NCBI GenBank assembly: GCA_001662655.1
Contig: KV460229.1
Reading direction: 5' to 3' (one strand)
Origin: Pseudogymnoascus verrucosus
Lineage: Eukaryota
Length of the DNA: 64,000 bases
Below, one piece after another: positions 1-64,000 of the stretch. The notes under the pieces are model-generated. The model was not told the origin of the DNA. It saw only the letters and a list, made by a program, of their open reading frames with translations, and did not search any database. Positions within the stretch are counted from its first letter, which is position 1. Every line of letters starts with the position of its first letter. The position numbers were made by a program, and so were the translations under genes.

Positions 1-85
1 CCCCACTTAGGCGATGTCAAGTAGCAATGAGGAGAGTTTCTAACTACTGCGAATATTTAAAATGCTTTGCATCCGGCTAGTTAAT

Positions 86-1126
86 CTAAGCCTCTTCTTC
101 CCCATCTACGTCTTGGAATTCTACCCATCCTTTCATCTTCTCCAAAACATGGTCGCCGTATACGACGCCATCCTCCTGTCCCACCGCCTTAATTACACAG
201 TCCATGCCGGGCTCAAAGAAGTACGGCACCGAATATCTCCCTTTTCTCTCCCCTCCAGCATTAGTGGCTCTTACCCTATGCATCGTTGCAACCCACCTTC
301 CACCGCTGACCTTGGCCATCAAGTCGCCGATGTTGACGACAACGCTTCCTGGAATATAGGGAGCAGCGATCCACTCGCCATCCGAGTTAAGAACTTCCAA
401 CCCACCAGTGGAATCCTGGTGAAGGATGGTTAAAATCCCAGAATCGGTGTGGGGGGTGCAAATGAGCTCTTGTTCCTTCTTCTCCTTTGGAAGAGGAGGA
501 TAGTGCAGTAATCTAAGAGTGCTAAGGGAGTCTTTCAGGTAAGAATCAAAGTACTCGGGCACTTGTCCCAACGAGCCTGCTAGAACGGTAAGAAGACGTG
601 CAGACATGCTCTGAAGTTCTTCGTAGAGGGTCTCAGCACGATGCTGGAACTCTTGATGGCCAGTTGGCCAGACATTGGGTTCGGTTAGATTGAACTTGGT
701 GGGTCGCTTCGATAGTGATACAGTTGAGGTTGGAGAACCGATCTCAAAGCCTTCCTTTAGGTTATCGCTGCCTACTTGGGGCGGGAAGTATCTGAGACGT
801 GTTAGCCATACTGTTCACACCAACTTGATAGGCCTTGGATAAACTTACCCCCTATATGTATTTGTATTAGACTTAACAAATGTTTTCTTTGCAAGTCTTA
901 TCTTTTCATCCGCTGTAAGGCCCTTTGACCCGAAAAACGAATTGCAGAGACTAAATACATCTTTGTGGGTGTATGTTAGGGGAAGATCCACGAGATATGC
1001 AAATCCAGTGGTGGAGAAGACATCGTTGAGCTTTGACGAAAGCGCAGAGAGAGCCTCTGGGTCGGACTGCGGGTCGGATAGAGCCGACAGTGAAACAATC
1101 GGGAGCGTTGTAAATGAAGTAGTCAT
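86..1126 (-). CDS. 2-oxoglutarate/Fe(II)-dependent dioxygenase (IPNS/DIOX-like), 2 exons (intron ~792-848)
   Basis: N-terminal DIOX_N-like LPIVSLS...GFAYLV...YRG; C-terminal HTD (CTPHTDSGILT), distal His (ATMHRV) and RxS (RYSVP) motifs; GTAAG donor and CAG acceptor join the two ORF-track pieces. Confidence 0.9.
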
Positions 1127-2158
1127 GATGGTTATGAAGCAACGACGATCAGAGCTTACCTAGAACGGATCAAATTATCAATGTTAAAATATAGAGAATA
1201 TATGGGGTGATAATCGTACGTATATATATCTCTGTGGGATGACAGTCCACGCTCTGTTACATCATCGCGTATCAATCTAGACCTACTGTAGCAAGCTACT
1301 TACAAATTACCCCACAGTTATATAAATGCCCAGGTTACACTTTGGAATACGAGTCGCAATATTGGAATATGAGTGGACATATCGTAATCTATGTCGCGTG
1401 AGATGTTACCTAAATCAGCATCGCGCTGTACCTAGAGATTTATAATGGAGAAGGGGGTGGGGTTTGTGTTTCAATGACAGACCCTAGCGATTATGGTCAT
1501 AATCTTCCCCGCCATCTCCGGCAGATGATAAACCGATAATAACGATGAACTATTTCGGTACGTACTATACAATAGAAATGTACCATGGTGCAGTCAACGC
1601 CGAATACAATGTTTGCAATATTCTAATAGCTATGCAACAAGTAAGTTAAAGGGAACTGTCTTTCAAGCGTGTTCAAATGCAATGTTTTGACGTAATTTTC
1701 TCTCCTGCGGCTTATGCCTAGTTGAGTATTGTCTAGCGGTAAATACTGACCTATTCTGCAGCTTCTGGGAGGCGAAGATACTCGCCGCGGAGATTCCCCC
1801 AATACAATACGAGCACAGAACTCGCAGCCTCATATATGTGGTTCTTTTGCATCGAGTTGGAACCATGGGTGATGGGCGATGTGATGGTTGGGTAGGGTTG
1901 CATAGCCAAGGTAGCCGCCACAGCCTTGCGGCGCTTGTACAACATGGCGGTGCGATTTCGCTTTCTGGGTCGGAAGCGCTTTACATGCGGTGTTGTGCGC
2001 AGTTGGGAAGTTTGTTTGCTAGTCCCCTGGTGATACTCACGGCCTCGTCGTCGAAAAACTTATAGTACGGCCATTCTTGAAGCCGAAGACGAGACTGTCG
2101 AAGCCGCGCCCTACTGCTCGACATCGCCGCTCCGCTGTGGGCGTGTTAGACGAACAAT

Positions 2159-5100
2159 ATGACTAAGAAATCCTGGCTTGACAGCGTCAAGAACCGAGTT
2201 CGGTCCCGTTCATCTGCGCCTGGGCAGAATGCTCCTGTGGGGTCCTTCACAGGTGTACCGCAAGTCACAGAGCCCTCCGTCAATGCAACCCAAGCTATAG
2301 AGCCACTGGCCAATGCACTGAAATCTGAAGGGATTCGCTCCATTTCAGCCCTATCTGATCCCTATGGCATAGCTCGCGAGAAATACGGCCTGTTTCGTCT
2401 CGCAGCCCCAACTGCCAGCAGTCTCTCTGAGGATTCGAGCCTAGACACTAATCATATAGACATAGTTGCGGTCCATGGGCTAAATGGGACTGCCGACAAA
2501 ACCTGGACTGATGAAGACAACAACTTCTTTTGGCTCGAGGATCTAGTAAATGATTTCCCTGGTGCGCGGGTTTTTACGTATGGATACGCCTCCGAGGTAA
2601 AATTCACGCTCGGCACGGGAGATATCGAGGCATTCGCGAGGAGTTTATTGGAAGCTTTGAAAGCGGAGAGAGTGAGCAAGAAGGTTTGTTACACTTATAC
2701 TTGGTCTGTCGGGGTAGAGGTCACTAACGCATGGTAGGACCAGGCTCGCCGGATTATATTTATCTGCCATAGTATGGGCGGAATTGTGGTTAAAAAAGTA
2801 AGCTTGATCGTTCCTCTATAGCCTTGTACTCACAGGTAATTAGGCACTCATTATTGCTAAAAATGAGGATTTGTTGTATGATAATACAAGGAAATCAGTG
2901 GTGGGAATCGCGTTCCTCTCCACGCCGCACCGTGGCTCTTCGCAAACTGAACTCCCATTGGTTTTGGCAAACATAGCTAATGTAGTATTGTCGGGGGTGG
3001 GAAGATACGTCGGATCCATGAGGTCGGATCTCATAAAGTCTCTCGAGAAGGACTCCATGGGCCTGAAAGACATTTCTACGAATTTTAGAGACCAAACGGA
3101 GAATATGAAGATAGCATCTTTTTATGAGCTAAAGACGACGCCGCCCGTAAACAAGCTAGTAAGTTCTTGCCTCGAAGATCAATATCCTCGCTGATTCTGA
3201 CTTTCCACCTAGATTGTTGATAAAATCTCTGGGATTATGGATGTCGCTAGAGAGAGGATTATACCCATGCCTGGCTGTGATCACAGGACTATATGCCGAT
3301 TCCCTAGGAGAGATAGTAATGGTTACAAAACCGTTTTGGGAGTTCTCCGGGAGTGGGTTAGTGTTATTAATGAAGGTTGGCCTCCTTCAATCTCATTTAA
3401 CATGGAGTATGGAGTGCAATTCAGTTTGCATACGCTTACACTCACGCAGCCGAAAATGTGCCGATTTCGTCAGAAGATCTCGGTGCGTATTTCCAAATCA
3501 TAATGTATATATTAACAGTGCAGGCTAACCGACAGTAAGCTTGCCTCCGATCACTGTCCTTCCAGGAAATCAACTACCGTCGACAAGAAGCAGACCAGGC
3601 CTACCAAAATACATGTGCATGGATTCTTAAACATCCGGTTTATGCAGAATGGTTGGACAAAAAGTGTGAACTTCTCTGGATACAAGGCAGTCCCGGTTCA
3701 GGAAAGTCAACCTTGGTGTCGTTTATTTACGAGGAATTCCAGAAAAACATATCCCTGAGTAGAGAAGTGGTTCTTGATTACTTCTTCCACAGCCGGGGAT
3801 CCATATTACAAAAAACGCGTGTCGGCATGTTTCGCACTCTGTTGCATCAACTCTATGACCAAGTTCATTTTATTCGACCGAAAATACAAATGATCTTTAA
3901 AGAGAAGGACAGATTCGGCAATGCTGGGGCTGGGTGGGAGTGGCATCCTAAAGAATGTGAACGCCTCTTCTCCGAGGTCATTGTTTCTGCTGCTCAATTA
4001 AAGAACATTACTTTGTTTGTCGATGCATTAGACGAGGCTGGCTCCGATGGAATTGAGCTTGCATCATACTTTCACGAATTAAATGCGAAACTGAGGGCCG
4101 GACATTGCAACGCAAGAATCTGCATTTCGTGTCGGAAATACCCAGTTATAGCACCTAATGTCAGCTTAAAAGTCTATGTTGAGAAAGAAAACGGCGGAGA
4201 TATCCAGACATACGTGGAGCAAAAGTTTGGCTCCGAGATTCAAAGTCACGGCATGGCGATGTCAGCGCAGGGAGAGTTCAAGAAACTTCAAATGGTTGTT
4301 GTGGAGCGGTCCCAAAATACGTTCCAATGGGCAAGCCTTGTTGTTCCGCTCATAATTAAACTTCGCCGAGACGGACAATCTTTGGCTTATATTATGAAGG
4401 AACTCGATAAAGTGCCTCGAGGGTTACATGAAGTTTATGAGCATATTCTCACAAAGGCCATAGAGTTCCAATATCGGCCGAAAACTTTGCTTCTAATGCA
4501 ATGGGTCTGCCTAGCAAAGACCCCTCTCACTGTCGGAGATATACGGTTTGCTATGGCAGCAGGCTTTTGTATCGATGAGCGACAGGAATCCTCTAGCAAT
4601 TTGAAAGACTTCGTGGAGAGTGACGAGGACGTGGATACATTGATCACCAGCATGTCCGGTGGCTTGGTGGAGACCATACATCGTAAGCACGATAAATATA
4701 CAGATACAGTATCATTTTCTCCTACATCCGACATCTATAGTTCTAGAGTACAGTTCATTCATCAATCCGTCAATGATTTCCTCTTGTCGGACGGACTAAG
4801 ACTCCTCGCCCAACTTCCAAGTCCCACATCTTGGAGAGAAAACGAGCTCACATCGTCGGCAGATAGCATCATCGGCGAAAGTCATGATCGCCTATGCAAG
4901 TTGTGTATCAATTACATTAAATTTGGAAAGGTTTTCCATGCATACGAGGCTGTCTACTACAAAGGTAAGCCGTTTCCGCCATTCAAAGAGTACGCCCGAA
5001 CGTACTGGATCTTCCACGCAGAAAGAGCCGATAGCTATGAGGTTTCGCAGCAACACCTTATTCAACGCCTAGGACTTCGTCCATATCCAGTGTTCTTCGA

Positions 5101-6265
5101 TCGTATGATTTCCAATGTAATGACACAGGTATATCCACTCAACTACCCGGCCATGTCTCTATTACATATTGCGTCTCTAGCAAATCTTGCAAGTGTTGTT
5201 GCCCAAATCCTTGAAACCGATCCGTGTATGGTAAATGATCTAGATCACTTAGGCAGTAAGCCAGTGCAATACGCCGCCAGCTCCGGCCATTGCAAGTTGG
5301 TCGAGGTTCTTCTAAATGCTGAAGATCTCGTTGGGGCTAATTCTAAGGATACCGCCGGGGATATTTTTATGCACGCAGCAATGCAAGGGAACGAACAAGT
5401 CGTAAAACTACTATTGGGTCGTGGCGTAGATCTCCATAATGACACGCGAATGGCTGGCGATGCACTTATAGCAGCCGTGTGGCTCACGAGTCAAGAGGTT
5501 TTTACAACATTACCTTGGGGTGAATCCAAGAGAGTATCGACCATGGGGGATGTATCTCTTATCAAACTGTTGCTCGGTCATGGGGCTAACGCAAACGCAC
5601 GGGGTACTGGTAATCACACAGCCATTGAGGAGGCTATCGCATCGACCATTGCGCACACTAGGGCTGTTGAGCTGTTGCTGGAGAGTGGTGCAAATGCGAA
5701 TAGTAACCTATCTTTTGCGTCACCACGACGAAAACAACTCATGGAATGGCTCTCCAGTCCCCAAGTGTTGTTATCCGACAATAACTCATTAGACAAGCAT
5801 CCGGAACCAGATGGTACAGTACTACAACATGCTGCAGCGTTAAAAGATAAAAATAACGCAACAATGGTTACAAAATTGCTACTGGAGAAAGGGGCACAAG
5901 TCAACGGAGAAGGCAGCTATGGTACGGCTCTACAGATAGCCTCAGCGAGAGGAAATTTATCTGTCGTGAAGTTGCTACTCGAAAAGGGTGCAAAAGTTGA
6001 TGGCTTGTGGATAGCCTCGACGCAATGCAATGCTGTGGTCGTGGAGCTGCTTATCGAGCGCGGGGCTAATAATACCGAGTTTGGGGAAACTATAGTTGAA
6101 GTACTAAGGCGGCTGCAACTATTGAAGTCGTACTTGTACGACTCTGACACTGACTTACATTCGTTGGCGGGTTCTCTCGACACAGCATCCCCCAACGACA
6201 ACGACAACGGCAATGATGTCAACGATGATGACAACAGCAACGCTAAGGCCAATGAGGACGTCTGA
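2159..6265 (+). CDS. Fungal NLR-like protein: alpha/beta-hydrolase (SesB/PGAP1-like) + NACHT + ankyrin repeats; several 5' introns
   Basis: DIVAVHGLNG, FTYGY, CHSMGG nucleophile elbow, FLSTPHRGS; Walker A GSPGSGKST; Walker B LFVDALDE; FIHQSVNDFL; ankyrin repeats (LLLEKGAQVN, GTALQIAS); introns ~2683-2737, ~2798-2843, ~3159-3211 and within ~3376-3540. Confidence 0.9.
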
Positions 6266-6700
6266 TCTGGCAGCTGAATGAGACAGCAGGGTATTTGAAA
6301 ATCTGATCAAGTCATAATCACATATAGGCCCATCTGTATCCACGTCTCGGCAATCCCGGCAGCCTAGTCATCATCGACCTATTATCCCTCTCTTCTAATT
6401 TCAGCTCACCGGTTTCCCTCATCTTCGTGCTGATGACAGTGCATAGTATGATCGTGGGTATCCAGAGAGAAAGACAAAAGGTGAAAATAAAGGGAGTTGG
6501 GCAAACTATGGGGGAAAGGAGCTGTGTCGTTTTATAACTTTCATGAAAGCACAGCTCTCCATCAGCAACATGGTCCGTGCACGTGCATTGGCCGAGCGGG
6601 CGGGGCGGAGCGGGGCGGCGTTCAAATACTCGGAGTACATATGTTTTGTAGACAACACGCATCACTTTCTGTGTAAACAACGTCCAATCCACTGCCCAAC

Positions 6701-8438
6701 ATGTCGGACAAAGCACCAAGTGGCGGCAGCCACCTGACGAGCGACATTGACTTCATTAAGACGCCCAAGGCCGCACCCGGGTCTCACGACACCGGAGAGG
6801 ATTGTGGCGTGAAAACCACCAATGTATGTTGTGTGGCCTGCTAGCTAACCTAGCTCTTTGGCGATGCCCTCAGCTAATTCAATCGTGTGCAGTCTCCAGC
6901 TATCCACAACCCTCCGCTTCCAGCAGACGGCGCCGGAAATGAGCAATTCAACAACATCATCTTCGCCAGTGTGCTCCTTGGAGTGCCCACATACCTGGCA
7001 TGGAAGGTTGGTGGTGGGCTGAAGACGACCATCTTCTTCGCCCTCATCACCTTTGTTCCCTTGCTTCTGGCATTCTGGACGGTCATGTCCACCTACAGCC
7101 CGCGGATTAACGAGAAGGTTAAGCTTCCAGGGCGTCCAGTGGAGCACTACCTCACCTTCAAGAAGGAGGCCGACCGTGCCCGGTACAGCGGCAGCAGCAA
7201 GGTACCCATGCAGACTTTCTTTGAGTTATACTTCAGCGGCGACGTTAACTTCAACGGTGACTGCCTCGACGTCATGGAGTACCGCCACGACTGGGCAACG
7301 TTCAACTTCACCTGGGACCTGTTCCGCTACATCCTCTTCACCTTCGCGCCGGATGTGATTCTGCACAACCGCTCCCAGGACGACGAGCAGGTGCGCCCCA
7401 ACTATGACCGCGGTAACGACCACTACGCCTGGTTCCTGGGACCACGCATGATCTACACCTCCGGTGTCATCTCGGACACAACCCGTGAGGAGACCCTCGA
7501 GGAGATGCAGGATAACAAGATGGCCATTGTGTGCGAGAAGATCGGCCTCAAGGAGGGCGAGACCATGCTCGACATTGGCTGCGGCTGGGGGACTCTCGCC
7601 AGGTTCGCGAGTGTTAACTACGGCGCAAAGGTCACTGGTGTCACTATCGCTCGCAACCAGACTGAGTGGGGTAACGACGCGCTCAAGCAGGCTGGTGTCC
7701 CTGAGGAGCAGAGCCGTATCCTTTGCAGCGACTACCGCGACATTGTTAGCCAAAAGTTTGACAAGATCACCCAGCTTGAGATGGCTGAGCACGTTGGTGT
7801 TCGTCGTCTCACCACCTTCTTCCGCCAATGCTACGGTATGCTTGAGGATGATGGATCTATGTACGTCCAGCTCTCTGGCCTGAGAAAGTCGTGGCAGTAC
7901 GAGGACTTTATCTGGGGCTTGTTCCTGAACAAGTACATTTTCCCCGGTGCGGATGCCTCGACTCCACTCAGCTTCTACATTGGCTGCCTTGAGAGCGCTG
8001 GTTTCGAAGTCAAGAGGTAAGCAACCCGCCCAAATAACTAGGTGACGACATGCGCTAACTCGGATGCTACAGCGTTGATACCGTTGGTGTCCACTACTCG
8101 GGTACCCTCTGGAGGTGGTACAGAAACTGGCTCGGAAACGCCGAGAAGGTCAAGGCTACCTACGGCGAGAAGTGGTTCAGAGTAAGTCACGCATGCATCC
8201 GTTCTTTTGTCGACACCGTTCTTTTGTCGACATAGAGACTAACACATCTTAGATCTGGGAGTTATTCCTGGCATACTCGACCATTGCTTCGCGCCAAGGT
8301 TCAGCCACTTGCTTCCAGATGGTTGTTGTTAAGAACCTCAACTCAAGCCACCGCATTGACGGCGTCCACTCCCAGGACGGCCTCAGCGGCGCCCTTGCCA
8401 GAAGCAAGGCAGCTGGCAAGGCTACCCTGGCGAAGTAG
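6701..8438 (+). CDS. Sphingolipid C9-methyltransferase (cyclopropane-fatty-acyl-phospholipid synthase family), 4 exons
   Basis: Two N-terminal TM segments, NYDRGND, FLGPRMIYTSG, SAM motif LDIGCGWG, EMAEHVG, YIFPGAD; introns ~6824-6892, ~8017-8071, ~8182-8252; stop TAG 8436-8438. Confidence 0.9.
8199..8232 (+). repeat. 17-bp tandem duplication (CCGTTCTTTTGTCGACA x2) in the last intron
   Basis: Read directly from the sequence. Confidence 0.9.
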
Positions 8439-8552
8439 ATGTCCAGACAGGCGCAGGGAAGGCAAACCTGGCCAGAAGCAAGGCGGCTGGCCAAGAGGCT
8501 CCCCTGGCAAATTAGATGTCCGGACATGCATAGAGAGGGGTAAACTGGCCAG
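8397..8552 (+). repeat. Degenerate ~75-bp tandem duplication spanning the methyltransferase stop codon
   Basis: GCCAGAAGCAAGGC...CTGGC..A.TAGATGTCC.GACA starts at 8397 and again at 8471. Confidence 0.8.
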
Positions 8553-8823
8553 TCTTGTTTGCCCTCGGATGTATAGCTTAAGTGTTTGAACATGTGTATT
8601 CGGGCTAGTTATTACGATAGCTGCTATACTTAGCTTTTCTAATATTCTGTTTCTCAGAATAGCAACCAAGAGCTCTGGGCCCCCAACTCTATCTAGATAA
8701 TAATGTACACACCCATTCTCATCATACAACCTGGCCGACTGGCCAACTATTCGTATCATCCAGTCTTCTGTCCCTGCATACCAAAACAAACCCCCGTATA
8801 AATAAATAATACCAAGCAACCCT

Positions 8824-10086
8824 CTAAAAGATATCAGTATAGTATCCCAGCGCCGGGTGCTTGTTTCCCGTAAACGTCTCCGACAGGCTATCAAGCGCAG
8901 CATGGTGCTTCGCATACTCCATCCCCCTCGCATTCTCCGCCTCCACCATCTTCCAATCCCACCCCGTCACCGCCGCCGCCTCCTTCGCCGCCTCCTTCGC
9001 AACAGCATTCGCAACACCATTAACAGCATGTCCATTCGCACTCCCATTCCCCCGCACCTCCACCTTCCCATTTGGTATCCCCAAAATCGACAACACGCTC
9101 TCCCCCATCTCCATCTCCTCCAACCCCTCCGCCTCCTCCACAACCTCCTCCTTCCTCCCATCCATCGTGTTCCACCCCCCCGGCTTCGGCGGCAACAAAT
9201 CGCACATATCCAGCACAGCCTCGGGGTGAACCGTCAACCTGCCAACTTTCATGACGTACTTGCTAATCGCGCTCGCGAAGATAGCACCCTCTGGCACATC
9301 CGGCGGCGGGGCAGCCACGCGCGCTTTCCTCGCGCGGCGCTTCGTGCGCAGGAAGCGCGGGACGAAATTCCAGTCCTTGGGATCATCGAGCGTCCAGCCC
9401 GCCGGGCGCGCGGTGCCCGCCTTCACGAAATGCGTGACGACGTATAGCCACTTCCTGTCCCAGGCCAGCATACGGGACCACATCTCGTATTTCTCATACG
9501 GTTTGATCTCGCGCTTAAAGCTGCAATGTACACCCCCCAGCATGATTCCCCATTGTCCCTTCGCGGGCTTGCCGTCTGGGCCGATGATGAGGGAGGGTTT
9601 GCGATGGAGTTCGCGGATGGCGACGTGCATGAGGGCGGCGACGAGGTGGGAGCGCGTGACGTCCAGGTCGGAGAAGTAGGTGCTGTTTGATTTGTGGAGG
9701 TTGTAGTCGCATTCTGAGGCGGGGGATTGGGAGGGGGTGATGCAGGGTTGGAAGAGGGCGGGGAGGTGGTGGGGGGTTGTGAGGCCGGAGGTGGTGGGGT
9801 CGAGGGGGGGGGCTTGCATGTGGCTTAGGATGCCATGCCAGACGCGTATCTAGATGGGGTGGGTTAGTGAGGTGCGTGGGAGAGAGGGGGGGGGTTGACG
9901 AACATGCCACACGAAGGGGAAGTTTTTGTAGTTTGCGAGCACGACGACTAGGGCGAGGATGCGGGAGTAGTTTCCTGGCCCGGTGAGGAACTTCGTGACG
10001 AATGGCCTACTCTTCCACGCGCCGACGGAGAGCGCGGCTGCCAGGACGGCGGTGATGCTTCTCAATGGGAGGCGGGAGGCTGACAT
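8824..10086 (-). CDS. Hotdog-fold thioesterase-like protein (fungal YBR096W/THEM6-like), 2 exons
   Basis: N-terminal hydrophobic LANYKNFPFVWH|IRVW; ECDYNLHKSNSTYFSDLD; FKREIKPYEKYEMWSRMLAWDRKWLYVVTHF; intron ~9850-9903. Confidence 0.8.
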
Positions 10087-10789
10087 CTTGCGCTGCGGTT
10101 GGGGCGACGCGCCGGATGACGAGGGTGATGAGCGCGCTGGCGACGGCAGTGATGAGGACATAGATCCAGAGGGGGAGATGGCGGAGAGCACAGAGGAGGG
10201 TTGTGCTGCAGATTGGCATCCGAGGGGGTTGCTGACTGTGGGGGTTGATGTGGGATTATATTGTGCGGTCATATGGATATTTTTGTGTCAGCCCAGTCGG
10301 TCGGGTACCTCGGGCTTTACGCGGTCGGAGGTTACAAGGGTGTGGGATATTCACATGCCTGGAGATTTTCCGGGGTCGCGTCGGCGCGATGGTTTCGCCG
10401 ATGCGAGAACGCGTCGTTTCTGTTGGGACAGTCTGGGATGATAAACTTACAGAAACTAAAATTCAACAGTTTATGGTTAATGGTGTTTATGATGTCTTAA
10501 TCCTAGATTAGGGGGTGGGATTGGGTGATAAAAGCCAACAAAAGATGTCGGACGAGAGGATGCAGTCCACGTGCCAACCATCGACAGGAAGATATCTCGA
10601 ACTAGCTCGAGATCTGACATATTCTTTGACCTCCTATGGCAAATAGGATTTGTGTATAGTTTCTAGCTCTCATCTGTTCCCATCTCACCGCCTCCACATC
10701 TCCAGTAAAGGACGTACGTATACTCCAAAACACATCCCACGTTCTCCTCTTCAACCGATGCCAATCTCACATGAGCAACCCCCAACAGC

Positions 10790-13172
10790 TCACGCCGCGC
10801 GCCGAGCAGTCGTGCTCATCAACGTAATCTTCTTCCCCTTCTTTTTCTTTCCTCCTCCTCCTCCCCCTCCCCCATTCCCAGCCTTAGGCGCGCCCCCACT
10901 CCCCTCACCAACCTCATCCGCCAAGCTCGCCGCCTCAACCTGCCGTATCATCGCCTCATTCTCCTCACGCAGCTCCTTCTCCCAGTCCTGGAGCCATCCA
11001 TCATTGCCGCTCTCCTCATGTACCACTTCGTTTCCATCCGTAGGTGCTAACACCGTAGTTCCCCAAACCGTACGCTTCTGTGGCGGGCTCGTTCCCGGAG
11101 AATGATTCGCCAAACTCTCGAATCCCGGGCGGTGGTGCGTCGCATACGGCGGACTATTCCCAGCAGTTCCGTCCGCATTCGCCTGGTTGACAAGCGGGAG
11201 GAAATCCGCGGCGCCGAACCGCTCCTCCGCAACGGGAGTGGAGAATTCCTGGCGCTTCTTTCGGACGTTTGCCCAGCGCTCTTCGTCCTCGAGCTTCTCG
11301 GCTCGGACACGCGCTTTCTCCTCCCGGTTCTCCTTTTCGCGGTTCTTCTCGCGGCGACGCGAGATATCCTGGGCGAAGTTGGCGAGGACAGAGTCGGGGA
11401 CTACGTCGGTCCAGTTGCATTCCAGGAAGGAGACTTCGCAGCCATACGGGAGATGGGCGAGGTATTTTGTGCGTTTGCGTAGTTCGTCGTCGATGATGTG
11501 GCCCGTAGAGACGTGCTCCACGCGGGGGAGGAGGGTTGATGGGAAGGATGAGAAATTGCCAAAGGCAGCTTTAAGTATGCGAATATCGAGGGGTGCAAGA
11601 TAGTAATGCTGGAGTCCCTGGTAGAAGTAATATGGTGCATGAGGCTGTGCTGGCAAATTGTGGGCTGGACCGCTGTGAGCTGGAGCGTTGTGGGCTGGAG
11701 CCTCGTGAACCGTATTGTTGTGTGCGACTGTAGACTCGTTCAAAGAAAGGTGATTGAAAGCATCGGCTACGGGGTTCAGGCGATGTTGGCCGGTACTATT
11801 TGATGGTTTTGATGGAGCTTCCGTCGGTCCTTCCTCGGAAGGCGTAGCGACGGGAGCAGCTTCGCCATCATGAAGTTGGACCCATGTCGTTGCCGATTTC
11901 TCATCATCGGTTTTGGGTTCCTGAGCCTGCTGGATCTCGTGCTCCTTTGCATGCCTCGCTGGCTGCTTCAATATAGCCGGGGCATTCCCCATACCCTTAA
12001 TGTGCTCTTTTGCCTCGATCACGCTCCGAACAGCCTTCTTAGCCCAAGTTGTTTCATCGCCAAACATCAGCTCATCTTCCTTCTCTTGCCGTTTCAAGTC
12101 CTCGATCTCCTTATCAAATTGCTCAGTCATATATTCCTCCGTGCCTTTCATAACACGGGAGTAATCTGTGACTTCAGCTGCAAAGTACCACGGGATATCG
12201 TGAAGTCTCCCCATGGATTCTGCCTCGTCCCTTGGCAGGGTCAAGGTGCTACCCGGTTGACGCATAACCAATCGAAGGATGACATCCTCTCCTTCCTTCG
12301 GCGCCGGGTTTTCCTGACCAGTAAACCACCTTACTGGTCTAGTATCAGACATATATATTGAGTCCCAACAGAGAGGGCATTTCTTCCATCTTGTCTTTTT
12401 CTCAGGAGCTTCATCGTCGGTAGAATGCATATATCGAATCAGACATGGTAAACAGAATATATGGCCACATTTCGCCATCCGAGGCGCTACAGGATGTGAT
12501 AGACATATCGGACAGGACGAAAGTTGGGACTCTGCAGACACGAGGATCTGCAGGACGCTGTCCCAGTCGAGAGGTGCATCAGCGTCGACAGCTTGTGCGC
12601 GGTAGTCACCGGAAGGGTGGACGATAAAGCGGTAGTTGGCATGGATATATCTGCGCCTACAGTCAGCTTTTTGTATGATACCGGCAACAGCAGGTTGCAT
12701 ACCTCGCTTTGTCGGAAGCATGATAGCCAGATCCTAACCCCGACCTTGTGTATCCAGAATCCCTACCACTAGACCTCGGATACACCTGTGCACTTGGTCG
12801 AGGTGGTAAGGCAAAGTTCATCAGATGCGTGATGGAGGTCTGGCCTCGTCGGCTGGTTGAGTTCCTCATTGCAGTCTGCGTCCGTTAGCTGGGCCCTTCT
12901 GCCCATTCCATTGTGCAACTCACATTTTCAGCATAAGAATCATCCCCAAGCAGTCCCCCAGGTCGTCTATGCTTTTTGTGGTTCTTCTTCGAGGACTGGT
13001 TGTTCCGAGCAGTACCGTGGGTCGTATTCGAATGGGCACTGCTGGAGCGTCTGGTGCTGGATTCGAAGCTGGGTGATGACGGGCCCTGCTGTTGCTGCTG
13101 GGGGGTGGGTGTCTGTGCGGAGGAATGATTGAGTTTTCCTCCAAGTGACGCTCCAGGTTGCGTGGAATTCAT
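10790..13172 (-). CDS. MAG2: RING-finger E3 ubiquitin ligase, RNF10/Mag2 family, 3 exons
   Basis: SITHLMNF, YIHANYRF, C3HC4 RING CPICL...KCGHIFCLPC...CPLC, YYFYQ...LDIRILK, ELRKRTKYLAHLP...FLEC, basic C-terminal KKKKGKKITLMST. Confidence 0.85.
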
Positions 13173-14335
13173 TCTCGTTGCAGGTGCATAGGAGCAGACA
13201 GGCACAGTTTCTCTTGGACGTGGGTGTGTTTGTCTTGAACAGAAGTCTCCAGCGGAAGGGCAGTGAGGCACAGCTTGTCTCTAGCAGAAGATCCAGCTTA
13301 TCTTGAGCGGCAGTTGCTTTATGCAGCCGTGATATTGACTTGGGAAGCAGAGAGTAAATCGTAGTTATCGGAGGAAGAGAGTGGCGGCCTCCAATCTCAA
13401 CACGACCCTTGGTGATCTGGAACCTGCGCTACCCGGTGGACGCAGGTTTATTTGAGTAAATGAAGCTACAGTGTCCGTCTCTGTCGTGCTCAGCCCTGTC
13501 CCTTCCGTGACCCCTCAGTCCCTATTTCCCTCTTTTGTTTGTGTTTTGTTGATATGGACAGGACCCCAGAGGGCGCTGGTTGTTTTGTCGAGTCACCGTC
13601 AGCGGGGCAGATGTCGGGACGGCGAGCAATCCGACGCCTGTTTATCGCCAGTGAGCAGCAGGTGATCTGTGTGCAACAAACGGAAAAAAAATAAATCCAG
13701 TAAAATTCAGACAAATTTAGTTTAATTGCTACATAAATTCTAATTTATCTACAGCATCAGCACAAACAATCATGCTATATTCAATCTTCATAAATTTATT
13801 ATGGACTGTAGCCATTCACTTTCTTCCCGTCCCCGTGACTTCCAGCCACTGATTCGTACAATCGATGACGGCGTTGGGTATAAATGATCTTGCTTAGTCA
13901 TGCTAATTTGCTTAGTCATCTCAGGCTAGAGAAGTGCAGAGAGCAGCCCAGCCCTTCTACGGTGACCGAATCAGCCAATAATGCACAAATCATAGAGTGC
14001 CAGTACAGGATACCATTGATTCGGGCTGAACTAAGAAATAATCCCCAGCTTCACGTCGACGACAACTTCATCTCCTAACTATCGCCAACCAACACGCCGA
14101 CACTGTGGAGACTGTCAACATTCCTTGCTGTCCTCCTTTGTTTAAATATTATCTGCGCTGTCATTCCACAGCAGGATAATTCACGGCTGAATCGCTGCCT
14201 GTTCTACAAAGTTCCCACCACCAAAACCCACTTCGATCTTCTAGTCGCGCCTATTGCTTGCGCGCCTGGAAATCTACAAACATCCAGGCCGCCTCGACAT
14301 TCCGAGACGGTTTGGAAGACTTCCCCCACGCCGGC

Positions 14336-17195
14336 ATGATGAACAGCCGTCATCTGCCGGCAGGGCAGGGGATGCATCATGACAACAGACGCCGACAATA
14401 CAACCAGCACGGCCAGCACAACCAGCAGCATTACCCACAACATCAACAGCCGCCACAGCAAATGTATAATGCATACTACAATCAACCATACTATCCACAA
14501 CAGCCTCCGCCTCCCCAGTACTACAACACCGGCATGCCTCCGAACCAGTACAACCCATATGCAGTATATCGAGGGTCGCCGTCCATGCCGTACCAGCAAT
14601 ACCAGGTCCCACCTGTCGTGTCGACCCCCTCATATCCACACCCCCTTCAGCCGCCTGCGGTAGTCACAACACCATACCAACCTCATGTGCCGACAACACC
14701 TTCATCTACGCGTTCTTCATATATAGCTCCTGCGACAATCCCAGCTCCAGCCGTGCCTCCGCCAGTGGCTGAAGTTGTCGTCCCTGCTCAACTACCTCCA
14801 ACTTTTATTCCGCAACTCAGCGCACCTCTGACTCCACCTCCACCTGTTCAAGAAGCTCCTCAGTTCCCCGCAGAAATACCAGACGAGGAAGTATCTGAGA
14901 CTCGGATCCCATACTGGCCACAAGTAAGTAACCCGTATCTGACTCACAAAGACACGTTCTGACTTTACTAGCTCCCTTGGTACTCTAGACCCGACTTGTC
15001 ATGGCCAGCGAGGTCAACGAAACAAAAGAAACGGAAGGCAGTGCCCAAGCAATCGACGTTGGTCGAGCAAAAGGATGTCCAACAACCCGGCCAAGGTGAC
15101 TCGATGGTCTCAAACACCGTTGACGCTACTGAAGCTTCCGTGCCTCGCCCCGAGACTCCATCCACAACACAAGCTCCCTCCGAACACGCTCCATCGACAA
15201 ATCCCACAACTCCATCTTCTGCCCAGGCAACTCTACAACCTGCGGTCAGCTCTGCAAAATCTGCTCATCGCAGCGTGCCTCCTCCAATTATGCCTGCACT
15301 CCCAAGAGTTCTGGCCAAACAATCACCAATTTCTGCGGAGGCTAAGTCGGATTCGCCCAAGGGGCCATCCCAAGATAAGAAGCCCGAGTCTGAGGTAGTT
15401 GCCAATGGACCAGATGCTGAAGCGCCGCAAGCGGAGGCTGAGGCTGCCACGGCTGAGCCAACTCCAGCACCTTCAGGGCCGAAATCCTGGGCCAACCTTT
15501 TCAAGGGTCCTACCCAAGCTGCACGCCTTGATACTGGCGTGTCAGGTTCTTCTACGACTGCTGCAGGTTTTGCGAAGTCGAACAACGAGTCGTTGGCTGA
15601 TGCCCTCGTTTCTTTCAATGCCAATATTCACAGCGGCAAAATCTCTTTCCTCGAGCCGAGAGGCCTTGTTAATACCGGCAATATGTGTTATATGAACTCT
15701 GTAAGTCTTGACTACTATACACAAATGATCCACCTCTAATGACTCCCAGGTACTTCAAGTTTTAGTCTTCTGTGTACCTTTTTACGAGCTTCTTGATCAA
15801 GTTGGCAAAAGGGCGGCGCATAGTTTTAAAAGCGATACCCCATTAATCGACGCTATGTAAGGTTCCATTCCCGCACGCATTGAACAGCTCCTAACATTTC
15901 ACAGGATTATGTTCATGCGCGAATTCCCTATTATCGATTCGGCTGTGTCTGTGGAGAAGCTTAGAATGAGGTTGAAAGATAATGAGTTGGAAAAGTATGG
16001 GGATGCATTTACACCGGATTTTGTTTATGAGGTTATCAGGACCTTGCCGCGATTTGCATCAATGAGGGTATGTCCACTTTTCCATGAATGTGTACTTCCC
16101 CGACTAACTCTGTTACAGCGCGGGCATCAGCAGGACGCAGAGGAGTTTTTGGGGTTTTTGCTTGAAGGTCTTCACGATGAGTGCGTACAGGTTATGCAGT
16201 CTACCAGTTCCATCGATGGGTCACCAAACGTGCCTTCATCGCCCGCTGTGAGCCAGGCTGGGTCAGTTTCTGGAGAAGGCGCAAACGGATGGCTCGAGGT
16301 TGGTCCGAAGCAAAAGGCTGCCATCACCAGATCCTCCGGTACAAGACTTGACTCGCCAATTACAAAGATATTCGGCGGCACCCTTCGCTCGGTGCTCCGT
16401 GTTCCTGGTCTTAAGGACTCTGTCACGATGGAGCCATACCAACCCCTCCAGCTCGACATCCACCTCCCATCCGTGCACAACATCATCGACGCCCTGAAAG
16501 GTCTAACGAAGCCAGAGACCATAACCGGAGACTTCAAGTCCCCCCGCGGCTCCAACGTCACGGCCACAAAACAACTCTCGATCGAAACGCTCCCGCCAAT
16601 GCTCATCCTGCACCTCAAGCGCTTCCAGTATGACAACAGCGGCGGCACGCAGAAGATCTGGAAGAAGGTTGGCTACCCCCTCGAGCTCGAGATCCCCAAG
16701 GAGGTTTTTGCGCGCCAGAAGCAGGGTGGTATCCTCAACCACGGTGGTCTGCCCCGTTACCGCTTGACGGCCGTTGTGTACCACCATGGCAAGAACGCGA
16801 GCGGTGGCCACTATACGGTGGATGTGCGGCGCCAGGACGGGCGCGAGTGGGTTCGTCTCGACGATACGGTGATCCGTCGCGTCAAGTCGGAGGATGTGGC
16901 TGAGGGTGGCAGCGAGGAGGACCCCAAGGTCCTGGCTGCGGCTCTGGAGGCGCACAACCGGGACACGATCCCTACCGCTAACATCTTTGCGGGGATGAAG
17001 ATGGATGATGAGGATGGAGAGGCGAGCGAGTGGAAGCAGGTTAATGGGGAGAAGGTGAACGGGGCGGGGAAGAAGTGGGCGAGTGTTGCGAATGGGGTTG
17101 CGGCTGCGCCGGCGGGGAAGAAGGCCGCGGCGGAGAAGTTTGGGATTAAGGATAATAAGGTGGCGTATCTGTTGTTCTACCAGAGGATCGAATGA
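14336..17195 (+). CDS. UBP3: Ubiquitin carboxyl-terminal hydrolase, Ubp3/USP10 family, 5 exons
   Basis: Q/P-rich N-terminus, PKSWANLF motif, Cys box PRGLVNTGNMCYMNS, QQDAEEFL, WLEVG, SPITKIFGG, His box YHHGKNASGGHY, AYLLFY. Confidence 0.9.
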
Positions 17196-18732
17196 GGGGG
17201 GACGATTTAGGTGAGCGAGCAGGCGCAGTGGTTTGGGAGAGGATTTGGGTGTGAGAGGGGGGGGATGCGACCAGGAGTGGATGCGATCAGGAGAGGATGT
17301 GAGGATTTAGCGGATGCGAGGATTTGGATGTACTGTAAGCGGGGGCAGCGAGAGGAGCCTCGTTTGGGCTGGGAGAGGTGGAGTGGTGCAGGTGGGGGAG
17401 AGGAGGCGAAGTCGCGCATGTGTGGTGGTTGTTGGGCGGCTTCAATGTATACTACTATACTGGTGTGTTTAGTCGTGTCGAAAGTGTTCGGCATAATCGA
17501 AGATCAAGCGCCCGCGCGAATATTACCAGATCTATGCTCATCGAGCAATGTGATAATGTTAAGACGGGTGGGTATATAGGTCTGAACTAATTATGAGGGA
17601 ATCACGTACATGGGTGCAGAATGAGAAGTTCTTGGCATCATTCTACGTGAATTTCAAAACCACCATATTGCTGGACTCGTATGCAGCATCCCTATCTCAG
17701 CTCGAAGGGTTCCTTGACATCTACAATCATCGTGAATACTCATACAACATGGGTCTCCCATTCGTAACCTCCAACTTCAAGAACACTACCGCCCCGCACT
17801 CCGCCAAGTAATCACATAGCTCTAGTTCTTCGAGCTAACAGCTGTCGTCCTGCTCGCCATCAGTTTTGCGTTTCTTCTACTCGCGGGTTTTGGGAGGGAA
17901 GCGGTCTCGGATGGGGTGGGTGAGTATGTGGATGGCGATGCGGAGGATGAGGGGTGGAGGATGAGGGGGGTGTGGGTGCTGGTGGTGGTTATGCGGGTGT
18001 TCTAGTGGCTTGTGGGGGGAGGGGAGAAGGCTGACTTTGGAGTAATGGTTTTGGGATGTGTGGATGCGTGTGTGGAGAAGAGGGGGGAAAGGTTTAAGGG
18101 GTAGCGACTGTTCTCGAAGGAGGTGGGGATGGGATGAGGGAGTCTCTGAGTGCCTAATACAATTATGCGGCTACCGCTCATCATGGGCATACGCAACCAG
18201 CAAGGCACAGTACAGTTCGAACATTAAAGCCCCTCCATTCCCACGTCCCCTTCTCTATCCTACTATCCCCACTAATTCCCTCATAAACCAACCCCCCTTT
18301 AATCACGCAAAAACCACGATAAAACTGGAGATAATCCAAAAATAAAAAATAAAAAACAAAAACAGTATACCCGCATAGACACAGGACACAAAACCCAAGA
18401 CCCATCAAGGCTTCCCAAGCAGGCCACATCATTCATATACACATTCCACCCCCCAAAACCTGACTCCGAAACGCCCCGCGCCAGCCCGGCCCCCTACGGA
18501 ATAAAGTAGGTTATGTGTAGTTAGTTGGTTGAGATATAGGTAGATGAACAGGGCAGGGGAGGGCGCGGTACCGCGACACAGCCGCAACGAAGAGAAAAAC
18601 AGTAGAAAAGCAGCGGAAATTCAAATAGAGGCGCATAAGCAGAACAAGAGTATTTTCATCAATAGACCTTCAAAGAGGACTCCCCGGCGCGAAACAAATA
18701 AACAGGCAGACAGGCGGAAAGCAGACAGGTGT

Positions 18733-19917
18733 CTACTTCCGGATGATAGCCTCGTAGATCGTCGCCAACGCGCCTACGGCGCAGCCGCCGACAATGCCCT
18801 CCCATCCTCCAGCTGCCGCAGAGCGAATGCGCGCGACGGACTCGAGATCAACAAGGCCGCAGAAGGTGGCGCCGCGGGAAAATACAGCGTAGGTAATAAT
18901 CGCCTTGGCAACATTGAAAGTGAGCGGGTCGAACTGGTACTCGAACCTTTGTGCGCCGCGGGAGCGGGGGCGAGCGGTAAGGTTGAAGAAGTACGCGAAC
19001 GCCAACGGGACAACGAGCGCAGTCGCCAGCCAGAGGGTGAATGGCTGCCAGAAGCTCGAAGTGAGGAGGAGGAACAAATCCGGTAGCGAGACTGGGTAGG
19101 GGTTCTTGCTCAGCATCGGCAGGGCGGGGATGGAGAACGCGTAGCGGTCTGGCAGGATCTCGGAGCGGAGGTTCGCGGCTTCGAAGAAGAGGATTATCGT
19201 CTCGATGCTGAGGAGGCTCGAGAGCGACTCGCGCGCGGACTCGACGGCTTCGGTGGCGCCGGTGGAGGAGGCGACTTCAACAATTTGGGAGCGGATGGCT
19301 GCGGTGCGGCGCTCGAGGACGTCGGCGACGACGGAGGGGGAGGGGGGGAGCGGGACGGATTGCGCGAGGGAGAGGGCGCGCGCGGGCGTGCGGACTAAGG
19401 CAGAGCGCGCGCGGGTGGTTGCGGGCTCGACGTCGGAGTCGTCACTGTGAGGGGGGAATGTCAGCCTTGTTTATCGTGGTTGGTGGTTTGGAGGGGTGCG
19501 ACGCGTCGGGGAGGGGGGTTCTTACACCGAGTTTGAGAGTTCGTCAGCAGCCTTTGTGGCGCGTCGCTTGGTGACTCTGACGATCTTCTCTGCGTCGGCT
19601 GCGATTTCTCTCTTGACGGGGGAGAGCTCGTTGGTCGAGCGGCGTTTGTAGAAGGGCGCGACGCGCGCGTCTGTGGACATCTCTGGGTGTTGGCTTAGAA
19701 ACGAGTCGATCAAGAGCTCGAGATCCGCCTTCTTCTGGCCGCTCGGGCTGGTGGTTCGCGTCAGTACGTTCTATATGATAGTTGTAATATGGATATATTT
19801 TGCGCGCGCGCGACGGCGCTGGCGCAGCGGGGGGGAAGCGCACCTCAGGTCAAGGTCTGATGCGAGCTCCTCGAGCTGCGCCTTGCGCATTTTCTGGAGG
19901 AAACTGGACGACGACAT
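18733..19917 (-). CDS. Conserved fungal membrane protein, probably Gtt3-like (short helical N-domain, C-terminal TM helices), 3 exons
   Basis: MSSSSFLQKMRKAQLEELA...KKADLELLIDSFL; C-terminal FWQPFTLW, YFFNL, DPLTFNVAKA, LATIYEAI; introns ~19739-19843 and ~19446-19525. Confidence 0.6.
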
Positions 19918-20510
19918 GGTAGCGACGGGTATGCTTGTGGTCGCGAAGATGAGGCGATTGCGATGCAAGTATTGGCGGCAGTTTTTTATGGAGTTGGTGG
20001 TTGAGGGAGGGAGGTACGTGCGGGTTGCAATAGTATGATGATTATGTGTGTTGTTGATAAATGCGGATGGCTGGGGTGCGCCGATTGTTGTCATAACAAT
20101 GGCGTTTTAGCGCCAGATTGCAACGGCGAGAGAAGAGCCACGTGACTCTGACGTATGATGATGTCTGGAAGGGCTGATCGGGGAGAACTTAGTCTTCAGA
20201 AGGTTAAGTTTGTAAATTAATATTTTGCAAAAGCAAATTGATTGTATACTAGTATGGTAATACTGTGATTAGCCGCGTTTGTTTCAATTCCATTGTTTTG
20301 CTCCATTGTTAGGAATTTAATTGTTCCACCATTATTTTCTTATTTATCATAACAATAAATTAATTCTACGCACGTTGCAAAATATATTCAAAGTAGTGTT
20401 TTAATATTCGTATTTATTTCCATCATTCATCATTTATGTATATAGCAATCTAAACCTATGCTATACTTCCATCGCATAGAAGAAGAACCCCACGTAGTCC
20501 ACGAGATAGC

Positions 20511-22603
20511 TTACTCAATATACCGAATAAACCGCTCCTCCCCCTTCTTCACCAGCCTCGCCGGGATATAAGTCTGACCAAAATTCAACTTCAACGTAAT
20601 CATCGAAGACGCCGTCCTAATGACCTCCCTCGCCTTCTTCGTCGCCTTCGCATAAACCTCCAGCTTCTCCGGCACGCTCATGTTAGCCACCTCCTCATCG
20701 CTCGCCCACTCATCAACCGCGAGTTCGATAGAGTACTGTTGGAAGATGACAGCCAACACGGCGATCAACTCGACCTGCGCCAGGCGGCGCCCGAGACACG
20801 ACCGCGGTCCATCGGAGAAGGGCAGGAAAGAGCCGCGCGTGGGGCGGAAGAGCTGCGCAGACGATGTTTTGCCCGTGAAGCCTCCAAAATCCTCCTCTTC
20901 CGAGTCCTCTTCAATATGGGTTGAGGCATCTTCTTTGAGCCATCTCTCCGGGATGAAATCATCCAAGTCATCCGACTTACCACTTACCTTTGACACGCCC
21001 TTGCTAGGCCAGCATTTCGGGTGGCGATGGGCGCCGACGACGTTGAAGTTGATGTAGAGTCCCTTGGGCAACGTGTGTTTCTGCCCATCCACCACAATCA
21101 CTTGGTCCTGATTGGCACTGGCCATCTTCGGGATGTTGGTGACCGGCGGCATCAGGCGCAGCATCTCGTTCATGGTGGCGCCCACCATACCGCCGAGCAA
21201 GTTATTAACGCTGTAAGCGTAGTCCCATGTCTTCGGATCCGAGTCGCCGAAGATGGTGCAGACTTCCTTCTGGAGGTTGCGCTGCGAGCTCGGGGCCATG
21301 GCGAGTTCCATTAGGGAGAAGTGGATGGTGTTGGCGGTGGTCTCGTGGCCGGCGAGGAGCATGACGAAGGAGTTGCCGATGATGTTCTCGTCGGTGAGGC
21401 CTCGCTTGCCCTTGTTAGATTCCAATTGGCCTGGCGACTTCTTTTGGTCGGGTCGGTCTGCGTCGGTCGCGCTCTTGACTAATGCGCCCATGATATCCAT
21501 GCCCAGCGTCTTCTCGCCTGCGAGCTCAGCTTCCACTTTCTTCTCGAGGAGTTCCTCCATGTACAGCTTCCAGTTCTTGTATGATTCCCAAGCCCGCTTT
21601 GCCCTCTTCATTGGCGCGATTTCTACGGCTGTCAGTTACAATCTCTCGGATGGACGAGGGAAACTTACTCAAAAGCCACCTCGGTGTCAACATTAGAACG
21701 AATATGTCATCCAGAACAGTAGATAGCGCCTTCTCAAAGCTCATCGTGTGCTCCCCCAAAGGCTTATCACCCATATGAATCAGCCCCGAGTCCTTGTCTC
21801 CGGTGCTGAACTCATCTCCCGGCCACAACAACCTAACACCGAACCCCATAGCGCTGATAATGTGCAACGCCACGCGCATACAATCAGCCGGGACATCGTT
21901 CAGCGTACGACTACTCTTTTCTTCGCCGTCCATCCACTTCCTGATCATGCCTTGTGCCTGCGCGACGGACTCCGTGAAGACAAGCGAGTTGTTCGTCTCG
22001 TTGAATCCGGGCGCTGTGGCCTTGCGGTGCATGCGCCACTCTGGGCCCTCGGTGGTGACGACGTTGCGACCGTAGATGTCAAGGACCTTATAGTCCTTGA
22101 TGGGCTTGGGGAAGCCGACCTGGCGCGTAGTTATCTGGTGGATGACACTGGGATCGGCGGTCCACATCATGTTGGTGACGGGCGAGACGGTGATGAAGGT
22201 GTCCGTGCCCAGCTCACGATGGGCATCATACAGTTCATTCCACGACCAGTCTGGGGAAAGGAATCTACGCCGGGAGTCAGCTACCGAGGGTGTTTATCAT
22301 AACGTGGGCAGCAGCATACTTGGACCAGCTCTTGTGCCAGCTGTCCGGCCATGTCTTGTTGATCAGTTTTAACCATAATTTACCACTTATTATCCAAAAC
22401 AGAGTGATAGGGTAGACAGCTGGGCCACACTATTGTCAGCTTGGCTTAGTCGCAGTCGGTGAGAAGGGACTAGACATACGTTGAATGACATATGGCAGAC
22501 CAGTGCTCTTTGCATCCTTTAGATTACGGCGGAAGCGTGTGAATTTTGAGAAAGCCCAGTAAAGGGGCAGCGCAGCTACCACCATCACCAGGAGGGAGAC
22601 CAT
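20511..22603 (-). CDS. Cytochrome P450, 4 exons
   Basis: N-terminal membrane anchor, WRMHR, AGHETT, ExxR (EMLR), PERW, heme motif FSDGPRSCLG. Confidence 0.92.
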
Positions 22604-24162
22604 GGCGGCGTTCTTCGGCGACAAAGCCGTTTGTTCAGTTTGGTCTGGTCTGGAGGCACGGGTCCTGGCGGGACCAGGGAGCTTTAGTTGCAGTCGCTCG
22701 GGAAGTGGGGCGCGCCGTTCGCTCGGTGATCGTGGATCGAAGTAAATTCTCCGAGGTTCTTGGGATGGGATATGTGCAGGGAGGGAGGCAGATAGAGAGG
22801 GAGTAAGACGGAGAGGGAAAGGGGATGATAGAGAGTCAAGATGAAGATGAAACCTCTGCGTCCACTATGGATCGAGGAATTGGAAATGTGAGCTTGGACA
22901 CCGCATAATGACGGGGGGATATCTCTCCATTGATAAAGAATAACTAGACGCGGGGCCTAGGGCCGGGAGGTAGGTTAGTAGGGAGGGTAGGAGGGGAGTC
23001 GGTCGAGGTGCGTTCGCACTAGGAGTTGCGTATCTCACACTACATCGGCAAGAGGTCGTTCCGAAGCAATTTTCGGTGGAAGCGAGGTGGGAGGTCTCAC
23101 TGTGGGTGGGGGTTTATTGGCCATAAACGAAGAAGGAAAAAACGGAGTAAGTCATGGGTACCATGAAACGTGTCGATCTCGTGGTTTTGGATGTTCTGGA
23201 TGTACCTAGTACCTGTGTTAGCATGTTTTAACAGAGATCGTTGGCTTCTAAGATTACTGCGAAGAGTAGAAGAGCCACAAGTACTCTAAGATGCTCCTAG
23301 CCCGTCTGAAATATTGTATGTCTGCAGCATCTTCTGCTGTAGTCATATGCAGCATCCCTACCTCTGCTCGAACAGGTTCCCCAAGTTCCTCAAAGAGTTC
23401 CTTCCATGCCAGTCCTTCCCTACCATGGTGCGGTGGTCCTTTCCTAGTACAGTATCAATTCCTTCCCTACAAGCTTGATATACCGACCTTGGAGTACAGT
23501 AGAGTACAGTAAGTAGTGTGGCTGCTCAGACCCCGAGCCTCCACACAATTCTAGTCCTATACGAGATACGACTGCCGATACCGTTCCAGTGTTATGACAT
23601 CGCTGAGTATGTATCACGGCCGTAGTACCACTCAGCACTTTCTATATAGATATAGAACGGCAATGAGCTTTCGTACCGCACGGAAAATACTGTCCATACT
23701 CTTCATGAATCTGTTCTCTTTTTGCTCATGGCTGACAGCGTCGTCCACGTCAGCGTACTCGGAACATTCTTCTTTTGTTGAAATATTCCCAGGTAACATT
23801 TTAAGCCACGAGCTAGCATGGTGGCTGAAACCAGTAATGGTATCACGTCAGAACGTGGGAACGCAGAAGAGTCTGGGAACACGGTTAGTCAGCTGCTACA
23901 GATTTGTGGCACAAAATGCGTTGGAGCAGTCAAGGAGGGTAACACTTGTGTAATTATATTTGGAGGGTCAATACCGATTTCTCTTATATACATCTCAAAA
24001 AGCGTCAACTAATAACTTTGTGGAACAATCAGCATTTTGTAGGTCGACATAGCCTTAAATCCTTCAAATCCTTCATATGCCAGGGCAAAGTGCCAATAAT
24101 CTTCAGTGGCTGATGCCAAGACATTATATCATGCCTTATATGTAAGGTATAAATGACCAATG

Positions 24163-24196
24163 CACGTGACTACACCAAATTACAAATCACATGACT
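24163..24196. promoter_or_regulatory. E-box-like elements (CACGTGAC, TCACATGAC) upstream of the ribosomal protein gene
   Basis: Motifs lie ~150-180 bp before the eL42 ATG; function is inferred only. Confidence 0.35.
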
Positions 24197-24339
24197 CACA
24201 CTATCGCTTGACCCGATCTCGTTAGACCCGATATTAGCTAATCCCACACAAATCGACAATTCGCGATATTCCTCGTCGAAATTGCTCTCAGCGACGGCAC
24301 GATACTCAGCAACTTCACGACAACCTTGAAATCGCCAAG

Positions 24340-25124
24340 ATGGTACGTGATAAATTCGCCCTGCTCATACCGGTGTATCTCTTCTCTGGATGCTCTGTCC
24401 GACGGCTCTGATGGCTTCGAAACGCATGTTGCGCCGGACGAGAGAAATGGTAGAGGTTCGAGACGAATTGACTCGATGAATCGACACGACGCCCACGGAT
24501 GGCATTCGGCTTGCGAAACATGACAACGAAACGAGGACACTGCGAATCCCTCACCAGACTCTCGTTTCCTCCATCTCCGAAGCCCTCGAGCCATGACGAC
24601 TTGCGAGCATCCAGAGCTCGAGATACAGCGAGCGAGAAATCCCGCCGACCACAAACTAACATTCTCTCCTAGGTCAACATCCCAAAGACCAGACGCACCT
24701 ACTGCAAGGGTAAGGAGTGCAAGAAGCACACCCAGCACAAGGTTACCCAATACAAGGCAGGAAAGGTATATTCACGACCCCTCCATCCATCCCGCACCCG
24801 CGGCGAAAAACCTCCCACCCACCACTAACACTCCTTCTCCCAGGCCTCGCTCTTCGCACAGGGAAAGCGTCGTTACGACAGGAAGCAGTCCGGTTACGGA
24901 GGACAGACCAAGCCCGTTTTCCACAAGAAGGCCAAGACCACCAAGAAGGTTGTGCTTCGTCTCGAGTGCACAAGCTGCAAGACCAAGGCGCAATTGTCGT
25001 TGAAGCGCTGCAAGCACTTCGAGCTGGGGTACGCTCCCCTCCTTCCATTGATGGCGACGAACAATAATACTGACAATTCGACAGTGGTGACAAGAAGACT
25101 AAGGGCCAGGCTTTGGTGTTCTAA
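24340..25124 (+). CDS. RPL42: 60S ribosomal protein eL42 (L44/L36a); exons 24340-24342, 24673-24765, 24844-25028, 25085-25124
   Basis: Spliced product [74 protein letters not shown]...[19 protein letters not shown]. Confidence 0.97.
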
Positions 25125-25663
25125 ATGCTTATTGCTTTTGTGGGCATGGAAGCGTGTCGGTGTTCTTGCATGGGCGGGCGATGGGGCAACTGGACGGAAA
25201 TGTCGCAGCTGGGTCGGACCGCGGCACTTTGAGGCATTGCAAAATCTACTGATTCGCTAATGACTGATGATGCTGATGCCATTGTGTGATGCCTTTGGAT
25301 GTGTGTGCGTGCATGGCTCTGTGAGGCGTGATGAGGGGTGGAGGGCCCGAGATGGCCGGTTCGAAATATCAGCAACAGTCATGTTTTCGGATCCGAACAC
25401 CTGTGTCGACAAGTCATATATATACTGGTATCCGAACTTCCGAAAAGGTATTTTACAGATCTCAATATCTCTCTGCCCTTCTCTACTCCATCTCACCTAC
25501 CCCACCTACCCCTCCCAAGATTTCAGATGATGAACAAATTGGTCCGTGTTACTGAGAGGCCTCAAGAACCTCGTTATGGCGACAACACCAGCACTTCGTG
25601 CACCTCTGATTGAAATCAATCCCCTCTCATTTATCTCCTGTCAACCTCATCTCATCTTTCATT

Positions 25664-27020
25664 TCACTCAGCCTCTCCCCCATCCCCTTGCATACACCCC
25701 TCAACCACCTTCCCAGTATCAACCGGTGTGTCCAAGAAGCGCGCATGAACACTCAATTCCTCCTCTCCAAACACAAACCCATCCTCCTCGTACACCGGCT
25801 CGGGCGTTCTCTCGCACCTCTCCTCCATAATAAGATTCATCTCTCGAGGTGTAAACATCGGTCCCTGAGCTCTTATTCTCTCGGAATCCTCCACCTCGCC
25901 GAGGAATTTACAGAGTTTCGCCGAGTTGATGAGGAGTGAGGCGTCGGGGTCCACCGATTCGAGGAGGCCCCTCGGGGCGAAGTCGCGGAGCATGAGGCGC
26001 AGACCGCTGCCTTTGGCGGGGTTGGGGGTTCCTTGCTCGTCGCGGAGGATCTGGAGTAGTGTTAGTAAGAAAATACAGTCATTTGTCATAATTTTGTGGT
26101 CTGAAAGCCTCCACAGAGCCCTGTGTGATAATGTCGGTTTGGACAGGGAATTGCAGATGTTCGATTTCTGTAATATGCACTCGTGTAACAACTATTTCCA
26201 CTCGTGGGGCTCTATATGCCACAAGAGTAAAAGAAAAGAACTTACCTGAGTCTCGGATTGAACGTCAATAGCGGGCAGCCCCTTCTCGGGGTGTATGAAG
26301 AACAGTGAAGAGTTACCTTCTTCGTCTCCATGTGGAACTCAAACCCAAACAAAGGCGCGAATATTCCCTCGGGATTCTAGAATGTAATCGCTAGCCAAGC
26401 AGCTCAGAGACTTGGGACCCGGCGAGTTGGCGAGCTCAAAGACAACAGGCGGCCAATATTTGCGTGTATATATGAACTGGAGCCGGGATCATGCCTGATA
26501 ATCACACGTTCTTTGCCTGGGGGGTTGATGAGTAGAGTCGCTGACCCAGCCCTGAATATACCCTTGACAAGCAGCCTTGATTGGGTGTCGCTGTCTGCTG
26601 CCATGGCTCTCAATCTTTGCTGTATCCGGAGGACTACTTGGCACTTGAATGATTCATGCATAGCCGTGGGCCTTCGTATGACAAAGGTGCTTGTCCTGGA
26701 ATCGTAGCTGACCTAGGATAGTAAGCATATGCATCACTGACGGCGGGGTTACTAGAGTTGTATACTAACGTGGACTTACACTCTACCCATTCCCAAAGAG
26801 TTTCATTTTTCTCAATACGGACAAGCAGATCGTCGTACTCGTGAAGTTGAAGTGGCAGTACGATCCAAGGATCATCCAAGTTGTGTCGGCCTCGTTGAAG
26901 ACTTCGGAGGAGGAGTAGGATCCTCGCCACGTTGGCTGTCAGTGGTAGTGTCTTGGTCTCCACGATGGATGATAGTTCTGTGTCGCTCGCCATGATGGAT
27001 GGATCCGTGGTGTTTGCCAT
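25664..27020 (-). pseudogene. Disrupted fungal gene with a Uma2/PD-(D/E)xK-like nuclease signature
   Basis: Exons read FVIRRPTAMHE...RHDP / frameshift ~26480 / QFIYTRKYWPPVVFELANS...LASDYILESRGNIRAFVWV, in-frame TGA ~26340, then last exon ILRDEQGTPNP...GLRLMLRDF. Confidence 0.55.
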
Positions 27021-27769
27021 GTATGACGATTGTGTAAGGGAGGATGAAACACTGTGGAATGATCGGGGAAGGTGAAGTGTGTCGATCTGTTCGTGCATGA
27101 GATGCAGACGTGGTAGTTTGTGAGATTGGCTTTTGGAGGCATTGAATTCACTTGGGCGTGAGTGTTTCATTCTCCCCAAAAGCCGCGAAGGGAGCGTCTA
27201 CTTCCGATAAACCAGCACCTGCAAGTGCTGCTGATGGAATTCCTTTTCTTTGTTCGATGTCTAAGTAGCCAATTTGTGAATTGCAATACGATACTTGGAA
27301 AGCATACATGCTAACACAACAATTCCTGGGGTATAGTTTTGGAGGCGCTTATTCCTAAGCCATAATTATCTTAAACGAATAATGAGTTAAGGCTATTCTA
27401 GAACTCTGATGGTTGATATGTGTGATACCCTCGTCAGATTTTGAGGCCGCATATGAGTATCACTACGTTGGAGCCCACATCTCATGATTCGGTTTCCGCA
27501 AGGTATACCCTCAATTATATTTACTTCATAGTGTTCTATTCCTCAAATTTAAAATAGACAAGGCTCTATCTCCAAAACCGGTATTTTCGATGAGGGCAAC
27601 CATCCTATTAGCCTATGGTATGGTCAATATACATCAACTTGAATTACAACAACTTGCATAAAATAGGAGAGCTTAGTCGACGGCGCAATGCACTTTCGAC
27701 GCCTCATGGCCTAAGAGCCACTCTGCGAGTCCACCAAAAATCCACGGGTGTGCTGTACAATGCGACAAA

Positions 27770-30700
27770 CTACCTCCATGTTTGAAACATCTCCTCAACG
27801 CCTGCAACATACTCCACCTTGTCTGTGTAGAGTAGCAATGTAGCGACCGCCGTATGCCCCCAATCCTTACCTCCCCTCTCTGACGACTGGTCTACAGCCC
27901 ACCACAGCGGTGACAGGCCCTCCTTATCCTTTTTGTCAGCCTCAACCTCGCCTGTGTCGAGTAGTAACTTAATAATAGCCGCATGTCCGTTCCTAGCAGC
28001 ATATGACAACGGCGACCGGCCATCATGATCTGCTAAGTCGGCCTCAACTTTGTCGGTTTCAAGCAGTAGCCTAGTGACAGCCACATGGCCCCCTCTAGCA
28101 GCCCATGATAACGGCGACCGGCCATCATAATCTACTAAGTCGGCCTCAACTTTGTCGGTTTCAAGCAGTAGCCTAGTAACAGCCACATGCCCCCCTCCAG
28201 CAGCCCACGAAAGCGGTGACCGGCCGTTCTCGTCCCTTAAGTTAGCGTCAACCTTGCCCGTGTTAAGCAGTAAACTAGTAACAGCCTCATGCCCGCCCTT
28301 AGAAGCTAACGACAGAGGTGATTGGCGAAGTAAATTATCCCTTAAATCAGCTTCAACATCGCCTGTGTTGAGTAGTAGCCTAGTGACATCCTCATGTCCA
28401 TTATTAGCAGCCCACGATAGCGGAGACCGGCCAGATATATCCCTTAAGTCAGCCTTAGCCTTGCCTATATCAAGTAGCAGCCTAGCAACTGCTTCATGTC
28501 CACCTCTAGCAGCCCACGATAGCGGAGGCCGGCCAGCCATATCTCTCAGGTCAACCTCAGCCTTGCCTATACTAAGTAACAGCCTAGCAACTGCCTCATG
28601 CCCCTTCTCAGCAGCCCACGACAGTGGTGTCCGGCTGTACTCATCCCTTAAGTCGGCCTCAACCTTGCCTGTGTCAAGCAGCAGCCTGACAGTGGCCTCC
28701 TTCCCGCACTCAGCAGCCCATGACAATGGCGACTTGCCATTCATGTCCTGGATATTGAGGTTGGCCTTTTGTTCATGTAATAATTCCACAGCCCCTTCAT
28801 GTCCCTCGATGGCGGCGCGGAGCAACCAAGCGTCACGTAATATTGGCGCGTCCGCCACCTCGATTGTCAATTGGCGTAACACGTTAGGATAGCTTGCAGC
28901 TGGTTCCTTCCCAGAGCTAATCCTGAACATATCAAATAAGGCAGGACTACTCGCTATTGCATGGTCCTCCCACTTTGTCGTTGCGTATTGGAGCAATGGG
29001 TACTCTAGGAAGTGTTCGTGCAAATCCTGATGCTTTTTTTCGATAAGACATCTGAACCCATGACGACTTTCATAAGAGGCAAACCAGTTGCGATCATTAA
29101 AAGTTTTTGAAGTCAGGTAGTTCCAACACACCTGGAAAAGGACGAGGTTTGCGCGGTCTCGGGAGGTATGATACCATGCGTCCTGTAACCCATCGTGATT
29201 GTCCAATAGGAAATCTTTCACGGATTGGTGGCAGAAGTTAATTGTTGCATAGTTATCGTTACCCTTAACACCCAGGTAGATGATGGAACTACATGACAAA
29301 CATATGTCCGTATATTCGTCCCCATGCCGACGTGACAGCACTCTGCCATCTTTCCATACGGCAAAGGCACTTGCTATTTCGTGCTTTTTGAGTGGGCTCT
29401 GGGCAGCAACCATACTAAGTAGAAGAAATTGGACGTCTTCGCGTGCCTCGTTAGAAACATTTTTGATCAAAATTTGGGTATATGTTTCGTTGAGCCCCTT
29501 AGGAAGCTGTTTTAGTTTGTCTTTCACGTTATACCTGTGTTCCTTCTCGAGGTCAGCAACCATGAGTGATACCCATAAAAAGGTGCCTTCCGCTTCGTTC
29601 TTCAGGGCGTTCTCTACCATTTGTTTTAGCTCTGGTGTGTACCCCTTCCGTTTAGCAAGTCGATCAACTTCAGAATCAATATACATGGACAGATCATAGT
29701 TGACGCTAGTAGAGTTCATTAACAGACGGGTGCCCACACCACGCAGCTCCTCCATAATATCATTCTCAGGCCGTGATGTAACGAGGAACTTAAACTTCCC
29801 CGTTTGTGTTGTCAGTGACGTCTGCAAGAGCTCTCTTATACAGGAGAGCAATCCCTTGCGCAAGGATCCATCACATTCGTCGAGAGCGTCAATCAGAATG
29901 AACACTTCGCCAGCCCGTTCATCCTGAAGCATGCCCTTAAGAATTCTCGCGAGAGTGGAGAAATTCCCGGCGATGGTGTTTCCCTGAGCATTAAAGTCTG
30001 GTTTAATAATGTCGAATAGCTCATTTCTCTGGAGCAGGATCTGCCAAATAAGGCTTCGAAGTATAGCTATTGGCGTCTTCCGGTCCTGATCTTTATCATC
30101 GCAGAAAAAGTAGGCTAATGCTTTGCTAGGGGCCCTCTCAACCTTTTTCTGCAGCTCATCAACAAGAAAGGTCGACATCATCGTCTTTCCAATTCCAGGA
30201 GAGCCAGTGATGCAGAATAGCTGAGGATTTTCAGATGCTCCCCATGCGGAGAATTCCTTTCGTCTGAGAATCCATTCGCAAGTGTTCCCTACCCTTTCAC
30301 CCTTTTGGTGCTTAATGTCTGACAGGACATCTTGGGCATTCATCACTCCCATTCCCTGCAGGAATTCCCGGAGCTGTTTTGTTGTAGTGATTTGCTCGTC
30401 TGTAATAGCCACTGGAATAGCCACTGGAATAGCCCTCGGGGTTCGGCGCCGCCTAAGCATCTCTTCCGCATTTGCTGCCATTCGAACTATCTCTGGGTAG
30501 ACCTGCCGGAAAGAAGGATCGTCTGGGCCGTAGAATTTGTTGATCTTGAAGTGATCTGTGTTTAGAGATATCTTCTGATGGCCGTCAATACAGGCACTAG
30601 TCTCATTTACAACCTAGAAATGTTAGTTGAGGTAGTGGAAATGGTCATCTGAATACGAACCACTTCTTTGAACATAGACTTCACAATGAATCTCAAAGGC

Positions 30701-31619
30701 CCTGCCCTGGTAGAATAGTCCGTCCGTAGTTTTTCATAGTAACACACCACAGGCACTGACTCTGAAAATAGCCAGCTGGAGAATTCATACAGGCGATCTG
30801 TCAAGGTTCCTGACTGTTCTTGTAGATCGTCTAGTATTCTTTCTTCGGTGCTAACAAAAGTCCCTGCTACTGACGCGATTAATGCTCCCCATTTCGCAGC
30901 TTTGCTGCCCCGGTGAGGCGTGCCCAGAAATATCACCCCGACGGTAGACCCAACAATATGCTTATACTCTGGATGCAATCTAGCAGAGATGATGGCCTGC
31001 CAATAATTTAGCATAACTGAAAGAAGGTCAGGATTCAGAAAGCCACAGACCTGCTCAATTAAGTTACCGCCAAAGCTGTGACCAATAAAGATCAATGGTC
31101 GGTCAATAGCCTTTGGTGGATTGTTAATCATTTGTTGCTGATAGTAAAAGAAACAAAAACCTACCTTCTCGCGGTTGTTTCGGAGACTATTCAACAGGTT
31201 GTCGGAAATGTTGGAGAGCCGTTGCTGAGGGGCTTTTAAAAACCACTTAGAGTCGTAGTTGAAGGTCATAACTCGACAAGGCAGTCTGGAGGACAGCAGT
31301 TTGGAGGGCAACAAATCCCTCAACCAATTCAATGGCGTGTCAGGGTAGCTTGGGTTGCCCCGAGGATTGTTTTTTGGTAGCCAAACCCAGGCATAATCTG
31401 GATTCGCACCGAGTCCATGCACGGCTACGATGCTGAGATGGTTAGTTCTACTGTCTAAGGCTTTGTTATGGTAAATACGTACTCAACGGCTGCGTTAACA
31501 TCTTCGTGCAAAATATCGATCAAAGGTTCAGCTTTAGCTGGTGGTACGCCGCTCCCAGCTGAGGTGCTATTGTCTTCATTTCCAACGGCGTCCCCCACAA
31601 CGTCGTTACCGCGTTGCAT
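27770..31619 (-). CDS. Fungal NLR-like protein: alpha/beta-hydrolase + NACHT + ~10 ankyrin repeats
   Basis: DIVAVHGLG, VMTFNY, GHSFGG, FLGTPHRGS, DHFKINKF; Walker A GSPGIGKT; Walker B ILIDALDE; FCHQSVKDFL; 34-aa ankyrins GRSPLSWAA..GH.AV.RLLL.TGKVEADL.D. Confidence 0.9.
27880..28800 (-). repeat. Array of ~102-bp ankyrin-coding repeats with high internal similarity
   Basis: Units at ~28012-28113 and ~28114-28215 are nearly identical at DNA level. Confidence 0.85.
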
Positions 31620-33181
31620 AGCGTCGCCTTCGTGCTTCTTCAGTCACCGTAAATGCTCCCCAAGAACATGCGTTTGGATATTGAAGTCTCTCTTCGTAAC
31701 GTGATGCGTTGGCATAACGAAGCCTCGACGCGAGGTCTTCGCTCCTGCGGTCTTCACGCGGAAGGAAGGCAGCCAATAATAACGATCGTGGCTGGCAATT
31801 GGGGGCCATATTTGGGATGCATGGTATTGTGCTATACTATTCTCCAAGGCTGCGGAGTGTTCTATATACAGCTGCCCACGTGGTTATGTTGTATCATCCC
31901 TTGACAAGCTGCATATGAGTATATGAAACTCCGTGGACATTAGCATAAGGATAGGTTCAAGGGTGCCTTTGTGTTTTCCATAATCATTGCCGGTAAAGTC
32001 TGACCTGGTAGAATAGCTACCGCACGTGATGTCACGGGTAATTTTGTCCCACACCTGACTTGAACTACAATCTCCCAACTCCATTTCAGCGCTCTCAGCA
32101 TCTCAACAACCATGGAGGATGATAAAAGGAGCATCGCCAAAAAGACATGGAATTCTGCATTTCGACTCGGGTTTATTCATTATGAAACCCCAATGAAGTA
32201 GTGGATAGCGATTGGGAGGATCTTGGGGCTAGAGGATACGATAACCGACTCATAGCACACACCCCCTAAAGTCAGGCTGTATTACTCGTAGAGGTCCCAT
32301 GGCCACCCCTTCCGGCTGAATATGGCAGTGGAAGGCTGTCAGATAGGGAGTGGGCACACTGGAAGCTCGAGATGTGTCTGCTCAGTTGATGCAACGAAAA
32401 GGTTGGGTGAGGTCGGATACTACTGACGGCCAGGGCGCCTCGATATCATCAATCCTGCTGCGGATCATGGTTTGCCCTAACATGGTAAGCAATCCACTCG
32501 TCGTTCTCACATTTAACCACTTGATGTCCGTAAAAATGCATCCTGCTGTCTCACGGTAAGCTACCTGCTTCTGCTCGAATCCTGCTTCCCTCAGGTATGG
32601 TGGGAGAACGGCACGACGTTTGGACGCGCAAATCACGGAGAGCTGGAGGGTTGACTGTGAATTCCGATCATTGCATATTTTATGGCGTATTTGATTACAG
32701 ATTCAGTCGTAGGCTTATTGTCTTTGCACACTACCAAAGTAAGAATCCCTCGTCGCCGTCTGAAAGCGACCTCGGGGGACATGGGGCAGTACATCCTATT
32801 TTCACAAATGATACCTTGAATTAGGAGAAGCACTTGACATGTCAGCAAGGATGCGGCTCCTCTAGGAGCAAACACGAGACCCCGCCGCCCAGAGACGCAA
32901 GTCCCAATGTGGCAACTGACGATGGAGTCCATGGCTCTTGTGATCGCGGGTTACATTCTTACGGTTACATCTTGCCAGATTGAGAAGGTTCTGGGACATA
33001 TATTCCAAGCAATGGGGACCTCACGTTTTGCAGGTGTGTAGGACAGCTGGATCCTTCATTTTTTGGGGCCAGCGGAGTAGTATATAAGTTATGAGAAAGA
33101 CCACCGAATTTTATATGTCTTCAGAGTAGATATCAGCTCACTACTCTGCATTCCGGAGCTGCTAGGGCTTCACACCTATCG

Positions 33182-33610
33182 ATGAGACTTCAAACACCGA
33201 GTGTGACTAGCATTGTGTCGACTAGTGTCTTCGACAGGGATATCAGTGAAGGCTTTGATATGGGCGAAGTATCCGTCGGAAGTGACTGTACCCACGGCGC
33301 TTGTCCTGAATACAATGTTTCCTTCGACTTCATGGAGGAAGTCTGGCAGAACCAGACCTACACGTACACTATCCGCGTCAACGATTGCGGGCAATGCATC
33401 TCGGTAAAGGCCAGCGATGGAGGATGCGCCAATTTCGTTTCCTGCGGACAAAAGCAGTTGATCTGTGTCGACTCCACCAGGGGGCGTGGTTTCCGTGATA
33501 AGGGTGGCACGAAATGCTTCATTCTTAGTCGTGGGAAGATCGCTAACTGTGGGTTGGCGAAAACGACGCAAATTTTTTGGCCTACGGGAAAGACTGTCTG
33601 CCGTTGGTAG
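33182..33610 (+). CDS. Small cysteine-rich protein (142 aa, 10 Cys), effector/toxin-like, unknown function
   Basis: Single ORF with spaced Cys (DCTHGAC, NDCGQC, GC...SCG...ICVD, KCF, NCG, VCRW) and TATATAA at ~33081; no convincing signal peptide. Confidence 0.6.
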   Translation: MRLQTPSVTSIVSTSVFDRDISEGFDMGEVSVGSDCTHGACPEYNVSFDFMEEVWQNQTYTYTIRVNDCGQCISVKASDGGCANFVSCGQKQLICVDSTRGRGFRDKGGTKCFILSRGKIANCGLAKTTQIFWPTGKTVCRW

Positions 33611-34341
33611 ACTGAGGCGATCTGGGTGCAATCGATACCATTCACACGAGTGTTGAAATGGCGGAAGTCAGATCACGGAGTTGAGCGGCCTTGTGGCGAC
33701 GTGGATGATTATAATTTTTGCAGACTATCTTCGTAGACCAAGGATTTTATTCAAAGTCACTGTCTCTCAGTTATAATACAACTATGGGTGATTGCCTTTA
33801 CTACTATTCAATACCTTAATCATTGAGAATATGAGCTGTCCATATATACGCGTGATTGGTAACAAAAGACGATAAAGTAGTAATAAAGAAGCTAATATTA
33901 TGTATAGGGGTAGACATAACTCGGCTTTGGCGAATAATCACGATTAATGTTTGGGATAGAAGCTGGGCTTTTAATTATTGCATATCCTCGTAATTAACGC
34001 AATTTTTATATTCTCGTTCGCAGAAACTATTTTGACCACACCATTTTATCAACCCTTGAACGAAACCGTATAATAAGCGACGATGGAATATTCTATTGTA
34101 CAACAGCAAACCGCCCAAGGTTAGTACAGCAACCGCAGTGGTTCTTTCTGTTGCTGTCAGCAAACTTGAGACTGCAAGCTAGACTCTCAAAGGGTTGAGG
34201 ATGGCCGTAGGATGTAATTGAGGCCCATAAGAGACCGACGCATTCCCACCTTAACGTCTATCCTTAGAAATATAGAGAACAATTATATTAAGAGGGAGCC
34301 AAACATGCCCACCAGAACTTCCTGCACATACCACATCATAC

Positions 34342-35809
34342 CTACCCAAACGTAATCTTCGTCCTCGTCAAGTCTTTAAAAACATCATCCAACACCTCCC
34401 TCTTTCTCTTTTCTCGCCCGACTTCCTCTCTCCTATCCCTATCGCCCTCCACAACTTCGTCCACCATCTCCTCACCCACGCCCGGCCCCCAAACCCTCAC
34501 AACCCCGTCACTTCCACCACTCACAAAACCCTCCCCCACCCCCCTCCACGCCAAACTAGTCACTCGCCTCCCCACACTTCTCTCCCCCGTCCCGGTCCGC
34601 GCTCTCACAACCGCCACACTCGGCCCAGGCAAGCGCAGCCTATTGACCGCCCTCCCCTCATGCAGCTCAAACATAACCACTTCCCCCTCATTTGGATACA
34701 CTAGTAGGCCCCCCTTCGGCCTGGTATGTTCCACCGGGCTTAGCAGCAGCGGCTTTGTCTCCAATTTTGAATTTCTTAGCGTCGGCCCAAAATGCGCCAG
34801 CGTATTCGCCCCGGAACTTGCGTCCCACACACGAACCGCGGCGTCATGGCCCGCGCTGACGATGTACTGCCCATCATCCGTCCACTCGATGCCATTCACA
34901 GCAGCGCCGTGCGCCTTCGCCGCCGCACGACTGGGCCGGTCGAGCCCATCGCCGAGTCCAATCGAGTCTTCGAGGTCTAGGAGCCGGAGCGTACCCGATG
35001 CTTTCCGCACGTCCCAGATGCGTAGGGTGCCGTCTGTGCCGCCGGTAGCGAGGATATGCTCATTTGTTGGGGACCAGGAGGCGGCGAGGACGGCGCCGGT
35101 GTGTCCTGCGAGGCTGTGTGTTGAGGCGCCGGAGTGGAGGTCGACGAGCCGCACGAGGGGGTGCTGCGTGCAGCATGCTACCAGGAGATGGGAGGCAATT
35201 GGGGAGAGGGCGTGGGTGTAGATTATGGAGTCGAGGGTGAAAGAGGCGGAGGGTTGGAGGGTGGCGGTGGAGTAGATCTTGAGGGTGTGATCATAGGAGG
35301 AGGAGAGGAAGGCGGTGGGTTCGAATGGGTAGAAGGATACGTGAGTTATGCCGAATTGGTGGGTTGAGGGGCCTCTGGGATGGTGTTAGATTATGATATA
35401 CAATGCGGAATCAGGACAATTCACCTCTTTACTTCGCCTATGGTTTTCAGTGTCTGATCTTTCTTCTGGGGCGTAATCTGCTCCAAGTCCCATAGCTTGA
35501 TCGTGGAGTCCGCCCCGCCAGTCAGCATCCTACAGGCATCAGCGCATTGTCACATCAGCATATTCTCTAAACTCACAATTTATGCTCAAACCTATCCACA
35601 GCCAGACTATTCACTCCGGCCTGACATGCCCACGCACTCTCCTTTCCAGCCGTCCTTTCGCCTTCTATTGGAGCCGGCGCGGCATCCCCGCCATCAAACT
35701 TCACATGTGGCCAGAGCTGCAGCGAATGCAGCGCTCGACTGGCGACAGCTCTCGCAAAAGAGCCTTGACCGATAGAGGCGCTCTCGCGTTCAAAAAAGAG
35801 CCGATTCAT
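34342..35809 (-). CDS. RAD28: WD40 DNA excision repair protein CSA/ERCC8 (Rad28/Ckn1), 3 exons
   Basis: GVNSLAVD, LTGGADSTIKLWD, HQFGITHVSFYPF...FLSSSYDHTLKIY, VRLVDLHSGASTHSLAGH, WSP..EHILATGGTDG, AHGAAVNG. Confidence 0.85.
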
Positions 35810-36067
35810 GCATTCCCCTACCCACGAAACGCGTTGATGTGGGCGTCGTTGACGTCGTTGGAGCCATGACGCTGTTATGGTAGCCTTGCACGGTAGTTAA
35901 TGCACGGACCCACAAGGCTGAAAATGTCAGTTACACATTTGTCCATCACGTCGCTCAAAACAACATCACTCAACATCACTGTAGACAATTTCTCAAAGTC
36001 GCATCTCGAGATGGATTTTTAAGTTCCATTGACCCTCACAGGCGTCACGGTTGCATCTCGGCCTATA

Positions 36068-36676
36068 ATGGCCTCAAAATCACGAACCCAGAGCGCCTTC
36101 CTCGCACCCCCCGCCGACTCTCCACAAAGCACTACCCAACCACAAACCCCCGCTATCCCGCGCCGTCAAGCAACCCTCTACGATGCCATTGCCGGTCTGT
36201 AACCCTTCCGTCTTCATATATATATGACCCAGCTAATAAGCCACCCAGGCCGCAGCACGCAACACGGCCTCACCCGCACCCCGACTCCGCACGCCATCGC
36301 CCCCGAAACAGTCCTCTTCCAACGTGCCGCCGCCCCGGACCGACACGTAGAGACGGATACATATTTTGCATCTGATGATGCCGCGGGGCATCTACCCGAC
36401 TCGGATCTGTTGAAGGCATTACATGTATATGCTGCGGACTTTTATGCCGCGGAGCGAGAGGCAGGTGCCGATTATAGGAGTCTCGATGAGACGGCGCTTT
36501 TGGCCCTGGGGGTACTAATGGAGGAGTTATGCCGGGAGCAGCTTGGGGACGGGGGAGACTTGGTGTTTACTGAGGGAGAGGTGGAGGAGGAAGGGGTTGG
36601 GAGGGCAAGAAGTCAGTCGCGGGGTGTTGGCCGGGAAGGGAAGAGGAGGAAAGTCGAGAGAGAGCTCGACGGATGA
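36068..36676 (+). CDS. RRN10: RNA polymerase I upstream activation factor subunit Rrn10-like, 2 exons (intron ~36194-36248)
   Basis: TLYDAIAG|R, APETVLF, LPDSDLLKALHVYAADFY, SLDETALLALGVLMEE. Confidence 0.7.
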
Positions 36677-39600
36677 TGAGAGTGGAATTGCTACATTGCC
36701 GACAAGCATGGTGCTGATGCGGGGATTTCCATTCAATATATATGGACTGCCGAAGCGCAGACGAGCATGACGCGGCTCCCCACACCGCGACAGGAGAAGT
36801 CCAGACTCCACCTCAGCCGCGTGAAACACCAACAGCGAGAGTCACGGGCCTGGACCGGTGAGCTGACTCGTGGGAGGAGGCGGGGACATAAAAATCCTTC
36901 ACACACGTGCGCCCGAGACCTCGATGGGCAACGTCCTTGTGCTACCACGATCTCCGACCGCGGCAACACGTGCGTTGCAGAGGACATGTCATATCATGGC
37001 GATGCCATGTCTACCGATAGGCCAAGTGAGGTGAGATTAGATGAGGTGGCCGAGAGACCTTAGCCAATGCGTTGGTGGTTTCTCGCACACCAAGAGAAAA
37101 AAACAGGCTTGTGTGCGCGATGGATCGCCCTGAATGTCTCACCGAGACAACACACTCTCCAATGCAACAATGTCTCTCTACCCCTCCCCCCTCAATCTCT
37201 CCAGGCGAGCGGTTCCTTTCCCGTCATGCATCGCCTGCACGCACCTTACTCTACAACGGAGTAACCTCCGACTCCAATCCCAGAAACTTGTATCTGCAAA
37301 CCCCTCCCAACTGCCGTATCTGCCCCCATTCCAGTGAACGGCCCGCGCCAGATCTCCACTGCTCCCTGGTACTGACTCGCACCGGATTGAGATCCCGCCC
37401 CGACGTGGGAGGAGCTCATATAGGTACGGTGTCAATAGTTGGGTGGTTATGCGGGAGGGCGGGGTAGGTAGTGGGGGATCTGATAGGGAGGGGCACAGGG
37501 AGCACGGATAGGGAAGGATTGGGAAATGGGAAGGATGGGGCTGTAGCGCTGAAGAATTCGATGGTTTGCATACGGGAGTGAAGTGGATATTGGCGGGACA
37601 GTACAGTTTGTAGCGCTGTCGAAAGCGCTGACGTGCGGGAGGGAGTGGAGTGAAAGCTGGGATGAGACAGACATCGATATCATGGTGGGGTGGGAAGCTG
37701 GGATGAGACAGCCCTCAAAATATGATAGTGGAGCGTGCGACGCCGGAGGTGGATAAAAGGGGGTGGCGCCCGTGCTGCCGCCGCGGCTGGGGAGCAGCTT
37801 CCGGATGCCGGGAGTGGGGGGGATGCGAACGCCAAAAGTTGTTTTTCCTTTGGCCGGGATGGCGTAAGATCAAGATTAGGGCCATCCATGATCTCCTGCG
37901 ATGCAGGTGCGATGTGAGGTCGATGCCGATGGCCGATGCGATCCCGTACGGTGTTAATGCGAACTATACAAGCGTTGGTGCTGAGAGCTACTGCAACGGA
38001 GAGCTTTTAGCAGATGGATGAAGGCATGCATGGGATCTATGAGATTTAGTCACCGAGCATGCATGCATCGTTCATCTTCGGAGATCTAGGGCGCCGGCGG
38101 GGCGGGAGTGTCCCGCGAGTCATGGCGTGCATGAGGAGAGTGCCAGTTTTGGGATATGACTGGGGGGTTCGAGGTTGTTTCGTGATGCGCTGTAGGCGCT
38201 GAGTGGACAGGACAGGAGGAACACAATATGGGATATTCCCTCATATCTGAAAATGCGCATTACCTACAAAGGAGTAAATGAATTCTACGGCATTCGGGAA
38301 CTGGCTGTAATTTTTAATATGTAATTGTGTAAATTTATAATATATATAATATCCATATAAAAAATAAAAGAGGCAGAGTAAAAATAAATAAGCCCATGCA
38401 CTGTAACACAGCATGTGCGCACTGTAAATCATTCGCTAGACAGCCGCTTAGAACATCCCAAACATCACCAAACGGTAAATCCACAATGCATCTCAAAAGT
38501 CTCACATTTCCCAGATCTAGCATTTCCCCATGTCTTTCTTCCTGCACGGCACAATAGCCCCGCAGAAAGCTCGCAAGCCTACCCAAACTCACCTTCTCCC
38601 GCATATTCTATTCCAAATACCCAAGACACCTATCCACAGTGGCTGGCTGAACCCATTGCTAGCCCTACATGACCTCAAAACAACATCTGGCCAGGAACAT
38701 CTCAGACATTATACGCAACGAGGCGATATATCACCGAAACTTCCCCGCATTCACTCTTCTTCCACGCCCTGAGCGAGAAGACAATTGTCTCAGGTAGGCA
38801 ACTTACCCAACCGAGCGATCTACAATACGTATGTACGCGGCAGCCTCCACGCTTTCGCCGCGCCCGACCTCGCCGGAATACGACGTTGAGGTGGCGAAAG
38901 AAGTCTACTAAAGGAAGGCGACTATGCAATATGTGGCCTTCTGGAGGGCCCGGGAACCGGGTTCGCACGCGGAAGGTGAGACCTGCGGCTGCATGAGAGG
39001 CAAGAAGGGAAGAGATGCAGCCGTCCTGTTCCTGGACGAGCTGAAGCCGGGAGCAATATGGTTTCAAGATGGTAGTAGGGACGTAATGATTGAAACGGAC
39101 CGATGGACTGAGAAATGGCGGACTGACTGACAGGCTGACAGCGGCGGTGGTAGTGGCGCCGGGCTGTCATCTTATCCACCTCCCCGCAAAGTCTAGTACT
39201 CATTACACTCATTACCACCACGGCTCAGCCGCAAACTTATCCGAGCAGTACTGTACTGTGCTGCCTGTGGTGGTGCTCTCTCTCAACGCCAAAACCAGGT
39301 CTCTGGCAGTGGTCCAGGGGCCCTCGCTCACACGAAACAAACCCTCGCAACCCTCTTTCGCCACCCCGAATCCCACGCCCGCGTCCCTGGCCCAACCCCC
39401 AGTCAGCTATGGCCACAGCGAGCGTCTCCCTGGACCCGCTTGCCCGGTGCTGGGACGGGATGTCCCGGCCGTCCTGCGCTCGGAAGCGAGGTGTGATGCA
39501 GGGAGGAGGAAAGGTACAGTAGTCCTGTACGTAGCTTACGAAGCCAAAGCATTCTACTCTAGGCACTTGTAGGGCGCCGTCTCGTTTGGGACGTTGTGGA

Positions 39601-42600
39601 CGCGGCTTCATGCTTCTCGGCCCGTTTTGGCGGTTGCTGCGTTCGCATGGGGATGAGCAAGTTTTCTTCTTGCTTCTGGTGCTCTAGCTGGAATTCTCTT
39701 CCTGGACGCTACAGCGAAGACGACCACTGTGCGGGTGGTCCATGCTACAGTAGGATACAGTAGTCCGTCGCTAATTTACCAACCCCCCCTTAGCGCGTGG
39801 GGGTCTGCAAGCGCACTGTCTGTTGTGTGTCCTGTTCTTCTCGAACTCGTCGCTACCCACGTTTGGAGGGAATGAACAGGGGCGTGGATTGGGTTATTGC
39901 ATGAGCGCCCCCCGACGCGCCTCCACGGAGGGAGGGGTCGTGGTGGGAATAGCTTGCGAGGATGGGATGGTGTGGGATGGGTGTGGGATGGGTGTGATGT
40001 GCCTTATGCGCTCAGGACGGCCGTGCGAGTTGGCATCGATGACGATGCTCGGTGGGTGATGCGAGTGTTGCTGGTTATGCGGCATGGTGTGGAGTTTGAG
40101 GCTGGGCGGGGGGGACGGTGTGGAAATTATACAATACGTTATGAGTACTTACGCCCGGCTTCCCAGTGCTCGATGTGGTACATATACACGATATGTACTG
40201 TATAGTACTTTTTATGTACGTACTATACAGTGCAGTGCCGTGCAAGAATGGCCAACCCAACATCACGACCACGTCCTCAAGAGTCGCAGGGGCCTGTCGG
40301 AAGGCAAATTCCTTGGTGGATGGTGATGGTGGTGGGTGGGAGGGTGTGGATTGGCATGGAAGCGGGTAGGTGTATGGAGGCACAAATTGATTGGGCCGCA
40401 GCGGAGATTTTTCCTTTTCCAAAGCAATGGATTGGGTTGGTTGGGTGTGATATGGTATGTGGCTTAAGGGCGGAGGGGTACAGAGGATATGGGTGTGCTT
40501 GGAAAGGGATGCCGGCTTATGTGACATCCTGCCTTGGGGGGGTGAGGAAGGAACGAGGCATCAAACCAGGAAAGGCGAGGAAGGAACGAAGGGCCTGGTG
40601 CAACATCGCAATTACCCCACGATCACGAGGCTGGTTCTCGGATCTGTGATCTTGATAACTGAGTATACCTGGGGTTACTACAGTATTGTACCGCGATTTG
40701 GTCAAGGAATGGTCCGTGTACTCATTTGAATAACAGATTGGTAATTGGTGAGCACAGTCTTTCCAACACGCCATCATCATCATGCCTTCCTTCTCCCAGG
40801 TCTTCGGGCCCAGTGGGGTGGGGCTGCGCTCGGTGACCGGGTCCGAGCAGGGTCTTGGCGATAAAATGGGGAGGGAAAATGCAACTCAACGTATGATCCC
40901 GTGTGTGGGATGTGTCGGATGGGGGAAAAAGCGAGGGGGAGATAAGGATGCGCGCGCTGGGACAGAGGCGGTGGTGGGTTACCGTACGAGGGGTTTCCGG
41001 CGCCGTAGGTGCTATAAGCCTGGTGCGATGATCGACCGAGCCGGCAAAAGGTGCGCAGGGCGCGCGTGGTATGGGTGTGTGGTGCCGCGCAGTGCAGGAT
41101 GTGTGCTGTGCAGGTATGTGATCCGGAAGGGAGGGTGCAGCTGTCTCGAGTTTCCGAGTGTGTCTCGAATTCGAGTCAGTTAGGGGAGGGGGGTGACTGA
41201 GAGATGAGATGAGATGGATGGATGGGCTTCAACACCCTTCACCGTGGCGATGTGGGTAATCCCGCTATTCAAGTTTTCGGCGAAGACACACTATCGTGCG
41301 GTACGGACGGCGGTACGGCCAGAGCCATTTCTTCTCATGGCCAGCGCGATACAAAATAGTGGAAGAGCAGCCCGCCGGCACTCCACAGCGGGGACAGACG
41401 CGGCGAGCTAACTTGAAAGCGAGAGCTCCGTTTCCCAGCTGCTACCTGTCAAGTCTAGTGCCACAGTCCATTATTGCCAGTCCACTGAAAACCCCACTGT
41501 CAGTCCACCGTCACTTTTTGGGTTGCTGTGGGTGTGATTGGGCAGCCCTCAGCCGATTTAGGGGTATACTTTGGTACGGTGGTGTACTCAAAAGAGTGGT
41601 GGTGATTATGATTCCCTGGATCCCGGACGGGGTTTGCTAACCCCTGAACCCCAGGTTGGCGGGTGGGATTGGACGGGTGCTTGGATAGATTTTGGGGCAT
41701 GTTTTGCGGCGGGTGATTTGCGGTACAGGAAGAGTACAGGATGCACTCTCTACTGTACTGACTGTACTGACTGAGCTGACCGATCCGAAGACAACGCAGT
41801 CAACACCCAGCTCAGACTGTATTGATACTGCAGGAATCACAACAGATATTCCCGTACGACGACAACAAGCACCACAAACACGGCAAGAGAAAAGCGGTGG
41901 AGAGAAGCCGATTGTACTAGTACCGCCATTCAAGCCACAGATTCAAAGCAGGAGACTGGTAGACAGAAGAAGGGAGAGGCGGTGGGAGAGAGGGAGGAAC
42001 CGTCCAATAGTCGTGGCTACCTGCTGTATTTTATGCGTCTATCCTTCCGGTATGCATGTCGTACTGCACTCGACGGCGCAGTTTTATAACATGTACTGTA
42101 CTACTCATGATCGAGGACTCGAATACTCGAACACATACTATAGTAACATACTATAGTACATCCTTTGTACACACTTTTTTGTCCTTCCTCCCTAATCCAT
42201 GGCTGTTTGCTTGCTTGCTCGCTTCTATTCTGGAGCTCTCCTCCTCTCGGTTGCATGGATCTAATCCCTCCCTGCATTACCCACTACTACCCCATTACAG
42301 TACAGTGCGAACTTTCTTAGCTTTCTCCAACCGATTCTCGAGTCCCGCCTCACATCGCACATCGCTCATCGCGCAGCTTAAAACTCCCTTGCGCTGTGTG
42401 TACTATTGGACGAAAAGAGGAAACGCCGTCGCTCACCTCTCTTTTGCCTCTTGGTACCAGCACAGTACTCTCCCAACCCGTCGCTGTCGGCAAGCCACTT
42501 ACTTCCCTCCTCTTAGTTCCGTGCTTCCTGCAACAATACCTTCCAGACTCCCGCCCGAAACATTTCTCCCTCGTCCTCTTGCCCTTCTCTTTGCTTCACT

Positions 42601-43604
42601 CGTTCGCCCCCTCAGACACTGAGCTTCCCTGAACAGCTGGGCCCGACACTGCAGAACAGACCGGCCCCTTGCGCGTCCCTCCGCACAACCCCTCATTCCG
42701 CCTCTGAAAGCCTGCCATCTCCCTGCCGCTGCACCGTTTCGTACACCTGCAACGAACCACCAACCCGGATCCCAAGCTTCGACACAAACAGCCGCACCTC
42801 CCCCCTCTCCCCCACCCACCTCACTGTCAACATCTCGTCATTCAGTCCTGCAGATCTCCTACCCGCTCCACGACCCCCGTTTGCGCCAGGGAGGGTCGCA
42901 CCTGCGCCAGCAGACTCCGAAAACAGAACAACGGGGACGTACTGTACTTCCGAGAGTATCCAAGGGTTGTTCAAGGGTCATATCTAGTCAGTTACCTTAG
43001 CTCAGAGTGCGCGCTAGCTCGTCCTGCGGTTTAGGTCCCGATCGATCTTACTCCCACAGTCGGGAGAGCCCAGCCCGGCAAACATCCACCCACCCACCTA
43101 CCCGCCACACCCACCACAACACCATCACCAGCTATACACTGCACATCGACTCGCTCAAAAGGAGCAAACACTTCCTGCCCGTGTACGACGCTGCTCCATG
43201 AACTGCTGCTCGCCACTCCTCGAACTACTACTGGCCACAACCACGGCCATGCTCCTATACATTTGATCCCCTCACCCGCAGAATCTCTCGAGCTGTCGTG
43301 TCTCTGTCGAATTCCCTTGGGAAGACAGCCCTCCAAGTTGGACTCTGACGCAGATGGTGCCCTGCCCTCGTCGAAATCCTGTGCTACCGCATCCGCGCTG
43401 TGAACTTTGCAACCCGAAAGCCCCATCTCAGACCGTCGATACACAGACACACACACACCGCCTCCTGACCGTCGGTTCTGGTCGCACATACCCGGACGAG
43501 TGCATGGGATTAGACGCTCGCTGGTGTCATTTTTTGCCATAGCCCCTCAGAGTGGAATCTCTGCGTCTTAATGCCCAGCGCATCGCCCATACTTATAAGT
43601 CGAC

Positions 43605-46600
43605 ATGGATACTGGACCCCCCGACGCGAAACGCATACGGGCTGATCCGAGCCCTTGGTCTGCGAACGAGTCCCATATTCATAGACATCCCGGAGGACAC
43701 CCGTACCCTCAGGCAACGCTTCCGCAACCACAACGTCGACTATCAGGCCCCCGGCAACACTACGAGCCGGACAATACGCGCCGACACTCACAAGCCCATC
43801 CCTACGATTCCTACGGAACGCTAGGGCCGCGAGATCCAGCCATCAAGCCAGATCCCAACGAGCCACCCCCGTTACCCAACTCGAGGCCACACTCGGAGGG
43901 ACGCCGCAACGAGGGCCACGCCAATATCCCCCCGGGCGACTTGCGCGTCCAACATATGAGACCATACGATCAGCCGCCGGCCCCGTCACAGGGCCCCCAG
44001 CATTACATCCCGCAATCGCAACCGCAACAGTCACCGATGCATACGCCTCGGCCAGGGCAGATTGCCTACGAAGGAAATGGCATGTACGAGCAGAATGGAG
44101 GAGAGGGGGCATCGGGGGTTCCATTCGAGTATACGGGGGTCGCGAGCTCACAGAAGAAGCGAACGCCACGAACTACAATGGTAAGGAAGCATAACCCCAT
44201 GAGCCCACATCGTGGGTGGAAACTTACCTGTGTATAGGCTTGCGACGCTTGCCGCGCTGCGAAGGCGAAATGTACCGATCCCAAGCCGTGCCAGGGATGT
44301 AAAGACAAAGGCATCGACTGCAAATTTCCTGAGCCTGCCCAGAAACCGTAAGTGCAGAAGAGATTTGTGAAGTGATAATGCTGACGCCACCAGGGCTGAT
44401 AGGGCACAGTCGGATATAATAACTCGTATGGGCGAGCTGATCAAGGAGGTCCAAGATTCGCGCGCGAGTGTCGTACGTGAGGTTAGGCAGCTTAGACGTG
44501 AGGTTACGAGACTGCATGATCGGCAAAGGGTCATTGAAAGGGGCCTTTGCCCAGCTAATCCTGGCTTGTCTGTTCTTCTGGACGCTTACGACGAAAAGAC
44601 GCGCCAGATAAAAAAAGAAGACGACGCCGATGACCTATATGAATTGGAACGACCCACAAAAAGGCACAAGTCGGAAACAAATGGCGTCGGTTTCACCCAC
44701 CCCGAAGATGATGGGCTTGGGGATGACCAGGCGGATTCGGATGATGGGAGCGAGAACCACGCCGTGGCGAATGTGCCACCTGGCGAACCTGCGATACCCG
44801 AGGGCCACACCACTGGTGCTGCCCTCGTCCTCCTGTGGGACGCAGTGGGGGCCATGGTGAAGGAACCGATGAAGAAAGACAAAAACAGAGGCCTTAACCC
44901 ACTACGGCGCGAGATTAGTCGCGGAGTTTTGAGTCTGTACGGACGTGGTGAGGGTTTTGAACGGTCAGTAGGATACGACAAGGACTCTATGCCAGACTAC
45001 GGCCTCGAACCTCCGAGGTCGAGCAGCGATACCTATTCTGATCCGGCACATTCACCAACAGTTGAGCAAATTTGGAGCCAAGGCGCACAAAGCCCCGTGG
45101 CAGACTCCTACCTGTTCCGCGCCGAGAGCGATGCTAGAGCGGCCGCGGTTGATACAACAGGGCCTCCGATCCTAGATGAAAAAACGGTGCGGCGCCTAGC
45201 GGCGAGCTACATGAATTATTTAAATGTCATGCATCCAATCATAACCCAGAAGTCCCTCGACGGGATGATTACCAAATTCCTGCAGAATGTGCAGAGTGTT
45301 GGGGCGCCAGAGAAAGATGGAGCAGGGTACAACTTCGCGTCGTTTGCCGGCAATACTGATACCACCGGTTCCAAGCGGAAACGGTCGCCAACGGTGTCAG
45401 GCTCCGATCATACTTTTGCACCACAGCTCGGCCACGGGTGGCGCCAGCAGACAATCAGCGAGGCCATCGTGCTCTTGATCCTAGCTTTGGGCAAGGTATG
45501 CGAGCACCAGAGCAAGATTCCCGATGTCGTCCCAAACAACGATAGCTCGACAATGAACTCGCCTGCGAATCATGTCTCGCCCCCGATAATGCACCAGTCG
45601 CCACAGTTGTCATCGCACTCGTCGACGCTGCCGTCGCCGATTATGCAGGACCGGGCACATCATCGCAGCTCAAGCGACATACCCAGTGCCCGATACCCAC
45701 CTGGTACGCGTAACCTCGATATTGTACCTGGCTTGCCGTATTTTGCCGCTGCCACGGAAATCCTAGGAAACCACCAAGGCGGCACAGGACTGCCATTCGT
45801 TCATGCCTGCTTGCTTGCCGGCTTGTACCATAGCCAACTTAGCCGTGTGCTGCAGAGCCACGCGTGTTTGAAGGAGGCTGGATATGCGCTGACCATTATG
45901 TTGAAACCGTGAGTTTCCCTTCCTCTTCTGACACGGGAACTCGTCTTGTCTCGTGCTGTACGGTATACTAACCCGAAATAGACATCTTCCACGTTATAAG
46001 CAGATGCTAGAGGATATGGGCGATGCAGTTCGGCGACCTCAGATCAAGTGGCTTCCGGAAGATAACCGTACCCTGTTTACGTTCTGGACTTGCCTCCAGC
46101 TAGAGAGGTGTGTATCCCCGTGTCTTAGCTGCGAACCCAACTGACTTTGTGGCAGTGACATCGTCGCCGAGCTAGACGTACCACAATCGGCTATCCTCTC
46201 GCTTGAGTCTATAATGCCGTGGCCGAACCTGGCCATGGCGGAACGTAACAACGAGATATCCGCGAAGGCATCATGGTGCTATTCCATGCAGCTCGTATAC
46301 CGGAAGAAACTTAATATTATACACCGGGATCTGTATGGTCCAGGGAAGGAGAATGGTACGTTCCGGTCTCCCCAGAAGCAATTAGGCGACTAACGTGACC
46401 CCTTTTCACAGAGTACCAGCTTGCAGAAGTGAACAAGCTCCCAAAGTTCCCTTACATCAACGCGATGCTCGATGAGCTTAAGAAAGTGATGGACACCAAC
46501 CCCAACCTCGTGTGGGGCGGGGACGACCCTCCATCCTCGGACATCCTCGAGGCGCGGCTGCGTGCTAAGATGTACGGTGCGGAGGTTATCACGACCCGTC

Positions 46601-47236
46601 ATTTCTTGCGCATGGTACTTAATAGCCGATATGACGGTAATCAAAATATGGTGATCTCAGCGCCGATCATGGAGTTTGCGCAGCAGTGTATTCGCGCCAT
46701 GTTCCACTCGGCGCAGGCGTTTTGGGGCATCCAGGGTGGAAGGCTTGTGGTTACTAATGTTTGGGGGACGTCACATGCGTAGGTTCCTACTTTTCTTTAG
46801 TCCCGTTTCTTCCGTCCTGATTGCCTATTTGCTGCCCAATTATTCTCTACGTGTCTTTGCGGACGTTGGATCTTACAGAGCGCACCTCCCTGGTGCATTA
46901 CAAAAGCTAATACACCACAATAGCCAATGGGGACATGCCATCGTCCTTCACGCCGCCTACAGGGACCCCCGGTTGCGCCCTTACGTTCCCAAGCGCGATC
47001 TAATAGAGCTAACCAAACGGGTACGCCAATTCCTCGTGTCGGTGGCGCACCCAAGTAGTGCTCTTGCGGACGACATTCGAATCCTAGACTATGCGACTGA
47101 TGCGTCGGGGTTGGGGGAGGAAGTTGCAGCGATGTCGAGGAGAGGATCACGAGTGGGGTCAAGGGGAGGATCGGGTGGAGCGGGAAGCAGTTTTGGATCA
47201 AACGGCCCAGATGTGGGGTCGCATAATAGGGCTTAA
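43605..47236 (+). CDS. Large Zn(II)2Cys6 transcription factor with fungal-specific middle homology region, ~7 exons
   Basis: ACDACRAAKAKCTDPKPCQGCKDKGIDC after intron 44181-44237; YLNVMHPII, FWTCLQLESDIVAELD, ARLRAKMYG, VTNVWGTSHAQWG. Confidence 0.88.
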
Positions 47237-48302
47237 GGGGCCGCGGCGTGGCTGCTAACCTTGGTTGCGGCAACGAACGGATTGTGTCAGCCCGGCAAAT
47301 ATCGGACATGCTTGGAACCTCCGACACATTCGACACCTTGGCTCATTACGGTGTATATGTACGGATATATCTACATATACCCATCCCGGTACCGCGCACA
47401 ACAGAACGCGCGCATACGGATCATACATTTTACCTCATCTAATTTCAACACATATAGCACGGTGACAACACAACACATCACCTTCTCTGGCGCGGCTGCA
47501 ACGGACAGGCAGCGCGCATCGTACATATACACTTACGCATATACTTACTCACGTACATACCCACACCTGAACACATAACCAAACACCAAAACCGAGGATG
47601 TGGATAGGTGAACGGGGTGAACGGGTGAGCGGGGCGGACGGATAGGGGCGTGGACAGGGCGGCTACTTGACATAATGTTTTTTTTTGGCGGCATTTGATT
47701 TTATTTTCGCGCATGGTGGGGGAGGTGGATGGATTGGGGGGTGGGGGGATACCATGGAAATGGAGGGGGCACAAGGAACAACAAGGGGTTGGGGGGATGG
47801 AGGATTGGGTGGGGGGGGCTGGCTTTTTGAAATACCTTACCATTTTATGCGTATTTTTGCGAATTTAGCCTTGTTTGGCTTTTGCTTTTTGCGTTTGGGC
47901 GGCATGCGATTTGCGATTTGCGAATTAGCTCTCTTTTGTTTGTTTGACTGTAAGGGGGTAGTATATTGGTGAGGTGAAGGAAACAAACACGCGTGGGAGA
48001 TGGCACGCCGCGAGGCAGATAACAAGAGGCTGGGGGCTGTTCGTAGCTCAGATAGATGAAATATCAAGGGAGGGATGTTGTTACTCATATATGGTCTGGA
48101 TGGTATTCATGTGATTGATGTGAGAGTCGTAACGTCGTAACCAAGGTAATCTATCCCATCTCATACTTCCTGTTTCGCTCGGCGTGTGGAGTGTTCCTCC
48201 ACTCCATCCCGGTCTATCTCCTAGCCCATAACCCCTCTCTGGTCATCCAGCCCATACTAACTTACTTGAAATTGAAGCCACCGACACACCCACCCACAAC
48301 AA

Positions 48303-49292
48303 CTACAGCATTACACCCACCACCGCAACCCAACCATCCGCATACGCGCACTCGCGCATTAGGTCCTCAAGCGTGGCGTGTAGTGGCACACGGGCGCCGT
48401 GCAGGATTGCGGCAGCGAGGATAGGGTCGCGGCGGGAGGGGAAGAGGGTGGGGATGAGGGTATGGAGTGCGTGGCCTAGTGTTTGATGGTCATCTGTGAG
48501 GGGTTAGTAATCTGCAGGAAACATTGGGGTGTGGAAGGCGAAAAGGAAGGACAGAACGCACTATTTGGCAGCCGAGGCGGAACGAGTCCTTGGATGACGC
48601 GAAAGGAACCGGTGTTGTTGGTGCCGCTGTCAGGGTGAGGGATGTATATTCGTAGTGGGATATGCCGCAGTGGTGAGGCGGGGTTGAGGAGGGGGCGGGT
48701 GAGGGCCGCAAAGACGGGGCAGTTGTCTATGGGTGGGGTTGTTAGTTATTGACCATATATATGATGCGGATGAGGTTGAAGACAAGGGGAAGCAAGGGGG
48801 TAACGAACTATCTTTCACGGCGTCCCATAGCGCAGTTGAGTTCTCGGCTGACATGGACATAATCCCCTTTGCGCTCCCATATCGGAGGAAATCAGCCTGT
48901 CTCTCATTAGCACTCATCTCATCCACCTCCTCGGGAAACAGAATACATCAACTCACCTCCTTAACACTATTCATAAACCCATCCGCAACTCCCCTCTCTC
49001 CCACCCCCCACCCATCCCCAACCTCTATCCTCCATGGAAGCTGCGGCGCATATAGATCCGCCAGCAACCCCGCAGGAAGGAGGCGTAACTCGATTCCCTC
49101 GTGTGTGAATGAGGAGAGCGGGACCTGGAAGAAGACCGAGAGGCGCGGGAGGAGGAGAGGGAGGTAGGAAAGCCGCGGGATGTTGAGGAGGTAGGGCGGA
49201 GGCGGGCCGGAGGAGGGGTGGAGGGAGGGGGCGAGGGTGATGTGGAGGGGGACTGTTGCGGACCAGATTTGGGTTGTTAGAGGGCTGGCCAT
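48303..49292 (-). CDS. ATG5: Autophagy protein Atg5, 4 exons
   Basis: IWSATVPLHI, PRLSYLPLLL, LPAGLLADL..LPW, FMNSVKE|ADFLRYG (conjugation Lys), LRHIPLRIY, QTLGHAL, YADGW. Confidence 0.92.
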
Positions 49293-49609
49293 GGTTGGGG
49301 TTGTGGGGTTGGAGGTGGAAGAGGAAGGTGGGATGGGGTGGAAGGTGGGTGTTTGGAGGCGAGGCTGGGGTTTGGGCGAGGCTGAGATGTGGGGGTTTGG
49401 GTGTAGCCTTGGGGTTGTGTGGTAGCCTCGTCTTTGGTGGGGGGTTTGAAAGATCATGACAACATGATACTTTTTCAGCGTGTACGCTTATTAAATAATA
49501 GGAAGACATAAATTTGTCAGTAAATCCAACATTTTAATTAATTAGACAGTCTTTTATGAAGCCAAAAACCAAAAAAGAACTCCAAATTTCCATCCATCAA
49601 TCACTTCGG

Positions 49610-50400
49610 CCCAGCATCGTCCACAAGCCATCAAACTGTCAACAGCGGTATTGCTCAAGCCCACACAATCACATTCTTTTTTTTGGGGGCCATTTGGACT
49701 GCTATACCATCAGTGAAGGCCCCATTAGGTGTTTTGAAAGATGAACTAACTCCTCCAAATACTGAGAATGAATAGCCTCGCCTCCGAGCTTGTCAATACC
49801 CAGCACATCCGGCATGACAGGGCTGTAAATGCTGCCATTGGCGATAATGAGTTTATCAAATTCTTCCTCTGGAGTTTGAACCTGATCTGTTGATGCTTAT
49901 TATCCACTCGCCACCCTTTTCTGATCGACTGATCCCCATCACGTTACTACCCAGCCGCAAAGTGGGCCTGAGCTGAAAATTGTCGACATACTCCCCCAAG
50001 TATTTTGAACTTGAGCACTGGTCGGATAGTCCGGTACATCTGGCATATTAATATTAGCTTGGAGCAACCGGGACGGAGGTTTCGGGAAAGCGCCCACCGT
50101 CAGGAAATAGGAGGTTGGTTAACGACTTCTGAAGTCCAGCTGTTACCATCCACTCTCTTGGCTTCAAGAGTGATTATGTTTTGGACATACCCGCTGTTTC
50201 GATTGATTCGAGGTGGTAGCTGTATTTATCAGTGACTGCTAGAAATATAAATCCAAAGAGAACTCACTCGGCAACACTGACGTTTGAGCTTGATCAGTCC
50301 TGACTGTCCAAAGGGCCTCAATGTATTCACTTCGGTCATATCCCACTACATCAAAGCCGACTTCAAGCATATTCTTCACCGTAACAATGCCATATACGCC
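49610..50400 (-). pseudogene. Flavin-containing monooxygenase (FMO/dimethylaniline monooxygenase-like) pseudogene, truncated
   Basis: Exon fragments GIVTVKNMLEVGFDVVGYDRSEYI..LW...TSVLP, TSNQSKQR, DVPDYPTSAQVQ/fs/KYLGEYVDNFQLRP, /fs/ EEFDKLIIANG...MPDVLGIDKLGGEAIHSQY, VGLSNTAVD. Confidence 0.75.
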
Positions 50401-51092
50401 TGGAAAGTAAACAGGGTTTCCAACGATTCTCAGTTAAATGCCCAGCGGTATCGTGAAATGAGGCAAAACTGGAAGATCCAGAGTATTGGGAATAACGACA
50501 TTTGGACAGTGTCACGGGACAATATTAATGAACGCTCGCCGGATCCGTTCGGGAATATCACGTTTTAAAGACAAAGACGTACCAACACACCTAGAAAACA
50601 AGGGAGGTGACTTTCATCGAGAGTTGAGTTGTCGTTTTATCCGTCGCTTTAAACGCGGGAAGGTGTTGATGATAGGGAAGGTGAGACGCTAATAATGGTC
50701 TTGGTATTGTTCTCATCTTTGAACCGAGACGAGACGGAACCAACACTGCAGATCAGCGATGCATTACAGCACAGCAAACCCCTCAATCGATGGGGTCTGA
50801 GACTCACGACCCTTATTGCTGATGTTGGAAGATTGAAATAGATCATCCCCTTGCGGTAGGATGCGAGTTGCTAAAGGGAGTCTGAAAAGGGAAGGAGTCT
50901 TGACAGGGAGTCATCATAATTCATTCCTATGTGTAGCAAGTAGCAAGTAGCGCTTTCCTCCCAACGCCGTGTCATAACCCACCAATCGATCGAATCCCTA
51001 GCAGCAAACAAAGCTCCTTCCGTCGAAACCCCCACAAAGCAAAGCTCATATCTCAGATCGCTCCTCTGGAGACAATCTCACCCTCCCTACCA

Positions 51093-52138
51093 TCACAACC
51101 AGTTCTCAAACCAGGCAACAGCCTGCTTGAACGCATCTTCCATGGCGTACAAGTTCTTCTTCACGCTCATATCGGTCCTGAGCGCAAAGCCATGGTCGAC
51201 GCCTCCATAGACGTTGATCTGGAATGGGATCTTCAGGTCAATCAGGATCTTCTCCGCGTCATAGCGGTTCTTCTGGGTGAAGATGCTGTCGATTTCTGTC
51301 CAGGGTAGGTGTTGTCAGTTTGGTTGCTCTCTGGAATTTTGTCCGTGTTGGTGGTGGGGAGGGGAGGGGGTCTGAGCTGAGTCCAGGGGGCTGCTAGGGA
51401 CTTACCAGATGCAGCGATCGACACAGGCTTTGTGATAGCCCAGAACTCGTCGGTCGTAATAAAGGACGGATGAGCTAGGTATCCCGAGTCCAGAAGTCCC
51501 TCGCCCTTGAGGTTACGGACCACGTACTATTATTGAGACATTAGCGGGCTACTCTGGGATCCCTGAACAAGAAACCCTTTGTGCATGCAGCGGTACTTAC
51601 CTTAGCGCCGAAGCAGTACCCAACTCCAGCGATCCTCTCGACCTTCAAAGTCTCGCGCAGGTGAGCAATGACCTTCGCGACGATAGGATCCACGAGATCC
51701 GGTGGGTGTCTCTGGACCCAAGCAGGGATATCCACATTCTTGCTATCGAAATCGTCAGTGGACAAGGTATCGCCATCCAGCAGATCCGGGACGATCGTGA
51801 GCAATCCGCGCGCGGCGAAGTTGTCGGCAACCAGCTTGGCGTTCTGGTAGATGCCGAAGATGTCGCCAAAGATGATGACCGCTTTTTCGGTTGAGTTGCT
51901 GGCGGGACGTGCGAAGTAGACGTCAACTGTTGGTATGTTGGTATTGGTTCACTTTGTGTTGGGGCCTTGGAGTGGGGGAGATGAGATGTGACAGGTGAAT
52001 CAAAGGTGGCGTATTGAGAGATGCAGGCTAAGACTTACTATCACCAATCTTCTCCATCGTTCCCGTCGTAGTTCCTTCATGTAGAGTTCCTTTGGCGCAG
52101 CAGGCTGCTGGTGGAAGGGAGATCATGGAGGGGGCCAT
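51093..52138 (-). CDS. Dienelactone hydrolase family protein, 4 exons
   Basis: PPAACCAKGTLHEG, DIFG, ADNFAARG...VPDL, nucleophile GYCFGAK, AHPS, VDHGFALR. Confidence 0.92.
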
Positions 52139-53507
52139 TTTGAGGTTTGGATTTGGGGTGTGTTGGTTGTAGAGTGGAATTGTGTCTGGCAGAGAGAGAT
52201 GGGTGAATTTGAATGCAATTTTGAGGACAAAGGACAGGATGTGGGCTTTATACTCGAATTATGAATTCTGCTTTGAAATCGGCCAAAGAGTTCTTTGGAT
52301 TGTTGATCTTGGATTTGGAGTTTGAGGAGGTTGAAGTCGGATAAGCCGTCAAAAACATTCGGGTGTGGGCGTTGGAGTTTGAGTCGCAATAAGCGGATTG
52401 CTACACCAACAATTTGAGATCGACCGGCGCGCGGAGAAGCACCCACCAGCGATTGGTTCATGTTATCCCATCACTTCTATCACATCGTCGCATTATGCAG
52501 CCAGAAAGTATGGAATCACAATCAACAGCTCTAAATATACGGTATACACTCATCAAGCTGTGACTCAACGAGCTGAAAGCAACAATGGTGACTTGACAGA
52601 TGATCATAAAAGCAATAGTACAAAATGAAGCCAACTGTCTGAGATCTCAGCCGTCCCCGGCGGCAACAGAGCTGAGAAAGTCATTGAACCAAAAGGCGAA
52701 AATGTCACCCCATCGGCCTCAAGACAGACAGCCCCGTTTCTCGCGGAAATAGAACCCAGTAGAGTTTCACCCATTGTCCCATTGTCCCATGTGAAATTGA
52801 AATGTGACTGTTGCCAGATGTATCTACAAGACGGAAAAATAGCGGTGACTCTCAGTGCAGAATTCCACCACCTACTCGGAGGAGGATGTCGATCACAGGT
52901 ATGCTGGATTGGATGCACTGATCCCCCTAGATCGTTCCAAGAGACGCAAGGGACGATAATCCGGGAGATCTGCACCAGGGGGTGCTAGATGGGCGTGGAT
53001 GGTATTGGGCTGGGACACTGAGATGCACCCGTTAAGGCAGAGTTTGCGAGCTGGGACGACGAGGAGAGGTGGATTAATATGTGATCTCGGCGACATATGC
53101 GCTGTCCACCTTCGTCTTGGTTGTAGCTCCCGGAGACAGGTTAGCTAGCTGACGGATTAGTTCACTAGCATTTGCGGCGTCCTGGACCAGCTCCAGGCTC
53201 TTTTATCTCCAGTTGTCATTTGTTGATGAGCACAGTAGAGAGTTCAGAATAAATTCGTTGGTGTATGGGTTCTCAGACCTATAGCATGTGTAACGCAGAG
53301 CAACTCATCACATCCACAGCGTTGCATTGTATGACTCGTTGCTTAAAACTAACTCCTTAGTTGGCGGTTCGGCGGAATAGGTAAACTATAGCAAGATAAA
53401 GATCATGAACTGCCCTCCCTCGCATTGATGATAGGATATGTAGATATTGATAGAGCTTGCCTTTATTAGAACTTCCCTTTATTAGACAGCCTCATAAACC
53501 TTCAACA

Positions 53508-55270
53508 ATGGCAGAAAGACAAAAGATCGCAGGTTAGTCCCCTCCCTCACCCCACCCCCACCCCTAGCTTTAACTAGGGGATTAAGGGAATGAGATGAGA
53601 AGACAATTCTAACGGGTTAGTGGTCGGATCGGGCATGGCTGGATTGGCCGCTGCATGGGCTTTACACAATGATCCATCTGGCAAATTCGATGTCACCGTC
53701 TTTGAGAAAGTATCATCCCCCAACATCATTTTTCGGCCTCAAAATTCATCACTAACCCATCCCAGGGTAACGCCTGCGCCCTCGATGGCTACTCCTATAC
53801 ACCCCCCGGTGCCAAGAGCTCCCGCATCGACATCCCCATGCGTGTATTCTCAGGAGAATACTACGCCAACCTCTTCAAGCTTGTGGCCCAGTTCAACGTC
53901 CCCGCCAAGCCACGCCGTTTCCTCTTCGTCTTCACGCGCGAGGAACATGAGAGGCCGTATTTTATCCATGCCTCCAACAAGCATAGGATGTTCCCTCCGA
54001 ATACAACGCCAAACCCTAGCCTCTATCAGAGAATTAGGCATTTGATCTTATCGGTAATCCTGGGGTTGTGCTATGCGGTGTTTGCGTTTGGAGTCAAATT
54101 CTTTCCGCCGGGTGTTGGCGGGCCGGGTGATGCGGCGGGAACCGAGACTATTGAGCATTACTGCAATAGGCTTTTCCTGCCGCAGTTCTTCCTCAACGAC
54201 TATCTTGTTCCCCTATTCTCGTCCGTGGCGACTTGCTCTCACGATGACTTCCGCACTTTCCCAGCCGTGTATATCACCGATTATAAGAAATATACGTCGG
54301 GCAATGATCACAACTCTGTGACGACGATGCAGGCTATGCAGGAGAAGCTCGTTTCTAACAATCTCCGCATCAAGCTCAGACATCCAGTCACCAATATCGA
54401 GAGCCAGACTGATGGGACCGTTAAATGCACAATCGTGGATCTAGATGATAACAAGAAAGAAAGCATCGAGACTTTTGCAAAAGTGATAACTGCTACCTCT
54501 TCTCATGCTCTCGCACACCTCTATAAGCCGGCGAGACCAATGGCATCTCAACTTCCAATTTGCGAAGCTGAGGTCGTCGTTCACAGTTCGTCTCCTTCTT
54601 CCCTCCTTTCATTATCCAACCCTACTAACTCCTCCCAGCTGACTACACCATAATGTCCCATGTCATCTCCCGCAAAGGCCCCTTCGCCAAGAAGCCCCTT
54701 TCCGACCTCACCGCCGAGGAATTCCTCGCCTCAACTGAGTGGCTCAACCCCGACGCCTCGAGTGCGGACATCCTGGCCCTTCAAACCCGCCGCTCTCCCT
54801 CGGGCGAGGAATGGACAGAAGCCACGCACGTTCATAGCTCTGGTATTCTCGTCACCGTGCGTCCAGTGATTTACTCCAAGAGCCCAACCCCTAGCGAGGC
54901 CGTCTATGGGAGCATGAATAAAACTCCCCGCCTGCCACCTGCCTATGTCATTGCAGATGACAAGGTTGCCCACAAGGCTGTCTTCTACCGTATGTTGAGC
55001 AACCCGCAGAGACGGGAGCTGATCCGTGCGGCGTTCTCGAAGGAGGCTCCTGGGTCCGGAGGAAAGAAGGCCACGGAGAGAGAGGGGTTGTTGAATGGTG
55101 CGACTAAGACTCAGGGGTGGAGGAACGGAGATGGTGGAGTATTTGCGACAGGCAGCTGGAACAACGACAGTCTTACATTGCTTGAGAATTGCGTAAGGAC
55201 GGCGTTGACAGCCGCAAAGGAGTTGGGTGCTGAACTTCCCTTCGAGGTCGTGGAACGAACGTCATTTTAG
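53508..55270 (+). CDS. FAD/NAD(P)-binding oxidoreductase (amine oxidase/COG2907-like), 4 exons
   Basis: KIA|VVGSGMAGLAAAWAL...VTVFEK dinucleotide-binding motif, IDIPMRVF, VVHTD across intron 54586-54638, VFATGSW...LLENCV. Confidence 0.8.
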
Positions 55271-55380
55271 AGCGGGTTCTCTTTTGCTAGTGATTGTCGT
55301 CTTAGTTCTTCGTAACCAATGGCATACACATTTCTTTTCTCGTAGGAAATCAACGCACTGCTCATGTAGTTTATTGTGGA

Positions 55381-57423
55381 CTATTGAATTATCAAATCAG
55401 AATCAAACGACTCCAAGGGCTCAAAACTCCACATATTCCACATATGTTGCCATACCGTCCTGCAGTAAACCCTCAAATTATGCTTCTTCACATCCGTTGC
55501 ATACAGGGGATTCAGCATTATACCCTTAACCTTATCATGCAAGCGCTGCGCGATCGCTGACGGGTCCACAATGCCATCCCCATCCGACAACCCAGTATGC
55601 GCACCATTAGCATCTCCCGCCTCCTCAACAAGCGTCGGGCTATCAGTAATCTCATCCGTGCCCGTCTCCCAATAGTCAAAGTCAACAGTGACAGCCGTGC
55701 CATAGGAAAAGCTATACAAGTTCCGTAACATCTCCAGCGTCTCAGCCCAGGCGCAGGCTACGCGCCAGCGGCTCTGCCACGAGCGGATGATATCGAGCAG
55801 CTTTGCGAAGTTGACTTCTGCGACATCCTTGGGGCATTTATCGCATGTCTGCGTGTATAGGATCCAAAGGTGGACAGCGGCTGATGTCATAAGTGCGTTT
55901 GCGGCGAAGGGAGACTGGAGGAGCTGTTGGTCTTGTTCGGTGCCTTGGGTGAGCATGGTGGCCATGTCCGTGAGGGCGTGGACGCTGTCGATGCAGCATT
56001 CGATGATGGGGGCGTCGGAGTAGTCGAGGGAGAGGCCGGCGGCGTCGTAGCTGGCTGCTTCGTCGACTTGGAGGGTGGCGAGGCTGTATTGGGAGTCGAG
56101 TTGGGGGAGGTACTCTTGGTGCATTACGCAACGGGAGTGGAAGAGTAATAGGTTTAAGTTGACGAAGGCCTGGGCTTGGCCTGTGACTTGGTGTAATTTG
56201 TAATTCTGAGGTGACCACCGTAGACTTGGAGGCAGGGCAGCGGCGAAGTTATCGATGGCTTTTGCGGTTTTATAGAACTCGCCTTCTGGATCCGTGGGTG
56301 CATATTTTGAGCTTCTGCGTCCCCCGGAGGTATGCAGAGTGGCCATATTCCCCCAAAGCTGGAGCATGGTGATATAGAACGGTGTAATGCCAAGTTGAGA
56401 CAGCTGGTTCGTGTGCTGCAGGATGTTGTCAAGGGATGGGCCAGAATAATCCTCCTCAAAGGCAAATGAGTTCTCTGGACAGGGAAGCTGTATGAGGGCC
56501 GACATCTGGTTGATGGCGAATGGATGATTGCAGGAGTAGGAGATCAAACGGTCCACTACGAAACAGGCCCAGAAAGTTCTTCTTCGAACTTCTTTTTGCC
56601 CTGGGGAGTGCTGATTGAATTCCAAACCAAGATGCAGCGCTTGTGACATTCTTATGGCAGTGCCGGCATACATCCAGGCCTTTAAATTCGTCCAAGTTAT
56701 CAGTTCGCGGATAGCGAGAACTAAGAACGCCTGGATATTATATACTAATGACCGGCCGATGATTAGAGAATAAAACATAATATAAAAGGGGAATAATACG
56801 CACCTGAAGGTTCGTCAGAGAGTCTTTGCGCATATCTCCTGGCAGATCGTGCATAATTGTCCGACAGCGCCACAGCCTCGAATCCAAAGTCTCTCAGTGC
56901 CTCATCATCGGGGATGTATAATGCTGAGAGACTGATAATAGACATTACTAGGAAAGGCGACCGAACGGCTAACACAGACATATCAAGACTTGGCTTGTGC
57001 AAGAAGGAGCACAGCTCTCCATCGTGGTGACGGGCTAGAAAGATACCTAGCAAGAGCTGAAGCAGATGAGCTTCTGGAAGGACACAAGCACTGTTACAGT
57101 CACCACGAACAGGGCCATCGAGTATAGGCCCTGCTCCCTTCAAAACCCTCCTATCAGTTCCTGATTCCACTTCGGCGTAGTCTAAGATCTGATAATAACC
57201 CCCTGGAGCAGGGGTACTAGGCCAAGTGCATCCCTTCTTGCGCTTCAGGCAGTTCCGACAATTCGGTCTAGTACCGCTGCATTTAACCTTGCTCTTTCGG
57301 CTGCCATGAAGTCAGTATCGACCCCTAAGCCATTCTAAACTGCTCGGCTTAGAAGATATACCATCGGTCGCACGCTTGAGGAGTGCGGCTGTGGGTTTCG
57401 GTGCCAGCCTTGGCCACCTTCAT
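55381..57423 (-). CDS. Zn(II)2Cys6 transcription factor with fungal TF-specific domain, 3 exons
   Basis: QACDR|CRKSKVKCSGTRPNCRNCLKRKKGC; AWMYAGTAIRM, EVRRRTFWACFVVDR, IQLPCPE. Confidence 0.9.
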
Positions 57424-57912
57424 CTTGATCTGAAATCAACCGTCTCCAAGGCCCGGATGCCGCGGCACAGCGTCTGCTTCCTGACTAATCAGATCTGAGA
57501 AATTAACCGCTTGATTTCGGGTTCACAAAAACTAAAGTGCGTGTAACAGTCGATAGCAGTTGATGAGAGAGCTTCTTCTTGTTGTGTCACGGATTCGGAA
57601 GTTTGGTTGGTTCGTCATGTCCTACATTAGGCTATCCGAAGGTTCGCGGTTGAGTCTCGGAAGCTAACCTTATCGGACGACATCAAATGAAAGCATCAAT
57701 CAAGTGCGTCAACATCAACAAAGCAAAGTCTCAACTTTCAAAATCGGATATCCACCTATTAACAGAGTGCTTATAAAGCGGCGAGTGAATGGGATTATAG
57801 CGTGGGGTATCTGGTATATAAACGACTTGTGCGACGCAAACAATCTTCTGAAAGGTTCATCCTCAACCTGATCATCACATTCACCTCCAGATATTCAAGC
57901 TCAATTTCCTTA

Positions 57913-57960
57913 ACCTCAGCCTCAACCTCAACCTCAGCCTCAACCTCAACTTCAACTTCA
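57913..57960 (+). repeat. (CCTCAA)n-like hexamer microsatellite in the 5' leader
   Basis: CCTCAGCCTCAACCTCAACCTCAGCCTCAACCTCAACTTCAACTTCA. Confidence 0.85.
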
Positions 57961-57989
57961 CCATTTCAACTTCTTACAAATCAATCAAA

Positions 57990-59305
57990 ATGGCAACTCC
58001 CACCCATAACGGTGTTGCAACAGTCGCTCTTCGTGCTCCTCTTGGTATCATCCAACTTCCCACCATCCAGCCTCGCGAAGGTGAAGTTTTGGTGCGCGTC
58101 GAGTGGACAGCATCTACCCCTCTGGACCTCCACCAAAACGATGGAGGCCTTCTCGTGGAACATCCGCAAGTGCTCGGCGACGGAGTTGGGGGAACGGTCA
58201 AGAACGTTGGTCCGGGTGTTCAGAATTTGGCCATCGGTGACAAGGTAGGTAACTGTCAGAGAGGAGTATTTGTGAAGCTGCAGGCTAATCCATGACTGAA
58301 GGTGTTTGGTTTCTGCTTTGAAGAGAGCCAACGCAAGGCGCACCAAGAGTTTGTGACTGTTCCACAGACTTCTCTGAGCAAGGTGTGTTACCTCCACAGC
58401 AGCGATAACCTCTTGGGGCCCATGTCTCTTCCATAATTGCCTTCAATTGACACACATTACTGTAGCTCCCAGCCGGATTCACTCTCCAAGAAGCAGTAAC
58501 TCTGCCCAACAACCTTGTCACAGCCTTCCACGCCACAACAGCTGACCTGGGCCTTCCTCTCCCGTGGCCTCGTCCTGCCAACCCATCCCCAGTTGACGCC
58601 AATTCTCCAGTTTTGATCTGGGGCGGAAGCTCGTCTTGCGGACAGTACGCTATCCAGGTCCTCACGCACTGGGGTTACAAAAACATCATTGCCACCGCCT
58701 CGCCAGTTCACCATGAGTACCTTCGTTCGCTCGGAGCCAAGGCGGTCGTCGATTACCGCGATTCGAACTTCGCGAGCCTGGTTCTCGAGAGTGCTGGAGC
58801 GGAAAATGCGGATGGACCCGCTGTACCATTCATTTTGGACTGCATCGCATCCAAGTATGGAAGTCTTGCGAAGATCGCCAAGGTCGCGCAGAAGGGCACC
58901 AAAGTCGCAGCGCTTTTGCCAGTGATTGTGAAGGATGCTTCGGATACAGAAGCCCCGGAATACGCCATGGATGTGCAGGCATCGGCGGATTGGGCTGAGG
59001 GCGTAGAGGCTAGGGGTGTGAGAACGCATTTCTACCAGGAGGTAAGTCATGGATAGTTTCTTGAGGCATGTATGTGAGGAGATATTCTAACAGTTTGGCA
59101 GAATGTGTTTTTCAAGACTCACCTCCAGCCTACGATCATCCCCACGTTGTTGGCGGAAGGTGTGGTCAAGCCAAACAAGCAGAAGATTATTGAGGGCAAG
59201 TCACTTCTGGAGAGGGCGCAAAAGGCCCTGGATACGCTCAGGAACAAGGCCGTGAGTGGTGAGAGATTGGTGTGGCGGATTTCGGAGGAAGGAGCGGATG
59301 AGTAA
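57990..59305 (+). CDS. MDR-family zinc-independent enoyl-reductase/quinone oxidoreductase-like protein, 4 exons
   Basis: GEVLVRVEW, PLDLHQ, GDKV, EAVTLPNNLVTA, LIWGGSSSCGQYAIQ, TASP..H..LRSLGA...DYR, VSGERLV. Confidence 0.88.
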
Positions 59306-60163
59306 ATGATAATTGGGGAAAGTACGAATCGATTTGAGGGAAGGAGCGAATGACAACGCAGTAAAGCACCAATTCATCTGAGGGAAGGTGCGAATGATAA
59401 TGAGGGGAAGTGCTAATGACTATGGAGGAAAGAGCGAATGAGTATGGAGGGGATTCGCGCCTTCCTTGAATGAAAGTATGGCAATCTTCTCCAGTGATTT
59501 TGTGGTTGGCATGATCACAGATAGCTTTGAACATACCCTAAAGGCTCAAGCAGGATATGGGAGGATGAAGTAGTGAATCATTAATATTATGGGTTCTTCT
59601 TCTTTCCACTTTTCACAACTGTAATCAACAGCACCGTATTTCCCAATACACTTCGCAAGGCATAATGATTCGGAGAGGCACTAACATGAAATATCCAGTG
59701 CCACGGTGATAATCGACAATGAGATTCTTGAGAGTGACTGGGAGGATGATGAGCCTTGGAATGTGTCATTCATGCCTAGACCCATGCCCCACTTCCCATT
59801 TTGACGGGTGGGGGGGGTTAGACAAGTGCGGGAGCGAACCGATGGTTTGGACCCTGGATTTGCCCCACCTTAGCGTTAGGATCCCACGATGATATTTATC
59901 TTCAATTTCAGAGATATATAAGTCCATGTCACGCCGGACCAGGAAGCTCCCCGTACCTAGAGTATGTGAATATGACTATAGACTAGAAATGCGATAATGG
60001 CTAAGATGAAGATTCGGATGGCTTGGAATTAGAGAATCTGGATTCTATTTATGAATCGAAATTTTAAAAATTAAGCGGCATTTGCAAGATTTGAACATGC
60101 ACAGCTTAAGTGCAAGTGGTTTCTAGCCCTCTTTACTCGCCCACGGTCATACAAAGTAAACAA

Positions 60164-60244
60164 GGCGTGTTGCCAGAGTGGTTAATGGGTATGACTAGAA
60201 ATCATATGGTTTCGGCCGCGTAGGTTCAAATCCTGCACACGTCG
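60164..60244 (+). tRNA. tRNA-Ser (anticodon AGA), intronless, long variable arm
   Basis: Acceptor stem GGCGTGT/ACACGTC, D-loop GAGTGGTTAA, anticodon arm TATGA-CTAGAAA-TCATA, variable hairpin GGTTTCGGCC, T-loop GTTCAAATCC. Confidence 0.93.
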
Positions 60245-60252
60245 TTTAAAGC

Positions 60253-60282
60253 TTTATTTTTTATTTTTTATTTTTATTTATT
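60253..60282 (+). terminator. Oligo-T Pol III terminator tract ((T)nA repeats)
   Basis: TTTATTTTTTATTTTTTATTTTTATTTT just after the tRNA. Confidence 0.7.
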
Positions 60283-61039
60283 GTGGATACAAATATCTGC
60301 CCCAGTAACTTTTTTTCCCCCCAACTATTGTAGACATATTATGAGAGTCCAACGATTCGAGGATATGAGATGTCTAATATGATGGTATTTCTATCGTTAC
60401 ATTCATTCCCATTTTGCTTTCTTACGGCGCTAACCTGAAACTATCGGATGGTGTCGAAGTGACAAAATGCACAGGAGTCGTGAAGCTATAACTTGAATTA
60501 TAATCATATAACAGGAAAAATACTCTGCTGTATAGGCTTATAATAAAACCCGCAGAGTCTATACTTTATCAAGTTTCTCTAATCGCATTTTGATATCAAT
60601 CTCATTTGGAGGCCATCATTGATGTTGCAAGGCTGTCAAACCAGGCAGAACTCCACCCCCGGCCATATCATCCTTGCCCGAATACTCCGCCTTAATATAA
60701 CCCGCCAAGTCAGCGAATCGCAGGCCTTGGCTCTATCTCCAGACCCCTGGAAAGCCTCACATTATGGCATGGGACTGATTCCTCAGCCTCGCTCCAGTGA
60801 AGCATCGACTGCGGGGTTGACTCCGAAACGATGGAGGGCGGCTCCACGCGTACCTGTGAATGTCGGCCTCAGCCACGGTTATATTATGAGCCTTATGTCG
60901 AACAGATTTCATATCTGAAAATTAGTTTCTTTCGAATGTGAAGTCTAACAGCGACGAGGTGCGGTATCGCCAAATAATAATCCTATCAAAGAAATAATTA
61001 CCGAGGCAGAGACATACAGACTCTGCCAGCGCCCGCCGG

Positions 61040-64000
61040 ATGGCGGAGGTTATAGCAGGCGTTGCGATCGCAAGCAGCATCATCCAGCTGATAGATGTAG
61101 GAGGCAAAGTGGTATCCCGGATCAAAGAGTACAGCGACACAACCAAGGATATCCCACAGGGGCTACGAGAAATTAGCGTCCACATTCCTCTCATCACAGA
61201 GATATGCCAGGAGCTACGGGAAGATGAGATCAAGAAAGGCCCTCAGGTGTCGCAGTCTATCTTTGCAGTGATTGATGGATGCCATGTGACGCTCTCCAGC
61301 CTGGATAAATTATGTCGCGAAATACTACCAACTCCCCGAGATTCTTCGATGGTACGAGCGAGGAAGGCGATGCAGAGTCTCAGGGCAGACAAGAAATTCA
61401 CAAACTACCAGCGGATCTTGGAGACGTATAAGACGTCGCTGATGCTGCATATTAGCCAGAGATCTGTGGTTCAGGCAGTTACAAAGGGAGCCTCCAAAGC
61501 CCCTGCTTTCGATACTTTCTACCATTTCCCCTCAACGCAAGTCTCACGTTTTATCGCTCGCGAGAAGCTCCTTCGCTCGATCGAAGATGGCTTCTCTGTG
61601 GAAACCACAGACTCCCGACCTAATGTTGTTGCCGTTATAGGTATGGGAGGGCAAGGCAAATCCCAACTCGCACTTGAGTTCTGTCGCAAGACCTCAACTG
61701 CACGCCGCTTCGAGGTCATCCTATGGGTTGATGCTACAAATCTCACAACGCTGCATCGCAGTTTCGAGACTATCACCGAGCAAATCACAGCCGGCAAAGG
61801 GCGCCGCACATTTAAGAATGCCAACTCGCTCTCAGCCTTCATCGACGAGACGCTCGAGGAATGGAAAGCGAGCTGGCTGCTCGTATTCGACAACTTCGAC
61901 CAACCAGGGGAAATGAAGAATATTTCCGATTTCTTCCCGCGGAGCAAGAATGGCGCTATACTGCTGACGAGCCGGCATGCGGATTCAAAACATGTTTCGC
62001 ACACAGCAGTACATCTGCATGGGATGGAGGAAGAGGAGGCGAGAGAGCTGCTATTTACGAGAACCGGCAAGGAGAGAACGGAGCAAAATGTTGAATACGC
62101 TGATGCTATTGTCAAGATGCTGGGTTGTTTGCCTCTGGCTATCGATCAGGCGGCTGCGTATGTGACGTCGAGGAATCTGCCTTTGGGGTCGTTTCTTGAG
62201 CATTACTCGAAGAGGAAGGCGATGATCATGAAGCATACCCCTCAGCTGTGGGAATATAGACGGACACATGGAGAAGAGGGTGACGAAACCTCATTAAATG
62301 CGTTCACTACGTGGGAAATGGACTTTCGACAGATCAAGCAGGAGGGTGTTCAGACGGAAAGTATTACCCATATACTGACACTCTTTGCGTTCTTCAATAT
62401 TTTGAAGGTTTCGGAAGACCTATTTTCGGCATATTATAAGTCTTGTCCATTCCCGCCAACCTGGATGGAGGATTTTGTGACGGATGGAGAATGGGACTCA
62501 TTTACATATGGAGATGTTATTGCAAGTCTACTCAAACTGTCGCTTCTACAGCAGCCACGAGCTGAGAGCAATGAATCCGAGTTCTCTATCCATCCTTTGA
62601 TTAGGGATTGGATCCAACTGAGAATAAGTGCAGAAGAGCGCCGAGAATACCTCCATGAAGCGACACAGATACTAATGTCTTATGTCACCCTTAATCTCGA
62701 GGGGACCATAACCCTTGCCAAACGCCGAGAAATCCTATCCCATCTCGACGCAGTCATGATGGCTGATTCTCAATATCTATCCAAAGGAAACCAACTAGGC
62801 TACGGCGCTTTACGCCCCGTCTCACACACCTTTGCCACATTCTACGATACCTCCGGACGCTTCAAAGAAGCCGAAGAACTGCTCAAGCGCATCCTCGATA
62901 ACGACACCGCCACAGAATCTCAGAACCTTATTGACCTCGACTCCCGCACAAGTCTCGAAACGCTTCTGAAGCTTTCCCAGGTCTATTTTAGCCAGGGTCG
63001 ATATGAGGAAGCTACTGAGATGGCCGAGCGCTGTTATAAGGGGTACACCGAGCTCGTTGATGCACAAAACCCTAACGTCGCCGCCGCAGCCATGAACCTC
63101 GCTGAGACATACTACAAGCGTGGCCGTAACGCTGATGCGCGCAAACTCTTCTCCTCCGCGCTGGATATCTACCAGGAGCACCTCCCTGCCAAAGACTTGC
63201 GCATCTACGCCGCGCAAGAGAAGCTGGCTGGTGTCCTCCGTAGCATGGGCGAGCACGAAGGCGCCTTTGCGCTGTATCGCCAGGCGCTGGCGGGGAAAGT
63301 GGCAGCACTGGGAGAGAAGCATGTCTCGACGCTACGCACCGGTGTCGCGCTCGCCAACAACTACCGAGCTCAATGCCAGTATGTGCCAGCGCTTGAGATA
63401 CTACTCCGTGCTGTGAGTATAACGACGGAATTACTCGGACCCGAGCACCCTGATACGCTGAATGCGATGATCCACCTTGGGATTTTGTGTCGGAATATGG
63501 GAAAAGCGGAGGAAGCAGAAAAGTGGCTACTGCGGGTTGTGGAGGCGGGTGGGAAGGCGTTAGGGGCCAGGCACCCGGATATTCTAAGGGCGGAGTTGGC
63601 GCTGGGCATGTTGTTTGTGCAACGGGGGAGAGTGGCGGAGGCGGAGCCGAAGCTGCGGATTGTGGTGTTGGGGCGGCAGCGGTATTTAGGGGTAAAGAAT
63701 GATGCGACTGTGAGGGCGGTGGAGATGCTGGGGTATTGCTTGTGGGAGACTGGTCAGCGGGATGAGGTGGAGGAGTTGTGTATGAGGAGCTGTGATGCGG
63801 TTGAAGAGGGGGGCGAAGTGGGATGGAAAGGGAATCAATATGCGGCCTGCGAGAGAGTTTTCAGGAAAGCTGTGACGAGGGGGGATAAAAATCTGGGGCG
63901 CGATCATCCAGATACGTTGGACTGTGTGCTTATGCTGGCTCAAATATGCGAAGCTCGGGATAGAGTGGGAGAGGCACGGCGGCTGTTTGAGGGGGTTCTT
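61040..64000 (+). CDS. Fungal NLR-like protein: SesA/HeLo-like N-domain + NB-ARC + TPR repeats; 3'-partial (runs off the window)
   Basis: Open frame from ATG 61040: MAEVIAGVAIASSIIQLIDVGGKVV; Walker A GMGGQGKSQLA; WLLVFDNFD; LLTSR; LGCLPLAIDQA; IHPLIRDW; TPR motifs LGEKHVSTL, LGPEHPDTL, LGARHPDIL. Confidence 0.88.
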   Translation, partial: MAEVIAGVAIASSIIQLIDVGGKVVSRIKEYSDTTKDIPQGLREISVHIPLITEICQELREDEIKKGPQVSQSIFAVIDGCHVTLSSLDKLCREILPTPRDSSMVRARKAMQSLRADKKFTNYQRILETYKTSLMLHISQRSVVQAVTKGASKAPAFDTFYHFPSTQVSRFIAREKLLRSIEDGFSVETTDSRPNVVAVIGMGGQGKSQLALEFCRKTSTARRFEVILWVDATNLTTLHRSFETITEQITAGKGRRTFKNANSLSAFIDETLEEWKASWLLVFDNFDQPGEMKNISDFFPRSKNGAILLTSRHADSKHVSHTAVHLHGMEEEEARELLFTRTGKERTEQNVEYADAIVKMLGCLPLAIDQAAAYVTSRNLPLGSFLEHYSKRKAMIMKHTPQLWEYRRTHGEEGDETSLNAFTTWEMDFRQIKQEGVQTESITHILTLFAFFNILKVSEDLFSAYYKSCPFPPTWMEDFVTDGEWDSFTYGDVIASLLKLSLLQQPRAESNESEFSIHPLIRDWIQLRISAEERREYLHEATQILMSYVTLNLEGTITLAKRREILSHLDAVMMADSQYLSKGNQLGYGALRPVSHTFATFYDTSGRFKEAEELLKRILDNDTATESQNLIDLDSRTSLETLLKLSQVYFSQGRYEEATEMAERCYKGYTELVDAQNPNVAAAAMNLAETYYKRGRNADARKLFSSALDIYQEHLPAKDLRIYAAQEKLAGVLRSMGEHEGAFALYRQALAGKVAALGEKHVSTLRTGVALANNYRAQCQYVPALEILLRAVSITTELLGPEHPDTLNAMIHLGILCRNMGKAEEAEKWLLRVVEAGGKALGARHPDILRAELALGMLFVQRGRVAEAEPKLRIVVLGRQRYLGVKNDATVRAVEMLGYCLWETGQRDEVEELCMRSCDAVEEGGEVGWKGNQYAACERVFRKAVTRGDKNLGRDHPDTLDCVLMLAQICEARDRVGEARRLFEGVL

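Follow-up and report, generated by a model that had tools for sequence, protein, structure and literature searches.

In human and yeast cells, RNF10/Mag2 and USP10/Ubp3 respectively write and erase regulatory ubiquitin on the 40S ribosomal proteins uS3 and uS5, as described in PMC10878831. This antagonism, worked out by biochemistry from 2020-2021 onwards, has been tied to 40S decay (PMC10878831; also PMC12008924 and PMC11604940), and a role in starvation-induced 40S decay is reported for RNF10 (PMC12008924). In these systems, human RNF10 with USP10(-G3BP1) and yeast Mag2 with Ubp3(-Bre5), the relationship is biochemical, and we found no mention of genomic linkage in these accounts, unlike the locus described here, where the two genes lie head-to-head. 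The enzymes of this locus are assigned to the same two families by their domains and by the annotation of their relatives.

A second point of reference is the set of conserved divergent gene pairs of fungi, which includes RAD16/RAD7, the ribosomal protein genes S16/L13, and RPABC2/TFIIIA (Davila Lopez et al. 2010, PMC2871058). According to that study, highly conserved divergent pairs are enriched for functional relationships, and many of the pairs it lists as common to Pezizomycotina and Taphrinomycotina are without an evident functional link. The pair analyzed here resembles those described there in having a short spacer between head-to-head genes, in being kept across Pezizomycotina classes and linked in Taphrinomycotina, and in the functional relation of its products; it differs in that the products described there are two subunits or steps of one pathway, whereas here they are antagonists. 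The RNF10-UBP3 pair is a newly found instance of this familiar type, in which two genes with linked functions have been kept side by side in divergent orientation.

Gene models and family assignment

The analyzed window (the whole stretch of 64,000 nucleotides) comes from a Pseudogymnoascus species and carries two genes that diverge from one another, with their 5' ends facing: on the minus strand a RING E3 gene of RNF10/Mag2 type, and on the plus strand a deubiquitinase gene of Ubp3/USP10 type. The start codons, at 13172 (-) and 14336 (+), are separated by a spacer of 1,163 bp (13173-14335), and the outer ends of the locus, 10790 and 17195, are the final bases of the two stop codons. No ATG-started open reading frame lying wholly within the spacer reaches 80 aa, the longest being one of 64 aa, and neither a tRNA nor an Rfam family at gathering score was found there. 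The original prediction, which placed these two ATGs about 1.16 kb apart with no gene between them, was accurate on both counts.

The RNF10-like model has three exons (13172-12924, 12875-12703 and 12650-10790) and codes for 760 aa; the UBP3-like model has five (14336-14923, 14972-15700, 15750-15856, 15905-16067 and 16119-17195) and codes for 887 aa. All six introns are matched exactly by contig joints in runs X1-X3, which derive from a close relative; although not recorded as RNA, the runs are shown to be RNA by the spliced joints in their contigs. Both transcripts were found in the same runs. On the minus strand, exon 1, which begins at the start codon, was placed by its open reading frame and by frame analysis, and exon 2 by frame analysis, with the flanking introns (12651-12702 and 12876-12923) skipped in spliced contigs. 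The 5' edge of exon 3 is set by a joint between 12650 and 12703 in X1 and X3, and the exon runs from the third base of codon 141 to the stop. On the plus strand, introns 14924-14971 and 15701-15749 are skipped in X1 contigs, and exons 3 and 4, placed by frame analysis around intron 15857-15904, are flanked by X1 joints of 15856 to 15905 and 16066/7 to 16118/9. The spliced RNF10-like model is colinear with protein P0001 (760 aa), to which it is identical in 749 of 760 residues, and the UBP3-like model shows 92% identity to P0122 from end to end.

Exon 3 of the RNF10-like gene carries the RING and conserved C-terminal blocks. PF00097 and related RING models match its product at aa 70-122, and in the full protein the C3HC4 finger (PF00097, E 7.6e-07), with all eight zinc ligands present, occupies aa 187-238 (12359-12514, minus strand). 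The Cys and His ligand columns are invariant in 15/15 aligned homologues, and further invariant blocks are found ahead of the RING (Y-x-x-A-N-Y-R-F), mid-protein and at the C-terminus. The protein has 2,029 homologues at E<=1e-5, the nearest of which are named "RING-finger protein Mag2/Rnf10", "RING finger protein P8B7.23" and "ring-15" in their sources. A sequence search of the PDB retrieved generic RING matches alone, with no RNF10 or other close relative among them. Membership in the single-copy family that the sources name Mag2/Rnf10 is supported at the level of annotation.

The UBP3-like protein begins with 430 low-complexity residues, including the Q/P/Y-rich product of exon 1. Its Cys box, GNMCYMNS (aa 432-439; catalytic Cys codon 15686-15688), is found at the end of exon 2, and exon 5 encodes most of the USP catalytic domain (UCH, PF00443, E 2e-34), the His box GGHYT at aa 759 (His codon 16809-16811) and the stop. 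This fits the layout of Ubp3/USP10 enzymes, in which a long disordered N-terminus precedes a C-terminal USP domain. In those enzymes the N-terminus also has a motif for cofactor binding (to Bre5 or to the NTF2-like domain of G3BP). There are 761 longer homologues at E<=1e-5, and names that refer to USP10 or UBP3 are frequent among them, for example "mRNA-binding ubiquitin-specific protease UBP3" in Aspergillus clavatus, "ubiquitin carboxyl-terminal hydrolase 10" in several species, and "hydrolase 3". The PDB held no close relative: solved USP domains (USP15, 2, 8, 7, 12 and others) match weakly, at E of about 1e-18 or worse, and exon 2 as a query brought up neither a Ubp3-Bre5 nor a USP10-G3BP peptide entry, only one chance match at E 0.44. 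The nearest full-length relatives are annotated as Ubp3/USP10 and as no other USP subfamily, which again supports the assignment at the annotation level.

The C3HC4 finger, the USP Cys and His boxes and the names of the relatives thus bear out the identities originally proposed for both genes, with orthology judged from source annotations and domain architecture; the proposed E3/deubiquitinase antagonism on ribosomal ubiquitin is likewise found in print (PMC10878831).

Conservation of the linkage across Ascomycota

Head-to-head genes are common in compact fungal genomes, and the above-chance feature of this pair is its conservation, not its orientation by itself. We surveyed 80 metagenome loci, the best 80 of 236 matches and all from Pezizomycotina, which were grouped into 56 RNF10-bearing lineages. 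UBP3 is head-to-head with RNF10 in 28 of these, absent despite sufficient flank in 7, and the remaining 21 are uninformative; the pair is therefore present in 28 of the 35 informative groups drawn from these best matches, groups which are not phylogenetically independent. With classes assigned from best named matches, the pair spans Leotio-, Eurotio-, Lecanoro- and Dothideomycetes. The locus tags of the two genes are consecutive in Candelaria pacifica, Sclerotinia borealis, Diplocarpon mali and Chaenotheca gracillima, and two apart in a Mollisiaceae species; two further classes are represented among these.

Among 28 representatives, UBP3 recurs near RNF10 in 23, as against 14 for the next most frequent neighbor, an ERG4/ERG24 sterol reductase gene, 8 for a dienelactone hydrolase gene, and fewer for other families. 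The adjacency is hence better kept than that of neighboring gene pairs, as the original prediction called for. Part of this conservation is plain block synteny, since the sterol reductase gene, unrelated in function, has been kept fairly well too. In 11 representatives this gene is next to RNF10 and in three Helotiales-like ones next to UBP3, the pattern expected from inversion of an intact pair, and it looks as if the pair was inverted as one unit and survived. The pair dates back to the common ancestor of Leotio-, Eurotio-, Lecanoro- and Dothideomycetes or earlier, and has outlived the rearrangement of its flanks, with few breaks.

Breaks did occur. The pair was split at least three times (in a Sordariales-like, a Dothideomycete and a Cladosporium-like lineage), and in Myriangium duriaei and Bogoriella megaspora each gene has a contig of its own. 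In Saccharomyces cerevisiae UBP3 is YER151C and MAG2 adjoins YLR426W, which places the two on different chromosomes, unlinked. These repeated splits, together with the state in S. cerevisiae, mean that the arrangement is dispensable.

In Schizosaccharomyces pombe the gene order is SPBP8B7.21 (ubp3), an ER retention receptor gene, SPBP8B7.23 and atg8, so that ubp3 and the RING gene are two positions apart. The RING gene is co-directional with the receptor gene and convergent with atg8; the names SPBP8B7.21 and SPBP8B7.23 both lack the "c" suffix, which by the naming convention presumably puts them on the same strand. The same two families are therefore linked there as here, the Pezizomycotina homologues even carrying the P8B7.23 name, but on one strand and with one intervening gene rather than head-to-head. 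It follows that the neighborhood probably predates Pezizomycotina, and that any benefit of linkage in S. pombe does not come from a shared promoter.

The original prediction knew of no description of this linkage. Our literature search also found none, and the pair is absent, for the terms tried, from Table 1, the main text and supplementary file 4 of PMC2871058.

Transcription starts and conserved elements in the spacer

The spacer (13173-14335) would have to hold both 5' UTRs and both promoters. The RNF10 mRNA reaches 13224 in a spliced X2 contig, and 13174-13412 is covered by a contig of X1, giving the RNF10 5' UTR a minimum length of 52 nt and probably one of 240 nt or more. This would leave no more than ~0.92 kb between the two transcription starts, an estimate taken from contigs, which cannot show a start. 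Bidirectional pairs are usually defined, in PMC2648788 and PMC2670823, by starts within 1 kb of each other.

The only spacer element conserved across classes is a composite of two boxes, GCCCC[T/G]C and TGACTC, located here at 13590-13608 on the minus strand, 418-436 nt upstream of the RNF10 ATG. In 10 of 22 pair spacers the boxes are separated by 45 nt at most, as compared with 3 of 205 background windows of 1,200 bp and with a mean of 0.38 of 22 (maximum 3) in 300 Markov resamples. In loci that allowed the RNF10 ATG to be placed, the element is ~300-430 nt away from this ATG, but anywhere between 324 and 1,178 nt away from UBP3. It is kept upstream of RNF10 in three of the seven loci lacking UBP3, and a fourth has a less strict copy.

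On the other side of the spacer, a leader directly upstream of UBP3 (14276-14335, plus strand) aligns in the closest loci only, and is non-coding because its indels are not multiples of three. RNAalifold predicts 10 base pairs in it, 2 of them with compensatory changes; a hairpin at 14308-14333, ending just before the AUG, is the minimum free energy structure in 5/5 sequences, with weak z-scores (-0.7 to -1.6). The rest of the spacer, with an A+T-rich middle at about 13680-13800, fails to align even within Leotiomycetes. The RNF10 promoter element and the UBP3 leader hairpin are, on this comparative evidence, candidates.

Explanations for the persistence of the pair

The reading that we favor, and hold to be somewhat better than an even bet, is that this is an ancient divergent writer/eraser pair with two back-to-back promoters, held together by its tight spacer and by a loose coupling of dosage. 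The spacer would then comprise the RNF10 element (13590-13608) and the UBP3 leader (14276-14335) on either side of the non-conserved A+T-rich middle, and, being short and packed with the control sequences of both genes, would offer few harmless breakpoints. A common chromatin neighborhood might in addition loosely couple the dosage of writer and eraser, which could be useful without being essential.

It is possible, if doubtful, that the conservation is neutral: two neighbors from an old block would have been kept by the breakpoint-poor spacer with its two promoters, with no regulatory coupling and with the biochemistry coincidental. The retention of the unrelated sterol reductase gene in half of the representatives (14/28), the repeated splitting of the pair and the separate conserved proximal element of each gene are all as expected under such neutrality, as are the many pairs without evident functional link listed in PMC2871058. 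On the other hand, the enrichment for functional relationships among highly conserved divergent pairs, reported in the same study, speaks against it. Opposite action on the same ribosomal lysines would also be a very specific relation for chance neighbors, and the pair outlives every flank, has apparently been inverted as a unit, and is linked in S. pombe too.

A stronger version of the functional reading is that linkage was itself selected rather than kept by inertia, as an Ascomycota-old means of fixing the ratio of 40S ubiquitin writer to eraser, such that 40S turnover is set by the state of the substrate and not by noise in the enzymes; we consider this rather unlikely. It would lead one to expect compensating trans-regulation, or a looser RNF10:UBP3 ratio, in the lineages that split the pair (Sordariomycetes, some Dothideomycetes and budding yeast). 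The TGACTC core resembles a Gcn4/CpcA-type site, and might put the locus under amino-acid-starvation control. Such control would fit the role in starvation-induced 40S decay reported for RNF10 (PMC12008924).

The original prediction suggested that, on a shared bidirectional promoter, the two genes could be a co-regulated ribosome quality-control module; put strictly, one promoter would drive both through the same cis elements, in strict co-expression. The head-to-head orientation with ATGs 1,163 bp apart, starts probably less than about 0.9 kb apart and so inside the usual 1-kb definition (PMC2648788, PMC2670823), and the presence of both transcripts in the same runs are compatible with this. 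Nevertheless, this part of the prediction was not supported, and we regard it as improbable. The one cross-class element keeps its distance to RNF10 and not to UBP3, and remains with RNF10 once UBP3 is gone; UBP3 has a conserved leader of its own, beyond which the spacer is unalignable even within Leotiomycetes; several lineages have split the pair; and the S. pombe genes are co-directional with a gene between them. With the two-box element fixed to RNF10 and a separate leader at UBP3, cis elements serving both genes were not found in the spacer.

That one or both genes are paralogues from other RING or USP families, which would make the writer-eraser pairing illusory, is highly improbable: Pfam recognizes only the generic RING and UCH domains, but hundreds of full-length homologues at E<1e-199 are named Mag2/Rnf10/P8B7.23 and USP10/UBP3, the solved USP2/7/8/12/15 families match only weakly (as above), and the UBP3-like layout is that of Ubp3/USP10.

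Genomic context is seldom informative on function in eukaryotes. Here, gene linkage ties the two enzymes together independently of biochemistry, in an association that goes back hundreds of millions of years among fungi. Should the linkage prove to be under selection, the dosage balance of E3 and deubiquitinase would be a conserved control parameter of ribosome turnover, and lineages with and without linkage would be ready-made natural experiments; if it is not, the locus would be a clean case of a short two-promoter spacer keeping two genes together while their surroundings were extensively rearranged. In practical terms the gain is modest in either case, and consists of two verified gene models, a candidate promoter element of RNF10 and a candidate hairpin in the UBP3 leader.

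Structure and expression of the divergent genes

RNF10, the minus-strand gene for a RING E3 of the RNF10/Mag2 type, and UBP3, the plus-strand gene for a deubiquitinase of the Ubp3/USP10 type, lie next to each other in the window. The main RNF10 ORF occupies 10790-12721 (-), with an upstream exon carrying the start ATG at 13172, and UBP3 is made up of several plus-strand ORFs running from the ATG at 14336 to the stop at 17195 (+). Analysis of splice sites and reading frames resolved the minus-strand gene into three exons and the plus-strand gene into five, giving spliced products of 760 aa (RNF10-like) and 887 aa (UBP3-like). The first is colinear with the database homologue P0001 (760 aa, Pseudogymnoascus sp. 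VKM F-4519) and matches it at 749 of 760 residues, and the second shows 92% identity end to end with P0122, a homologue from another Pseudogymnoascus strain. The head-to-head arrangement that had originally been predicted is borne out by these models: the two frames diverge, and the 1,163-bp spacer between the ATGs (13173-14335) contains no Rfam family, tRNA or notable ORF.

Contigs of four sequencing runs were aligned to 10300-17700; three of these runs (X1-X3) come from a close relative and have no RNA label on record. The X1-X3 contigs skip exactly all six predicted introns, two in RNF10 (12651-12702 and 12876-12923, -) and four in UBP3 (14924-14971, 15701-15749, 15857-15904 and 16068-16118, +). 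X1-X3 thus represent RNA, the two gene models are confirmed, and RNF10 and UBP3 were both transcribed in those samples. The X1-X3 contigs leave ~13760-14500 uncovered, which has no bearing on transcription there. In a single X1 contig of low depth, 12874 is joined to 12924 through one additional letter, where the main joint is 12875|12924; this variant reflects either minor use of an alternative acceptor or donor, or an assembly error.

Conservation and loss of the adjacency

A metagenome scan that used an alignment of 15 RNF10 homologues as the query, with 10-kb flanks taken, returned 390 stretches matching the pattern, of which 236 encode a relative. The best 80 of these 236 loci, all from Pezizomycotina, were kept, and UBP3 was looked for in all 80 using 120 full-length UBP3 proteins. 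Among the 56 groups formed by these best 80 loci (at least 95% nucleotide identity; the groups are not independent lineages), 28 carry UBP3 on the opposite strand, upstream of RNF10, 7 are missing UBP3 despite at least 2.5 kb of upstream sequence (at least 4 kb in 6 of them), and 21 have a flank too short to judge. UBP3 was not found at any other position within reach in the 80 loci.

With classes assigned by best-matching named proteins and not by trees, the loci that carry the pair come from, among others, Leotiomycetes (such as L002, at 97% to a Cadophora UBP3), Eurotiomycetes (L017, 91% to Thermoascus, and the Penicillium-like L028 and L043), Lecanoromycetes (L022, L023, L027 and L077) and Dothideomycetes of the Pleosporales type (L031, L041, L046 and L056). 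In named genomes, the two genes have consecutive locus tags in Candelaria pacifica (M1812_005256/005257), Chaenotheca gracillima (M4579_002364/002365), Sclerotinia borealis (SBOR_5542/5543) and Diplocarpon mali (JHW43_006900/006901), and tags two apart in a Mollisiaceae species. They are also found on equal-sized contigs in Cadophora (78 kb), Lasallia (184 kb), Amylocarpus (245 kb), Elsinoe fawcettii (307 kb) and Pycnora (463 kb).

The 7 groups without UBP3 represent three lineages, as classified by their best named hits: Sordariomycetes (L071, L076 and probably L080; for L076, identity is 83% with a Cercophora protein and 82% with one from Podospora named 'RING-15'), Cladosporium-like loci (81%; L073/L074 and L078), and another Dothideomycete lineage (L025 and L036). 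In the latter a dienelactone hydrolase gene lies directly upstream of RNF10 (8536-10259 in L036, 2494-3887 in L025), and in several Dothideomycete-like loci that carry the pair (L037, L041, L046 and L059) the dienelactone hydrolase gene adjoins the far side of UBP3. UBP3 alone therefore seems to have been lifted out of the L036/L025-type locus, leaving the upstream element of RNF10 (described below) in place. In Myriangium duriaei and Bogoriella megaspora, RNF10 and UBP3 lie on separate contigs. Judged from this distribution, the head-to-head adjacency is ancient and unusually stable, and was lost repeatedly but rarely.

The S. pombe genome has about 5,000 genes, and the names SPBP8B7.21 and P8B7.23 lack the 'c' suffix, which, by the naming convention, we take to mean that the two genes are on the same strand. 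SPBP8B7.21 is ubp3, given as the homologue or orthologue of YER151C (UBP3) in a table of PMC3032702, and P8B7.23 is the Swiss-Prot protein whose name sources apply to Pezizomycotina RNF10 homologues. According to the PMC2871058 supplement, P8B7.23 is co-directional with the gene for an ER lumen protein retaining receptor and convergent with atg8. The SPBP8B7 numbering thus points to the order ubp3, receptor gene, RING gene, a linkage as in Pezizomycotina, yet not head to head. Two given genes within two positions of each other are unlikely to have arisen by chance in a genome of this size, and the linkage is probably older than the split between Taphrinomycotina and Pezizomycotina. In S. cerevisiae, unlike in Pezizomycotina, MAG2 and UBP3 are unlinked, UBP3 being YER151C (PMC3032702) and MAG2 adjoining YLR426W (PMC2871058 supplement).

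Neighbouring genes served as a control, examined in 28 representatives (the window and 27 loci, most groups that had usable flanks contributing one); all stop-to-stop ORFs of at least 90 aa were clustered, ignoring antisense and out-of-frame ORFs that overlap RNF10 or UBP3. RNF10 is present in 28/28 by design, and UBP3 recurred in 23/28, as compared to 14/28 for the next family, ERG4/ERG24 sterol reductases (identified from Pfam), and 8/28 for the dienelactone hydrolase, with all other real flanking families in fewer representatives than this; the fractions are rough, as flank lengths vary among loci. The expectation that the adjacency would be better conserved than neighbouring gene pairs thus held, and the pair is, on these counts, the most stable feature of the region.

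The ERG4/ERG24-family gene recurs at L017 12503-14920, L039 12209-14081, L002 2916-4775 and in 11 more representatives; it is not in the window. It directly follows the 3' side of RNF10 in 11 of these loci, which are Eurotio-, Lecanoro- and in some cases Dothideomycete-like, and the 3' side of UBP3 in the 3 that are Helotiales-like. An inversion of the whole RNF10-UBP3 unit, with breakpoints outside it, would produce such a pattern. The ERG4/ERG24-family gene ranks third in the neighbourhood, being less constant than the two others, and the pair is thus part of a block of modest conservation to which an unrelated gene also belongs. A purely neutral retention of the pair would accommodate such a block and sits less easily with the lead of UBP3 over all other flanking families; we regard it as possible, on the doubtful side.

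In the window, the two housekeeping genes are surrounded by variable, accessory-type genes. Two genes that each combine NACHT/NPHP3_N with ankyrin repeats (fungal NLR-like; 3539-6262, + and 27770-30613, -) flank the region on both sides, and its other neighbours are a P450 (20511-22293, -), a CMAS-type methyltransferase (6878-8017, +), a 4HBT thioesterase-like gene (8824-10272, -) and a 2OG-Fe(II) oxygenase (86-814, -). Only the thioesterase-like gene was confidently refound in the 80 loci (in L006, the closest relative, where it is rearranged), with the P450 giving one marginal match in L056 (26% identity, 33 bits); the NACHT-ankyrin genes were not queried.

Elements within the spacer

Where the scan matched RNF10 from residue 1-3 (many RNF10 references are truncated predictions) and the UBP3 start could be placed, the ATG-to-ATG distance was ~0.6-1.5 kb, for example 636 bp in L049, 933 in L008, 946 in L005, 1,031 in L006 and 1,525 in L002, next to 1,163 bp in the window. 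In 22 spacers (the window and 21 loci with a placed UBP3 start), a k-mer survey retrieved GAGGGGC/GCCCCTC and GAGTCAC/GTGACTC as over-represented words. A composite element, consisting of a GCCCC[T/G]C box and a TGACTC box at most 45 nt apart, appeared in 10/22 spacers, a count inflated by relatedness since 8 of the 10 are from Leotiomycetes. It was found in 3/205 background windows of 1,200 bp from the same loci, and 300 first-order Markov resamples contained it in 0.38 of 22 on average (at most 3). The composite also occurs in two Penicillium-like loci and one Lecanoromycete, and in the window its two-box match is at 13590-13608. The TGACTC core resembles what we take to be a Gcn4/CpcA site, and the C-rich box presumably resembles a stress-response element.

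The distance from the composite to the RNF10 ATG is steady at ~300-430 nt, whereas the one to the UBP3 ATG varies between 324 and 1,178 nt. Upstream of RNF10 in the 7 UBP3-less loci examined, both boxes are present at most 60 nt apart in L076, L036 and L025 and 66 nt apart in L080, the first box stands alone in L071 and L078, and neither box appears in the upstream stretch examined in L073. The enriched words were considered as a shared-promoter element and rejected, because the composite is present upstream of RNF10 in UBP3-less loci; it is therefore RNF10's own upstream element. The original prediction had suggested one shared bidirectional promoter for both genes, and this part of it is not supported, as the conserved composite keeps its distance to RNF10 and stays with RNF10 where UBP3 is gone. 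A true single shared promoter, to which the divergent starts and the compact spacer would lend themselves, is thus improbable.

On the UBP3 side, the last 60 nt of the spacer (14276-14335), up to the start codon, show conservation among the window, L006 and L008, and since the indels in this leader are not multiples of three, the UBP3-proximal stretch is non-coding. Within Leotiomycetes, no spacer alignment was found beyond this stretch. A predicted 10-bp hairpin (14308-14333 in the window), ending a few bases before the AUG, is common to eight Leotiomycete leaders just upstream of the UBP3 start codons (the window, L006, L008, L005, L002, L010, L075 and L049). The hairpin is the minimum-energy fold in 5/5 sequences, with unremarkable z-scores (-0.7 to -1.6) and a compensatory change in 2/10 pairs; with such weak z-scores and slight covariation, it might be a translational control element.

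Each gene has a separate conserved proximal element. The spacer may be viewed as two back-to-back promoters, and the persistence of the pair might be explained partly by the fact that nearly any breakpoint in ~1 kb holding two sets of control sequences would damage one of the genes, and partly by a common chromatin neighbourhood that would loosely couple the amounts of enzymes opposed on the same lysines. This mixed reading, of two promoters held together by breakpoint constraint and loose chromatin coupling, is the one towards which we lean.

Probable identity of the two enzymes and opposing activities of their families

The RNF10-like product contains a C3HC4 RING finger with a full set of zinc ligands, invariant in 15/15 aligned homologues, and long conserved blocks beyond the RING. 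A protein search gave 2,029 matches at E<=1e-5 among 8,000 scored candidates, with source names among the best 120 including 'RING finger protein P8B7.23', 'ring-15' and 'related to human transcription regulator Staf-5', and a further search retrieved the name 'putative RING-finger protein Mag2/Rnf10'. In the UBP3-like product, ~430 low-complexity residues precede a USP catalytic domain (PF00443, E 2e-34) that contains both a Cys box and a His box, and sources list its relatives as 'ubiquitin carboxyl-terminal hydrolase 10', 'hydrolase 3' and 'mRNA-binding ubiquitin-specific protease UBP3'. Sequence searches of the PDB returned no USP10/Ubp3 catalytic domain, Ubp3-Bre5 peptide or RNF10 entry and are uninformative for orthology. 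Based on the source annotations, both proteins are very likely orthologues of RNF10/Mag2 and Ubp3/USP10, and mistaken orthology, which the names Mag2/Rnf10 and UBP3 speak against, is very improbable.

The antagonism between RNF10/Mag2 and USP10/Ubp3, which the original prediction called established, is indeed in print. According to PMC10878831, Mag2 is needed for uS3 ubiquitination in 18S non-functional rRNA decay, uS3 and uS5 are the ubiquitination targets of RNF10, their ubiquitination is higher upon USP10 knockout, constitutive marking by RNF10 results in 40S degradation, and yeast Ubp3 deubiquitinates eS7. Ubp3 was also named as the deubiquitinase balancing Rps3 mono-ubiquitination in the title of a 2017 paper cited in PMC12700985.

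The genomic linkage of RNF10 with USP10, or of Mag2 with Ubp3, is not described in the papers listed by the literature searches, part of them judged from title and abstract; these deal with ribosomal ubiquitin or with unrelated subjects, and the one combining RNF10, USP10 and synteny concerns human small ORFs. Conserved divergent pairs in fungi, with RAD16/RAD7 among many, have short spacers and are enriched in functional links (PMC2871058), and the RNF10-UBP3 pair fits this class of conserved divergent pairs of functionally related genes. The pair does not appear in the main text of that paper, and the accessible text of its supplementary file 4, which is possibly incomplete, contains no UCH/zf-C3HC4 pair in divergent orientation. 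Through its genomic context, the pair lends support to an enzyme antagonism that was discovered recently, and natural experiments are at hand; it leaves the understanding of the pathway unchanged.

The extreme C-terminus of the RNF10-like protein (window 10790-10850) is composed of a Gly run, then a Lys-rich stretch and then a short final motif. This tail is near-invariant in 15 aligned Pezizomycotina homologues, with the preceding 100 residues variable, and, being basic, it could touch rRNA or the 40S subunit.
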